Shown: positions 1-30,044 of the stretch, piece after piece
How positions within the stretch are numbered: the stretch's first letter is position 1
How the letters are laid out: each line of letters starts with the position of its first letter
Assembly: GCA_964354805.1 (NCBI GenBank)
Contig: CAYHBD010000007.1
Coordinates: 1-30,044, forward strand
Reading direction: 5' to 3'
Source of the DNA: an uncultured archaeon
GTDB taxonomy: Archaea; Iainarchaeota; Iainarchaeia; Iainarchaeales; GCA-2688035
Length of the DNA: 30,044 bases
Program-made: the position numbers and the translations under genes
The notes under the pieces: generated by a model
What the model saw: only the letters and a program-made list of their open reading frames with translations
Told to the model about the DNA's origin: nothing
Databases searched by the model: none

Positions 1-115
1 TTCTTTCTTTTTTTCTTTAGCCATAGCATTTAAAACCGTTTTTCCAATCCCTGTTTTCTTTCCCTTTTCTTTTACCCTTAGCATTTAAAACCCTTTTTTC
101 CATTGGTTTTCTATT

Positions 116-2806
116 ATGCCCTACAATTTTGCCTCGATTGAGCGGAAATGGCAGCAGCAATGGGAAAAGAAAAAGGCGTTTGCTGCAAGGGAAACCAAGG
201 GAAAGCGCAAGTACTATGTCCTTGAAATGTTTCCTTATCCAAGCGGCAAATTGCACATGGGGCATGTGAGAAACTATTCCATTGGCGATGCCACTGCGCG
301 ATTCAAGAGAATGCAAGGTTTTAACGTGCTTTACCCAATGGGCTATGATGCGCTTGGATTGCCAGCTGAGAATGCTGCAATAAAACAGGGCGTTCACCCA
401 AAGAAATGGACCTTGGACAGAATAAAAGAAATGAGGGAGCAGCAGAAGCGCCTTGGTTTCAGCTATGACTGGAGCAGAATGGTTGCAACATGCGAACCAG
501 AATACTATAAATGGAACCAGTGGTTTTTCCTGCAATTGCTCAAGAAAGGGCTTGCGTACAAGGCAAAGGCAAAAAGCAACTGGTGCAACAGCTGCAAAAC
601 TGTTTTGGCAAACGAGCAGGTTGTGGAAGGAAAATGCTGGCGTTGCCACAATGAGGTTGAGGAAAAAGAATTCGAGCAATGGTTTTTCAAAATAACAAAA
701 TACGCTGACGAGCTATTGAACGATTTGGAAAAGTTAAAGGATTGGCCGCAAAGGGTCAGGACAATGCAGAAAAACTGGATTGGAAAAAGCAAGGGAATTG
801 AGGTTTATTTCAGGGAACGAGATTCCGGGAAAGCTATTCCGACTTTTACAACAAGGCCTGACACTCTTTTTGGCGTAACATTTGTTGCATTTGCGCCAGA
901 GCACCCTCTTGTAATGGGATTTGTTAAAGGAACTGAATTGGAAGCTGATGTGAAAAGATTTGTTGAAGAGGTCAGGGGGCAAAGCCTTATTGACAGGCTT
1001 GCTGAAGGAAAAGAAAAAAGGGGCATATTCCTTGGGAAATATGCAGTAAATCCTGTGAATGAAGAGGTTGTTCCAATCTTTGCAGCTGATTTCGCTGTTC
1101 TTGAATATGGCACTGGAATGGTTATGTGTGTTCCGGCCCATGACCAGAGGGATTTTGAGTTTGCTGAAAAGTATGAATTGCAGCGCAAGGTTGTGATTCA
1201 GCCAAAGGAAAAGCAGCTTGATGCATTTGCAATGGAAAAAGCATATGTTGATGAGGGAATTCTTGCAAACAGCGGGCAGTTTGATGGAATGCAGAATTTG
1301 GCTGCGATTGAAAAAATAAGCGATTGGCTTGAAAAAGGCGGAAAAGGCAAGAGAATAACAAACTACAAGCTTAGGGACTGGCTTATTTCAAGGCAGCGCT
1401 TCTGGGGAACTCCAATACCGATAATTTACTGTGAAAAATGCGGAATGCAGCCAGTGCCGGAAAAAGAGTTGCCTGTTCTATTGCCGGAAAATGCCCCGTT
1501 TACCGGGGAAGGAAACCCTTTGGATAAAGTGAAGGGCTTTGTTGAAACAAAGTGCCCGAAATGCAAGGGCAGGGCAAGAAGGGAAACTGACACAATGGAT
1601 ACTTTTGTTGACAGCAGCTGGTATTTTTTGAGGTACTGCAACCCAAAGGCAAAGGAAATGTTTGACAGGAAGGCAGCAAAATACTGGATGCCTGTTGACC
1701 AGTACATTGGCGGCATAGAGCACGCGATAATGCACCTTCTTTATGCAAGGTTTTTCACCAAAGCCCTGCGGGATCTGGACCTGCTTTCTTTTGACGAGCC
1801 TTTCGCAAGGCTTTTAACGCAGGGAATGGTGCTCAAGGATGGAAAGGTCATGAGCAAAAGCGCAGGCAATGTTGTTGACCCTGGAACCATAATCGAAAAA
1901 TTTGGCGCTGACACTGCAAGGGCATTTATTTTAAGCGTTGCCCTGCCAGAAAAGGAACTGGAGTGGAGCGACAAGGGAGCTGAAGCGGTATTCAAATTTT
2001 TAAGCAGATTTTTTGAATTTGTTGCAGAGAATAAGAAAATGTTTGCTAAAGGAAAAATAAATGCGAAAAAATTAAGCAGCAGGGAAAAGCTTTTGCTGAG
2101 CAAAACCCATAGGGCAATAATTTCCGCAACAGGGCAGATGCAGGGATTTGAATTCAACTTTGCATTGAACAACATAATGCAATTGTTCAATGCAATGCAG
2201 AAAGAGGAAAAACTGGAAAAGAATGTTGCCGGCTTTACAGCAAGAACGCTTGTTCAGCTGCTTGCGCCGTTTGCACCGCACTTGTGCGAGGAATTGTGGC
2301 AGCAGCTTGGAGAAAAAGGCAGTGTAAGCTTGAGCAAATGGCCGATTGCAGACAAAAAAATGATTGACAGGAAGGCAGAGGAACAGGAAAAATTCATTGA
2401 AACAGTGAAACTAGATGTCCAGAAAATAAAGCAGCTTGCAAGAATAGAGAAGCCGAGGAGAATTGTTTTTTTCACAGCGCCGGCTTGGAAGTGGAAGGCA
2501 ATTGCAATTGCTGCAAAGGCGTGCAAGGAAAAGCCGGATGTTGGCGCAACAATCAAGGCATTGATGCTGGATCCTGAAATAAGAAAGCAGGGCAATGAAG
2601 TGCCTGGCTTTGCAAAAGCGCTTGTTGCAAAAGTGATGGAATTGCAGGAAGCGGAAAAAATTGATGAAGCTGCTGCATTGAGTGAGGCAAAAAAAGAGCT
2701 GGAAAAAATGGTTGAATGCAAAATTGAAATAGAGAAAGCGGAAGCAAGCACCCACCCAAAAGCGAGAAACGCATTTCCCTTAAAGCCGGCAATTTTGATG
2801 GAATAA
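116..2806 (+). CDS. leuS: Leucyl-tRNA synthetase (bacterial-type core, archaeal-type C-terminal domain)
   Basis: 896 aa; [13 protein letters not shown] (HIGH), FTTRPDT and [15 protein letters not shown] editing-domain motifs, [16 protein letters not shown] (KMSKS variant). Confidence 0.98.
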
Positions 2807-2840
2807 AAAAAAGTGAATCGTTGGAAAAAGGTTGTTTTAA

Positions 2841-3191
2841 ATGAAACCCCGCAGAAGGACTAAAAAACGAAGCAGGCTTCAAAGATGGAAGCAAATAAAA
2901 ATGAGGAGTAGTACGATGCCAAGCGAGGGCGCTCGGTTTAGAATGACACAAAAACTGCGGCGTAGGAAAGCGAATAGAGGAAATGAAATGCCAAATAGCA
3001 ATAGCTCAATTTACCAGCAGGTTGGAACACTTTTAAGGCAAATCAAGTTAGTTCCTCAAGATACGTTGGACGACGCAGAGCAAAATATTATTGCCAGAAT
3101 CGAGCAGATTCACTCTGGTCAGCAGGTTGGCAGGATTATACCAACTGATGTTAATAGATTGCAAACTATTGCCAGGAAACTTAGAAGATAA
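2841..3191 (+). CDS. Hypothetical protein with very basic N-terminus
   Basis: 116-aa ATG ORF filling the gap between convergent leuS and argS; no recognised motif; start uncertain. Confidence 0.55.
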   Translation: MKPRRRTKKRSRLQRWKQIKMRSSTMPSEGARFRMTQKLRRRKANRGNEMPNSNSSIYQQVGTLLRQIKLVPQDTLDDAEQNIIARIEQIHSGQQVGRIIPTDVNRLQTIARKLRR

Positions 3192-3196
3192 TTTGG

Positions 3197-4918
3197 TCAC
3201 ATTCTCTCAATTGCCTCAATGTTAAGCAATTGCAGCCCGTTTTTGAGGACTTGTGCTGTTGCCTGAACCAGTGCAAGCCTTTCTTTTTTCAATTCAATGT
3301 TTTCTGCCTGCAGCACAGGGTGCGCATGGTAAAAAGTGTTGAATGCTTCTGCTGTTTCAATCAAAAACTGGCACAGGATATGCGGGCTTAGTGAGTCAGC
3401 GCTTTTTTGCACAATTGAAGGGAAATCGCTCAATAATTTGATTAACTGTTTTTCTTCTTCGCTTGCCAGCTGCTTGAATTGCAAGCCCTGCAGGCTGACT
3501 TTTTTCGCTTTGCCCAAAATGCTTTTTGCCCTTGCGTAAGTATATTGAATATATGGGCCTGTTTCGCCCTCAAAAGCAAGGCTTTCCTTTGGCTTGAAAT
3601 GCAAATCCTTTTGGATTGCGGTTTTTAGCATAAAGAATTTTATTGCAGCTAACGCAATGGCGTTTGCCCTCAGCTGCAACTCCTTTTTCCCAATTTCCTT
3701 CTCCCTTTTTTGAACCTCTGCTGATGCCAGCTGTTCCATTTCATCCATTATTTCATCAGCATCAACAACCTTGCCTTCCCTGCTCTTCAATTTTCCCTCC
3801 GGCAAAAAAACCATTCCATGACTCAAGTGCCTGCATTTGGGTGCAAAAGAAAAGCCGAGCAACTCAAAAACCTTGAACAGCTGCTGGAAGTAAAGGTTCT
3901 GCTCTGAACCAACAACCCAAATGCTTTCATCAAGCTTAAAGCGCTCAAATTTGTGTTTTGTTAAAGCCAAATCGTTTGTGATATAAATGCTTGTTCCATC
4001 TGGTCTCAAAACTATTTTGTCGGGCAGGCCGTGCTGCTCAAGCCTTGCAACCAAAGCGCCTTCGCTGTTCAAAGAGAATATCCCTTTCTTTTTGCCCTCT
4101 TCAATCAAAGGTTTTGCCTTATCGTAAAACTGTGATTCAAAAAACCACTGGTCAAAGCAGCTGCCGAAGCGCTTGTAGGTTTGCCTGAAGCCCTGCAAAA
4201 CCCAGCTGTTCAGCTTTTTCCACAGGGCAATTGTTTTGGCATCCTTTTTCTCCCACTGCAGCAGCAATTCATAAGCCTGCTTTTCCAATTCAGGATTCTC
4301 AGCCAGCTTTTTGTTATACAAAACATAATAGTAGCCTACAAAATGGTCAGGCTTTTGCTTTGCCTTTTCTGGCGTTGTACCTTTCCCGAACAATTTGTAC
4401 GCAAGCATGCTTTTGCAGATGTGGATGCCCCTGTCGTTCACCAGGTTTGCCTTAATTACATTGCTACCTGTTGCCTGCAGCAGATTGCTTATTGCCATTC
4501 CAATTGAATCATTCCGCAAATGCCCCAAATGCAGTGGCTTGTTTGAATTAGGGCTGCTGTACTCAACCATTGCCCGCTTTCCCCTGCATGCATTGCTTTG
4601 CCCAAATTTTTCTTTTTGCTTCAAAATTGCCGCAATTGTTGGAGCCGCAATCGCTTCCTTTCCCAAAAAGAAATTCAAATAGGGGCCGACGGCAATTGCC
4701 CTTTCAACAGAAGAAGGCAGCTGAACCTTTTCAGCCAATTCCTTTGCTATTGCGGCAGGCTGTTTTTTCAGAATTGCAGCGAGCTTGAAGCAGGGAAAAG
4801 CAATGTCGCCCAAGTTCTGGGCAGGAGGAACAGCAAGCAGTAGCAGCACTTCAGCCTGCTTTAGCTTCTCGCTTAAAGCAGCCGCAATCGCTTTTGCAAT
4901 TTCCTGCCTTGCATCCAT
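3197..4918 (-). CDS. argS: Arginyl-tRNA synthetase
   Basis: 573 aa; VEYSSPNSNKPLHLGHLRN, KLKSREG, FEGETGPYIQYTYAR, C-terminal IERM. Confidence 0.98.
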   Translation of the reverse strand: MDARQEIAKAIAAALSEKLKQAEVLLLLAVPPAQNLGDIAFPCFKLAAILKKQPAAIAKELAEKVQLPSSVERAIAVGPYLNFFLGKEAIAAPTIAAILKQKEKFGQSNACRGKRAMVEYSSPNSNKPLHLGHLRNDSIGMAISNLLQATGSNVIKANLVNDRGIHICKSMLAYKLFGKGTTPEKAKQKPDHFVGYYYVLYNKKLAENPELEKQAYELLLQWEKKDAKTIALWKKLNSWVLQGFRQTYKRFGSCFDQWFFESQFYDKAKPLIEEGKKKGIFSLNSEGALVARLEQHGLPDKIVLRPDGTSIYITNDLALTKHKFERFKLDESIWVVGSEQNLYFQQLFKVFELLGFSFAPKCRHLSHGMVFLPEGKLKSREGKVVDADEIMDEMEQLASAEVQKREKEIGKKELQLRANAIALAAIKFFMLKTAIQKDLHFKPKESLAFEGETGPYIQYTYARAKSILGKAKKVSLQGLQFKQLASEEEKQLIKLLSDFPSIVQKSADSLSPHILCQFLIETAEAFNTFYHAHPVLQAENIELKKERLALVQATAQVLKNGLQLLNIEAIERM

Positions 4919-4972
4919 TTTGCATCAACCAAATAATATGTTTTGTAAGTTAATTAATTTTTTCATTCACTG

Positions 4973-5299
4973 CTATTTTCTTTGCTGTAGGTCTTTTACG
5001 ACCCCCCAAACTCTTGGCCCGAGTTTTATTGCAAGCGCTTGTTCCAGATCGCCGCTGCTTACACCATACCTTTTTGCTATTTTAGAGAAAATTCTTGCCG
5101 CTCCACTCTTGCTTTCAACGTGAATAAATGCAGCAACCAATGCCCTGACATGGGAAGGTTTTAGCCTTTTTGCAAGGGAACCAAGCCGCCTCCGATGCAA
5201 GTGCAACTCTGCCTCGGAATGGGCAGGACCATAATATTCCCGACGAACTATTTTCTTATTCTTATTAATATTTCCGGCAGTTGTTCTTTTCTTTAGCAA
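4973..5299 (-). CDS. Hypothetical basic protein
   Basis: 108-aa ORF, TTG start preceded by GGTGA; lies between tRNA-Arg and argS; no recognised motif. Confidence 0.55.
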   Translation of the reverse strand: MLKKRTTAGNINKNKKIVRREYYGPAHSEAELHLHRRRLGSLAKRLKPSHVRALVAAFIHVESKSGAARIFSKIAKRYGVSSGDLEQALAIKLGPRVWGVVKDLQQRK

Positions 5300-5312
5300 T
5301 TTCCATCACCTG

Positions 5313-5356
5313 TTTTCTTTTGGTACAGATTTTCTTTTCCTAAAAGAAAATCTGTA
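5313..5356. repeat. Family B hairpin repeat at the tRNA-Arg 3' end
   Basis: TTTTCTTTTGG then the perfect inverted repeat TACAGATTTTCTTTT-CCT-AAAAGAAAATCTGTA (5324-5356). Confidence 0.85.
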
Positions 5357-5357
5357 A

Positions 5358-5449
5358 CGGACCCGGAGGGATTCGAACCCTCGACCTACTGCTGACCCCC
5401 TTTGGAAAGGTAGAAGGCAGTCGCCCTATCCAGGCTAGGCTACGGGTCC
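5358..5449 (-). tRNA. tRNA-Arg(TCT) with 17-nt intron at 37/38 (5394-5410)
   Basis: GGACCCG/CGGGTCC acceptor, ACTGC/GCAGT anticodon stem, GAGGG-TTCGAAT-CCCTC T arm; BHB motif with CTTC/GGGG helix and TAC/TCA bulges; no CCA. Confidence 0.95.
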
Positions 5450-5494
5450 ATTATAATAAAATAATGCGTAAGGGGAATTAAAAGTTTTGTTTTT

Positions 5495-5923
5495 TCATTT
5501 TATTTCAAATATTTCGCTGAATTTCCCTTTTTCCGCTATTTTGCCCTGCCTGCTGTCAAGCAGCCATACGTGCAGCTTTGGATCAGAGAATTCCCTTGAA
5601 AGGAACTTTTTTGGCGCAACCCTCTTGAATCCGTTCAGTTTTTTTCTCCTGTAGAATTCAAGGCCGTCGTGGGGCAGAACGAAAACGAATTCGTCAACCT
5701 CGCTTGCGTAAGGCAGCTTTGCTTTCAGCTTGCCCTGGCTTGGCCTTGTTAAAACCTCTATGCCGATTGTTTTGTTTTTTGCCTGCACAAGAAAATCAAA
5801 CCTGCCCTCTCTCTCACTGCCATGCTTTTCAAGCAGGACTGTTTTTTCCGGGGCAATGCTCAAAATAGCAGGGTTATTGACCCGCATTTTGTTCAATTCG
5901 TGGAATACAACAAGGTGCATCAA
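5495..5923 (-). CDS. PD-(D/E)xK-like nuclease-fold protein
   Basis: 142 aa; RFDFLVQAKNKTIGIEV resembles the D...ExK core; KLPYASEVDEFVFVLP downstream. Confidence 0.6.
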   Translation of the reverse strand: MMHLVVFHELNKMRVNNPAILSIAPEKTVLLEKHGSEREGRFDFLVQAKNKTIGIEVLTRPSQGKLKAKLPYASEVDEFVFVLPHDGLEFYRRKKLNGFKRVAPKKFLSREFSDPKLHVWLLDSRQGKIAEKGKFSEIFEIK

Positions 5924-6109
5924 TTTAGTGAAAGCATTTCCGTTGCATTCAATTGGCAGCTATTACCACCAAATAATCCATTACTGTTAATTTATATTTA
6001 AACCTGCCTGTTGCCCAAAAAACAGCAAAAATCCCTAAAATTAACTAATTCACTGCCAAAAGTAAAGTTTTTATATGCTTTTGGGGCTATATTTCTTACA
6101 GGGTTTTTT

Positions 6110-6283
6110 ATGGCTGAAGGCGGTAATACAGCGGAAATAATGGTTGCACTAGTGGTAGTTGTAGCCTCTTTTATGTACGTTTACGATGCCCTGACAAGGA
6201 TTTCGCATATGGATGTTTTGCTGGCTGTCCTTGCATTCGGCGGCGGCCTGGTTTACTTGTTCAGCAACATTTGGCACAAATAA
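6110..6283 (+). CDS. Small two-helix membrane protein
   Basis: ATG at 6110 gives 57 aa (MAEGGNTAEIMVALVVVV...) with two hydrophobic segments; TTTATAT box about 35-40 nt upstream. Confidence 0.6.
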   Translation: MAEGGNTAEIMVALVVVVASFMYVYDALTRISHMDVLLAVLAFGGGLVYLFSNIWHK

Positions 6284-6417
6284 TTGATGGCAATTTTCTG
6301 TTTTTTTTTGTTAAATTCCGTTAATTTTGCAGTTAATGAAATTTTAGGGCAATTCAAGAGGCATTTTCCCAAAATTTTAAAACTGATAGTTTTTTATTCC
6401 GGTTAATCTAATTCTGT

Positions 6418-7176
6418 ATGAGCAATATGCCTGAGAGCGCAGCTGGCAAAAAAATGCGCGCCATTTTGCAGCATTTGAAGCAAAACCCAGCGTACATTGT
6501 AATTATTGCATTGATTGCACTAGCCATTCTTTTCCTGTGGCAGGCAATCCTTTTCACTGCAATTACACTGCTTGTGATAATTGTAATCGCGGTTGCAGCA
6601 ATGAAAATCAAGTACAGGAAGCCGAGCTTAAAAGAACTGCAGGCTCAAAAGAACCAGCTGCTGGCTGCAATAAAGATTGCTGAGCAACGCTACCTGCAAA
6701 GAAAGTTGAGCGAACAGGACTTCAGCAAAATCTTCAAGGAAAAGCAGCAACAGCTGATTAAAATAGAGGCCCTGATTGACCAGCAATACAGCAAGGAAAA
6801 GGGCGCTGCTTTAAGCGATGAACTGCGCGATGTTGAGGCAAAAAAAAGGCATATTCTGCAGGGCCTGCTTGAAGAGAAGAGGAGAATTGTAAAAGAAATG
6901 GATATCGCTGAAAAGCGCTATCTCCAGAGAAAAATTGACGCTGCAACATACCAGGCGCTGGTGCAGAAAAACCAGGAAAAGCTGATTGAAGCAGAAGCCC
7001 AGATAAAGCAATTGTACGCCGAAGGCGGAGTCCAAAAGGTAATGCAGGGTTTAAAACAACAACTGCACGGCATGGAACAGGAAAAGAAAAAGCAAAAAAA
7101 AGAACGGGAAAAAAGTGAAAAGGAAAAAGAGCGGGAAATAGCCGAAGAAATAACGCAGCAGGTGATGGAGAAATAG
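6418..7176 (+). CDS. Membrane-anchored coiled-coil protein with internal duplication
   Basis: Two N-terminal TM segments, then a Q/E/K-rich helical region containing two IAE(Q/K)RYLQRK repeats. Confidence 0.8.
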   Translation: MSNMPESAAGKKMRAILQHLKQNPAYIVIIALIALAILFLWQAILFTAITLLVIIVIAVAAMKIKYRKPSLKELQAQKNQLLAAIKIAEQRYLQRKLSEQDFSKIFKEKQQQLIKIEALIDQQYSKEKGAALSDELRDVEAKKRHILQGLLEEKRRIVKEMDIAEKRYLQRKIDAATYQALVQKNQEKLIEAEAQIKQLYAEGGVQKVMQGLKQQLHGMEQEKKKQKKEREKSEKEKEREIAEEITQQVMEK

Positions 7177-7209
7177 CTACAACTAGGTCAGCAATCAGCC
7201 GAGAAACAT

Positions 7210-7713
7210 CTATTGCTTTTCTGCATTTTCACCCAATGCCTGTTGCAACAGCTTTTGCGCAAATTTTTCCGCTGGCCTCAGCTTTTCTGAATCCAGTTCA
7301 AAAATGCTTTTGATTGTCAGGCTGTCAACAACTGTCGCGCCGGCTGTTGCAAGAATGTTTCCCATTCTTTTTATTGTTGTGCCGGGCAGAACAGTGCATG
7401 TTGCAAACAGGGCAAAGCGCTTTCCCTTTATATTCTGCAGCTTCCGCAAATAAGACACAATTATCGGGCTAGGGCAAAAGCCCCAGACTGGGGTTCCAAT
7501 CAAAACAAGGTCAAAAGCATGCACATCAAGCAAAGGGTCAGCCAAAGGCAGGTCTTTTTCGCTTTTCTTATACATGCCGGCCTTCAATTCATCAACAGGC
7601 TTCACTTTGAATAATGTTACCTTATGCTCTTTTGCAAAAAATTGCTGCAGCGCCAGGGCAAGCTTTTCAGTCCTGCCTGTTTTGCTGTAAAAAGCGATTA
7701 AAATGTTCATCAT
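7210..7713 (-). CDS. Flavodoxin-family protein
   Basis: ILIAFYSKTGRT FMN-binding loop, LIGTPVW, FALFAT. Confidence 0.9.
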   Translation of the reverse strand: MMNILIAFYSKTGRTEKLALALQQFFAKEHKVTLFKVKPVDELKAGMYKKSEKDLPLADPLLDVHAFDLVLIGTPVWGFCPSPIIVSYLRKLQNIKGKRFALFATCTVLPGTTIKRMGNILATAGATVVDSLTIKSIFELDSEKLRPAEKFAQKLLQQALGENAEKQ

Positions 7714-7734
7714 GGCACCATCCAGGCAAGATTT

Positions 7735-8637
7735 TTACTTGAAAGCATTTAAAAAATTAAACACATTCAAAGGCAAAGCTGTTAAATCATAACCGCCCTC
7801 CAGAATAGCAAAGCAGGGAACGCCCTTTTCTTTTGCTTTCCAGTTTATGACTTTCCCGATTGCGTTGAATGTAGCATGATTTTCAATCGCAAGTTGGGTT
7901 CCAACAATGCCGGCATCGGATGCAAAAATGTCAAAGCCAGCTGAAACAGCCAGCAATTGGGGCTGAAAGAGGTCAAAGCATTCAGTGAAAGTTTTCTCAA
8001 ACAAGCACAAATATTGCCGGTCATTCAAGCCGGCTTCCAATGGAACATTCCTCACATGCGCATTGTTTTCGCTTTCAAAGCCAGTGCCTGGAAAAGTGAA
8101 GGCAGGGTCTTGATGCAGGGAAAGATAGAAAACACTTTTATCATTGTAAAAAATTTCCTCTGTTCCATTGCCGCAATGCAAATCGAAATCAACTATCATC
8201 GCCCTGCCAATTCCTTTCCTGCGCTGCATTGCCCTGACTGCAAAAGCAATGTTGTTGAAATAGCAGAAGCCGCCGAAGAAATTGCTGCCTGCATGGTGCC
8301 CAGGAGGCCTTGCCAAAGAAAAAGCAAATTCCTTTTCACCCAGCTCGGCTGCTCTCAATGCTGCGCCGCACGCAAGCTTGGCAATGCCAAAAGTGTTGCG
8401 GTTGAAAACATTGTCGCCTGTTGAAACAGCTTCCCTGCTCAATCTCTTCACATCATTTATCAGGCTCTGCTTATGCACAAGCAGCAAATCTTTTTCATTC
8501 ACTTTCAAAGGCTGTTCAAATTTCTTAAACCCTTTCTTTTGCAAAAAATCAATTATTGCAATTAACCGTTCCTTTCTCTCCGGATGCATGCCAGTTTCAT
8601 GCTGCAAAAATTTTTCACTGCAAACAATTGCAACCAA
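7735..8637 (-). CDS. Histone deacetylase / AcuC-AphA family amidohydrolase
   Basis: HPE, RPPGHHAG, GFCYFNN, DFDLHCGNGT, SLHQ, AGFD and EGGY motifs. Confidence 0.95.
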   Translation of the reverse strand: MVAIVCSEKFLQHETGMHPERKERLIAIIDFLQKKGFKKFEQPLKVNEKDLLLVHKQSLINDVKRLSREAVSTGDNVFNRNTFGIAKLACGAALRAAELGEKEFAFSLARPPGHHAGSNFFGGFCYFNNIAFAVRAMQRRKGIGRAMIVDFDLHCGNGTEEIFYNDKSVFYLSLHQDPAFTFPGTGFESENNAHVRNVPLEAGLNDRQYLCLFEKTFTECFDLFQPQLLAVSAGFDIFASDAGIVGTQLAIENHATFNAIGKVINWKAKEKGVPCFAILEGGYDLTALPLNVFNFLNAFK

Positions 8638-8649
8638 TCAGGTTCACCG

Positions 8650-9744
8650 TTAAATTCTTCCAAAACTAATAACCAAAAAGATGCAGTAAATTATGACTAG
8701 GGTAAATGACTCAATTCTCTCAATTTTGTAATTGTTTCTCAGGAAAACCAAAAAAAGCCAGCTAATGCCCACAAAGAATAAAAAGTCAATTAACATGGCA
8801 TTGAAAGAAAAAGAAATAGGGTTTGCTATTGCAGCCAAGCCTCCGACCAGAAAAACATCGCTTATGTTGCTTCCAATAAGGTTTCCAACCATTATTGCAG
8901 GAACACCTTTCCTCAAAGAAGTGATTGCAACAGCCATTTCAGGCAGGCTTGTTCCAACAGCAACAAAAACAGTGCCAATCACCCACTGGTTTATCGGCAA
9001 AGCAGATGCTGCTGTCACCAGCAGGTTTGCCCCAAAGAAAATGCATATTGCCCCGATTGCAATGAAAAACAACTGTAGCAAAAAGAACCTGATTGCATTA
9101 AACTCTGCCTTCACTGCCTTGTCAAGCCCTGTTAAAAAAAACCCGATTCCATAAACAGCGTAATGGAAGCGCTTATTCCTTACATTGCGCCAAAGCGATC
9201 CGCTGAAGCCATGCTGTTCAATTCGCTCTTTCCTGATTAAGTCAGCGTATTCCTTTAGATACCTGCTGAACTTTTTCTCGTGCACTATTGCCTTTTTCGT
9301 TGAAATAAAATACGCCAAATAAACAAAAAACAGCAAAAGCAGGATTATTCCTTCCATTCTGCTCAGCAAGCCATTCAAGCAGAATAACGAGAAAAGCACT
9401 CCGCTTGCAAACACTACAAAAACAACCTTGCTGTACAGCTCTTTGTCAACAGCAATCGGAACAAACAATCCGGCCAAGCCAAGAATCAATGCAATGTTCG
9501 CGATATTGCTTCCGACAATGTTTCCAATTGCGATCCCGCTGTTGCCGTAAATCGCAGCTGTAACGCTTGCACCAACCTCAGGCATTACTGTTCCAGTTGC
9601 AACAATAGTCAGGCCAATGACAAACTCGCTCAAGCCAAACTGCCTTGCAAGCCTGGCAGCAGCGCTCACCAGCCAGTCAGCGCCCTTAACCAGCAAAGCC
9701 AAGCCAAACAAAAAAACCAAAACAGTAAACAACAAGCCCTGCAT
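8650..9744 (-). CDS. Ca2+/Na+ antiporter (CaCA, YrbG-like)
   Basis: Two alpha repeats GTVMPE...GNIVGSNIAN and GTSLPE...GNLIGSNISD; multiple TM helices. Confidence 0.92.
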   Translation of the reverse strand: MQGLLFTVLVFLFGLALLVKGADWLVSAAARLARQFGLSEFVIGLTIVATGTVMPEVGASVTAAIYGNSGIAIGNIVGSNIANIALILGLAGLFVPIAVDKELYSKVVFVVFASGVLFSLFCLNGLLSRMEGIILLLLFFVYLAYFISTKKAIVHEKKFSRYLKEYADLIRKERIEQHGFSGSLWRNVRNKRFHYAVYGIGFFLTGLDKAVKAEFNAIRFFLLQLFFIAIGAICIFFGANLLVTAASALPINQWVIGTVFVAVGTSLPEMAVAITSLRKGVPAIMVGNLIGSNISDVFLVGGLAAIANPISFSFNAMLIDFLFFVGISWLFLVFLRNNYKIERIESFTLVIIYCIFLVISFGRI

Positions 9745-9795
9745 TGAAAATCAGATAAGAAAAAAGGTTTAAGTGAATAAAAAGCTTGCGATTGT

Positions 9796-9879
9796 AAAGC
9801 CATTTTCTTTTGATACAGCTTTTCTCGCGAAGCCACTTTTCTTTTGATACAACTTTTCTTTTTCTAAAAGAAAAGTTGT
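9796..9879. repeat. Family B tandem units plus hairpin at the tRNA-Leu 3' end
   Basis: Two AAGCCA(C)TTTTCTTTTGATACA units; the second continues into ACAACTTTTCTTTT-TCT-AAAAGAAAAGTTGT, ending on the discriminator base. Confidence 0.85.
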
Positions 9880-10008
9880 GCGGGAGGGCGGATTCGAACC
9901 GCCGAAGCCACTAAGGCACCAGCCAACTGCAGCTTTTTCCCAAGGCTTTTTTGCCTTGCAAAAAAGGCTTCCTCAAGCTGGCGGAATAGACCGCTATCCG
10001 ACTCCCGC
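9879..10008 (-). tRNA. tRNA-Leu(GAG) with 46-nt intron (9925-9970)
   Basis: GCGGGAG/CTCCCGC acceptor, CCAGC/GCTGG anticodon stem, long variable arm, GGCGG-TTCGAAT-CCGCC T arm, A discriminator; mature length 84 nt. Confidence 0.92.
9933..9970. repeat. Family A hairpin repeat inside the tRNA-Leu intron
   Basis: CTTTTTCCCAAGGCTTTTTTGC-CTT-GCAAAAAAGGCTT. Confidence 0.9.
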
Positions 10009-10051
10009 GTTAAAACAATTCAGGCAAAAAAAGGATTTAAAGCTTTGCAAC

Positions 10052-10558
10052 TCATTTTGCTTTCTCAATTTTCACTATTTTTATCCAAAATATCAGAGTT
10101 TTCCCTGCAAGCGGGTGATTAAAATCAACTATAATTGAATCATCTTTTATTTCTTTGATTACGCCGTTTACGCCTGTTTCGCTGTGGACAGGCAGGCCGA
10201 CAACCATTTTGTCTGGCTCGGCAAACTGGCTTTTGGGCAGCTCTACAACCTTTGTGTTATCGTATTGCCCGTAAGCTTTCTCTGCCTGAATTGTCACTGT
10301 TTTTTCTTGCCCCTCTTGCATTCCAATAACAGCAGAATCAAATCCTTCAATTGCCTGTTTTGAGCCAACAGCAAAGGAAAATGGCTTTCCTGCTTTTTCG
10401 CTTGAATCAAAAACGTTTCCATCCAGCAGCTTGCCCTCATATTCAACGGAAACAGTGTCTCCAGCAGCAACTGTTGTTTTACCTGCGTTTGGTTGCTGGG
10501 CGCAACCGCTGAGCAAAACTAAAGCAATTAAAAGAAATGAAACAAAAGCTTTCTGCAT
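10052..10558 (-). CDS. slyD: FKBP-type peptidyl-prolyl isomerase (SlyD-like) with lipoprotein-like signal
   Basis: VEYEGKLLDGNVFDSS, AEKAYG, VDFNHPLAGKTLIF; N-terminal LLSGC lipobox. Confidence 0.9.
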   Translation of the reverse strand: MQKAFVSFLLIALVLLSGCAQQPNAGKTTVAAGDTVSVEYEGKLLDGNVFDSSEKAGKPFSFAVGSKQAIEGFDSAVIGMQEGQEKTVTIQAEKAYGQYDNTKVVELPKSQFAEPDKMVVGLPVHSETGVNGVIKEIKDDSIIVDFNHPLAGKTLIFWIKIVKIEKAK

Positions 10559-10605
10559 AACTTAATTGCTTTAAGAAAACAATTAAAAAAGGTAGATAAA
10601 AAGAA

Positions 10606-10850
10606 CGCGGGGGACGAGATTCGAACTCGCGCTTCCGTGAGGAAACACGCTGATTGGAATTTGGGTTTCTTTTCCCAACAGCCTTTTTAACAAAAAGGCT
10701 GGCGAAAAAAGTTCCTTTTCCCAAGGCTTTTTTGCGTGAGCAAAAAAGGCTTAGCCGTTAGGCATTTTTTCCTTTTCTTTCCCAAGGCTTTCTTTTTCTA
10801 AAAGAAAGGCTTTTCCAGGCGTGCGCATTAGACCGCTCTGCCACCCCCGC
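10606..10850 (-). tRNA. tRNA-Ser(GGA) with 161-nt intron (10652-10812)
   Basis: GCGGGGG/CCCCCGC acceptor, CACGC/GCGTG anticodon stem, CT-GGA-A|A loop, long variable arm, GCGAG-TTCGAAT-CTCGT T arm, G discriminator; mature length 84 nt. Confidence 0.9.
10666..10812. repeat. Three family A hairpin repeats inside the tRNA-Ser(GGA) intron
   Basis: Units at about 10666-10702, 10714-10752 and 10771-10812, each TTTCCCAA followed by a hairpin ending AAAGGCT(T/G). Confidence 0.9.
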
Positions 10851-10950
10851 ATTAAGGAAAAGAAGGCAGGGAAAAGCCTTTAAAGGAAATTTATTTTTGC
10901 AGTGGCGAAAGCGAAATAATAAAAAGGGGGAAAGGATTATTATTATTGCA

Positions 10951-12036
10951 ATGAATAAAAAGCAGAATGGCAAAAACACGGCGATTTGGGGTCCTGACGA
11001 GTGGCCTGCTGAAACATTCTTTTGCATTGCTGTTTCAAAAGATGGAAAAACAGTGAAGCAGGAGGGCAAGCACTATAAGGGATTTAACCGCTTGGTTGAC
11101 TCTTCTGCAATCAGCTGGGTGAATTGCTGCATTGATGATGTTGCTGACAATATTGAAGATATTGCCAGGCATTTTGGTTTCAGGAAAGAGCTGGCTAGAG
11201 ATTTGCTGACGCATAGAAGCAGTGCTTATGTTGACATGGGCGACGAGCTTGGATTGCTGCTGCCTGCAGTGAAAGTAAGGAACCTGCTTGTGCACATTTC
11301 ACCAATTTATATGCTGATCCGGAAGAACCTGGTTTTGTCTGTTCACAGCAGGAGGGTTACAAGGTGGATTAATTTCTTCAATTATGCTGAAACCTTTATG
11401 AGAAAAATTCCGCCGAATGCGCTGTTTAATGACAAGATTACGATGATTTTGATAAGGCTGTTGGGCAAGAATGACGAGAAGAATTTCGAGAACCTGCGCA
11501 TAATTGAAGAGGAAGGGGACAGAATAAACAGGATGTTAATCGACAGTGGGTCGCCCAGGACAAAACTTGGGGCAGAAATATACAGAATGAAGCACGCCTT
11601 GATCAGTTACATGGGCGCCTTATGGGCTTCGATGGATGTCTTGAACGATCTGCGTTACGGCGACAGCGAGTTAATCACTGATGACAGCGCTTTGCTGCAC
11701 GAAATCACGATTATTGCAAGCGATCTGACAAGCCACCTTGCTTTGGCAGAGCACATGAGCGAGGTGCTTGCATCAGGCCTGGAGGTGCTGCAAAGCATTT
11801 ACAACAACCAGCTGCAGGTTCTGAACAACAGGCTTTCTTTGACTGTAACCTGGCTGACTGTGCTTGGAACAGCGGTTCTTGTTCCAAACACGCTTGCTAC
11901 AATTTATGGAATTCCTGCAATCAGCGAGCACGCAAACTGGCAGGACATAATTTTGCTGTTGGTTGCCTCAACAGTAATCAGCGCGCTTGCGGCATACTTT
12001 GTAATCAAGAGAATGCTGCCAAAAAAAGTAGAGTGA
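10951..12036 (+). CDS. CorA-family divalent cation transporter
   Basis: Long soluble helical domain plus two C-terminal TM helices (NNRLSLTVTWLTVLGTAVLVPNTLATIYG); ATG 10951 preferred over TTG 10897. Confidence 0.85.
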   Translation: MNKKQNGKNTAIWGPDEWPAETFFCIAVSKDGKTVKQEGKHYKGFNRLVDSSAISWVNCCIDDVADNIEDIARHFGFRKELARDLLTHRSSAYVDMGDELGLLLPAVKVRNLLVHISPIYMLIRKNLVLSVHSRRVTRWINFFNYAETFMRKIPPNALFNDKITMILIRLLGKNDEKNFENLRIIEEEGDRINRMLIDSGSPRTKLGAEIYRMKHALISYMGALWASMDVLNDLRYGDSELITDDSALLHEITIIASDLTSHLALAEHMSEVLASGLEVLQSIYNNQLQVLNNRLSLTVTWLTVLGTAVLVPNTLATIYGIPAISEHANWQDIILLLVASTVISALAAYFVIKRMLPKKVE

Positions 12037-12065
12037 ATTTTTCTTTTGAGGGCAGGCTTTCCAGG

Positions 12066-12185
12066 GAAGCAATTTCTTTTGATGCATTTTTTCCTGGCGA
12101 AGCCCATTTTCTTTTGATGCTTTTTTTGTAGCGTTTTTTTCTTTTAATGCACGTTTTCTTTTTTTCCTAAAAAAAGAAAAAGTGC
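12066..12185. repeat. Family B tandem units plus hairpin at the tRNA-Ser(TGA) 3' end
   Basis: Three TTTCTTTT(G/A)ATGC units; the last runs into GCAC-G-TTTTCTTTTTTT-CCT-AAAAAAAGAAAA-A-GTGC (12149-12185). Confidence 0.85.
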
Positions 12186-12267
12186 GCCGGCGACAGGATT
12201 TGAACCTGTGTGTCCAGAGGACTCTCGGTCTCAAGCCGAGTGCGTTTAACCGCTCCGCCACGCCGGC
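12185..12267 (-). tRNA. tRNA-Ser(TGA), intronless
   Basis: GCCGGCG/CGCCGGC acceptor, CTCGG-CTTGAGA-CCGAG anticodon arm, long variable arm, ACAGG-TTCAAAT-CCTGT T arm. Confidence 0.95.
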
Positions 12268-12350
12268 ATTAATATTATTTTTTGTGATTGAATGGATTTA
12301 AATGTAACTGATTTGGGTTTTTTTGCGGTTCACGCTGGCTTTTCTTTTTT

Positions 12351-12950
12351 TTAGTATGGCGTGAATTCTATTTTGCTGTTTGCCATTTTTTTGAAGAATT
12401 GCAGTTCCTGCTTTTTCTGGCCTGCTGTGCTGAATATGTGTTCTAATCCAAACCACACCATGAACCAGCCTGTTGGCTCAAGCAGTACGAAAACGAAGTT
12501 CCATGCGAGGTGTGTTGCTGTTAGCTGTGAAACGAGTGATGCAGCGAACATTGCGGAAACGCCTGCAAGCAGGAAAAAAGCGGATTTTCTTTTAATGCCT
12601 TTTATTTCTTTTTCCATTAGGGCTGAGTGTTTTTTGAAGTATTCATGCAGCCTCTTTTTTATAATGTTCTCCAGCGCAGCATCCCTTTTTTGTTCTGGAA
12701 TCAGGAATTTTAATTCAATTGCGCCGCTGCTTTTTTCCTTTGCTGCCTTTTTTGCTTCGGAAAGGAAGTCGTCGGACAAAGCCCTTTGCGGGTAAGGCCT
12801 TGGGTCAAAGTCCGAGAAGATGTCATCGTATGTGTCCAGCCAGATGCTTATTTCAGACAAGCGCAGCAGTTTTTGTTTCTCTGCGTCTTTTATTTCTGTC
12901 GGGGTTTCGGAGTTTTGCCCGAGTGAGTTGGCTGATTCTTTTGCATCCAT
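12351..12950 (-). CDS. Hypothetical membrane protein
   Basis: 199 aa; WLDTYDDIFSDFDPRP...RALSDDFL segment and two C-terminal TM helices. Confidence 0.8.
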   Translation of the reverse strand: MDAKESANSLGQNSETPTEIKDAEKQKLLRLSEISIWLDTYDDIFSDFDPRPYPQRALSDDFLSEAKKAAKEKSSGAIELKFLIPEQKRDAALENIIKKRLHEYFKKHSALMEKEIKGIKRKSAFFLLAGVSAMFAASLVSQLTATHLAWNFVFVLLEPTGWFMVWFGLEHIFSTAGQKKQELQFFKKMANSKIEFTPY

Positions 12951-13056
12951 ATTTGGAGATTAAAAACGAAACAGAATTTAAGGATATAGCAAATGGCATT
13001 AATTTTTGAACAATTTTTGCGGATTTTTTTTAGGTTGAAAGGTTAAAAAAACAGAA

Positions 13057-13138
13057 TTTTGGGAAAAGCAGGCGCTCTATGCGATTGCGAAGCAATCGCC
13101 CTTTTCCCAAGGCTTTTTTCCCGTAGGAAAAAAGGCTT
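13057..13138. repeat. Composite palindromic element containing a family A repeat
   Basis: TTGGGAAAAG...CTTTTCCCAA outer arms, inner GCGATTGC-GAA-GCAATCGC (13081-13099), family A unit 13101-13138. Confidence 0.85.
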
Positions 13139-13826
13139 ATGCTTTTTGCAGCAAATAGTTTTTTTCAATTTGCAGGAAACCTGTTTTTGCCTTTGCTTCA
13201 ACAAAGTTCAGCAGGTTGTTGAATGCAATGAAAGAAATGCTGATTCCTGCCGCGAATGCGATTCTTTCAGTTGCTGTTATTGGGATAAGCATTGCCCATT
13301 GCTCTGCCGTCATTGGAACAGTCCAAGCAAAAATAACTGAGCCTATTGCGTGGGCAGTGAATGTTGCCCCAAGGCTGCGCAGGAACAATCGCTTGCTGAA
13401 CACTTTTGCAATCAACGGGATTGTCCAGAAGAGCGAGTAATACCATGCTTCCCTGCCAACAGGGTGCAAAATGAACAAGGCAATGCATGCGGTTGGAATT
13501 GCCGCGCTTGCTTTTGAGAAATTGTTCTTCTTGAGGAAAAATGCGAAGTAGAATGTTGCAAACAGCATTGGCAGCAATCTTAAAATATTCAGCAATTCAA
13601 TTGCTTTTCCTGCAATCGCGAAATCCAGCAATTCAGCAAAGAAAACAGAGGCAATTCCAATAACCGGACCGAGAAAAGCGCCTGCTATCGGGCCAATGAA
13701 CTGGAAGAAGGTAAAGTATTGGGCCGTGCTGCCAACAAGCTGAGAGAAATTGATTCTGCCGGCGATTAAAACAACTATAGTGAATAGAACAAAGAAAACT
13801 ACCTTTTTGAAATAGCTGTTTTGCAT
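13137..13826 (-). CDS. Integral membrane protein, ECF transporter S-component-like
   Basis: 229 aa from ATG 13826 (GGTGG RBS); about 6-7 TM helices; GPIAGAFLGPVIG resembles the S-component signature; directly downstream of folC. Confidence 0.65.
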   Translation of the reverse strand: MQNSYFKKVVFFVLFTIVVLIAGRINFSQLVGSTAQYFTFFQFIGPIAGAFLGPVIGIASVFFAELLDFAIAGKAIELLNILRLLPMLFATFYFAFFLKKNNFSKASAAIPTACIALFILHPVGREAWYYSLFWTIPLIAKVFSKRLFLRSLGATFTAHAIGSVIFAWTVPMTAEQWAMLIPITATERIAFAAGISISFIAFNNLLNFVEAKAKTGFLQIEKNYLLQKA

Positions 13827-13954
13827 TAAGCCCACCAAGAATAATAACAATAAAAAAGAGGCAATTGTTTAAAAATGTTTTCACAAAAAAAATGCCTGCT
13901 CTGGCTTTTGCAAAAAATGCTTTTGATTTTAAAAAAACGTTCAATAAATTGCTT

Positions 13955-15157
13955 TTATTGTTTTTTCCACAATTGGATTGCCTCACCGACAACAAAGCAG
14001 CTGCCTGCAACCAAAACAAGCCCGTTCTTTCCAGCAACAGCAATTGCTTTGCGCACTGCATTTTTTACTCCCTTAACAATAATTGCCTTTTTCCCATGCC
14101 GCTCGAATTCGCACTTTATTTTTTCGGGCTGCATTGCCCTGATTTTTGCCTCGGTTGCTATTACCGATGAAGCAAGCGGCGCAAGAGCGCTTGCAATTTG
14201 CCTGATGTCCTTGTCACTGCTTACGCCAATGACAAGCAATGCTTTTTTCCCCTTAAAGCTCTGCCTGAATGATTTTGCCAAAGCAAGCACTGCCCCTGGA
14301 TTATGGCAGCAGTCAAGCAGAACAATCGGGTTGCGCTGCACTGCATCAAACCTGCCGGGAAAACGCACTTTTGCCAAGCCATTCCTGATTGCTTTCTCGC
14401 TTATTGCCACTCCCTGCTTTTGCAGCTCTCTTATAACAGCGATTGCCATTGCTGCATTTGTCCGCTGAAAGCTGCCCTGCAATGCGATTTTTCCTTTATA
14501 GGGTTTCGATGCGTTTATTAGTTTGCTTTTTTTTCTTTTGCACTCTTTTCCGAGAACGCGCAGCACAACCGGGTTTTTTTCCGCTGTCACCAGAGGAATG
14601 CCCTGCTTTATTATTCCTGCTTTTTCAAAGGCAATTTTCTGCAGTGTGTTCCCCAAATACTGCTTGTGCTCCACTGAAACATTTGTTATTATGCTCACGA
14701 CAGGCTTGAGCACGTTTGTTGCATCCAAGCGCCCACCCATTCCTGTTTCAATTACAGCGAAATCTACTTTTTTTCGCTTGAAGTACTTGAATGCAAGCGC
14801 TGTGGTGAATTCAAAAAAGGTCAGCTTGAGGTCTGCTTTTTCTTTTATTGCCCTCAGTTGTGAAACAAGCTTTTGCAGTTCGGCGTTAGAAATTTTTTTT
14901 CCATTAACCTGCACTCTTTCATTGAAGCTGACCAGGTGCGGTGAAACGTACAGCCCTGTTTTATAGCCTGCCGAGCGCAGAATTGATTCAACCATTGCTG
15001 CAGTGCTGCCTTTTCCGTTTGTTCCAGCAATGTGGATTGAACGGAAAGAATCCTGCGGATTGCCGAGCAATTGGAGGAAGCGCTGCATCCTGCTTAATCC
15101 AAGGATTATGCCAAGGCGCTCCAATTCATTGAAGTAAGAAAGAAAATTCTGCGCCAT
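13955..15157 (-). CDS. folC: Folylpolyglutamate synthase / dihydrofolate synthase
   Basis: HIAGTNGKGST, YVSPHL, TFFEFTT, ETGMGGRLDATNV, FPGRF, LDCCHNP; ATG 15157 is the likely start. Confidence 0.95.
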   Translation of the reverse strand: MAQNFLSYFNELERLGIILGLSRMQRFLQLLGNPQDSFRSIHIAGTNGKGSTAAMVESILRSAGYKTGLYVSPHLVSFNERVQVNGKKISNAELQKLVSQLRAIKEKADLKLTFFEFTTALAFKYFKRKKVDFAVIETGMGGRLDATNVLKPVVSIITNVSVEHKQYLGNTLQKIAFEKAGIIKQGIPLVTAEKNPVVLRVLGKECKRKKSKLINASKPYKGKIALQGSFQRTNAAMAIAVIRELQKQGVAISEKAIRNGLAKVRFPGRFDAVQRNPIVLLDCCHNPGAVLALAKSFRQSFKGKKALLVIGVSSDKDIRQIASALAPLASSVIATEAKIRAMQPEKIKCEFERHGKKAIIVKGVKNAVRKAIAVAGKNGLVLVAGSCFVVGEAIQLWKKQ

Positions 15158-15191
15158 ATTATTTTTTTCAAAGAAAGAGAATAAAAATAAT

Positions 15192-15276
15192 GAGGCAAGC
15201 AGCAGCATCAACTGTTTAAAGCCGAATGCCGTTGCTTTGCCTCCTTAACTCCCAACACAGCAACAAACTGGTGTTG
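15192..15276 (-). promoter_or_regulatory. Candidate structured leader RNA upstream of folC
   Basis: Two hairpins (15253-15276 and 15192-15243); the long one uses G-U pairs on the folC strand and is followed by a U-rich tract. Confidence 0.45.
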
Positions 15277-15424
15277 TTGTTTTTAAAAAGCTTTCCATCA
15301 AAAAATTTCTACATAAAAAAAATTTCGCTTGGCTTGTTATTTAAAAAAAGGTCTGTTGTTTTTTCTTTTAATAAATTGGAAAAGGAAAAAAAATAAAAAA
15401 TAGCAAATTGTGGTGGCATGGAAA

Positions 15425-16363
15425 ATGGACGTTGAGAAATTTATTGCGGAAAAGGTTGCGGAAATAAAGAAAACAGTCGGCAGGGATAAGGCGATTGTTG
15501 CCTTGAGCGGCGGGGTTGATTCAAGCGTTGTGGCTGCTTTGGCGCACAGGGCGCTTGGCAGGCAGCTTGAATGCGTTTTTCTGGATGACGGCTTGATGAG
15601 GGAGAAAGAGGGCGAGCAGGTTAGGGCTGTTTTCAAAAAAACAGGGATTGAGGTAATTGTAAAAAATGTCCAGCAGCGCTTTTTCGATGCATTGCAGGAA
15701 TTGACAGATCCCGAGGAGAAGAGAAAGGCTTTCAGGGACACTTTTTATAAAACACTCGGGGAAGTGGTGAAAGAAAGCAAGGCAAAATTCATGTTCCAGG
15801 GAACAATAAAGGCTGATGTGATTGAAACAAAAAAGGGAGTGAAAACGCAGCACAATGTTCTTGCACAGATCGGGGTTGATCCTGGAAAATATGAGCTGCG
15901 GATTTTGGAGCCTCTGGTTGAATTGTTCAAGCCTGATGTCAGGGCAGTTGGCAGGGCGCTTGGCCTGCCTGCCGAAATCAGTGAAAGAATGCCTTTCCCA
16001 GGGCCGGGGCTGTCAACAAGATGCGTTGGAGAGGTAACGCCAGAAAGGATTGCAATTGTCAGGAGAGCGCATGTTATTGTTGAAGATGAAATTAAAAAAG
16101 CAGGCTTTAAGCCATTCCAGGCATTTGCGGTTTTGCTGAATGACAAGGCTACTGGATTGGACAAGGAAGGAAACAGGCTTTTCGGAGACATTATCGTTGT
16201 GAGGAGTGTTGAATCAAGCGATGCAATGAAAGCAAAACCAACAGAAATCCCAGTACAAGCGCTGCTGCGGATAAGCGAAAGAATTACTGCAGAGATTCCT
16301 TCTGTTGCAAGAGTATTGTATGAATTAACTGGGAAACCGCCTGCAACAATTGAGTATATTTAA
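15425..16363 (+). CDS. guaAB: GMP synthase, ATP-pyrophosphatase subunit (archaeal subunit B)
   Basis: ALSGGVDSS, DPEEKRK, QGTIKADVIE, KTQHNV, PFPGPGL, KPPATIEY. Confidence 0.92.
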   Translation: MDVEKFIAEKVAEIKKTVGRDKAIVALSGGVDSSVVAALAHRALGRQLECVFLDDGLMREKEGEQVRAVFKKTGIEVIVKNVQQRFFDALQELTDPEEKRKAFRDTFYKTLGEVVKESKAKFMFQGTIKADVIETKKGVKTQHNVLAQIGVDPGKYELRILEPLVELFKPDVRAVGRALGLPAEISERMPFPGPGLSTRCVGEVTPERIAIVRRAHVIVEDEIKKAGFKPFQAFAVLLNDKATGLDKEGNRLFGDIIVVRSVESSDAMKAKPTEIPVQALLRISERITAEIPSVARVLYELTGKPPATIEYI

Positions 16364-16379
16364 TGAGGTGAAAAAACAA

Positions 16380-17483
16380 ATGAAAGTAGAAGGAAAACAT
16401 TATAGAACAATTTGGGTAAAGGAAGGAAATGAAAAAATAGTGCAAATAATTGACCAGAGGCATTTGCCACACGGGTTTGTGATAGAGGACTTGAAGACTG
16501 TTGAAGATGTCGCTGTTGCAATAAAGGAAATGCATGTAAGAGGCGCTGGCTTAATCGGTGCAACTGCAGGCTATGGGGTGTATATTGCTGCCTTGGAGGC
16601 CCCTGAGAATGATTTTGACGGTTTTGTGGAAAAGGCAGGCGAAAAGCTGAGGGCTACAAGGCCAACTGCCGTGAACCTTGCTTGGGCTGTTGAAAGGCAG
16701 CTTAAGGCAATGCAGAAGGAAAAAAATGCAGGGAAAAAGGTTAAGGTTGCTTTCAAAATGGCGAAGCAGATTGCTGATGAGGATGCCGAATTTTGCAGGC
16801 GTATTGGAGAGCATGGGTTAAAAATAATTGAGGAAATTGCTGCAAGAAAGAAAGGCAAAACAGTAAACATTTTGACACACTGCAATGCCGGGTGGCTTGC
16901 TTTTGTTGACTATGGCAGTGCAACAGCGCCGATTTACGCAGCATTTGACAAAGGCATAGATGTTCATGTTTGGGTTGATGAAACAAGGCCATGGAACCAG
17001 GGGGCAAGGCTTACTGCATGGGAGCTTGGCCAGCACGGCGTTCCACATACAATTATTGCTGACAATGTTGGCGGCCATTTGATGCAGCATGGCTTGGTTG
17101 ACATGTGCATTGTTGGAACTGACAGGACAACGCGCTGCGGCGATGTTGCAAACAAGATTGGCACTTACTTAAAGGCATTGGCAGCAAAGGACAACAATGT
17201 GCCATTCTATGTTGCTTTGCCTTCTTCAACCTTTGATTGGAAGATGCGTGATGGCGTTAAAGAGATTCCAATAGAGCAAAGGGGCAGCGAAGAAGTGAAG
17301 TATGCCCAGGGGCTATGCGAGGGAGAAATAAAAAAAGTTCTTTTGACGCCTGCAAAAAGCAATGCAGTGAATTACGCTTTTGACGTAACTCCGGCAAGGC
17401 TTGTAACAGGGCTTATTACTGAAAGGGGAATTTGCAAGGCAAACGAGAAAAGCATTCTGGCATTATTCCCGGAAAAGAAATGA
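16380..17483 (+). CDS. mtnA: Methylthioribose-1-phosphate isomerase
   Basis: IIDQRHLP, VRGAGLIG, RPTAVNL, LTHCNAGWLA, DETRPWNQGARLT, ANKIGT, FDVTP; GAGGTG RBS before ATG 16380. Confidence 0.95.
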   Translation: MKVEGKHYRTIWVKEGNEKIVQIIDQRHLPHGFVIEDLKTVEDVAVAIKEMHVRGAGLIGATAGYGVYIAALEAPENDFDGFVEKAGEKLRATRPTAVNLAWAVERQLKAMQKEKNAGKKVKVAFKMAKQIADEDAEFCRRIGEHGLKIIEEIAARKKGKTVNILTHCNAGWLAFVDYGSATAPIYAAFDKGIDVHVWVDETRPWNQGARLTAWELGQHGVPHTIIADNVGGHLMQHGLVDMCIVGTDRTTRCGDVANKIGTYLKALAAKDNNVPFYVALPSSTFDWKMRDGVKEIPIEQRGSEEVKYAQGLCEGEIKKVLLTPAKSNAVNYAFDVTPARLVTGLITERGICKANEKSILALFPEKK

Positions 17484-17524
17484 GATTCAGCAGTGTTTTA
17501 AATGTTAACTTAGGAGAAAATTAG

Positions 17525-18238
17525 ATGTTGGTTGGCATGCGCAGGGTAAAAATTATGGGGCAAAAGAGAACTGCTGGGAGAAGAATCATTAGAAAAGTTA
17601 GAAAACCAAGTGGCTCTGCCGGCGTTGAAAAAGGATATTTTAAATTTACGCCAATACCAAAGGGCAAAAGGAGAATTCCCGCAAACCAGTTAACAGATAT
17701 AAACAACTGCAGAAACATTCTTTTCAAACTTGGCCTGATTGGAATTTATACCAGCGGCCCTTCAAAAGGGGTTGGCTTTGGCAACGTTAGCAAAGAGCTT
17801 GCTTCTGGAAATATAATTGTCACTGGCAATAAAACAGGCGGCATTAGGTCATTGACTCAAGACCATTATTGCCTTGTAACCAGAAGTTTCCCTAGCAAAA
17901 ATAGGGTTTGGTTTGTTGGGCCAATTATTCCAACTTCAGAAAGCATGACTCATTCTGCTGTTTATAATGCAGACAAAACCGCCAAGGTGGTACTCCATGT
18001 CCACAATCTCCGGCTTTGGAGAAGACTGCTTAATAAAGTGCCAACAACAAGAGAAAACGTTACATACGGAACCCCCGCAATGGCAGGAGAAGTGACCAGA
18101 TTATTCAAAGAAACAGATGTTGGAACGAGAAAAATTTTCGTAACAGCAGGCCATACTGAAGGGGTATTCGTTTTTGGCAGGAACTTTAAAGAAGCACTAA
18201 ACATACTGCTCGGATATTATGGAAAGAGAAAAGCCTAA
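17525..18238 (+). CDS. Class II aldolase/adducin-family protein (MtnB-like or aldolase)
   Basis: GFGNVS, PTSESMTH, LHVH and GHTEG metal-binding motifs; follows mtnA; basic N-terminal extension. Confidence 0.85.
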   Translation: MLVGMRRVKIMGQKRTAGRRIIRKVRKPSGSAGVEKGYFKFTPIPKGKRRIPANQLTDINNCRNILFKLGLIGIYTSGPSKGVGFGNVSKELASGNIIVTGNKTGGIRSLTQDHYCLVTRSFPSKNRVWFVGPIIPTSESMTHSAVYNADKTAKVVLHVHNLRLWRRLLNKVPTTRENVTYGTPAMAGEVTRLFKETDVGTRKIFVTAGHTEGVFVFGRNFKEALNILLGYYGKRKA

Positions 18239-19032
18239 CCCTTCTCCAGTTTCTTTTTCGCTTCAGGCAGCTTTTCCATCAAATCTTTTGCATTCCACAT
18301 GCTGCCCTTTTCTTTCTGCAGCAGTTCTGCTGCATACTTGTTAAGGAAACAGCCTGCTTTCGCCGCCTGCAGCAGCGGGTTTTTTGCGGCAAAGCCTACA
18401 ATCAGGCCGGCAAGCACATCGCCTGTTCCTCCAGTTGTCATTGTTGGCGAGCCGCCCTTGTTTTCAAAAATCTGCTTTCCATCGCTGATGTAATCGGTTG
18501 CTCCCTTCAGGACAACAACGCATTTGAATTGGCGTGCTGCTTTTAAGGCGTTTTCTTTTGTCGGCTGCATTTTGAACAATTGCCTGAATTCGCTTGCGTG
18601 CGGTGTTACAATGCAGTTGCCGTGCAGCCATCTTGGGTCAATTATGCGCAGTGCGGTTGCGTCTATTACAAAGCGCTTCAGCCTGTTTTTTGCAATCAGA
18701 CTGTGCAGCCTGTCCCGCATGCTTTGCGTTTGCTCCAACCCAGGACCGACAAGAATTGAATCAACCTTCGGCAGGACTGTTTTCAGGTCATTGAATTGCA
18801 GCACAATGAATTCAGGAGAAAAGTTTTTTATTGCCTGCATGTTTTCAGGCGCTGTTGCAAAGTAAACAAGGTCAACTATTCTGCTTGCTGTTACCCCTGA
18901 AAAAATCGCTGCGCCGTGGTACTGGGTGCTACCTGCAACAAGAAGGACAATTCCATTTTCGCCCTTGTGGCTTTTTTTCTTCCTCTTTGCAAGGCCAAGG
19001 ACATCCGCCTTGCTTGTTTGCTGTACAGGCAT
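18235..19032 (-). CDS. nnrD: ADP-dependent NAD(P)HX dehydratase
   Basis: SHKGENG, VGPGL, VIDATAL, TPHASEF, VVLKG, GGTGDVLAG. Confidence 0.93.
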   Translation of the reverse strand: MPVQQTSKADVLGLAKRKKKSHKGENGIVLLVAGSTQYHGAAIFSGVTASRIVDLVYFATAPENMQAIKNFSPEFIVLQFNDLKTVLPKVDSILVGPGLEQTQSMRDRLHSLIAKNRLKRFVIDATALRIIDPRWLHGNCIVTPHASEFRQLFKMQPTKENALKAARQFKCVVVLKGATDYISDGKQIFENKGGSPTMTTGGTGDVLAGLIVGFAAKNPLLQAAKAGCFLNKYAAELLQKEKGSMWNAKDLMEKLPEAKKKLEKG

Positions 19033-19091
19033 GGGAAAAACAGGTATTAATGAATATAGAAAAACATAAAATTTGTTGGTAAGCTATTGTT

Positions 19092-20237
19092 TTGGGGGAT
19101 TGCTTGAATACTTCTGTTAAAAACGCTTTAGAGATTGCTTTAAGCAGCCTGCGGCTTTGCTATACTGATAAAGGCATTTTGGCTGGCAGGAGAAGCAAGA
19201 AATACAACCAGTACTGGGCAAGGAACAGCTTTTTTGCTTCTTATGGCGCATTGGCTGCCGGAGATGCAGAGCAGGTTAAAAAGAACCTTCAGCTGTTTGC
19301 AAGCAAGCAGCACAGGAACGGGATAATTGCAAACCAGATAAGCAGGAAGCTTAAGCCCAGGTTTAAATTGCTGATTGGCAGTGTCATTGACAGCACTGCG
19401 TTGTTCATTATTTCTTTGAGCGAGTATGTTAAGGCAAGCAATGACCTTGATTTTGCCGCTGAAAGATTCGGCAATGCAAAGAAGGCAATGCAGTTCCTGC
19501 ATTCAAAGGACAGGAACAATGATTTTTTGATTGAGGAAAGGCTTTTCGCAAACTGGGCTGAAACAGTGCTGCGCTTCGGGAATGTTTTGTACACAAACTG
19601 CTGCTATTTCAAGGCAATAGAGGAATTCGGCCAATTGTGCGATTTGCTTGACAAAAACCTGCTGGCAGCGCAGTATAAAAGGCTGGCTGCAAAAACAAAG
19701 GAGAAAATCAATGGAATGTTCTGGTATGGAAACTATTATTTGGACTGGATTGACATCAGAAAGCAGGACTTTTTTGCATGCGACGGAAACCTTTTGGCAA
19801 TTGAATGGGGCATTGCTGACAAAGAGCAGAGCCAGATGATTTTGAACAAAATAAAACAGCACCAGCTGAACAAGGTTCCATTGCGGACGAATTATCCCCT
19901 TTACCCGATCTGGCGAATCCCGATTACATTGCTGCCGCTGGCTGCATACCATTACCATAACGGCTTCAGCTGGCCATGGCTTGGATGCCTGAATGCAGTT
20001 GCCCTGCAGAAAGTAGGATGGCACAATGATGCGAAAAAGGAATTGAAAAAAGTTGCGGAGCTGATAAATGAAAACGGCGTAGTGCACGAGGTTTTTGATG
20101 AAAGGGGAAAGCCTGTTAATGGGCTTTTGCTGCAGAGCGAGCGCCCTTTCAGCTGGAATGCGGGCATGTTTGTATGGGCAGTGCATCAATTGCATGCAAA
20201 GGAAATGGGCTATTCCGAGCAAAGCGTTTTTAAATAA
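19092..20237 (+). CDS. Six-hairpin glycosidase-like protein (amylo-alpha-1,6-glucosidase / GH100-like)
   Basis: YWARNS, DSTALF, FACDGN, YHNGFSWPWLG, HEVF and FSWNAG motifs typical of (alpha/alpha)6 glycosidases. Confidence 0.75.
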   Translation: MGDCLNTSVKNALEIALSSLRLCYTDKGILAGRRSKKYNQYWARNSFFASYGALAAGDAEQVKKNLQLFASKQHRNGIIANQISRKLKPRFKLLIGSVIDSTALFIISLSEYVKASNDLDFAAERFGNAKKAMQFLHSKDRNNDFLIEERLFANWAETVLRFGNVLYTNCCYFKAIEEFGQLCDLLDKNLLAAQYKRLAAKTKEKINGMFWYGNYYLDWIDIRKQDFFACDGNLLAIEWGIADKEQSQMILNKIKQHQLNKVPLRTNYPLYPIWRIPITLLPLAAYHYHNGFSWPWLGCLNAVALQKVGWHNDAKKELKKVAELINENGVVHEVFDERGKPVNGLLLQSERPFSWNAGMFVWAVHQLHAKEMGYSEQSVFK

Positions 20238-20259
20238 GTTTAATTATTCTATTACTGCC

Positions 20260-21165
20260 ATGAACTGCATTGATGTTGACAGGATTTTCAAGAGATATGA
20301 GGACATTGATGCTGTTGACGGCATCAGCTTTTTTGTTGCAGAGGGCGAGCTTTTTGCTTTGCTTGGGCCGAATGGCGCCGGAAAAACCACCACAATCAGG
20401 ATGCTGCTTGACATAATAAAGCCAGACAAGGGCGAAATAATGTTTTTTGGCAAGCAGTTCAGCGAAAGCACCAAAGCCCAGATTGGCTACCTGCCTGAGG
20501 AACGCGGCTTGTATGACAACCTTACCGTAATGCAGAATATCCTTTATCTTGCTTCTTTGAAAGGCGCACCGAAGGATATGGTCAAGAAAAATGCTCTTGA
20601 TTTGCTTAAGCAGGTTGATTTGCTGTCTTACATTGACAAAAAGGTCAATACTTTGAGCAAGGGAATGCGGCAGCTGGTGCAATTGATTGCAACCCTTGTG
20701 CATGAGCCAAAGCTACTTATTTTGGATGAGCCTTTTTCAGGCCTTGACCCTGCAAACAGGGAGGTTGTGAAGAGAATAATTCTGCTTCAGAAGGAACAGC
20801 ACAGGACAATTATTTTAAGCACCCACATGATGAATGAAGTGGAAGAATTGTGCGACAGGATTTTGATGATTAACAGGGGAAGAAGGGTTTTATACGGCAC
20901 TTTGGAGGACATTAAGGAGAGGTATGCAAAAAACTGCGTTTTCATTGAATTTGAAGGAACTCTGCCAAAGCTGGATGGCGTTGAAAAAGCAGACATCAAG
21001 AAGAACACGGCTGAATTGTATCTGCGGGTTGATGTAAGCCCGCAGCAGATTCTTAAGCAGCTGGTTGAAAAGAATGTTGATGTCTGGAGATTTGATGTAA
21101 GGGAAATGAGCCTGAATGAAATATTCGTTAAATTGGTGGAGGCGGAGAGATGGATAAGAGTCTGA
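20260..21165 (+). CDS. ABC transporter ATP-binding protein (NatA/YhaQ-like)
   Basis: GPNGAGKTT, LSKGM, LILDEPFSGLDP, STH. Confidence 0.95.
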   Translation: MNCIDVDRIFKRYEDIDAVDGISFFVAEGELFALLGPNGAGKTTTIRMLLDIIKPDKGEIMFFGKQFSESTKAQIGYLPEERGLYDNLTVMQNILYLASLKGAPKDMVKKNALDLLKQVDLLSYIDKKVNTLSKGMRQLVQLIATLVHEPKLLILDEPFSGLDPANREVVKRIILLQKEQHRTIILSTHMMNEVEELCDRILMINRGRRVLYGTLEDIKERYAKNCVFIEFEGTLPKLDGVEKADIKKNTAELYLRVDVSPQQILKQLVEKNVDVWRFDVREMSLNEIFVKLVEAERWIRV

Positions 21166-22022
21166 CAATTGCGATTCACGAATTCAAAGTGAATCTGCGC
21201 AGAAAGGAATACATTTTCTTTGCGTTTGTTCTGCCAGCAATGCTGCTGTTGCTTGTAACGGTTTTTTCCCTAAGCGGAAAGCAATTCGATTTAATGGATT
21301 TCAGGGGGTGGCAGCAAAGCAATTTGTTTTTCGCTTTCCCCTCAACTATTGCAATGATATTCAGCCTCGCAATCTTTTTGTCAGCAAACTTTTTATTGCA
21401 GGGGATTGCGCAGGAAAAAGAGAACAAGATAATGGAAGTGCTGCTTTCATCAATCTCATTCAGGCAGCTGCTGACAGGAAAAATACTCGGCCTGGCAATG
21501 CTTGGCCTTATCCAGTTTTTCAGCTGGGTTGCTGTTGGATTGGTTACAATATCAGTAATGGCGCCCGATATTCTCACAAGGGCAGCTGAAAAATTCGTTG
21601 CAACTGAAGCAATCCTGCTTTACTTCATTTTCTTCATCCTTGGATACATTCTGTACGCTTCCCTGCTCGCTGCAATCGGAGCGCTTATTGAAACAAGGGG
21701 CGAAGCCCAGCAGATTGGCGGCCTGCTGACGGTCTTTATGCTGATTCCAGCAATCAGCACAATGTTTTTGTCAAGCGAACAGGCATCAGGCATCATCACA
21801 GCCCTGACACTGTTTCCCTTGACAGCACCGATAACAGCAATGATCAGGATTTTTATGAGAACACTGCCGATGTATGAGGCAATAGCAAGCATTGCAATTA
21901 TGATTGCAACAATAATAGTGATGATTCTTGCAACAGCAAGACTGTTCAGGGTTGAGCTGCTGATGCAGGGAAAGCGCTTTTCAGCAAAAGAACTAATCAG
22001 GATTGTGGTAAAAGGAAAATAG
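21150..22022 (+). CDS. ABC-2 type permease (NatB/YhaP-like)
   Basis: EKENKIMEVLLSS...LLTGKILG; multiple TM helices; overlaps the ATPase gene end. Confidence 0.92.
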   Translation: MDKSLTIAIHEFKVNLRRKEYIFFAFVLPAMLLLLVTVFSLSGKQFDLMDFRGWQQSNLFFAFPSTIAMIFSLAIFLSANFLLQGIAQEKENKIMEVLLSSISFRQLLTGKILGLAMLGLIQFFSWVAVGLVTISVMAPDILTRAAEKFVATEAILLYFIFFILGYILYASLLAAIGALIETRGEAQQIGGLLTVFMLIPAISTMFLSSEQASGIITALTLFPLTAPITAMIRIFMRTLPMYEAIASIAIMIATIIVMILATARLFRVELLMQGKRFSAKELIRIVVKGK

Positions 22023-22087
22023 CCAGCACCAACCCATGAAAAAAACAATTTAATAACTTTGCGGCAGGAATTAATGGGAAACAAAAA

Positions 22088-22699
22088 ATGAAAAAAGAAG
22101 TTATTGCAGCAATCGCAATTGCATTAATTGCACTCAGCGGCTGCACCCAGCAGCCTGCTGCGGGAGGTGATGAAATGCCGACAATTAGCGGGAAAAATGT
22201 TCTGCTGATAATCGCGCCAAGCAATTTCAGGGACGAAGAACTGTTTGACACAAAAGCCGAACTGGAGAAAGCAGGCGCAACAACAATAATCGCAAGCAGG
22301 CAAACAGGCACAATAACCGGAATGCTTGGCGGAACAGCAAAGGCAACGCTTTCATTAAGCGCGGTAAAAGCATCGGATTTTGATGCCGTTGTTTTCATCG
22401 GGGGAGGAGGCGCAAGCGCCTACTTCAATGATTCAACAGCCCAGAAAATCGCAAAAGATGCAGCAGCGCAGGGAAAAGTGCTTGCAGCAATATGCATTGC
22501 ACCAAGCATTCTGGCAAACGCAGGCCTGCTGCAAGGGAAGAATGCAACTGCATTCAGCAGCGAATCAGGCAATCTTGAGGCAAACGGAGCAAACTATACA
22601 GGCCAAGCAGTGACAGTTGACGGAAAAATCATAACTGCAAACGGCCCGGCAGCAGCGAAACAATTCGGAAAAGAAATAGTCAAAGCGCTAGCGGGGTAA
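22088..22699 (+). CDS. DJ-1/PfpI family protein with lipoprotein-like signal
   Basis: FRDEEL, FIGGGGA, AAICIAP, IITANGP; N-terminal LSGC lipobox. Confidence 0.92.
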   Translation: MKKEVIAAIAIALIALSGCTQQPAAGGDEMPTISGKNVLLIIAPSNFRDEELFDTKAELEKAGATTIIASRQTGTITGMLGGTAKATLSLSAVKASDFDAVVFIGGGGASAYFNDSTAQKIAKDAAAQGKVLAAICIAPSILANAGLLQGKNATAFSSESGNLEANGANYTGQAVTVDGKIITANGPAAAKQFGKEIVKALAG

Positions 22700-22712
22700 A
22701 GAGACTTTTATC

Positions 22713-22794
22713 GCGAGCCGAAGGCGAGCAAATGACATCTCGAGCAACCGAAGGTTGCGAAGATGGCATAAATCACACTCGGATTTTTCCGAGT
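22713..22794. repeat. Cluster of three hairpins between the DJ-1 gene and tRNA-Ala
   Basis: GCGAGCC-GAA-GGCGAGC, CATCTCGAGCAACC-GAA-GGTTGCGAAGATG and ACTCGGA-TTTT-TCCGAGT. Confidence 0.75.
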
Positions 22795-22795
22795 A

Positions 22796-22867
22796 TGGAC
22801 CCTGCGGGAATCGAACCCGCGGTCTCCTCGTTGCGAACGAGGCGTCTTACCACTCGACTAAAGGCCC
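22796..22867 (-). tRNA. tRNA-Ala(CGC)
   Basis: GGGCCTT/AGGGTCC acceptor with G3-U70, CCTCG-TTCGCAA-CGAGG anticodon arm, GCGGG-TTCGATT-CCCGC T arm. Confidence 0.96.
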
Positions 22868-22892
22868 TTAAAAATAAATAGAATTGTTGGAT

Positions 22893-23699
22893 TTAAAACC
22901 TTGTTGCTTTCTTCATTGAAAAAGCGAATTTTTGAATCTCTTTTAGCATTTTTCTTTCGTTTCCCAGGCTTCTCTTAATTAAATCGACTATTGCGCTTCC
23001 GACAATTGCCCCTTGGGCGCCTGCTGCAATCACTTGCCTCGCATGCTCCGACCTGCTTATTCCGAATCCAACGCATAAAGGCAGCTTTGTGGAATGCCTT
23101 GTTCTCTTAATCAGCTGAATTGTTCTTTTCTGCAACTGCTGCCTTGCGCCTGTAACGCCGAGCAGTGAAACAATGTAAACATAGCCGGTGCAATTGCGCA
23201 ATATTTTCAGCATTCTCTTTTTTGTTGTTACAGGGCTGACAATGAAAACCTGCTCAATTCCATGCTTTCTCGAAGCCTTGAGCAATGGTTTTGCTTCTTC
23301 CAGCGGGCAGTCTGCTGCAAGCAGCGCATCAACCCCTGCCTTTTTTGCATCTGCATAGAATTTTTCAATGCCCCTCTGCATCACCAAATTGTAGTAAATC
23401 AGCAAACTGATTGGAATTCGTTTGTCAAATGCCCTTATTTTTTTAATCAAACCAAAGCATTTGTCAGTGTTCATTCCTTTTGCAAGCGCCCTCTGGTCAG
23501 CTTCCTGAATTGTCTTGCCATCGGCAATAGGGTCACTGAAAGCGAATCCCAATTCCAAAGCATCTGCTCCGGAGTTGATTAATGTTTTAATAATTTTGAA
23601 AGAAGTTTCCGCATTCGGGTCTCCAAGCACAACGAACGGAATGAAAGCACCCTCTTTTCTCGCCTTTAATTCCCTGAACCGCTCACTAAATCTGCTCAT
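22893..23699 (-). CDS. trpA: Tryptophan synthase alpha chain
   Basis: [38 protein letters not shown]. Confidence 0.97.
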
Positions 23700-24883
23700 T
23701 TTCGCATCCCCAGTTCTTTTACGGCAATATCCAAGTCCTTGTCTCCCCTTCCGCTCAAATTGACTATGACAATGTCATTGCGCTTGCATCTCTTCGCATA
23801 TTTCAGCAGATAAGCAACAGCATGCGCGCTCTCCAGAGCTGGAATAATGCCCTCTTCCTCGCTCAGCAATTTGAACGCATTCAAAGCCTCTTTGTCTGTT
23901 GCGTAAGTGTACTTTGCCCTGCCGAGCTCTCTCAGCAGGCTGTGCTCTGGCCCGACAGCGCAGTAATCTAGGCCTGCTGAAACACTGTGCGTGTTGTAAA
24001 TCTGCCCGAATTTGTCCTGCAGAACATAAGTCATTGTTCCATGCACTACGCCAACTCTTCCAATCTTTCTATCAGCGAATCTTGCAGCGTGCTTTCCGCT
24101 CTCTATTCCCAGGCCGCCTGCCTCTACTCCAATCAATTCAACTTTTTTGAATGGCAAAAATGCCTTGAATATTCCAATTGAGTTTGAGCCTCCGCCAACG
24201 CATGCAATGATTGCTTTCGGCATTCTCCCTTCAGCTTTCAAAATCTGCCTTTTTGTTTCTCTCCCTATAATGCTCTGGAAGTGCGCAACCATTGTGGGAT
24301 AGGGGTGAGGCCCTAGAACTGATCCAAGCAAATAGTGCGTTGTCTCGCAACTCGCTGTCCAATCCCGCAAGCATTCGTTAATTGCATCCTTTAAGGTTCT
24401 GCTCCCGCTGCTTACCGGAATCACGTTTGCTCCGGCCAACTGCATCCTGTAAACATTCGGCTTTTGCCTTTCAATGTCAACTTCGCCCATGTAAATATCG
24501 CATTGCATTCCAACCTTTGCTGCTGCTACTGCTGTTGCAAATCCGTGCTGCCCAGCGCCTGTTTCAGCAATAATTCGCTTCTTCCCCATGTATTTTGCAA
24601 GCAGCGCCTGCCCTAATGCATTGTTTATTTTGTGCGCTCCAGTGTGCGCCAAATCCTCTCTCTTCAGATAAACCTTGCAGCCCAGCCTCTTGCTCAGGTT
24701 TTCCGCAAAAGAAAGCGGTGTCGGCCTTCCTGCATAGCCCTTGAGCAGTTGGTTGAATTCCCTGTTGAATTTTTTGTTAGCCTTGAATTTGTAGAACGCC
24801 TGCTGCAGTTCTTCAAGCGCCGGCATAAGTGTTTCAGGCACGTAAATTCCGCCGTATTTTCCAAACCGAGCTTTTCCAATCAT
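23696..24883 (-). CDS. trpB: Tryptophan synthase beta chain
   Basis: [47 protein letters not shown]. Confidence 0.98.
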
Positions 24884-25533
24884 TGCGCTTTCGCCCTCTC
24901 AATGAATTTCTTCAATTTATTTAAGTCAATCTTTCTTTTATTGTTTTGCATCTTCACTCCGCTGTTCACATCAACGCCAAAAGGCTTAACTTGCTCAATC
25001 GCTTTTGCAATGTTTTCCGGCGTCAGGCCGCCTGCCAAAAAAACCGGCTTGCCGCACTCCGCAACAATTTTTGCCGCAATTTTCCAGTCCGCTTTTTTTC
25101 CAGTTCCACCGAGCTTTCTGCCGCTTTTTGAATCCAGTATAATGAAATCAACCGCGCTTTCAAAATGCTTTGCCTTTTCAATTGCTTTTTTATCCATTGC
25201 ATGCACGGTTTTAAAAATTTTCAGGGAAGGCATCAATTGGCGCAATTTCCCAATTTCCTCAACAGGCAGTTCTTTAACCAAGTGGATGGCATCTGCTCCA
25301 ATAAAACTGGACAAGCCGGCAATTTCTTCGCCTTTAACCAAATCGGTTAATGCAACCAGCGGAACATTTCCCTTCAATTGCTCAAACAATTCCCTTGCCT
25401 CTTCCCTTTCAACACCCCTCTCAGCACCGAATATTTCCACAACAAAACCAAGATAGTCTGCTCCCTGCCTTATTGCAGCAAAGCCATCCTCGGCATTCGT
25501 GATTCCGCAGATTTTCACTTTAACCATATTCAA
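24880..25533 (-). CDS. trpF: Phosphoribosylanthranilate isomerase
   Basis: [30 protein letters not shown]; ATG 25527 is an alternative start. Confidence 0.95.
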
Positions 25534-26309
25534 AACCCCAGCTCAAGCAATTTTGCCTCAATGTCCTGCACCTTCATAAAAGCGCTTCCAATTAGAACGG
25601 CATCAACTTTTCCCTTCACTGCCTCAATGTCCTTTGCCGAATTGAATCCCGATTCGCTTACAATTGTTTTCTCTTCAGGCAGCATGCTTCGCAAGCAAGC
25701 AGTGGTCCTCAAATCAACCTTCAACGTTGCCAAATCCCTGTTATTGATTCCGACAATTTCAGCCCTTGCAGCCAAAGCCTTGTCAACATCATAGCCTGAA
25801 TGCACTTCAACTAGGCACTGCAATCCAATGCTCCCTGCAACAGAGTGCAGCTTGCGCAGCTTTTCCTTTGCAAGCCCTGCAGCAATCAATAGGATTGCAT
25901 CTGCTCCAGCAGCCCTTGCTTCAAATAATTGATACTCATCTATAATGAAATCCTTTTGCAGCACTGGCAGAGCTGTTGCTTCCTTAACCTGTTGTACATA
26001 CTCAAGCTTTCCCTGAAAATATTTTTCATCAGTTAAAACGCTTATTGCCTGCGCGTGCTTATTGTAAACACCTGCAATCTGCAGCAAATCAAATTTCTCC
26101 CTCAAAACCCCCTCGCTTGGGCTTGCTTTCTTTATTTCCGCGATCAGATTGATTGGCCTTTGCGTTGAGCTGATTGCTTCCTCGAAATTCCGCACCGGAA
26201 ATTTATCCAAGCGCTTTTTCAATTCCAGCAGCGGCAGCTTCTTTTTTCTCGCTTCCACTTCCTTTTCCTTGTTCTGCAGAATCTCCTTCAGCAAATTCGG
26301 CTTCTTCAT
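25530..26309 (-). CDS. trpC: Indole-3-glycerol phosphate synthase
   Basis: IAEIKKASPSEG, SVLTDEKYFQG, KDFIIDEYQ, GINNRDL, SESG. Confidence 0.97.
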   Translation of the reverse strand: MKKPNLLKEILQNKEKEVEARKKKLPLLELKKRLDKFPVRNFEEAISSTQRPINLIAEIKKASPSEGVLREKFDLLQIAGVYNKHAQAISVLTDEKYFQGKLEYVQQVKEATALPVLQKDFIIDEYQLFEARAAGADAILLIAAGLAKEKLRKLHSVAGSIGLQCLVEVHSGYDVDKALAARAEIVGINNRDLATLKVDLRTTACLRSMLPEEKTIVSESGFNSAKDIEAVKGKVDAVLIGSAFMKVQDIEAKLLELGF

Positions 26310-26373
26310 TTTTTATCCCTTTTTTCACCTGCAAGAAATGCTTTTATATTGGTTTTGGGTAATATTACATATT

Positions 26374-26505
26374 ATGAATAATAAAACTATTCAGGTTAGT
26401 AAAACAAAAGAAATTGCAGAGCTGATGCAGCAAATTGATGAGGCAAACAAGTCGCCTGCTTTCAGGAAAGCAGCCAAGCGATTTATAAAACAACAGACTT
26501 CTTGA
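26374..26505 (+). CDS. Small helical protein, putative antitoxin to the convergent PIN gene
   Basis: ATG ORF of 43 aa MNNKTIQVSKTKEIAELMQQIDEANKSPAFRKAAKRFIKQQTS; TTTTATAT box at 26342-26349; stop 5 nt from the PIN stop. Confidence 0.6.
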   Translation: MNNKTIQVSKTKEIAELMQQIDEANKSPAFRKAAKRFIKQQTS

Positions 26506-26510
26506 TTCTT

Positions 26511-27002
26511 TCATTCAATCAATTCCTTCAGCTGGTTTAACCCAATAAATGTCGGCGTTCTTAGGTTGTTTTTTTCATTCACTTTCTCAAAAGCCCGCCT
26601 AGCCTGTATTGAGCGCATTGTTTTATTGTCTTCGCTGCACACAATGTCAAGCTTGTTTAGGGAAGCGAGCGCAACTATCAAAAAATCATTCGTCATTTTT
26701 GCTGACGCCACATGCCCTTTGTATTCACGCTTATACTCTGAAGCCAAAAATTCAATTAAATCGGTTAAAGGAAGCGAATGCTTTCCAATAATAGCATCAT
26801 ACAAATTCAATGCAAGCATCCGCACTTTCCCATCCTCAATCGATTTCTCTTTCGGGATTGCCCTTAACTCACCTCTAACCACACTGCTGCCATAAACCAC
26901 AATGTTCTCTTCCTCCTGCAATTTCACAGCTATGCCCTTGAATTCACTCAATATAAGAAACCCATAAATATTTGTATCAAGCAAAAGACGCAATTGCTTC
27001 AT
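26511..27002 (-). CDS. PIN-domain (VapC-like) ribonuclease
   Basis: LLLDTNIY, VVRGEL, NDFLIVALA and CSED supply the four acidic PIN residues; ATGA overlap with the trpD stop. Confidence 0.85.
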   Translation of the reverse strand: MKQLRLLLDTNIYGFLILSEFKGIAVKLQEEENIVVYGSSVVRGELRAIPKEKSIEDGKVRMLALNLYDAIIGKHSLPLTDLIEFLASEYKREYKGHVASAKMTNDFLIVALASLNKLDIVCSEDNKTMRSIQARRAFEKVNEKNNLRTPTFIGLNQLKELIE

Positions 27003-28021
27003 TTGTTACTCGCCCCAATCAATTCATTCAATTTGCGCAAAGCATTTCCGCTCTCAATGCTTTCCCTTGCTTTCCCAATGCCATCTTTAATGCTGCCAGC
27101 CTTTCCGTTTGCATAAATCGCTGCCCCAGCATTCAACAAAACAATGTCTCTTTTCGCTCCCTTTTCTTTTCCGCTCAAAATGCTATGCAATATTTCAGCA
27201 TTTCGTTCAGCTGTTTCGCCTGCAACCTCTTCCTCCCTGCCCCTCTTGAGCCCAAACTGCTCTGGCGAAATCTCATAGCGCTTTACCTTTGCGCCCTGCA
27301 CCTCAAAAACAGTTGTTTTATCGCTCAGGCTGATTTCGTCAAAACCATCATTTCCATGCACAACCAATGCACGCTTCACTTTCAAGCCAGCAAGCACCTC
27401 TGCAAGCTTTTCCGCAAGCTGCAAATCGAATACCCCAAGCAGATATGTCTGCGCATTCGCAGGATTTGTTATTGGCCCGAGGATATTGAAAATTGTCCTT
27501 ATGCCAAGCATTTTCCTTGCAGGCATTGCATAGCGCATTGCCGGATGGTGGCATGGCGCGAAAAGGAAAGCGATTCCGATTTTTTCAATCAGCCCTGCAT
27601 TTTTCTCTGCCGGCAAATCAATTTTCACTCCAAGCTTTTCCAATACATCAGCTGCACCGCATTTGCTGCTCACGCTTCTGTTTCCGTGCTTTGCAACAAG
27701 GCAGCCTGCTCCTGCAGCAACAAAGGCAGAAGCAGTGCTTACATTGAAAGTGCCTTTCTTGTCTCCGCCTGTTCCAACAACATCAAGCAAATCGCCTTTC
27801 ACCTTGGGCTTCACGCAGGCAACAACGCTTCTCATACTCTCGGCTGCGCCGATTATTTCCTCAACAGCTTCCCCTTTTTCCGCAAGGGCTTTTAAAAATT
27901 CAGCCAATTTTTCTGTTGCAACCTTGCCATTCATTATTTCGTCAAAAAGCCGCTTTGCCTCCTGCCTGCTCAAATCCTTGCCTGCGCCTGCTTTTGCAAT
28001 CGCTTCTTCAATTTCACTCAT
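26999..28021 (-). CDS. trpD: Anthranilate phosphoribosyltransferase
   Basis: DVVGTGGD, FNVST, KHGNRSVSSKCGAAD, RTIFNILGP, DGFDE. Confidence 0.97.
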   Translation of the reverse strand: MSEIEEAIAKAGAGKDLSRQEAKRLFDEIMNGKVATEKLAEFLKALAEKGEAVEEIIGAAESMRSVVACVKPKVKGDLLDVVGTGGDKKGTFNVSTASAFVAAGAGCLVAKHGNRSVSSKCGAADVLEKLGVKIDLPAEKNAGLIEKIGIAFLFAPCHHPAMRYAMPARKMLGIRTIFNILGPITNPANAQTYLLGVFDLQLAEKLAEVLAGLKVKRALVVHGNDGFDEISLSDKTTVFEVQGAKVKRYEISPEQFGLKRGREEEVAGETAERNAEILHSILSGKEKGAKRDIVLLNAGAAIYANGKAGSIKDGIGKARESIESGNALRKLNELIGASNK

Positions 28022-28601
28022 TGCCCTCACCGCACATTTTTATCAGGTTCTCGATTATTTTTCCGCCGCATGCTGTCAGAATGCTTTCAGGGTGGAATTG
28101 CACTCCTTCAATGAAGTATTTTTTGTGCCTTACTGCCATTACCTTTTCATCCTTGCTGTGGGCAGTCACCTGCAAGCAAGAGGGAATTCTTTTTCCTGCA
28201 AGCGAATGATACCTGCCTGCCTGGAAGGGGTTCTCCAATCCTGTGAATATTGTTTTTCCGTCGTGCATTATTTTGCTGGGCTTTCCGTGGACTGTTTCAT
28301 TCGCTTTTCCAACCACTCCCCCAAACGCCTCAATAATGCACTGGTGCCCAAGGCAAACCCCGAAAACAGGCAGAACGCCCTTGTATTCTTTGATTAATTC
28401 AATGCAAACCCCGGCTTCCTTTGGAGAGCCAGGGCCAGGGCTTATTACAATCAGCCTTGGCAGGAATTCTTTCACTACCGAATGGATTTTCTGCATTGGC
28501 GCATTGTTTCTGTAAACAAGCACTTTGCAATTGCGCTTTGCAAACTCGTCAACCAGATTGAAAGTAAAACTGTCAAAGTTGTCAATGAAGAGAACATTCA
28601 T
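28014..28601 (-). CDS. trpG: Anthranilate synthase component II
   Basis: IDNFDSFTFNL, ISPGPG, GVCLGHQ, RYHSL, QFHPES. Confidence 0.96.
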   Translation of the reverse strand: MNVLFIDNFDSFTFNLVDEFAKRNCKVLVYRNNAPMQKIHSVVKEFLPRLIVISPGPGSPKEAGVCIELIKEYKGVLPVFGVCLGHQCIIEAFGGVVGKANETVHGKPSKIMHDGKTIFTGLENPFQAGRYHSLAGKRIPSCLQVTAHSKDEKVMAVRHKKYFIEGVQFHPESILTACGGKIIENLIKMCGEGNE

Positions 28602-28651
28602 TTTCTCACCAAAGCAATATTTTTAAATATAGGAACATCAACAATATTTGT

Positions 28652-28729
28652 ATGGTTAGGAAAAAGGTTAAGGAAATGATCAAAGCCTTCGTAAAGGAAG
28701 ACAGAAAGCTTTTGAAAGCTTTGAGCTAA
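28652..28729 (+). CDS. 25-aa peptide, putative antitoxin to the convergent Fic/Doc gene
   Basis: ATG GTT AGG...AGC TAA gives MVRKKVKEMIKAFVKEDRKLLKALS; TTTTAAATA box at 28621-28629; stop overlaps the Fic/Doc stop. Confidence 0.55.
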   Translation: MVRKKVKEMIKAFVKEDRKLLKALS

Positions 28730-29133
28730 TTTTTTTCTGCATGTTTTCTTAGCCATTTGAATATGCTCCTTATAGTGTGCTTGTATTGGGAAACCTCAAA
28801 AATGAATTCTTTGCTCTCGGCAAAAGGCAAAATCAACTTGAATCCGTTTAGCGTGAAGAAAATCTTTGTTGCCTCAATTGCAGTCCTCTTGTTGCCGTCA
28901 GCAAAAGGGTGCGAAAGATGGTTAATAAAGTAAATTATGTAAGCCCCCTTGTATAAAATTGATTCGTGTTTATTTGGAAAATTGAAATCATTCCTTATTT
29001 TAAAAACCAGGAAATCAACGTCCGCTTCCTTTACAGGGCCTCTTTTGCCCCCGGTTTCCTCCACTATGGCACGGTTTAATTCAATAAACTCGTCAAAAGT
29101 CAAATAATTGATTTTTTGCCCCCCCATTTTCAC
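28726..29133 (-). CDS. Fic/Doc family toxin (Doc type)
   Basis: HPFADGNKRTA motif with the Doc-type Lys; about 135 aa; GTGA overlap with the trpE stop (ATG 29127 is an alternative start). Confidence 0.92.
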   Translation of the reverse strand: MKMGGQKINYLTFDEFIELNRAIVEETGGKRGPVKEADVDFLVFKIRNDFNFPNKHESILYKGAYIIYFINHLSHPFADGNKRTAIEATKIFFTLNGFKLILPFAESKEFIFEVSQYKHTIRSIFKWLRKHAEKN

Positions 29134-30044
29134 TCACTCTCCGCCAGCTCAATCGCCCTCAGGCAGGCTTTTGCCTTGTTGCCTGTTTCCTCAAACTCTT
29201 TTTCCGGAATGGAATCAAAAACAATTCCGGCGCCTGCCCTCACAAACGCTTTCCCCTTTTTCATTCTGATTGACCTTATCACAATAGCCGAATCAAAATC
29301 CCCGCTTGGAGTCAGGTAACCAATGCTGCCTCCGTAATAGCCTCTCTTTGTTTTCTCCAATCTCCTCAGCAATTCCATTGCCTTCACTTTTGGGGCTCCT
29401 GTTAATGTCCCCATGTTCATGCTTGCAAGGTATGCGTGCAGTGCATCCAATTCCGGCTTTAGAGTGCCGCTTACATTGCTCACAAGGTGCATTATGTGGC
29501 TGTATTTTTCAACAAAGTGTGGCCTGTCAACAAATCGGCTTCCCGGAACGGAAACCCTTGCAACATCGTTTCTTGCCAAATCAACAAGCATTGTGTGCTC
29601 TGCCAGTTCCTTTTCATCAGTTTTCAGCTCGTTCTCATACCTGCTGTCCAGTTCAGGGTCAATTTTCCCGTTCACCAGGCCCCTAGGCTTTGTTCCCGCA
29701 ATCGGCCTTATTTCAATCTTTTTCTCTGCATTGCTTCCCTCCACTTTGAGGAATGTTTCAGGGCTGCTTCCCAACAAAACGCCTGTTTCTGTTTTCATAT
29801 AAAACATATACGGAGATGGATTCAATTCTCGCAATTGCTTGTATATAGCGAATGGCTCTGCTTTTGTTTCAACAATCGTTGTCCTGCTTGGCACAATCTG
29901 GAAAACATCCCCAGCAACAATGCGCTGCCTGCATTTTTTTACTATGGAAATGAATTCCTTTTCGGTTGTGTCAGTGGAAATTTTCAATTTAATTTTTTTT
30001 TCTTTCACAATTTTTTCTCTTTTTTTGTTCTCATTTAATTTAAT
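29130..30044 (-). CDS. trpE: Anthranilate synthase component I (5'-truncated by the window edge)
   Basis: NPSPYMF, SSPE, PIAGTKPRG, AEHTMLVDLARND, GTLTGAPKVKAM; the frame stays open to position 30044. Confidence 0.97.
   Translation of the reverse strand: MKLNENKKREKIVKEKKIKLKISTDTTEKEFISIVKKCRQRIVAGDVFQIVPSRTTIVETKAEPFAIYKQLRELNPSPYMFYMKTETGVLLGSSPETFLKVEGSNAEKKIEIRPIAGTKPRGLVNGKIDPELDSRYENELKTDEKELAEHTMLVDLARNDVARVSVPGSRFVDRPHFVEKYSHIMHLVSNVSGTLKPELDALHAYLASMNMGTLTGAPKVKAMELLRRLEKTKRGYYGGSIGYLTPSGDFDSAIVIRSIRMKKGKAFVRAGAGIVFDSIPEKEFEETGNKAKACLRAIELAESE

Follow-up and report, generated by a model that had tools for sequence, protein, structure and literature searches.

A putative triplex-type DNA repeat placed flush with tRNA ends, intron starts and stop codons in an Iainarchaeota genome

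Repeats that fold into intrastrand triplexes, named BoxC, PIT and TM(ECO), have been described for E. coli and other bacteria (Holder et al. 2015, PMC4666352). The triplex of the E. coli TM repeat formed in oligonucleotides, but not in duplex DNA or in vivo, and in vivo evidence for intrastrand triplexes is sparse (PMC4666352). The locus analysed here also shares features with archaeal BHB tRNA introns and their transposition (Thermoproteales, the Caldiarchaeum integration model of PMC3293823 and the Asgard census 10.64898/2026.10.13.758758): introns at position 37/38 with a relaxed BHB, related introns in different tRNAs, gain and loss at strain level and duplicated tRNA ends. It differs from these introns in that the intron body is a genome-wide repeat that also occurs outside introns, and from the Caldiarchaeum integration model (PMC3293823) in that the duplicated ends do not enclose a recombinase gene. 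The origin of archaeal tRNA introns was stated to be open in a 2026 census (10.64898/2026.10.13.758758). A literature search yielded no description of this repeat family, and no family matching the repeat was found in Rfam.

The window, a stretch of 30,044 nucleotides, is one of the contigs of a 1.38-Mb Iainarchaeota (Diapherotrites) MAG that is 88.5% complete; proteins that cluster with those of the window carry the name Ca. Diapherotrites. In the region studied, the genes for tRNA-Arg(TCT), Leu(GAG), Ser(GGA) and Ser(TGA) are all located on the minus strand, with genes for ArgRS, an HDAC-family protein, a Na/Ca exchanger, FKBP and CorA as neighbours. Genome-wide counts are based on a hand-curated set of 45 tRNA genes (many false tRNAs were predicted by ARAGORN under relaxed settings) and, for CDS and stop codons, on protein genes called with a simple in-house model.

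The repeat is dispersed, non-coding and 35–45 nt long, and consists of a pyrimidine arm, a loop, a purine arm, a short stem-loop turn and a mirror purine tract. On the tRNA strand, an outer arm and a C are followed by a T-tract, the loop, an A-tract, a G, the second outer arm, a 3-nt turn and a final A-tract, with arms of the type T3-5 C T2-7 or T4-7. The foot of the hairpin is a precise junction, the far end is variable, and copies are often chained into arrays via GAA mini-hairpins. The turn has a base pair of its own in 24 of 24 copies and accepts whole inserted foreign hairpins, as a fold-back would.

The gene for tRNA-Arg(TCT) (5358..5449, minus strand) has a 17-nt intron at about 5393-5409 without the element. 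Its trailer element (5313..5356, minus strand) comprises a hairpin (5324-5356; T4CT4, loop and A4GA4 plus outer stem), a 3-nt turn and a mirror tract (5313-5321). The tRNA-Leu(GAG) gene (9879..10008, minus strand) contains a 46-nt intron (9925..9970, minus strand) with one T6-type unit from intron base 1. Its trailer array (9803..9879, minus strand) starts from a hairpin that pairs with A73 (9849-9879), followed by a mirror tract (9837-9845), a GAA mini-hairpin on the plus strand (9827-9833) and a half unit with its tract at 9803-9811. The element is missing from the trailer of tRNA-Ser(GGA) (10606..10850, minus strand), and three units are found in the 161-nt intron of this gene (10652..10812, minus strand): unit 1 (10784-10812; T3CT4, tract A3GA4) begins at intron base 1, a second unit (10723-10752) is of the T6 type and a third (10679-10701) has tails on both sides. 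Both the Leu and the Ser intron lie at 37/38 with precise boundaries and form 3 of 4 central BHB pairs as judged by eye; an EndA-family gene is present in the genome. The intronless tRNA-Ser(TGA) gene (12185..12267, minus strand) faces the convergent CorA gene (10951-12036), and its trailer array (12038..12185, minus strand) fills the whole gap up to the CorA stop. The hairpin of this array (12149-12185) is a T7 variant (T4CT7) that pairs with G73; its mirror tract A4GA7 is located at 12134-12145, further tracts at 12107-12115, 12073-12080 and 12038-12047, and a linker GAA mini-hairpin on the plus strand at 12097-12103. An intergenic copy (13070..13138, minus strand, far boundary approximate) has a hairpin (13109-13138) flush with the stop codon of the ORF at 13137-13826. 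Folding z-scores were -4.1 for the Arg trailer hairpin, -3.1 for that of Leu and -1.0 for the whole Ser array.

In the preliminary description of this region, hairpins had been placed 0-1 nt behind the discriminator at Arg, Leu and Ser(TGA). This was confirmed, with a gap of 1 nt at Arg; at Leu and Ser, the spacing has to be corrected to an overlap, in which the hairpin pairs with the discriminator. The complementary outer stems reported there are present, although that of Ser is imperfect near the foot, and the flanks described as 1, 2 and 3 tandem units are real, except that Ser has a fourth, degenerate one at 12038-12047. A-rich sequence does follow each of the three trailer hairpins on the tRNA strand. 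Unit 1 of the Ser(GGA) intron carries the same core as the trailer hairpins, and the order of parts is the same throughout both supposed families, in agreement with the proposal of one superfamily; the trailers and the Ser/Leu intron units are one family. What was called a flank mirrors the purine arm and belongs to the element, a point missed in that description.

For the covariation analysis, hairpins were gathered regardless of the position of G in the tail. In this genome, T3C arms were always accompanied by A3G tails and T4C arms by A4G tails (8/0/0/16, Fisher p = 1.4e-6; covariation p-values are overstated, as the copies share ancestry), while the tails of T-only copies are uninformative for the mirror test. 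The distal run lengths of arm and tail also correlate (rho 0.75). Asymmetric arms fitted a mirror image in 12 of 14 cases and a direct repeat in 0 of 14, and the tail as a direct repeat was thus rejected. Across 151 genomes of the phylum, T3 arms were found with a mirror tail 94 times and with a shifted, non-mirror tail 4 times. Longer variants (T4CT7, found here at Ser, T3CT3CT and T4CT3CT4) obey the mirror rule, and tails change together with arms at orthologous sites in relatives. Since Watson-Crick templating would not be expected to yield a mirror image, selection for three-strand pairing appears to be the simplest cause, and the three-way covariation can be read as the signature of an intrastrand triple helix. 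Judged from these comparisons, it would represent unusually clean natural evidence of selection on a triple helix.

The tRNA strand has the class II (purine motif) order, whereas the opposite strand would correspond to the parallel pyrimidine motif. A conserved stem mismatch, C·C on the tRNA strand and hence G·G on the opposite strand, was observed in 12 of 24 genome copies and 35 of 119 cross-domain matches; the reverse was never found. On the tRNA strand, the linker loops of arrays read TTC 46 times and GAA once, which corresponds to GAA triloops on the opposite strand. The commonest linker, GC-TTC-GC, is not a C(UUCG)G tetraloop, but the complement of GCGAAGC, a stable DNA mini-hairpin (PMC13037366). 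Predicted DNA folding was more stable for the opposite (two-pyrimidine-tract) strand in 73 copies, compared to 5 for the tRNA strand. The G·G mismatch, the GAA loops and the predicted stability point to the two-pyrimidine strand, i.e. the DNA template strand, as the strand that probably folds.

A total of 108 copies were counted in the genome, while the two order-4 Markov controls gave 3 and 1. Introns of tRNA genes contain 15 of the 108 copies, 14 lie close to tRNA ends, 13 fall within called CDS and the remaining 66 are located elsewhere. The foot was flush with tRNA 3' ends 10 times (0.11 expected), with stop codons 11 times (2.6 expected), with start codons 0 times (2.9 expected) and, in inverted copies, with tRNA 5' ends twice (0.07 expected; three times with Trp). 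After addition of three degenerate copies by eye to these 10, a flush hairpin foot is carried by 13 of the 45 tRNA 3' ends; absence from other tRNA trailers had been named at the outset as a finding that would speak against the proposal. The foot was involved in 25 flush events and the tail end in one. An element was also observed 0-1 nt behind the ends of 16S, 23S and RNase P RNA, while the SRP RNA end has no flush copy; no location was obtained for 5S rRNA in the genome, and the results on rRNA ends concern 16S and 23S. The element is contained in 17 tRNA introns and 16 start with it; most long tRNA introns begin in this way. Enrichment at RNA 3' boundaries, as initially suggested, is strong, but the copies are not confined to RNase Z and EndA sites and most lie elsewhere.

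Syntenic contigs of close relatives with about 82-90% identity differ at the same sites. The Arg(TCT) trailer element is replaced by an unrelated cassette in relatives L314, L318 and L319, as is that of Arg(TCG) in relatives. The Leu(GAG) intron is precisely missing in L316, and in place of unit 1 of the Leu trailer, L316 (T3CT5) and L314 have other variants, each with its matching tail. The Ser(GGA) intron was found in five versions, with different content in L312, L314, L316 and L317. Other variants occupy the same position in the trailers of Ser(TGA), Trp, Val and Leu(TAA), e.g. a T4CT4 variant with an A4GA4 tract at Ser(TGA) in L314 and L237. The 5' copy at Pro(CGG) is missing in relatives. 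L237 lacks the intergenic copy at 13.1 kb and retains, at that site, a single copy of the imperfect 8-9 bp repeat that flanks it. Some copies sit between 14-20 bp duplications of tRNA end or exon sequence. These duplications resemble the scars of the integration model in PMC3293823, except that a recombinase is missing. The repeat is one family in which three tracts co-vary, the foot is precise and the far end variable, and copies at a given site are rapidly gained, lost or exchanged between close relatives.

The exact pattern was found in 14 of 41 relatives and in at least 117 GTDB stretches from many DPANN phyla, Clostridia, Omnitrophota, Margulisbacteria and Patescibacteria, as well as in 4 viral contigs. 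The outer stem, which was left unspecified in the search, pairs at 3-4 of 4 positions in 93 of 119 matches, and many archaeal matches are located in D-loop, anticodon or T-loop introns.

The best reading of these sequence data is a mobile or recombinogenic triplex-type DNA repeat that would work like BoxC or REP, but is a member of neither. We consider it probable that copies of a triplex-folding DNA repeat come to lie flush with essential sequence and that the RNA hairpin is a passenger. The single-stranded repeat would fold into an intrastrand triplex, likeliest on the two-pyrimidine strand with parallel T·A-T pairing; for introns and trailers, this would be the DNA template strand. A protein or a stalled polymerase may act at the foot, where copies would be inserted, replaced or trimmed. 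Copies would last where they are tolerated and so end flush against tRNA and rRNA ends, stop codons and intron base 1. In a pre-tRNA, a copy would be carried along as a passenger hairpin until it is taken out by ordinary RNase Z trimming or by EndA splicing. The repeat can be put forward as a concrete candidate for the source of archaeal tRNA introns: one dispersed repeat in 17 introns, 16 of which start with it, together with intron presence that differs between relatives, supplies a donor and a junction as well as alleles that can be tested. Against this reading, all 16 canonical element-bearing introns have the element start at an offset of about 0-2, which is tighter than tolerance alone easily explains. 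The absence of visible replichore orientation blocks in the single-contig relative G038 (inspected by eye, the origin position lacking) and of an RT or a tracking Y1 gene also weighs against it, as does the precedent of E. coli TM, for which no triplex was formed in duplex DNA or in vivo.

A second explanation, active targeting, differs from the passenger reading only in how flushness arises, and we regard it as rather unlikely. The 3' outer arm would pair with the last bases of its target, either an exposed 3' end of an RNA or a loop of single-stranded DNA, and some enzyme of unspecified type would join the element there, so that trailers and introns are made directly. The 16 of 16 intron starts and the flush copies at 16S, 23S and RNase P RNA favour it. 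Conserved tRNA bases (G73, G15 and, in G038, the whole acceptor 3' end of tRNA-His) take part in outer stems, with a matching 3' arm wherever stem and conserved bases overlap. In L237, the 5' outer arm is already present at the empty site. Individual sites are occupied by different variants in relatives. However, the matching 3' arm fits either target pairing or later compensatory change, which would produce identical pairing, the intronless Leu allele has no outer arm, and neither inverted 5' copies nor stop-codon copies are RNA 3' ends. The search for an enzyme also argues against targeting. An RT (PF00078, RVT_1) was not found in the genome (88.5% complete), and its two Y1 genes are ordinary IS200-like genes that carry no element copies. 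Y1 transposases were not found in the element-rich genomes G038, G001, G011 and G028 (one of them 99% complete), and no Y1 match was obtained among 2,511 ORFs around cross-domain copies. A Y1/RAYT mobiliser was rejected, as Y1 presence does not track copy number and Y1 genes have no copies. Around the copies, no recurring neighbour gene family was found except a relaxase cassette in related Clostridia, and a plasmid search with this cassette gave no match. More broadly, we tentatively raise the possibility, doubtful as it is, of a cross-domain mobile element defined by its triple-helix fold and not by its sequence, which would choose targets through pairing of its outer arm with the final bases of a gene or exon, whose mover is neither Y1 nor RT and which is the direct source of new DPANN tRNA introns.

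A host RNA role, in which the hairpin or U-tract marks a 3' boundary (via aCPSF1 U-tract termination or RNase Z/EndA processing) or protects the end, is improbable. All 13 trailers and all 16 intron starts have the element in the same orientation, the predicted RNA hairpin is stable, and the discriminator is followed after 5-7 nt by a U4CU4 tract; in archaea, U-tracts serve as terminators (PMC8716108). However, introns also begin with the same unit, and it is found within the 16S-Ala-23S-RNase P cluster; transcription would have to read through at these positions if the cluster is co-transcribed. This role also leaves the mirror tract, the G·G preference and the bacterial copies unexplained. 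In ENE-type RNA triple helices (MALAT1 type), the transcript contributes two U strands and a single A strand. The element has U4CU4-like and A4GA4-like tracts as well, but its transcribed strand contains one U and two A tracts, except in a few inverted 5' copies. In a pre-tRNA, the third tract allows only a purine-motif triplex, which cannot form in RNA (PMC4666352). The processing role suggested in the preliminary description was not supported for further reasons. The element is missing from 32 of 45 tRNA trailers, and the orthologous loci of close relatives lack it or have an unrelated cassette, while one relative lacks the Leu intron, which makes a required role unlikely. Stop codons also have a flush foot, as do tRNA 5' ends in the case of inverted copies, and neither of these is an RNase Z or EndA site.

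It is very improbable that the elements, with two consecutive U-tracts on the opposite strand, are terminators of convergent or antisense transcription. Such a function would suit Ser(TGA), which faces CorA, and the two-U-tract orientation is avoided within transcripts, as termination predicts (sense to opposite 14:1 in introns and 10:3 in called CDS). However, intergenic copies are unbiased with respect to the hairpin side (33:33), and a convergent neighbour was found for 1 of 13 element trailers, compared to 10 of 32 tRNAs without the element; 11 of the other trailers face same-strand genes and one a contig end. Convergent-gene terminators, which had been put forward as a possible refutation of the initial proposal, were rejected on this basis. 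An artefact of A/T slippage, or a simple palindrome family next to a flank that is A-rich by chance, would suit A/T-rich intergenic DNA and the T-only copies, but is refuted by the covariation counts (the tail G tracks the arm C, and the reversed control pattern occurs 0 times in 41 genomes) and the excess over the Markov controls, and can be dismissed as extremely improbable.

A MITE was rejected, as only one end of the element is precise and the duplications vary in length (0, about 3-9 or 14-20 bp), in contrast to the terminal inverted repeats and fixed-length target duplication of a MITE. Like REP/BIME with TnpA-REP and the ends of IS200/IS605 (PMC8266576), it has an imperfect palindrome, a conserved strand-discriminating mismatch and mosaic arrays, and shares with them a predicted single-strand fold and possibly a base-pair-guided choice of target. 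Unlike REP/BIME, it has a mirror third tract, variable outer arms and no GTAG-type foot, and no Y1 gene is flanked by copies or tracks them. With BoxC/PIT/TM it shares the class II order of pyrimidine, purine and reverse-Hoogsteen (mirror) purine, dispersed multi-copy occurrence, variable loops, loci that differ between close strains and the lack of a known enzyme. It is distinguished from them by its A/T-rich sequence (TM is G/C-rich), by an added outer stem with a conserved mismatch and by several co-varying arm types. While TM(ECO) is always intergenic without strand bias, the element is found in tRNA introns (14:1 sense), in genes and flush with RNA ends. Although it falls outside both groups by their defining features, the element is BoxC/TM-like in design and REP-like in its imperfection and arrays.

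The flanks of these tRNA genes are gene-acquisition sites. In L314, a DNA stretch from another genome, the interval between tRNA-Ser(GGA) and FKBP has gained a Fic-domain gene together with a small ORF (6989-8142), and another gene lies behind the Leu trailer.

A second multi-hairpin cassette, unrelated to the triplex element, is located behind tRNA-Ala(CGC) on the minus strand of the window (22680-22795), flush with the discriminator. Near-identical cassettes were found 3' of Arg(TCT) in L314 and L318 and 3' of Arg(TCG) in L339, whereas both trailers carry the triplex element in G000, the genome of the window.

The triplex element is enclosed by duplicated 14-20 bp tRNA 5' or 3' ends at Gly-GCC in G000 (C16:22977-23146) and in L121, L312, L314, L319 and L387; among the 5' duplications is a copy of the start of the D-arm in reverse complement. 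The turn between its purine arm and tail is the insertion point for a third hairpin family, observed in the Ser(GGA) intron of L317, in L314 (about 5140-5200) and in G000 (C16:138607, C16:93017 and C9:171050).

Several tRNAs of G000 feature structured GC-rich 5' leaders in place of an AT-rich promoter (C16:23076, C32:12812, C9:31624, C38:2269, C42:32258 and C9:4517), two of which, those of Ala-TGC and the TAT tRNA, are identical. At C42:64937-65023, G000 also contains a tRNA-like gene whose body is atypical; a repeat of the gene's middle section precedes it.

The same genome encodes two stand-alone IS200-type Y1 transposases (C35:572-1015 and C13:1391-1786), both with GC-rich terminal hairpins and without TnpB. 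Viral contigs L321-L324 harbour intergenic copies of the triplex-type motif, three near-identical and one related; the 100 nt examined on each flank contained no tRNA. In the Clostridia stretches L020, L022, L062, L065 and L077, the same motif immediately precedes nikA/mobC and a PF03432 relaxase gene. This site is likely an oriT region, and the motif may be connected with single-stranded DNA transfer.

Follow-up and report, generated by a model that had tools for sequence, protein, structure and literature searches.

Canonical bulge-helix-bulge (BHB) introns of archaeal tRNA genes lie between nucleotides 37 and 38 and have a central helix formed with nucleotides 32-35 (PMC5829648, PMC4090602). 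Transposition of tRNA introns has been described in the Thermoproteales (Fujishima et al. 2010, in the part relayed by PMC4090602), where its mechanism is given as unknown (PMC4090602), and an Asgard study of 2026 offered no general route by which tRNA introns arrive (bioRxiv 10.64898/2026.10.13.758758).

We analyzed a stretch of 30,044 nt (the window) from the genome of an uncultured member of the Iainarchaeota, in which the introns of tRNA-Leu(GAG) and tRNA-Ser(GGA) are headed by the same repeat. These introns share with canonical BHB introns the position, a predicted helix with nucleotides 32-35 (in a relaxed form in Leu(GAG)) and the presence of a splicing endonuclease gene, but differ in having a genome-wide repeat as their body and an outer helix in competition with the stem of that repeat. 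No description of this element in DPANN or Iainarchaeota was found in a literature search that covered mostly papers outside subscription. We consider it just about probable that the repeat is a protein-less DNA module, joined head-first at tRNA junctions by a putative enzyme and tolerated at 37/38 through removal by the endonuclease. A module of 37 nt stands at the start of three quarters of the introns, and is thus a candidate route for the gain and replacement of archaeal tRNA introns. The relevant features of the window are as follows.

5313..5355, minus: type-B repeat copy, 2 nt behind tRNA-Arg(TCT)
5358-5449, minus: tRNA-Arg(TCT), which default ARAGORN takes for tRNA-Glu(TTC); its 37/38 intron has 17 nt and no repeat
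9786..9879, minus: type-B copy from the discriminator base of tRNA-Leu(GAG), then degenerate modules
9879-10008, minus: tRNA-Leu(GAG) gene, missed by default ARAGORN and Rfam
9971..10008, minus: its 5' exon, last base G37; near-identical exons occur in intronless orthologs
9925..9970, minus: its 46-nt intron at 37/38
9934..9970, minus: type-A repeat copy of 37 nt heading this intron
9970-9966, minus: leader (5 nt) of this copy
9965-9960, minus: T arm
9959-9953, minus: apical part
9952-9947, minus: A arm
9946-9939, minus: 8-nt linker
9938-9934, minus: mirror A tail
9925..9933, minus: end of the intron, 9 nt after the repeat
9879..9924, minus: 3' exon, last base discriminator A73
10606..10850, minus: tRNA-Ser(GGA) with a 161-nt intron (10812-10652); missed by default ARAGORN and Rfam
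12070..12184, minus: type-B-like copy with decayed modules, immediately downstream of intronless tRNA-Ser(TGA), whose discriminator G73 is part of the stem
13080..13138, minus: type-A copy and second hairpin; the leader overlaps the TAA stop of ORF 13137-13850

Repeat copies at tRNA splice sites and RNA ends

A preliminary description of the window had placed the repeat exactly at the 5' splice site of two unrelated tRNAs, and our results agree: the leader AAGCC opens the Leu(GAG) intron right after G37, and the Ser(GGA) intron opens alike after A37. The latter is made of type-A copies starting at 10812 and 10752, together with another hairpin (10670-10715) that has a tail on each strand. Four of the five type-A copies in the window (starts 9970, 10812, 10752 and 13138) carry the C.C mismatch that had been noticed, located at the second basal pair, and the fifth (10679, plus strand) has a perfect stem.

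The Leu(GAG) intron occupies the canonical archaeal site. In the canonical motif, two bulges of 3 nt flank a central helix of 4 bp. Its last 9 nt, of which three pair with intron nucleotides 2-4, four face tRNA nucleotides 32-35 and two lie in the 3' bulge, are predicted to complete a relaxed BHB with an outer helix of 3 bp and a central helix of three out of four pairs (one U.G, and one A35.G mismatch). An alternative RNA fold involving the tail is also predicted. One metagenome contig skips exactly 9925-9970; these contigs are short mixtures of relatives, and the source is possibly another organism.

A genome-wide search with the pattern of the preliminary description returned 57 exact matches, against none for a reversed control, and a structural search of the host genome (G000; other G and L labels denote related genomes and loci) returned 109 copies, against 1-4 in Markov controls. 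It had been allowed that copies might be confined to the window, junctions random or the mismatch not kept; none of the three was found. Of 22 genomes from the same family, 16 contained the pattern, the richest with 110 copies. Overall, genomes with the pattern were mostly Ca. Iainarchaeum; matches in other DPANN groups were scattered, and viral contigs gave none. A looser element detector, with about 40% background, was used only with added filters, and relaxed ARAGORN (-ps85) yielded mostly false genes. The copies are mostly extragenic and form mosaic arrays with second hairpins, about 90 of them over 204 kb of non-coding DNA in the host. In the first 300 nt of L083, read on the minus strand, two modules are separated by a 25-nt direct repeat present three times, a small array of CRISPR-like layout. 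Standard annotation overlooks the repeat-bearing tRNA genes.

At least 15 of the 21 parsed 37/38 introns of the host were headed by the repeat (17 with two genes read by hand), where about 0.03 would be expected by chance from that density of arrays. Across eight genomes, the module headed 63 of 82 parsed canonical introns, a few of these calls being borderline, and ten genomes together held 75 such introns. The orientation was invariant in all 63, with a leader of 4-10 nt (mode 5-6). The central helix had all four pairs in 46 of these introns and three in 17, compared with 9.6% of swapped introns having four, a contrast somewhat inflated by the intron parser, which rewards central-helix pairing. 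The smallest introns consist of the module plus 9-12 nt, and extra modules lengthen them.

The 19 introns without a module would be expected if the repeat had only invaded ancestral BHB introns at 37/38, inserting at or replacing their 5' part, with intronless genes representing precise losses. We regard this as unlikely; it has the mobile module in common with the explanation that we prefer, and minimal introns that are little else than the module and its pairing end count against it.

Several side observations concern tRNA genes of these genomes. The host tRNA-Val(GAC) gene (G000 C30:64785-64905) has C, not the usual U, at position 33, where U would complete the central helix. Host genes with non-canonical or double introns, in the D arm and anticodon stem (G000 C18:1231-1338, C45:31-158, C9:80936-81081, C30:27107-27279 and C10:32800-32960), are mostly repeat-free at these introns. 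At 1-103 of the window, upstream of the leucyl-tRNA synthetase gene, a 48-nt sequence occurs twice in direct orientation, with 81% likeness and a spacing of 55; both copies contain a TATA-like word.

Outside introns, copies lie behind RNAs, between genes and inside genes, on both strands. Some begin at the discriminator base of a tRNA or no more than 2 nt from it, others adjoin the 3' side of RNase P RNA and 23S rRNA, and antisense copies at tRNA 5' ends are directed away from the gene. About nine arrays have their first base in a stop codon or shortly after it, and the AA of TAA comes from the leader (among them window 13102-13138 and G000 C9:82688, C16:23293, C16:64971, C16:77681 and C46:11853). 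At G000 C9:82688, a 29-nt duplication seems to split a gene. Away from tRNAs, no strand bias relative to genes was seen (23:15 between co-oriented genes, 6:3 inside genes), and no bias by replication strand (GC skew) was detected in this fragmented assembly. Copies away from tRNAs had no pairing segment behind the tail (mean score 1.84 vs 1.78), which ruled it out as a general targeting guide.

This strong preference for mature-RNA boundaries would also suit a domesticated signal, a fold kept for a host role at RNA processing sites and spread by gene conversion, and orthologous introns across families do keep the module at their start while its tracts change in step. However, copies occur inside genes in both orientations, target-type duplications flank some of them, and the close relatives G004 and G010 do without the repeat. 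We consider such a role highly improbable, whether in general or in the particular forms of pausing, end protection, protein binding or the blocking of integrase attack on tRNA genes.

Predicted fold of the module

The hairpin reported in the preliminary description is real, but a third tract had been overlooked. Behind its T/A hairpin, the element has a purine tract that mirrors the purine arm. Among copies with asymmetric arms, the first run of the tail matched the arm in mirror order in 78 cases, in direct order in none and otherwise in 3. The spacing of a second G changes accordingly. Covariation was seen within the linker between positions 2 and 7, which are C-G in copies with the mismatch and G-C in those with a perfect stem, and between positions 3 and 6 (C-G or T-A). 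Because the copies are related by descent, the counts cannot be read as independent events, but many distinct tract patterns contribute to them. That the tail competes for Watson-Crick pairing with the T arm was ruled out (0 of 81). A bias toward GNA or GNNA loops in the main hairpin was weak (27 vs 21).

From these patterns, we infer that the mirror tail encodes an intrastrand triplex. Because linker positions 2-7 and 3-6 covary, the "mismatch" base is likewise predicted to pair within a small chain-reversing turn, a reading that we prefer to the earlier idea of a REP-type recognition mark. If real, this would be a natural A/T triplex backed by covariation.

The tRNA strand has the class II, purine-motif arrangement, and the opposite strand the class IV, pyrimidine motif. 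RNA triplexes are of the pyrimidine type only, and the purine motif cannot form in RNA (PMC4666352). The arrangement thus suggests that selection acts on the DNA or on the opposite strand. This bears on an RNA route, in which excised introns would be reinserted into RNAs by the endonuclease and ligase acting in reverse and then fixed by RNA-templated DNA repair. Such a route would explain why the head is the exact 5' end of an excised intron, why its orientation in introns never varies, and why copies sit behind RNase P and 23S RNA ends. We nevertheless think it a long shot, as the conserved third tract would be a purine-motif triplex on the RNA strand, and as both the T-loop cassettes (see below) and the copies at 5' ends run antisense to the tRNA and copies show no sense bias in mRNAs.

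Probable gain, loss and replacement of introns among relatives

The presence of the module among relatives is patchy. The tRNA-Leu(GAG) gene is intronless in G006, G008, G023, G033, G034 and 8 of 15 metagenome loci; G000, G002 and L342 have a module-bearing intron there, while in G016, G026 and others the intron is free of the repeat. The last six intron bases, including the one in the A35.G mismatch, are common to G000, G002, G016 and L342. Because the module-bearing introns and that of G016 share these bases, the Leu(GAG) intron may be older than its present repeat body, and for this gene invasion of an existing intron is at least as likely as creation.

Invasion alone would also fit the finding that some isotypes have introns nearly everywhere (Leu-CAA 7/8, Gly-CCC 6/6 and Ser-GCT 4/4) and others never do, and the precise losses that it requires have a parallel: in an RpoB tree, G004 (introns in 0 of 21 tRNAs, 2 strict copies of the repeat) is nested with G016 (15 of 24, 110 copies), and G004 must have undergone wholesale precise intron loss. 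However, introns confined to a single genome of the sample (Ala-CGC, His, Glu-TTC, Trp and Pro-CGG) are all module-headed, which suggests, on thin sampling, that they are gains. Moreover, the 3' parts of orthologous introns, outside the required pairing, are no more alike (0.35) than those of unrelated introns (0.34-0.36). We therefore prefer the reading in which some introns were probably created by the module and not merely invaded; the earlier suggestion that the repeat can build and lengthen tRNA introns is supported. In G002 (loci among L471-L500), two tRNA-Asp(GTC) genes have unlike introns, of which a single one starts with the repeat.

As in the Thermoproteales, related intron sequence occurs in unrelated tRNA genes and appears to be gained between close lineages. 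Unlike there, only the 5' module is common and it is also found outside introns. When the introns of each genome were compared with one another, 1 of 383 pairs reached 80% identity or more, a measure different from that by which 28.3% of Thermoproteales introns belong to such families (bioRxiv 10.64898/2026.10.13.758758). Transposition of the Thermoproteales type was rejected since, beyond that one pair, near-identical whole introns did not recur in different tRNAs of a genome. Likewise, the preliminary description had considered the spread of introns by reverse splicing, and as a general route for whole introns this is contradicted by the unshared bodies, the many antisense copies and the lack of a reverse transcriptase above the cut-off in the 23 family genomes searched, which also weigh against the RNA route.

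Since the module comes and goes between congeners and leaves footprints elsewhere, gain, replacement and loss of introns become directly testable. If the creation of introns by the module is true, it would be a direct source of archaeal tRNA introns.

Putative insertion footprints, enzymes and known systems

The T loop of tRNA genes is a known crossover site of integrases. In one class of copies, which we call T-loop cassettes, an intact tRNA is followed by a gene-free insert of 60-120 nt and then by a copy of nucleotides 54-73 that abuts the head of the module, which lies on the antisense strand. Twenty-four distinct cassettes were found in more than 10 genomes and at many isotypes, including a Leu(GAG) gene (L342), and in the first 11 read, identity ended at T54 or one base earlier. 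Cassettes carry the complement of the duplicated end behind the tail (score 16.1 vs 11.8 +/- 2.5 for non-cognate ends); the cognate tRNA end scored best for 12 of 19, and in one cassette the complement forms a 12-bp helix. Because non-tRNA copies lack such a complement, it may have been made at insertion or selected afterwards. In 9 of 21 cassettes, the commonest case, the helix behind the tail stops short of two flank bases; the 5' splice site of a BHB has the same arrangement, which would fit the RNA route.

Three copies in the host lie between direct repeats of 22, 29 and 29 nt, the first repeat ending exactly at the head, and one of the three belongs to the cassette class. A clear target duplication was seen in 3 of 103 copies, and most copies are without one; no fixed target word was found at insertion sites. 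Two further loci were observed near tRNA genes. A tandem-duplicated T-loop cassette lies behind tRNA-Ala(GGC) in a genome without introns (L194/L357; G004 C16:89400-89600). In the host, tRNA-Ser(GCT) is immediately followed by a tyrosine integrase gene (L345; G000 C10:30398-31699) and, beyond it, by genes of viral or plasmid character, with no repeat-linked att copy and no att duplicate in the assembly.

Previously, only Y1 enzymes of the IS200 type were found in Archaea (PMC6006769). A Y1/RAYT transposase flanked by the repeat had been envisaged for this element, but none of 30 Y1 loci in the host and related genomes (61-99% complete) was bracketed by it, and one had a single copy nearby. The host has two intact-looking IS200-type elements with TnpA only (L001:530-1150 and L002:1200-1804), whose ends are hairpins of their own, unrelated to the repeat. 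A RAYT/TnpA mobiliser was rejected on account of the unflanked Y1 loci and ordinary IS200 genes. An origin as an IS200/IS605-derived miniature was rejected because the ends of the resident TnpA elements are unrelated and the repeat has 20-29 nt duplications without a fixed tetranucleotide target. A search of 23 family genomes gave no Cas1 or casposase above the cut-off, and the genes bracketed by copies, judged from their sequence to encode housekeeping or membrane proteins, gave no REPtron-like case.

The host has one tRNA splicing endonuclease gene (L280:1474-2031, minus strand), whose 185-aa product is closest in size to the homotetrameric type. The Tyr and His of the catalytic triad are kept, and the Lys position is Thr, beside a Lys-rich loop. 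Compared with Methanocaldococcus EndA, Thr occupies this position in nearly all of 30 relatives (L382-L410 among them), the few exceptions involving Ala and Lys. Such DPANN endonucleases have been tied to more disrupted tRNA genes (PMC5829648).

In the explanation that we favor, the module would be a small protein-less mobile DNA element of Iainarchaeota. Its single strand would fold so that the purine arm of the hairpin is bound by the mirror third tract, with the 8-nt linker forming the turn. A putative trans-acting enzyme would recognise this fold and join the head of the module to a strand end at structural junctions, most of all in tRNA genes. The sites there would be the anticodon loop on its 3' side, the tRNA ends, and the T-loop edge, with duplication of nucleotides 54-73 at this last site. 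An insert at 37/38 would survive only if the bases behind the tail pair with nucleotides 32-35, so that the endonuclease can remove it; the module with 9-12 nt would then make a minimal intron, which further modules would lengthen. That the modules represent a class of mobile elements defined by a triplex fold and not by terminal repeats, inserting at tRNA loop edges with a target-derived complement and creating spliceable BHB introns de novo through a novel type of enzyme, seems to us somewhat unlikely.

Among known systems, the cassettes resemble the att duplications left by integrases at the T loop and the Caldiarchaeum intron-gain model (PMC3293823) in having an intact tRNA, an insert and a copy of the 3' end. 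They differ from integrase islands in being 60-120 nt long and gene-free, occurring at many isotypes, carrying the complement of the duplicated end, and having no integrase in or beside the element.

The preliminary description had read the repeat as REP-like. Like REP/BIME sequences associated with TnpA-REP (RAYT) (PMC6006769), it consists of imperfect hairpins in many copies, dispersed outside genes in mosaic arrays, with lineage-specific subtypes, and the fixed junction and kept mismatch also stand; the link to an HUH (RAYT/TnpA) enzyme does not. No REPtron was found for the module, and it lacks the conserved GTAG-type guide tetranucleotide at the 5' foot of the hairpin. Its flanks are instead a stem-pairing leader and a subtype-variable code-plus-tract, and it has the third mirror tract, tRNA targeting and 20-29 nt duplications.

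The bacterial intrastrand-triplex repeats BoxC, PIT and TMECO (Holder et al. 2015, PMC4666352) have the same class II order of pyrimidine, purine and mirror-purine tracts, and are also short, dispersed and sometimes in inverted pairs. By contrast, the module is archaeal, its tract patterns covary between copies, and by eye it is A/T-rich with another leader and linker than the G/C-rich bacterial consensus; it also has a fixed head at tRNA splice sites and ends, is flanked by duplications in some places, and appears to build introns. By analogy, the element would work like a REP/BIME or IS200-type single-strand element and be built like a PIT/BoxC triplex repeat.

Follow-up and report, generated by a model that had tools for sequence, protein, structure and literature searches.

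How archaeal tRNA genes acquire introns is an unresolved question. In a 2026 census of Asgard tRNA introns (bioRxiv 10.64898/2026.10.13.758758), tRNA-to-tRNA copying, mobile elements and reverse transcription were tested as sources, and none emerged as a general route. Here, we address this question for a tRNA-Ser(GGA) gene in an uncultured archaeon of the Iainarchaeales, interrupted by an unusually long intron with an internally repetitive sequence. The window, i.e., the whole stretch of DNA analyzed, comprises 30,044 nucleotides of contig CAYHBD010000007.1 (assembly GCA_964354805.1). Where did the sequence of this intron come from, and is the gene still able to yield a tRNA?

The tRNA-Ser(GGA) gene and its intron

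Neither ARAGORN with default settings nor Rfam at the gathering threshold, applied to the whole window, called the tRNA-Ser(GGA) gene, which was recovered solely under the intron option or with permissive filters. With introns allowed, ARAGORN returned a tRNA-Ser(GGA) with a 161-nt intron, and the Rfam tRNA model (RF00005) scored 33.3 bits at 10606-10850(-), against a gathering score of 29, the anticodon loop being enlarged by an insertion of 163 nt. The two exons add up to a full tRNA of the Ser type, including G73 and the long variable arm, in agreement with its orthologues; when joined, they give the 7-nt anticodon loop CUGGAAA that is also found in the intronless orthologues. Since the latter read CTTGGAA/AGCGTG (the slash marking the junction), the intron is placed at 37/38 and runs from 10812 to 10652. 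A single Ser(GGA) gene was found across the assembly. A second 'Ser(gga)' call made by ARAGORN (C42:85452-85543) was rejected, as it has no long variable arm, and is read as an intron-containing gene of the Ile(GAU) type. The TTTAAAG box upstream of the tRNA-Ser(GGA) gene may be promoter-like, as it recalls the TTTAAA(T) boxes that precede other tRNA genes of this genome. Two of the five tRNA genes in the window were missed by default annotation and one was given a wrong anticodon—repeat-bearing introns thus conceal tRNA genes from routine annotation.

The features of the locus are collected in the table below. As the first-pass annotation of this DNA had described, the 161-nt intron contains three T-tract/A-tract hairpins, each followed by TTGGGAAA, and the first unit begins at intron nucleotide 1. 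The partner of the splice motif was likewise correctly placed at the intron 3' end: the last 17 nt are unique, UUCCA within them pairs with U33-A37, and relatives have the same 3' end (AAAUUCCAACA). The spacers had been called short and unique, and here the second adjective does not hold throughout, as spacer 1 has a small hairpin of a kind also found after other repeat copies and spacer 2 corresponds to the tail of unit 3. In a comparison with 200 shuffled sequences, the pre-tRNA gave the better fold in every case (z = -3.8). In Rfam, no curated RNA family was found in the intron other than the tRNA itself, with the best sub-threshold match reaching 20.8 bits against a gathering score of 54. 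The tRNA-Trp introns that harbor a box C/D guide RNA (Haloferax and others; PMC4090602) are long as well, and owe their extra length to a discrete structured module; in contrast, the present intron has no C/D boxes and no Rfam match, and its module is a genome-wide repeat without evident guide function.

Table. Features of the tRNA-Ser(GGA) locus and of neighboring repeat copies; positions are those of the window.
Feature	Position	Strand	Details and basis
tRNA-Ser(GGA) gene (pre-tRNA)	10606..10850	-	Rfam RF00005, ARAGORN intron option, orthologue exons
5' exon	10813..10850	-	ends ...CCUGGAA (anticodon GGA, A37)
3' exon	10606..10651	-	A38, anticodon stem, long variable arm, T arm, acceptor, G73; Rfam, ARAGORN
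Intron, 161 nt	10652..10812	-	canonical position 37/38; ARAGORN, intronless orthologues
Unit 1, sense	10773..10812	-	AAGCC, UUUCUUUU, AGA, AAAAGAAA, GCCUUGGG, AAAGAAAA
GGAAAAAA segment after unit 1	10765..10772	-	
Small hairpin UGCCUAACGGCU	10753..10764	-	GCC-loop-GGC kind found after many repeat copies
Unit 2, sense	10715..10752	-	hairpin AAGCC-U6GC-UCAC-GCA6-GCCUU (10723-10752), then UUGGGAAAAG (10715-10724)
Unit 3, inverted	10679..10714	+	reads CAGCC TTTTT AAC AAAAA GGCTGGCG AAAAAA GTTC; inside linker and tail of unit 2
UUGGGAAAAG, second copy	10669..10678	-	10-nt direct repeat of 10715-10724, flanking unit 3
Unique intron 3' end AAACCCAAAUUCCAAUC	10652..10668	-	UUCCA pairs with U33-A37; UC/A = 3' bulge of splice motif
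TTTAAAG box (candidate promoter element)	10878..10884	-	about 30 nt 5' of the tRNA-Ser(GGA) gene; analogy to TTTAAA(T) boxes
tRNA-Leu(GAG), neighbor	9878..10008	-	46-nt intron (9924-9969) = one repeat unit + 10 nt
ACAGC.../AUC-subfamily unit	9837..9874	-	starts 4 nt past tRNA-Leu(GAG) 3' end
Unit directly 3' of tRNA-Ser(UGA)	12134..12183	-	U5CU7 / A7GA4 / 8-nt linker / A4GA7 mirror tail
Unit directly 3' of tRNA at 5357-5450	5313..5350	-	
Repeat copy outside any tRNA gene	13096..13141	-	

The BHB motif has two 3-nt bulges with a 4-bp helix between them. A near-canonical splice motif can be drawn for the pre-tRNA, with the 5-bp anticodon stem, a UC/A bulge, a central helix of U33-A, G34-C and G35-C pairs plus a C32.A mismatch, and an AA/A bulge. 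Beyond the 5' bulge, the helix has 2 bp, unless the hairpin of unit 1 substitutes for it. Free-energy folding favors a 5-bp UGGAA/UUCCA helix lacking the 5' bulge, and the same central helix consists of four perfect pairs in the relative G021. The U-runs of the intron (UUUCUUUU, U6, U6 and U5) resemble T-rich stretches found 3' of tRNA genes here, and archaeal oligo-T termination could truncate the transcript at these runs. The genome encodes one EndA, with N-terminal and catalytic Pfam domains (C11:9474-9947), and an RtcB (C9:56487-57794). The sole EndA found resembles the alpha4-type and M. kandleri enzymes, which PMC5829648 describes as strict about their substrates. The intron is presumably spliced. 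It shares with archaeal bulge-helix-bulge (BHB) 37/38 introns, processed by EndA and RtcB, its position, the pairing of the intron 3' end with the anticodon loop, two drawable 3-nt bulges and the presence of both enzyme genes. It differs in its length of 161 nt (up to 228 nt in orthologues), where archaeal tRNA introns measure 11-129 nt with medians of 12-25 nt (PMC4090602), in the one C.A mismatch of the central helix and in a body made of dispersed repeats rather than unique sequence.

A dispersed repeat with a mirrored purine tail

The repeat unit measures about 40 nt. A pyrimidine tract and its complementary purine tract enclose a short loop; a constant linker of 8 nt then leads to another purine tract, the mirror image of the preceding one. 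Related copies of the intron units were found dispersed elsewhere in the genome, with a copy number of about 100: there are 60 exact GCCTTGGGAAA cores in 1.38 Mb, and nhmmer returned 91 matches to the repeat. Within the window, GCCTTGGGAAA occurs eight times at one mismatch or less, compared with 2.0 expected occurrences. Perfect stems of 6-9 bp were present in 54 of the 60 exact cores, with 19 distinct arm sequences among them. The repeat is largely specific to the family, as the 14-mer AAGCCTTGGGAAAA is found in 18 of the 22 genomes from this family (1 to 111 copies per genome) vs 3 of 18 genomes of other families. Literature searches on tRNA introns with triplexes or repeats, on DPANN tRNA introns and on Iainarchaeota tRNA yielded no description of the element.

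Most copies sit outside tRNA genes. About 15 tRNA introns of the genome start with the repeat, in sense orientation and 0-6 nt from the 5' splice site; moreover, the repeat adjoins the 3' end of 13 of the 44 tRNAs (sense) and the 5' end of three or four (antisense). Units with a C-interrupted tract stand at 18:2 among tRNA-associated copies vs 13:42 elsewhere. Copies located between protein genes are oriented 26 vs 22, i.e., without bias, on crude ORF-based gene calls, in which the assignment of copies to the inside of an ORF is unreliable. A terminator or 3'-UTR role of the non-tRNA copies was rejected on these same crude calls, their orientation to neighboring genes being about even, and a transcript-level role of these copies was rejected as well, as orientation is unbiased. 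Neither this wider tie to tRNA ends and intron starts nor the mirror-repeat signature formed part of the first-pass description.

The purine tail lies behind the hairpin and the 8-nt linker, and it reproduces the 3' arm in mirror order rather than as a direct copy: arms of the type T^n C T^m are followed, at offset 8, by a tail A^n G A^m. In unit 1, the tail mirrors the 3' arm perfectly (8/8 positions), 8 nt downstream of the arm. Across the genome, asymmetric tracts gave 17 mirrors, 5 ties and 5 direct copies; all five direct cases are T6CC-type tracts in which the constant GGG linker imitates the arm, and excluding them leaves 17:0 in favor of the mirror. The Ser(GGA) introns of other metagenome-assembled genomes (MAGs), with differing tracts (5,3,2; 4,5,2) and linkers, gave 9 mirrors, 2 ties and no direct copy. 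Perfect mirror tails were found in 28 of 38 cases, compared with 10.7 +/- 2.1 (maximum 19) when tails were shuffled among hairpins. These counts come from a stricter scan, the first two scans for mirror tails having been dominated by chance hairpins of 5-6 nt. The possibility that the tail acts as an alternative Watson-Crick partner of the pyrimidine arm was rejected, as the 3' arm recurs in the tail in mirror order and not as a copy.

Such a mirrored tract order is the sequence signature of a class II intrastrand triplex, the complementary strand representing the pyrimidine-motif version. The tracts follow the class II order—pyrimidine, complementary purine, and a further purine tract running antiparallel to the latter. 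The definition of intrastrand triplexes (ITxF/PIT) specifies loops of 1-6 nt between tracts (PMC4666352), whereas the present units combine a loop 1 of 2-4 nt with a second spacer that is invariably 8 nt long, and that measures 10-17 nt in other MAGs. In addition, the outer 5-bp stem of the unit is incompatible with fold-back of the tail. RNA is reported not to adopt purine-motif triplexes (PMC4666352), and the triple helix would most plausibly arise in DNA that is single-stranded or supercoiled rather than in the pre-tRNA. The unit resembles the bacterial triplex repeats BoxC, PIT and TM_ECO (Hoyne et al. 2000; Holder et al. 2015, PMC4666352) in being short, multi-copy and dispersed, in its pyrimidine/purine/mirror-purine class II layout with a pyrimidine motif on the other strand, and in having no orientation bias toward protein genes. 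However, the bacterial repeats are G/C-rich (PMC4666352), whereas the unit is A/T-rich with one or two G.C positions, and its triplex is a predicted one; its 8-nt second loop (10-17 nt in relatives), its archaeal host and its strong tie to tRNA ends and intron starts set it apart as well.

Origin of the intron body

Units 1 and 2 share 30 of 40 positions (75%), whereas unit 1 matches copies at C11:2311 and C2:29864 with 93% identity, and unit 2 matches C38:326-362 with 97%; the array is therefore not a local duplication. Each unit is nearer to copies elsewhere than to its neighbors and a 10-nt direct repeat flanks one of them, which supports the earlier proposal that the units are copies of a small inserted element. 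Other parts of the first-pass account are not supported. Unit 3, the most divergent unit in that account, is not a decayed copy, and is an inverted and nested unit of another subfamily. Polarized insertion, in which the unit most distant from the 5' splice site would be the oldest, is at odds with relatives that keep one unit at the 5' end and the same 3' end, because of which units 2 and 3 look like later internal additions.

The third TTGGGAAAAG (10669-10678) is a direct repeat of the TTGGGAAAAG of unit 2 (10715-10724). The subfamily of unit 3 forms this nested arrangement at two further loci; such inserts occupy three different host units in G000 and a single one in G016, and at the nested locus on C8 the mirror tail of the host unit resumes only past the insert. 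Flanking repeats at other copies include one of 8 nt (CAGCGGAA, C16:40778) and one of 7 nt, and repeats of at least 6 nt flank 13 of 69 copies vs 7.6 expected, with most copies having none. Next to unit 1, the GGAAAA within GGAAAAAA repeats a GGAAAA that spans the end of exon 1 and intron nt 1-2, a possible 6-nt target duplication of this unit; flanking matches of 6 nt are only mildly enriched vs control. The search for a partner transposase, limited to Y1_Tnp (PF01797), found two Y1 genes (IS200/IS605-type), both beside GC-rich hairpins. No REP/RAYT-like pairing with these genes was seen, the hairpins being unrelated to the repeat. MITEs and REP-type palindromic repeats are likewise small non-coding palindromes, with about 100 copies, subfamilies, nesting and flanking direct repeats of 7-10 nt at some copies; unlike them, the 'inverted repeats' of the present unit make up the whole hairpin, an extra mirror tract is present, most copies lack flanking repeats, and the Y1_Tnp search revealed no partner transposase.

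Orthologues were collected by BLAST of the pre-tRNA, and the neighboring CorA gene matched in two other family genomes only. A degenerate exon-1 pattern was too loose, giving 239 loci from genome and metagenome collections, mostly bacterial tRNA-Ser, of which about 20 archaeal loci were useful. The same tRNA is intronless in seven family genomes, with nearly identical exons, and unit-bearing introns occur in seven genomes. Among the 21 Ser(GGA) intron alleles, which range in length from 21 to 228 nt, 17 begin with a sense unit, and several end with an inverted unit whose hairpin lies beside the 3' splice site. A groundwater-metagenome contig of a related organism has unit 1 alone, without units 2 and 3. 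The polymorphism in unit number that had been suggested for orthologous introns is thus present, with number and content varying from 0 to 228 nt. Filled and empty sites at this tRNA coexist among relatives, compatible with either gain or loss.

Taken together, we consider it likely that the gene encodes a functional tRNA-Ser(GGA) with an ordinary protein-spliced 37/38 intron of the BHB type, the body of which was built by DNA-level insertion of mini-repeats. A family-specific mini-repeat would insert at the DNA level, causing the intron body to grow; the intron comprises two sense units and one inverted unit, and the latter, flanked by the 10-nt direct repeat, would have landed in the linker and tail of unit 2. 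The tRNA-specific part would be limited to the last ~10 nt of the intron, the pairing of which with the anticodon loop would therefore place both splice sites. The single EndA would cut, and RtcB would join the exons and probably circularize the intron. The gene and intron anatomy, the membership in the repeat family, the co-variation of the mirrored tracts, the nested direct repeat, the differences among orthologues and the splicing genes are shown here, whereas splicing, triplex formation and the manner of copying are inferred. Several observations sit poorly with this reading: neutral insertion does not explain why first units are so strictly placed (in sense, 0-6 nt from the 5' site), the U-runs could truncate the transcript, the splice helix has a C.A mismatch and an outer helix of 2 bp unless the unit-1 hairpin replaces it, the EndA resembles enzymes described as strict, the second spacer and the outer stem of the unit fit a triplex poorly, most copies lack flanking repeats, the Y1_Tnp search linked no transposase to the unit, and the 10-nt repeat could equally stem from recombination at the shared TTGGGAAA.

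In an alternative view, the repeat spread and varied by recombination or replication errors provoked by triplex or hairpin (non-B) DNA, as opposed to a transposition-like process, the 10-nt repeat being TTGGGAAA microhomology. Bacterial intrastrand triplex repeats have been tied to local genome rearrangement (PMC4666352), the nested insert always lies between two copies of a motif present in every host unit, flanking repeats are missing from most copies and the Y1_Tnp search found no linked transposase. We nonetheless regard this scenario as unlikely, as the 8-nt (CAGCGGAA) and 7-nt flanks of unrelated sequence are hard to derive from motif-mediated exchange, and about 100 dispersed copies at unrelated loci require some copy-and-insert process. 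In-place tandem duplication or slippage of one ancestral intron hairpin could be suspected from three similar hairpins within 161 nt, and is far less credible still: periodicity of the Tandem Repeats type is absent, units 1 and 2 are less alike (75%) than either is to copies on other contigs (93-97%), and unit 3 is inverted and of another subfamily.

The hairpin units could also be selected RNA modules of the pre-tRNA, serving as an outer helix or clamp of the splice motif or as an insulator of the tRNA fold, in which case the array would be functional and not parasitic. This would account for the first units being always in sense and 0-6 nt past the 5' splice site (~15 introns here and 17/21 Ser(GGA) alleles), for the inverted last unit beside the 3' splice site in several alleles, for the adjoining of 13/44 tRNA 3' ends (sense) and of 3-4 tRNA 5' ends (antisense), and for the excess of C-interrupted units near tRNAs (18:2 vs 13:42 elsewhere), which would spare transcripts from U-runs. 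However, the same tRNA is intronless in seven family genomes, copies are mostly outside tRNA genes without orientation preference, no RNA structure is accepted for the mirror tail of the sense strand (PMC4666352), although intron copies retain this tail, units 2 and 3 contact neither splice site, and flanking direct repeats indicate DNA insertion; we judge a role of this kind to be rather improbable. That the gene is a pseudogene, or a chimera assembled from collapsed repeats, might be feared for a metagenome-assembled genome of 49 contigs, in which repeats favor mis-assembly, and for a gene that escapes default tRNA finders. The full Ser-type exons with G73 and long variable arm, their match to orthologues, the want of any other credible Ser(GGA) gene in the assembly and the long unit-bearing introns in Ser(GGA) orthologues of seven other genomes make this highly implausible. 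Suspicion of an assembly artefact in the intron was not borne out either: a public run yielded an independent 151-nt contig that matches 10676-10826 (units 1-3) without a difference, and the exon junctions are covered by further exact pieces; all of these are short contigs, none of which covers the full stretch, and most pieces come from relatives or other repeat copies.

Implications for intron acquisition

A comparable system is that of the transposed tRNA introns of Thermoproteales (Fujishima et al. 2010, via PMC4090602), where related introns in many tRNA genes of one genome imply spread at the DNA level. As far as the account in PMC4090602 extends, the repeated unit in that system is the whole intron with its splice motif, located in tRNA genes; in contrast, the unit described here is a hairpin plus mirror-tail module of ~40 nt that is mostly found outside tRNA genes, lacks the tRNA-specific 3' partner and forms arrays and nested arrangements.

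The intron body can be followed back, unit by unit, to the dispersed repeat: copies that are nearly identical exist elsewhere, one insertion is nested and flanked by repeats, and some orthologues have no intron. The origin of the intron sequence therefore becomes answerable by comparative population genomics and simple biochemistry. The three-way co-variation of the tracts constitutes unusually clean sequence evidence for a constrained intramolecular triple helix in archaea; to our knowledge, triplex repeats of this type have so far been described in bacteria only.

A bolder proposal, which we advance tentatively and with some doubt, is that the unit is still-active, structure-coded mobile DNA, copied via a fold-back triple helix and homing to tRNA helix ends, thereby inflating and founding BHB introns. 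Its targets would be the 5' splice site (sense), the 3' splice site and the tRNA 5' end (antisense), and the tRNA 3' end (sense). If this were true, the Ser(GGA) locus would bear the traces of three or more separate insertions, one of them nested in the repeat's own TTGGGAAA, and this archaeal family would be a living system in which to watch tRNA introns arise.

The tRNA-Ser(GGA) gene and its intron

A match to the Rfam tRNA model at 10606-10850 on the reverse strand (33.3 bits; gathering score 29) carries a 163-nt insertion in the anticodon loop, and ARAGORN with introns allowed returned a tRNA-Ser(GGA) gene with a 161-nt intron at this locus, which is absent from the output of default ARAGORN and of the Rfam default filters. 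Together the exons make up a complete tRNA of the serine type, including G73 and a long variable arm. Since near-identical intronless Ser(GGA) genes in seven genomes of the same family read ...CTTGGAA/AGCGTG..., the junction was placed at 37/38 and the intron at 10812-10652. A second ARAGORN "Ser(gga)" call in the same genome (C42:85452-85543, by contig) lacks the long variable arm and was interpreted as an intron-containing gene of the Ile(GAU) type; the gene in the window is therefore the only credible Ser(GGA) gene in the 88.5%-complete assembly. It is preceded, about 30 nt upstream, by a TTTAAAG box like those before other tRNA genes of this genome, and its pre-tRNA fold is more stable than 200 of 200 shuffles (z = -3.8). 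A 151-nt contig of a public run, identical over 10676-10826, argues against an assembly chimera, though it may come from the source sample.

In folds constrained to the cloverleaf, UUCCA near the intron 3' end pairs with U33-A37, and a near-canonical bulge-helix-bulge (BHB) can be drawn: a 5-bp anticodon stem, a UC/A bulge, a central helix (U33-A, G34-C and G35-C plus a C32.A mismatch), an AA/A bulge and an outer helix of only 2 bp, unless the latter is replaced by the unit-1 hairpin. A related 91-nt intron in the relative G021 ends AAAUUCCAACA and offers four perfect central pairs. The genome under study encodes one RtcB and one EndA with both Pfam domains, the latter closest to the enzymes of M. 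kandleri and M. jannaschii. By position and encoded machinery, the intron is predicted to be of the BHB type; it is longer than the range of 11-129 nt reported for archaeal tRNA introns in a 2014 review (PMC4090602), and has a repeat as its body. The T-rich runs inside it (UUUCUUUU, U6, U6 and U5) resemble the T-rich stretches after tRNA genes of this genome.

Segments of the tRNA-Ser(GGA) intron, and repeat units that follow other tRNA genes of the window
Feature	Intron nt	Window position	Strand	Composition
Unit 1	1-40	10812-10773		AAGCC, UUUCUUUU, loop AGA, AAAAGAAA, linker GCCUUGGG, tail AAAGAAAA
Stretch after unit 1	41-48	10772-10765		GGAAAAAA
Small hairpin	49-60	10764-10753		UGCCUAACGGCU
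Unit 2	61-98	10752-10715		hairpin AAGCC-U6GC-UCAC-GCA6-GCCUU, then runs into UUGGGAAAAG
Unit 3, canonical only on the opposite strand	99-134	10714-10679		CAGCC TTTTT AAC AAAAA GGCTGGCG AAAAAA GTTC
Exact repeat of UUGGGAAAAG	135-144	10678-10669
Unique 3' end of intron	145-161	10668-10652		AAACCCAAAUUCCAAUC
Unit after tRNA-Leu(GAG)		9837-9874	-
Unit after tRNA-Ser(UGA)		12134-12183	-
Unit after tRNA at 5357-5450		5313-5350	-

A dispersed hairpin repeat with a mirror tail

The first-pass annotation had described the intron as three hairpin repeats, and related copies of these units of about 40 nt do occur elsewhere in the 1.38-Mb genome. The core GCCTTGGGAAA has 60 exact copies, a profile built from them gives 91 matches, and a structure-based scan recovers 109 hairpins with a matching tail. 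Among the 60 copies with the exact core, 54 have an uninterrupted 6-9-bp stem between their two GCC boxes, built from 19 different arm sequences, so that pairing is conserved while the letters vary; the outer AAGCC/GCCUU stem retains a fixed C.C mismatch. Of the 22 other family genomes, 18 contain the 14-mer AAGCCTTGGGAAAA (1 to 111 copies each), as against only 3 of 18 in the order's other families; a reversed control pattern gave 0-1 matches. Arrays of two or three sense units (in the orientation of unit 1) also lie outside tRNA genes at C10:7044-7194 and C8:7035-7106, each unit being followed by a second small hairpin as in the Ser(GGA) intron. Our literature searches (tRNA introns with triplexes or repeats, DPANN tRNA introns, Iainarchaeota tRNA) yielded no description of this element.

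Each unit places a purine tail after the hairpin and its linker, and this tail mirrors the purine arm instead of copying it: a pyrimidine arm T^n C T^m, with its purine arm A^m G A^n, is followed beyond the linker by A^n G A^m. Such cases have (n,m) of (3,5) seven times, (4,3) three times, (4,2) twice, and (3,4), (4,5) and (4,6) once each, at a constant arm-to-tail spacing of 8 nt. A stricter scan of asymmetric tracts in the genome gave 17 cases closer to a mirror, 5 ties and 5 closer to a direct copy, all five of the latter being T6CC-type arms in which the constant GGG linker plus an A-run mimics the arm. Ser(GGA) introns of other MAGs, with different tracts (5,3,2; 4,5,2) and different, longer linkers, gave 9 mirrors, 2 ties and no direct copy. 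Perfect-mirror tails number 28 of 38, against 10.7 +/- 2.1 (maximum 19) with tails shuffled among hairpins, mirror counts being inflated by copies related through descent; even so, the rule holds for a dozen or more distinct tract patterns.

Intramolecular triplexes are classically recognised by a homopurine mirror repeat adjoining its own duplex. The tRNA strand carries the class II purine motif and the complementary strand the pyrimidine motif, with T.A-T and one C+.G-C (PMC4666352). Because purine-motif triplexes are stated not to form in RNA (PMC4666352), the mirror constraint probably does not operate on the pre-tRNA and is compatible with DNA, or with the antisense strand, as its site of action. 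The mirror register requires the 8-nt linker to be looped out and is incompatible with a simultaneous outer 5-bp stem. In the Ser(GGA) intron L008/L126 of G015, a family member deposited as Candidatus Iainarchaeum archaeon DeMMO3_25, the first unit has an insertion of about 50 nt in its hairpin loop, yet the match among its arms (TTTTCTCT / AGAGAAAA) and its mirror tail (AAAAGAG) is preserved.

Origin of the array and orthologous introns

Units 1 and 2 are identical at 30 of 40 positions. Over its full length, unit 1 shares 93% identity with the copies at C11:2311 and at C2:29864, and for unit 2 the identity with C38:326-362 is 97%. Since both are closer to copies elsewhere than to each other, the array is not a product of local duplication. 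The inverted unit 3 is bracketed by two copies of TTGGGAAAAG; the same insert, with this motif on both sides, recurs in two other host units of the genome, at C8:14025-14082 and at C47:28126-28180, as well as in a single host unit of G016, another genome, the host hairpins differing between loci. At the C8 locus, the host's expected mirror tail AAAAGAAAA is found only beyond the insert, and because it resumes there, the insert evidently split a pre-existing unit at the linker/tail junction. Flanking repeats of unrelated sequence accompany two other copies (8 nt, CAGCGGAA, and 7 nt), unit 1 has a weak 6-nt candidate (GGAAAA), and repeats of at least 6 nt flank 13 of 69 copies against 7.6 expected, most copies having none. 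Both a copy-and-insert process leaving short duplications and recombination mediated by the motif are compatible with these features. A search for Y1 transposases (PF01797) revealed none associated with the units; the genome has two such genes, each flanked by other hairpins.

Among family genomes, public MAGs and metagenomes, unit number does vary between orthologous introns: besides intronless genes, 21 different alleles of the Ser(GGA) intron were gathered, 21-228 nt long and including zero-, one- and multi-unit forms. A sense unit comes first, within a few nucleotides of the splice site, in 17 of them; one has only an inverted unit, adjoining the 3' site, and three have no unit. The members of one genus, g5, range from intronless genes through a one-unit intron of 91 nt to a multi-unit intron of 144 nt. 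The introns of G021 and of a metagenome locus (L168) share the 3' end of the window's intron and have one unit only, at the 5' end, and a 134-nt groundwater-metagenome contig from a related organism joins unit 1 to that end via 12 other letters, skipping units 2 and 3. Because these one-unit relatives have the same 3' end, unit 1 and the 3' partner may form the older core, into which units 2 and 3 would have been added later. This order is the opposite of the polarity first suggested as possible, under which the unit furthest from the 5' site would be the oldest.

In Ser(GGA) introns of five loci from other MAGs (L125, L145, L071, L007 and L199), the final unit has the inverted orientation (T tail, linker, T arm, loop, A arm), its hairpin lying a few nucleotides from the 3' splice site and mirroring the sense unit at the 5' site. 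The exon-1 allele GCGGGGGTGGCAGAGCGGTCTAATGCGCACGCCTGGAA (L001, L006, L007, L008 and L010) is common to genomes of three genera, all with long introns, and other members of one of those genera (L009, L012, L016 and L018) have a different exon-1 allele and no intron or a 91-nt one; this distribution could result from the transfer of a gene already carrying an intron, or from two alleles of long standing. Three archaeal tRNA-Ser contigs (L085, L102 and L103) are deposited as Chloroflexota CSMAG_1825, Chloroflexi AB_1215_Bin_59 and Thaumarchaeota AB_1215_Bin_64, bacterial or thaumarchaeal names that are probably binning or labelling errors.

Repeat units at the ends of tRNA helices

Introns of 36-161 nt that open with a sense unit occur in about 15 of the 44 predicted tRNA genes of the genome, a sense unit follows the 3' end by 1-6 nt in 13 of the 44, and an antisense unit precedes three or four. 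In all tRNA-associated cases the hairpin faces the end of the tRNA helix and the tail points away. Among copies located between protein genes, neither orientation is preferred. C-interrupted T tracts outnumber plain ones 18:2 in or next to tRNA genes versus 13:42 elsewhere, where units mostly have plain T5-7, although copies are not independent; the bias suggests that targeting is subfamily-specific or else that long U-runs are selected against in transcripts. In the window, the T4-7-C-T4-7 tracts of the three units after tRNA genes are located at the expected terminator position. The tRNA-Leu(GAG) gene (9878-10008, reverse strand), overlooked by default ARAGORN and by Rfam at the gathering threshold, contains an intron of 46 nt (9924-9969), which consists of one unit plus 10 nt. 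The gene at 5357-5450 (reverse strand) is Glu(UUC) in default ARAGORN and tRNA-Arg(UCU) with a 17-nt intron once introns are allowed; its Rfam alignment has a 19-nt insertion after CUUCU.

The nearest parallels are the transposed introns of Thermoproteales, in which, by the review's account of them, whole introns spread between tRNA genes (PMC4090602), and the bacterial BoxC/PIT/TM_ECO intrastrand triplex repeats, which are G/C-rich and not tRNA-linked (PMC4666352). For Asgard tRNA introns, a 2026 preprint regards the route of intron arrival as still open (bioRxiv 10.64898/2026.10.13.758758). Neutral insertion into the intron as a safe haven, as in the earlier view, is not enough on its own to account for placement at tRNA helix ends. 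For that reason a role of the first hairpin as a clamp, a selected RNA module at the splice motif of the pre-tRNA, stays live, even if we consider it rather unlikely. Placement at tRNA ends may mean either that the inserting process has a structural target or that only such placements leave a spliceable, foldable precursor.

Follow-up and report, generated by a model that had tools for sequence, protein, structure and literature searches.

Putative Toxin-Antitoxin Cassettes with Convergent Peptide Genes at Two Junctions of an Archaeal trp Operon

RESULTS

Two Cassettes Interrupt the trp Operon

The trp region of the window (the whole stretch of DNA that was analyzed, 30,044 nucleotides) probably represents a vertically inherited operon carrying two independent mobile cassettes of the toxin-antitoxin type, one at the trpE-trpG junction and the other at the trpD-trpC junction. 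In each cassette, a toxin gene is faced from the opposite strand by a very short ORF, and the small ORFs are genuine genes, conserved as partners of their toxins. Read along the minus strand, the gene order is trpE, Doc, trpG, trpD, PIN, trpC, trpF, trpB, trpA. One biosynthetic operon hosts two cassettes with different toxin folds, and the toxin starts are fused onto stop/start junctions of the host genes. The 3′ part of trpE (anthranilate synthase component I; 29130-30044, minus strand) continues beyond the window and is 67-89% identical to trpE of relatives. It is followed on the same strand by trpG (28014-28601; Pfam GATase, 1.2e-55), trpD (26999-28030; Pfam Glycos_transf_3, 3.6e-96) and trpC (25530-26309), which has been moved ∼690 nt away from trpD by the PIN cassette.

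The earlier note on this DNA had proposed a search for empty sites in the trp operons of relatives, and such sites were found for both junctions. In the closest relatives, G076 and G062 (trpD 82-85% identical), trpE and trpG are separated by a junction of 6-12 nt, and the stop of trpD and the start of trpC overlap in G076. Given that these sites are empty and that the operon is syntenic in relatives (trpD identity of 57-85%), the suggestion that the modules stabilize an acquired operon is not favored.

At the trpE-trpG junction, a Doc-type Fic toxin gene of 135 amino acids, read from GTG, occupies 28726-29133 (minus strand). The protein matched Pfam Fic with an E-value of 1.1e-8 and NCBIfam TIGR01550 (DOC_P1) with 42.9 bits (cut-off, 38.65). 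An alignment of homologs showed His-75, Phe-77, Gly-80, Asn-81, Lys-82 and Arg-83 of the motif HPFADGNKR to be invariant, and the window Doc carries the Doc-type pattern HxFx(D/N)(A/G)NKR on a Fic fold. The GTG start and the trpE stop (TGA, 29130-29132) overlap as GTGA at 29130-29133; an alternative Doc ATG is located at 29127, 2 nt past the trpE stop. As described in the earlier note, this gene is co-directional with trp and is met tail-to-tail by a 25-aa ORF (28652-28729, plus strand), the product of which scored 28.1 bits against a profile of Doc partner peptides. The stop codons of the two genes overlap, such that 4 nt are common to both ORFs. The TATA box TTTAAATA (28623-28630), between the 25-aa ORF and trpG, is centered ∼26 nt before the peptide ATG at 28652 and also stands ∼24-26 nt from the opposite-strand trpG ATG at 28601. 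Immediately 3′ of the peptide stop, a run of seven T residues (28730-28736, plus strand) is a candidate archaeal terminator. A 52-aa co-directional ORF coupled to Doc by ATGA (28598-28756) was considered as a conventional downstream partner and rejected as the mirror frame of the Lys/Glu-rich peptide.

The trpD-trpC junction, which the earlier note had described in similar terms, contains a PIN (VapC-like) toxin gene of 163 amino acids (26511-27002, minus strand) that is co-directional with trp and scored 29.1 bits against the PF01850 cut-off of 23.6. Across 31 homologs, Asp-119 is invariant and Asp-9, Glu-45, Asp-106 and Asp-125 are at least 90% conserved; the window PIN exceeds the Pfam threshold and retains these acidic active-site residues. 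Its ATG and the trpD stop overlap as ATGA at 26999-27002. The facing gene encodes a 43-aa peptide (26374-26505, plus strand) and ends 5 nt short of the PIN stop codon; homologous peptides occur beside homologous PIN genes, and a complex model was obtained for the pair (below). The TATA box TTTATATT (26342-26349), between the 43-aa ORF and trpC, is centered ∼28 nt before the peptide ATG and ∼36 nt from the opposite-strand trpC ATG (26309), with GGTGA in between. Here, a 49-aa co-directional ORF coupled by ATGA (26365-26514) was rejected as a conventional downstream partner, as such frames are open in only 23 of 35 related loci.

Related Cassettes Are Flanked by Direct Repeats

Flanking direct repeats scoring above the null maximum of 13 were detected in 7 of 35 PIN cassettes, with lengths of 14-62 nt and a spacing of 703-816 (L002, 52 nt; L172, 62 nt; L030, 37 nt; L174, L012, L009 and L016). 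Five of the nine convergent Doc cassettes have repeats of 16-37 nt at a spacing of 508-513, with one at 793 (L033, 34 nt; L034, L035, L041, 16/16, and L109). Given that related cassettes are bounded by direct repeats of 14-62 nt, these elements are mobile units. They measure ∼0.5 kb for Doc and ∼0.7 kb for PIN (range of 0.5-0.8 kb), contain no recombinase and lie between repeats of host gene ends.

Shorter repeats occur at both window junctions, neither of them significant on its own. Around the PIN cassette, TAACAAATGAAG (26997-27008, minus strand; trpD stop and PIN start) and TAAAAAATGAAG (26304-26315, minus strand; trpC start) are identical at 11 of 12 positions with a spacing of 693. Around the Doc cassette, GTGAAAATG (29125-29133, minus strand; trpE stop and Doc ATG) and GAGAAAATG (28599-28607, minus strand; trpG start) agree at 8 of 9 positions with a spacing of 526. 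The hexanucleotide ATGAAG forms the first six nucleotides of both PIN and trpC.

The Convergent Peptide Gene Is the Norm in the PIN Family

PIN homologs were present in 35 of 215 Iainarchaeota genomes, with up to seven copies in each. With a threshold of E ≤ 1e-10, the family numbers at least 671 protein clusters, mostly annotated as hypothetical; Diapherotrites, Micrarchaeota, Aenigmarchaeota and Woesearchaeota are among the source labels. At all 35 homologous PIN loci with enough flanking sequence, a convergent ORF of at least 33 amino acids starting with ATG was observed, its end being required to fall within −60 to +40 nt of the PIN stop. The encoded peptide is homologous at each of these testable loci, which are from Iainarchaeota together with one Aenigmarchaeota-labeled and one Woesearchaeota-labeled locus; at the latter two, the gene is present yet uncalled by annotators. 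In the same genome, a paralog on contig 46 (PIN 45% identical) abuts an rfbB-like gene and is likewise faced by a convergent gene for a homologous peptide. A convergent peptide gene is therefore the family-wide norm, and a conserved upstream antitoxin of the conventional kind was not seen at the PIN loci. The co-directional frame, by contrast, is open in only 23 of the 35 loci and has no common sequence; these frames are unrelated Phe/Leu/Cys-rich sequences, mirror frames of the Lys/Glu-rich peptides. The earlier note had argued from two toxin folds sharing one layout that chance was an inadequate explanation, and retention of the convergent frame at all 35 PIN loci bears this out.

The PIN partners are 33-60 amino acids long, have no recognizable DNA-binding domain or family, and align over a common C-terminal half of the KDPEF...HTG type. 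Many also have an N-terminal motif of the MYQKT type. The dN values of the peptide genes were 0.2-0.5, with synonymous sites mostly saturated. A TATA box centered between −45 and −20 was found in 16 of 31 peptide genes, compared with a mean of 3.5 in shuffled sequences (maximum of 10 in 500 shuffles), and the mode of its position is −25 to −27. Searches of Pfam, NCBIfam and PDB sequences returned nothing above noise for the peptide family, and a protein atlas search gave no usable match. Orphan peptide genes form arrays at L006 and L012. Conventional VapBC pairs are present in the same genome too. A reading of PIN as HARP, the protein-only RNase P, was set aside: it fits poorly with a distribution that is patchy and multi-copy, and it was supported by no sequence test.

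Doc Partner Peptides Resemble the C Terminus of Canonical Antitoxins

Convergent homologs of 25-33 amino acids, with stops that overlap or abut the Doc stop, were identified at L033, L034, L035, L041 and L044. The conservation of small ORFs beside homologous toxins for which the earlier note had asked was therefore observed in both families. Approximately 23 Iainarchaeota Docs are instead accompanied by a co-directional 42-aa partner, the C-terminal 28 residues of which align with the short peptides; one Doc and 42-aa pair is single-copy and strongly conserved across ∼23 genomes. The partner family is located downstream of Doc, and its protein sequence is kept in convergent and co-directional layouts alike. 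Because the co-directional arrangement is the usual one, the convergent layout that had been emphasized for Doc is a minority variant. All seven related convergent partner genes that start with ATG have a comparable TATA box at −26 to −33.

In 40 further Doc loci, the partner-peptide profile selected the C-terminal end of the canonical upstream antitoxin, with scores of 12-22 bits in a choice among ∼40 frames per locus. The peptides and the antitoxin C termini share an ending of the ...K-E-L-Y-K-R-L-A type, and this match suggests that the peptides correspond to the C-terminal, Doc-neutralizing helix. Pfam, NCBIfam and PDB sequence searches with the Doc peptide family gave nothing above noise. 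For the 42-aa partner, the protein atlas offered only weak leads, one cluster with a score of 0.77 having 19% of its members assigned to PF26044 (Antitox_halo). A word-based search for close Doc relatives recovered only 3 proteins, and genome and metagenome scans retrieved mostly bacterial Docs with canonical upstream antitoxins.

Structural Modeling Predicts That the 43-aa Peptide Covers the PIN Active Site

Modeling of PIN together with the 43-aa peptide, a multimer check proposed in the earlier note, predicted binding with a score of 0.87, compared with 0.00 for the best of three controls. Contact agreement between runs was at least 97%, and the partner pLDDT was at least 80. Of 80 solved complexes, 58 attained the calibration mark, as did 2 of 110 mismatched pairs, counts that hold only roughly given that the alignments were the analyst's own. 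The modeled interface takes in PIN residues 9-11, 45 and 124-127, which include the conserved acidic residues, and the model thus places the peptide over the active site. No PDB sequence relatives were found for PIN or the 43-aa peptide, and the PIN profile had none at E ≤ 0.1. Given that many VapBC complexes have solved structures, the score may partly reflect memory at the level of the fold.

The Window Toxin Genes Start on Host Gene Stops

Neither window toxin has a promoter of its own, and each start overlaps the stop codon of the trp gene before it. The same host-promoter layout was observed at four of the six Iainarchaeota convergent Doc loci. Among 36 PIN loci, abutment on an upstream gene traces to ∼5 insertion events (7 loci), the remainder having a spacer of 35-600 nt. 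Promoter borrowing, which the earlier note had made part of the design, therefore holds for both window toxins and most of these Doc loci but does not define the PIN family. It looks like a by-product of cassette insertion at gene ends and at stop/start junctions.

DISCUSSION

The proposed cassette consists of an enzyme toxin gene co-oriented with a host gene, encoding either Doc (a kinase-type Fic protein) or a VapC-like PIN RNase, and of a tail-to-tail gene that would encode a very short helical peptide from its own TATA box. The transcription pattern suggested for both cassettes is read from the DNA. Given that the toxin starts lie on or beside a trp stop, the toxins would be part of the trp transcript, and their translation is probably coupled to that of the trp genes. 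A TATA box ∼26-28 nt before the ATG, an element that the earlier note had pointed out and that is enriched in relatives, implies a leaderless or nearly leaderless peptide mRNA. The same boxes, 24-36 nt from the displaced trp gene starts, may re-start trpG and trpC. As had been anticipated, peptides of 25 and 43 amino acids have no room for a DNA-binding domain, and such a pair would not be an autoregulated operon. Toxicity and rescue are assumed here from family membership. Neutralization would occur by direct binding of the peptide over the active site; the 43-aa peptide may accordingly be viewed as a minimal PIN antitoxin on the basis of the model, and the 25-aa peptide as a minimal Doc antitoxin, possibly the neutralizing helix alone.

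It could be argued that the peptides are conserved partners of another kind, such as a sensor, activator, localization factor or chaperone in defense or regulatory modules. The very large, multi-copy and mostly hypothetical PIN family would fit this, as would the orphan peptide arrays, and the single-copy Doc and 42-aa pair of ∼23 genomes looks more domesticated than selfish. For PIN, a role in defense or regulation rather than classical addiction is possible. Nevertheless, a non-antitoxin role for the peptides is unlikely, given that the modeled peptide spans the PIN catalytic acidic residues, that the Doc peptides resemble the toxin-neutralizing end of canonical upstream antitoxins, and that the catalytic motifs of both enzymes are intact, such that an inhibitor is needed.

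The convergent, 3′-overlapping layout also recalls the type I pairs txpA/RatA and bsrG/SR4, and an operon transcript that reads through would be complementary to the peptide mRNA over its whole length. The antisense RNA might then itself be the antidote in a type I or type III manner, with the small ORFs incidental or secondary. This is very unlikely: conservation acts at the amino acid level while synonymous sites are saturated, the Doc partner keeps its protein sequence in either orientation, the complementary frames are open in just 23 of 35 loci and unlike one another, and overlap with the toxin ORF amounts to just −5 to ∼46 nt. That the ORFs are chance frames in AT-rich spacers beside solitary or decaying toxins might be supposed from their shortness and from the lack of any Pfam or NCBIfam family, but this is already refuted by conservation. 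The frame persists at every PIN locus, peptide alignments hold up for both families, the peptide profile matches 29 database proteins with E-values down to 9e-13, there is an excess of TATA boxes at a fixed distance, and the toxins retain their catalytic residues.

A more elaborate version of the cassette reading combines junction takeover, a two-way TATA box, antisense read-through and arrest upon Trp starvation into an operon-embedded switch; that all of these operate jointly is distinctly unlikely. Toxin dose would then follow transcription and translation of the trp operon. A quasi-symmetric TATA box would fire in both directions, with a leaderless antitoxin mRNA as the product on one strand and renewed transcription of the displaced trp gene on the other, and operon read-through would be antisense to the entire antitoxin mRNA. 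Trp starvation would derepress trp, raise the toxin, lower the antitoxin and arrest growth, with Doc acting on an EF-Tu/aEF1A-type target and PIN on RNA; arrest would thereby be tied to amino acid supply.

The reading of two inserted toxin-antitoxin-type cassettes has wider implications. If neutralization is confirmed, the peptides would be the smallest kind of protein antitoxin, a neutralizing helix alone, run from their own promoters and not autoregulated via the toxin-antitoxin complex. Such cassettes can enter an essential biosynthetic operon without breaking it, and they offer a concrete system for asking how these elements move and how a host operon tolerates them.

In type II VapBC systems, the partner of the PIN toxin is an antitoxin of the RHH, AbrB, Phd or HTH type (Makarova et al. 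2009, PMC2701414). That paper describes the pairs as conserved two-gene operons, and the words "convergent" and "opposite strand" are absent from it. The PIN cassettes share with VapBC the acidic residues, a small partner predicted to lie over the active site and a patchy, multi-copy spread. They differ in that the partner, of 33-60 amino acids, is encoded tail-to-tail from the other strand and has a promoter of its own; the pair does not form one co-transcribed operon with a DNA-binding antitoxin. Given that the two genes do not share an operon, the complex is unlikely to autoregulate them in the conventional way. Convergent units that meet at their 3′ ends, with independent toxin and antidote promoters, are known from type I systems with a 3′-overlapping antisense RNA, such as txpA/RatA, bsrG/SR4 and yonT/SR6 of Bacillus subtilis (PMC5848175). 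In those systems the toxin is a small hydrophobic membrane peptide and the antidote is non-coding, whereas the toxins described here are enzymes of 135-163 amino acids and the antidote gene is protein-coding by conservation.

The Doc cassette resembles Phd-Doc and MazE/AbrB-Doc (the phage P1 family; TIGR01550) in its HxFx(D/N)GNKR motif and in a partner similar to the antitoxin C terminus. It differs in that the 25-aa partner would be the helix alone, without an N-terminal DNA-binding or dimerization domain, and the pair shows neither a Phd/YefM or AbrB domain nor an antitoxin-first operon. Its partner gene is downstream and convergent, and the toxin would be expressed from the host operon. 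In reverse-order type II systems (higBA, mqsRA and hicAB), the antitoxins possess DNA-binding domains and share a transcript with the toxin. The present cassettes share the toxin-first order, and many Doc relatives have a co-directional downstream peptide, but the convergent partners have neither the DNA-binding domain nor the co-transcription of those antitoxins. A literature search found neither these peptides nor a protein toxin-antitoxin pair in convergent orientation. Partners of 25-60 amino acids that are encoded on the other strand, often uncalled and without a family, would be invisible to same-strand surveys of toxin-antitoxin systems. We conclude that the cassettes are probably a variant of type II toxin-antitoxin systems.

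Two Convergent Toxin Cassettes in the trp Operon

The source genome is an archaeal bin of 1.38 Mb (88.5% complete) in which the window is contig 7. Homologous proteins bear database names (Diapherotrites, archaeon GW2011_AR10) that assign it to Iainarchaeota, a DPANN phylum. Its trp operon runs on the minus strand in the order trpE, Doc, trpG, trpD, PIN, trpC, trpF, trpB, trpA, and two toxin folds within this one operon each have a convergent small partner, i.e. one placed tail-to-tail on the opposite strand. The Doc gene (28726-29133, minus strand) matches Pfam Fic and NCBIfam TIGR01550 (42.9 bits; cut-off 38.65) and encodes the motif HPFADGNKR; its GTG overlaps the trpE stop (GTGA), and an alternative ATG lies 2 nt past that stop. 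The PIN gene (26511-27002, minus strand) scores above the PF01850 threshold, and its ATG overlaps the trpD stop (ATGA). The toxins are members of the Doc and PIN/VapC families, respectively. On the plus strand, a 25-aa ORF (28652-28729), followed directly by a T7 run, has its 3' end on the Doc stop, and a 43-aa ORF (26374-26505) ends 5 nt before the PIN stop. TATA boxes precede both ORFs, at 28623-28630 (TTTAAATA) and 26342-26349 (TTTATATT), with centres 26-28 nt from the peptide ATGs. Re-reading of the sequence found every detail of this layout, as described in an earlier note, to be accurate. Elsewhere in the window, a tRNA-Glu(TTC) gene occupies 5357-5450, and its length of 94 nt implies an intron.

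The PIN Family and Its Convergent Peptide

PIN carriers were identified in 35 of the 215 genomes of the phylum and in 20 of 79 genera, with up to 7 copies per genome. At all 35 loci with enough flank, an ATG-initiated convergent ORF of at least 33 aa ended between -60 and +40 nt from the PIN stop, usually overlapping the PIN ORF by 4-20 nt. The encoded peptides could be aligned (alignment A2) and have in common a MYQKT-like N-terminal start, a helix and a C-terminal segment of the KDPEF...HTG type; in a second subtype the end is ...LKA. The peptides remain 50-67% identical in amino-acid sequence with synonymous sites mostly saturated, and dN/dS, where computable, is 0.18-0.75. The complementary frame, co-directional with PIN, stays open at only 23 of the 35 loci, and these frames are mutually unrelated; no conserved conventional antitoxin ORF was seen upstream of the PIN homologues. 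Judged from this conservation, the 43-aa ORF is a genuine partner gene of these PINs, as the earlier note had proposed.

A second PIN copy on contig 46 of the same genome, 45% identical to that of the window and directly adjoining an rfbB-like gene, has a 36-aa ORF facing it; the C-terminal half of this ORF shows clear homology to the 43-aa peptide. Since further PIN genes in this genome are paired with ordinary antitoxins upstream, the convergent layout belongs to these families and not to the organism. A profile search with the peptides matched 29 database proteins, none of which has a name other than "hypothetical", and a search with the PIN profile matched at least 671 protein clusters with source labels including Diapherotrites, Micrarchaeota, Aenigmarchaeota and Woesearchaeota; one locus each from Aenigmarchaeota and Woesearchaeota encodes the convergent peptide although no gene had been called for it.

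Two further arrangements were observed. On contig 9 of the source genome (10651-11377), a 100-aa ribbon-helix-helix-like ORF (10651-10953, plus strand) and a 145-aa PIN gene (10940-11377, minus strand) lie tail-to-tail with a 14-nt overlap, forming a third convergent pair with a full-size antitoxin-like partner. Extra genes of the PIN-partner family without an adjacent PIN occur beside complete cassettes at loci L006 (1055-1219) and L012 (1254-1403, both in oriented coordinates), and are either orphan antitoxin-like genes or the remains of cassette arrays.

The earlier note had also called for complex prediction. A model of PIN with the 43-aa peptide scored 0.87, compared with 0.00 for the best of three controls, with at least 97% contact agreement between runs and partner pLDDT of at least 80. 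In a benchmark, 58 of 80 solved complexes reached this level, as did 2 of 110 mismatched pairs; these counts are rough given the use of custom alignments. The modeled interface takes in PIN residues 9-11, 45 and 124-127, among them the conserved acidic positions D9, E45 and D125. The model thus supports predicted binding of the peptide over the PIN active site. Neither protein has a sequence relative in the PDB; many VapBC complexes have been solved, and the score may partly reflect fold-level memory.

The Doc Family and Its Minimal Partner

The window Doc has only distant relatives (≤38% identical). At five related Iainarchaeota loci (L033, L034, L035, L041 and L044), a convergent ORF of 25-33 aa overlaps or abuts the Doc stop, and in ∼23 other Iainarchaeota genomes Doc is followed by a co-directional 42-aa ORF, the C-terminal 28 residues of which align with the short convergent peptides (alignment A4). 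These homologues bear out the suggestion that the 25-aa ORF is a real Doc partner. One invariant L and one nearly invariant A lie close to the C terminus, and the same partner type, convergent or co-directional, was found beside Docs of Halobacteriales, Methanoperedens, Micrarchaeota, Anaerolineales and metagenomic contigs. The A4 profile was run over every frame of 20 aa or more lying up to 450 nt from any of 190 Doc genes (∼40 frames per locus). It matched 36 downstream partners and, in 40 loci, the C terminus of the canonical co-directional antitoxin encoded upstream (12-22 bits), which there ends in a ...KELYKRLA-type helix. On the strength of this match, the 25-aa peptide is best interpreted as the toxin-binding helix on its own, without the DNA-binding part. 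The Doc subfamily with the co-directional 42-aa partner (L036-L060) occurs once per genome and shows strong conservation in many genera; in this it resembles a fixed cellular pair more than a selfish module.

Insertion at trp Junctions

The order trpE-G-D-C-F is syntenic and mostly compact in 29 relatives. The cassettes are absent from the closest of these, G076 and G062 (trpD 82 and 85% identical), in which trpE-trpG spacing is 6-12 nt; in G076 the trpD stop overlaps the trpC start, and the trpE stop overlaps the trpG ATG. Given these junctions, both cassettes entered exactly at stop/start junctions, displacing the downstream trp gene by 124 nt (Doc) and 201 nt (PIN), and each toxin now occupies the coupled position. 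The window cassettes are recent insertions, and their families are mobile. The proposal that the modules stabilize an acquired operon is not favored, because the operon has been inherited vertically and close relatives lack the cassettes.

Direct repeats of 14-62 nt, spaced by 703-816 nt, bracket toxin and peptide in 7 of 35 PIN cassettes (maximum score for mismatched loci, 13), and repeats of 16-37 nt occur in 5 of 9 convergent Doc cassettes (spacing 508-513 nt, 793 nt in one). At L030 the TAA of the upstream gene ends the first repeat copy; at L041 the Doc ATG and that of the displaced next gene both fall within a perfect 16-nt repeat. The window has only short versions of such repeats: the trpD/PIN and trpC starts share TAA(C/A)AAATGAAG, at a spacing of 693, and the trpE/Doc and trpG starts share G(T/A)GAAAATG, at a spacing of 526. 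Both would fit this pattern, but neither is significant alone. A separate 15-nt stretch at the 3' end of trpD (27016-27030) is identical at 14 of 15 positions, 500 nt away, to the 3' end of PIN (26516-26530); this match may have arisen by chance or be left over from the recombination that brought in the cassette.

In genome G150, of another family, a Doc 28-29% identical to that of the window directly follows trpE with a 4-nt overlap (L041; contig 1, 478663-482022), with a convergent peptide of 27 aa and trpD ∼1.4 kb further on; the position after trpE is an old site common to both or else a preferred target, and keeps a trp-specific reading alive. Three relatives carry a co-directional gene of 233-236 aa between trpG and trpD (L063, 824-1503; L080, 701-1380; L068, 2512-3203), the product of which, judged by eye from a DxDGT-type motif near the N terminus, resembles a HAD hydrolase; other trp inserts occur at L088 and L065 (168 and 185 aa). 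In this family, the trp junctions have served repeatedly as landing sites.

Promoters and Promoter Borrowing

The earlier note had assigned each small ORF its own TATA box. A box with at most one mismatch to TTTAWATA, centered at -45 to -20, precedes 16 of 31 PIN-peptide genes (500 shuffles: mean 3.5, maximum 10); the modal position of -25 to -27 is that expected for leaderless archaeal mRNAs. A TATA-like box at about -26 to -33 likewise precedes all seven ATG-initiated genes among the related convergent Doc partners. TATA enrichment was absent from PIN upstream regions (4/33 vs 3.1). A T-rich CTTTTATTC-type element, which may be a weak cassette promoter, lies ∼26 nt before the PIN start at L006, L007, L008, L012, L015, L018 and L021, and is missing where PIN abuts a host gene.

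Promoter borrowing, in which the toxin is expressed from the host operon promoter, proved real here and recurrent but not defining. Four of six convergent Doc loci in Iainarchaeota abut the upstream gene (window, -4; L035, -17; L041, -4; L034, +18). Only a minority of PIN loci abut a co-directional gene upstream: the window and L172 (4-nt overlaps), L002 and L010 (at a single orthologous rfbB site, with gaps of 0 and 2), and L024 and L175 (gap 4), the remainder having upstream spacers of 35-600 nt. Host-promoter borrowing thus follows from insertion of the cassettes at gene ends. The peptides would be made from leaderless transcripts, with transcription probably terminating at the T run after the 25-aa gene; trpG and trpC may be re-initiated from the same cassette TATA boxes, and trp induction could affect the toxin:antitoxin ratio.

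Comparison with Known Systems

The reference survey of toxin-antitoxin pairs (PMC2701414) treats them as conserved two-gene operons, does not use the words "convergent" or "opposite strand" and reports many solo toxins without explanation; in the literature searched, no published description of such convergent protein pairs or peptides was found. The window pairs would work like type II systems, with Doc and PIN the predicted toxins and the peptides their putative neutralizers, but lack both the co-transcribed operon and the antitoxin DNA-binding domain of the classical type. Type I systems with 3'-overlapping antisense RNAs have a similar layout, whereas the putative antidote in the window cassettes is conserved as protein.
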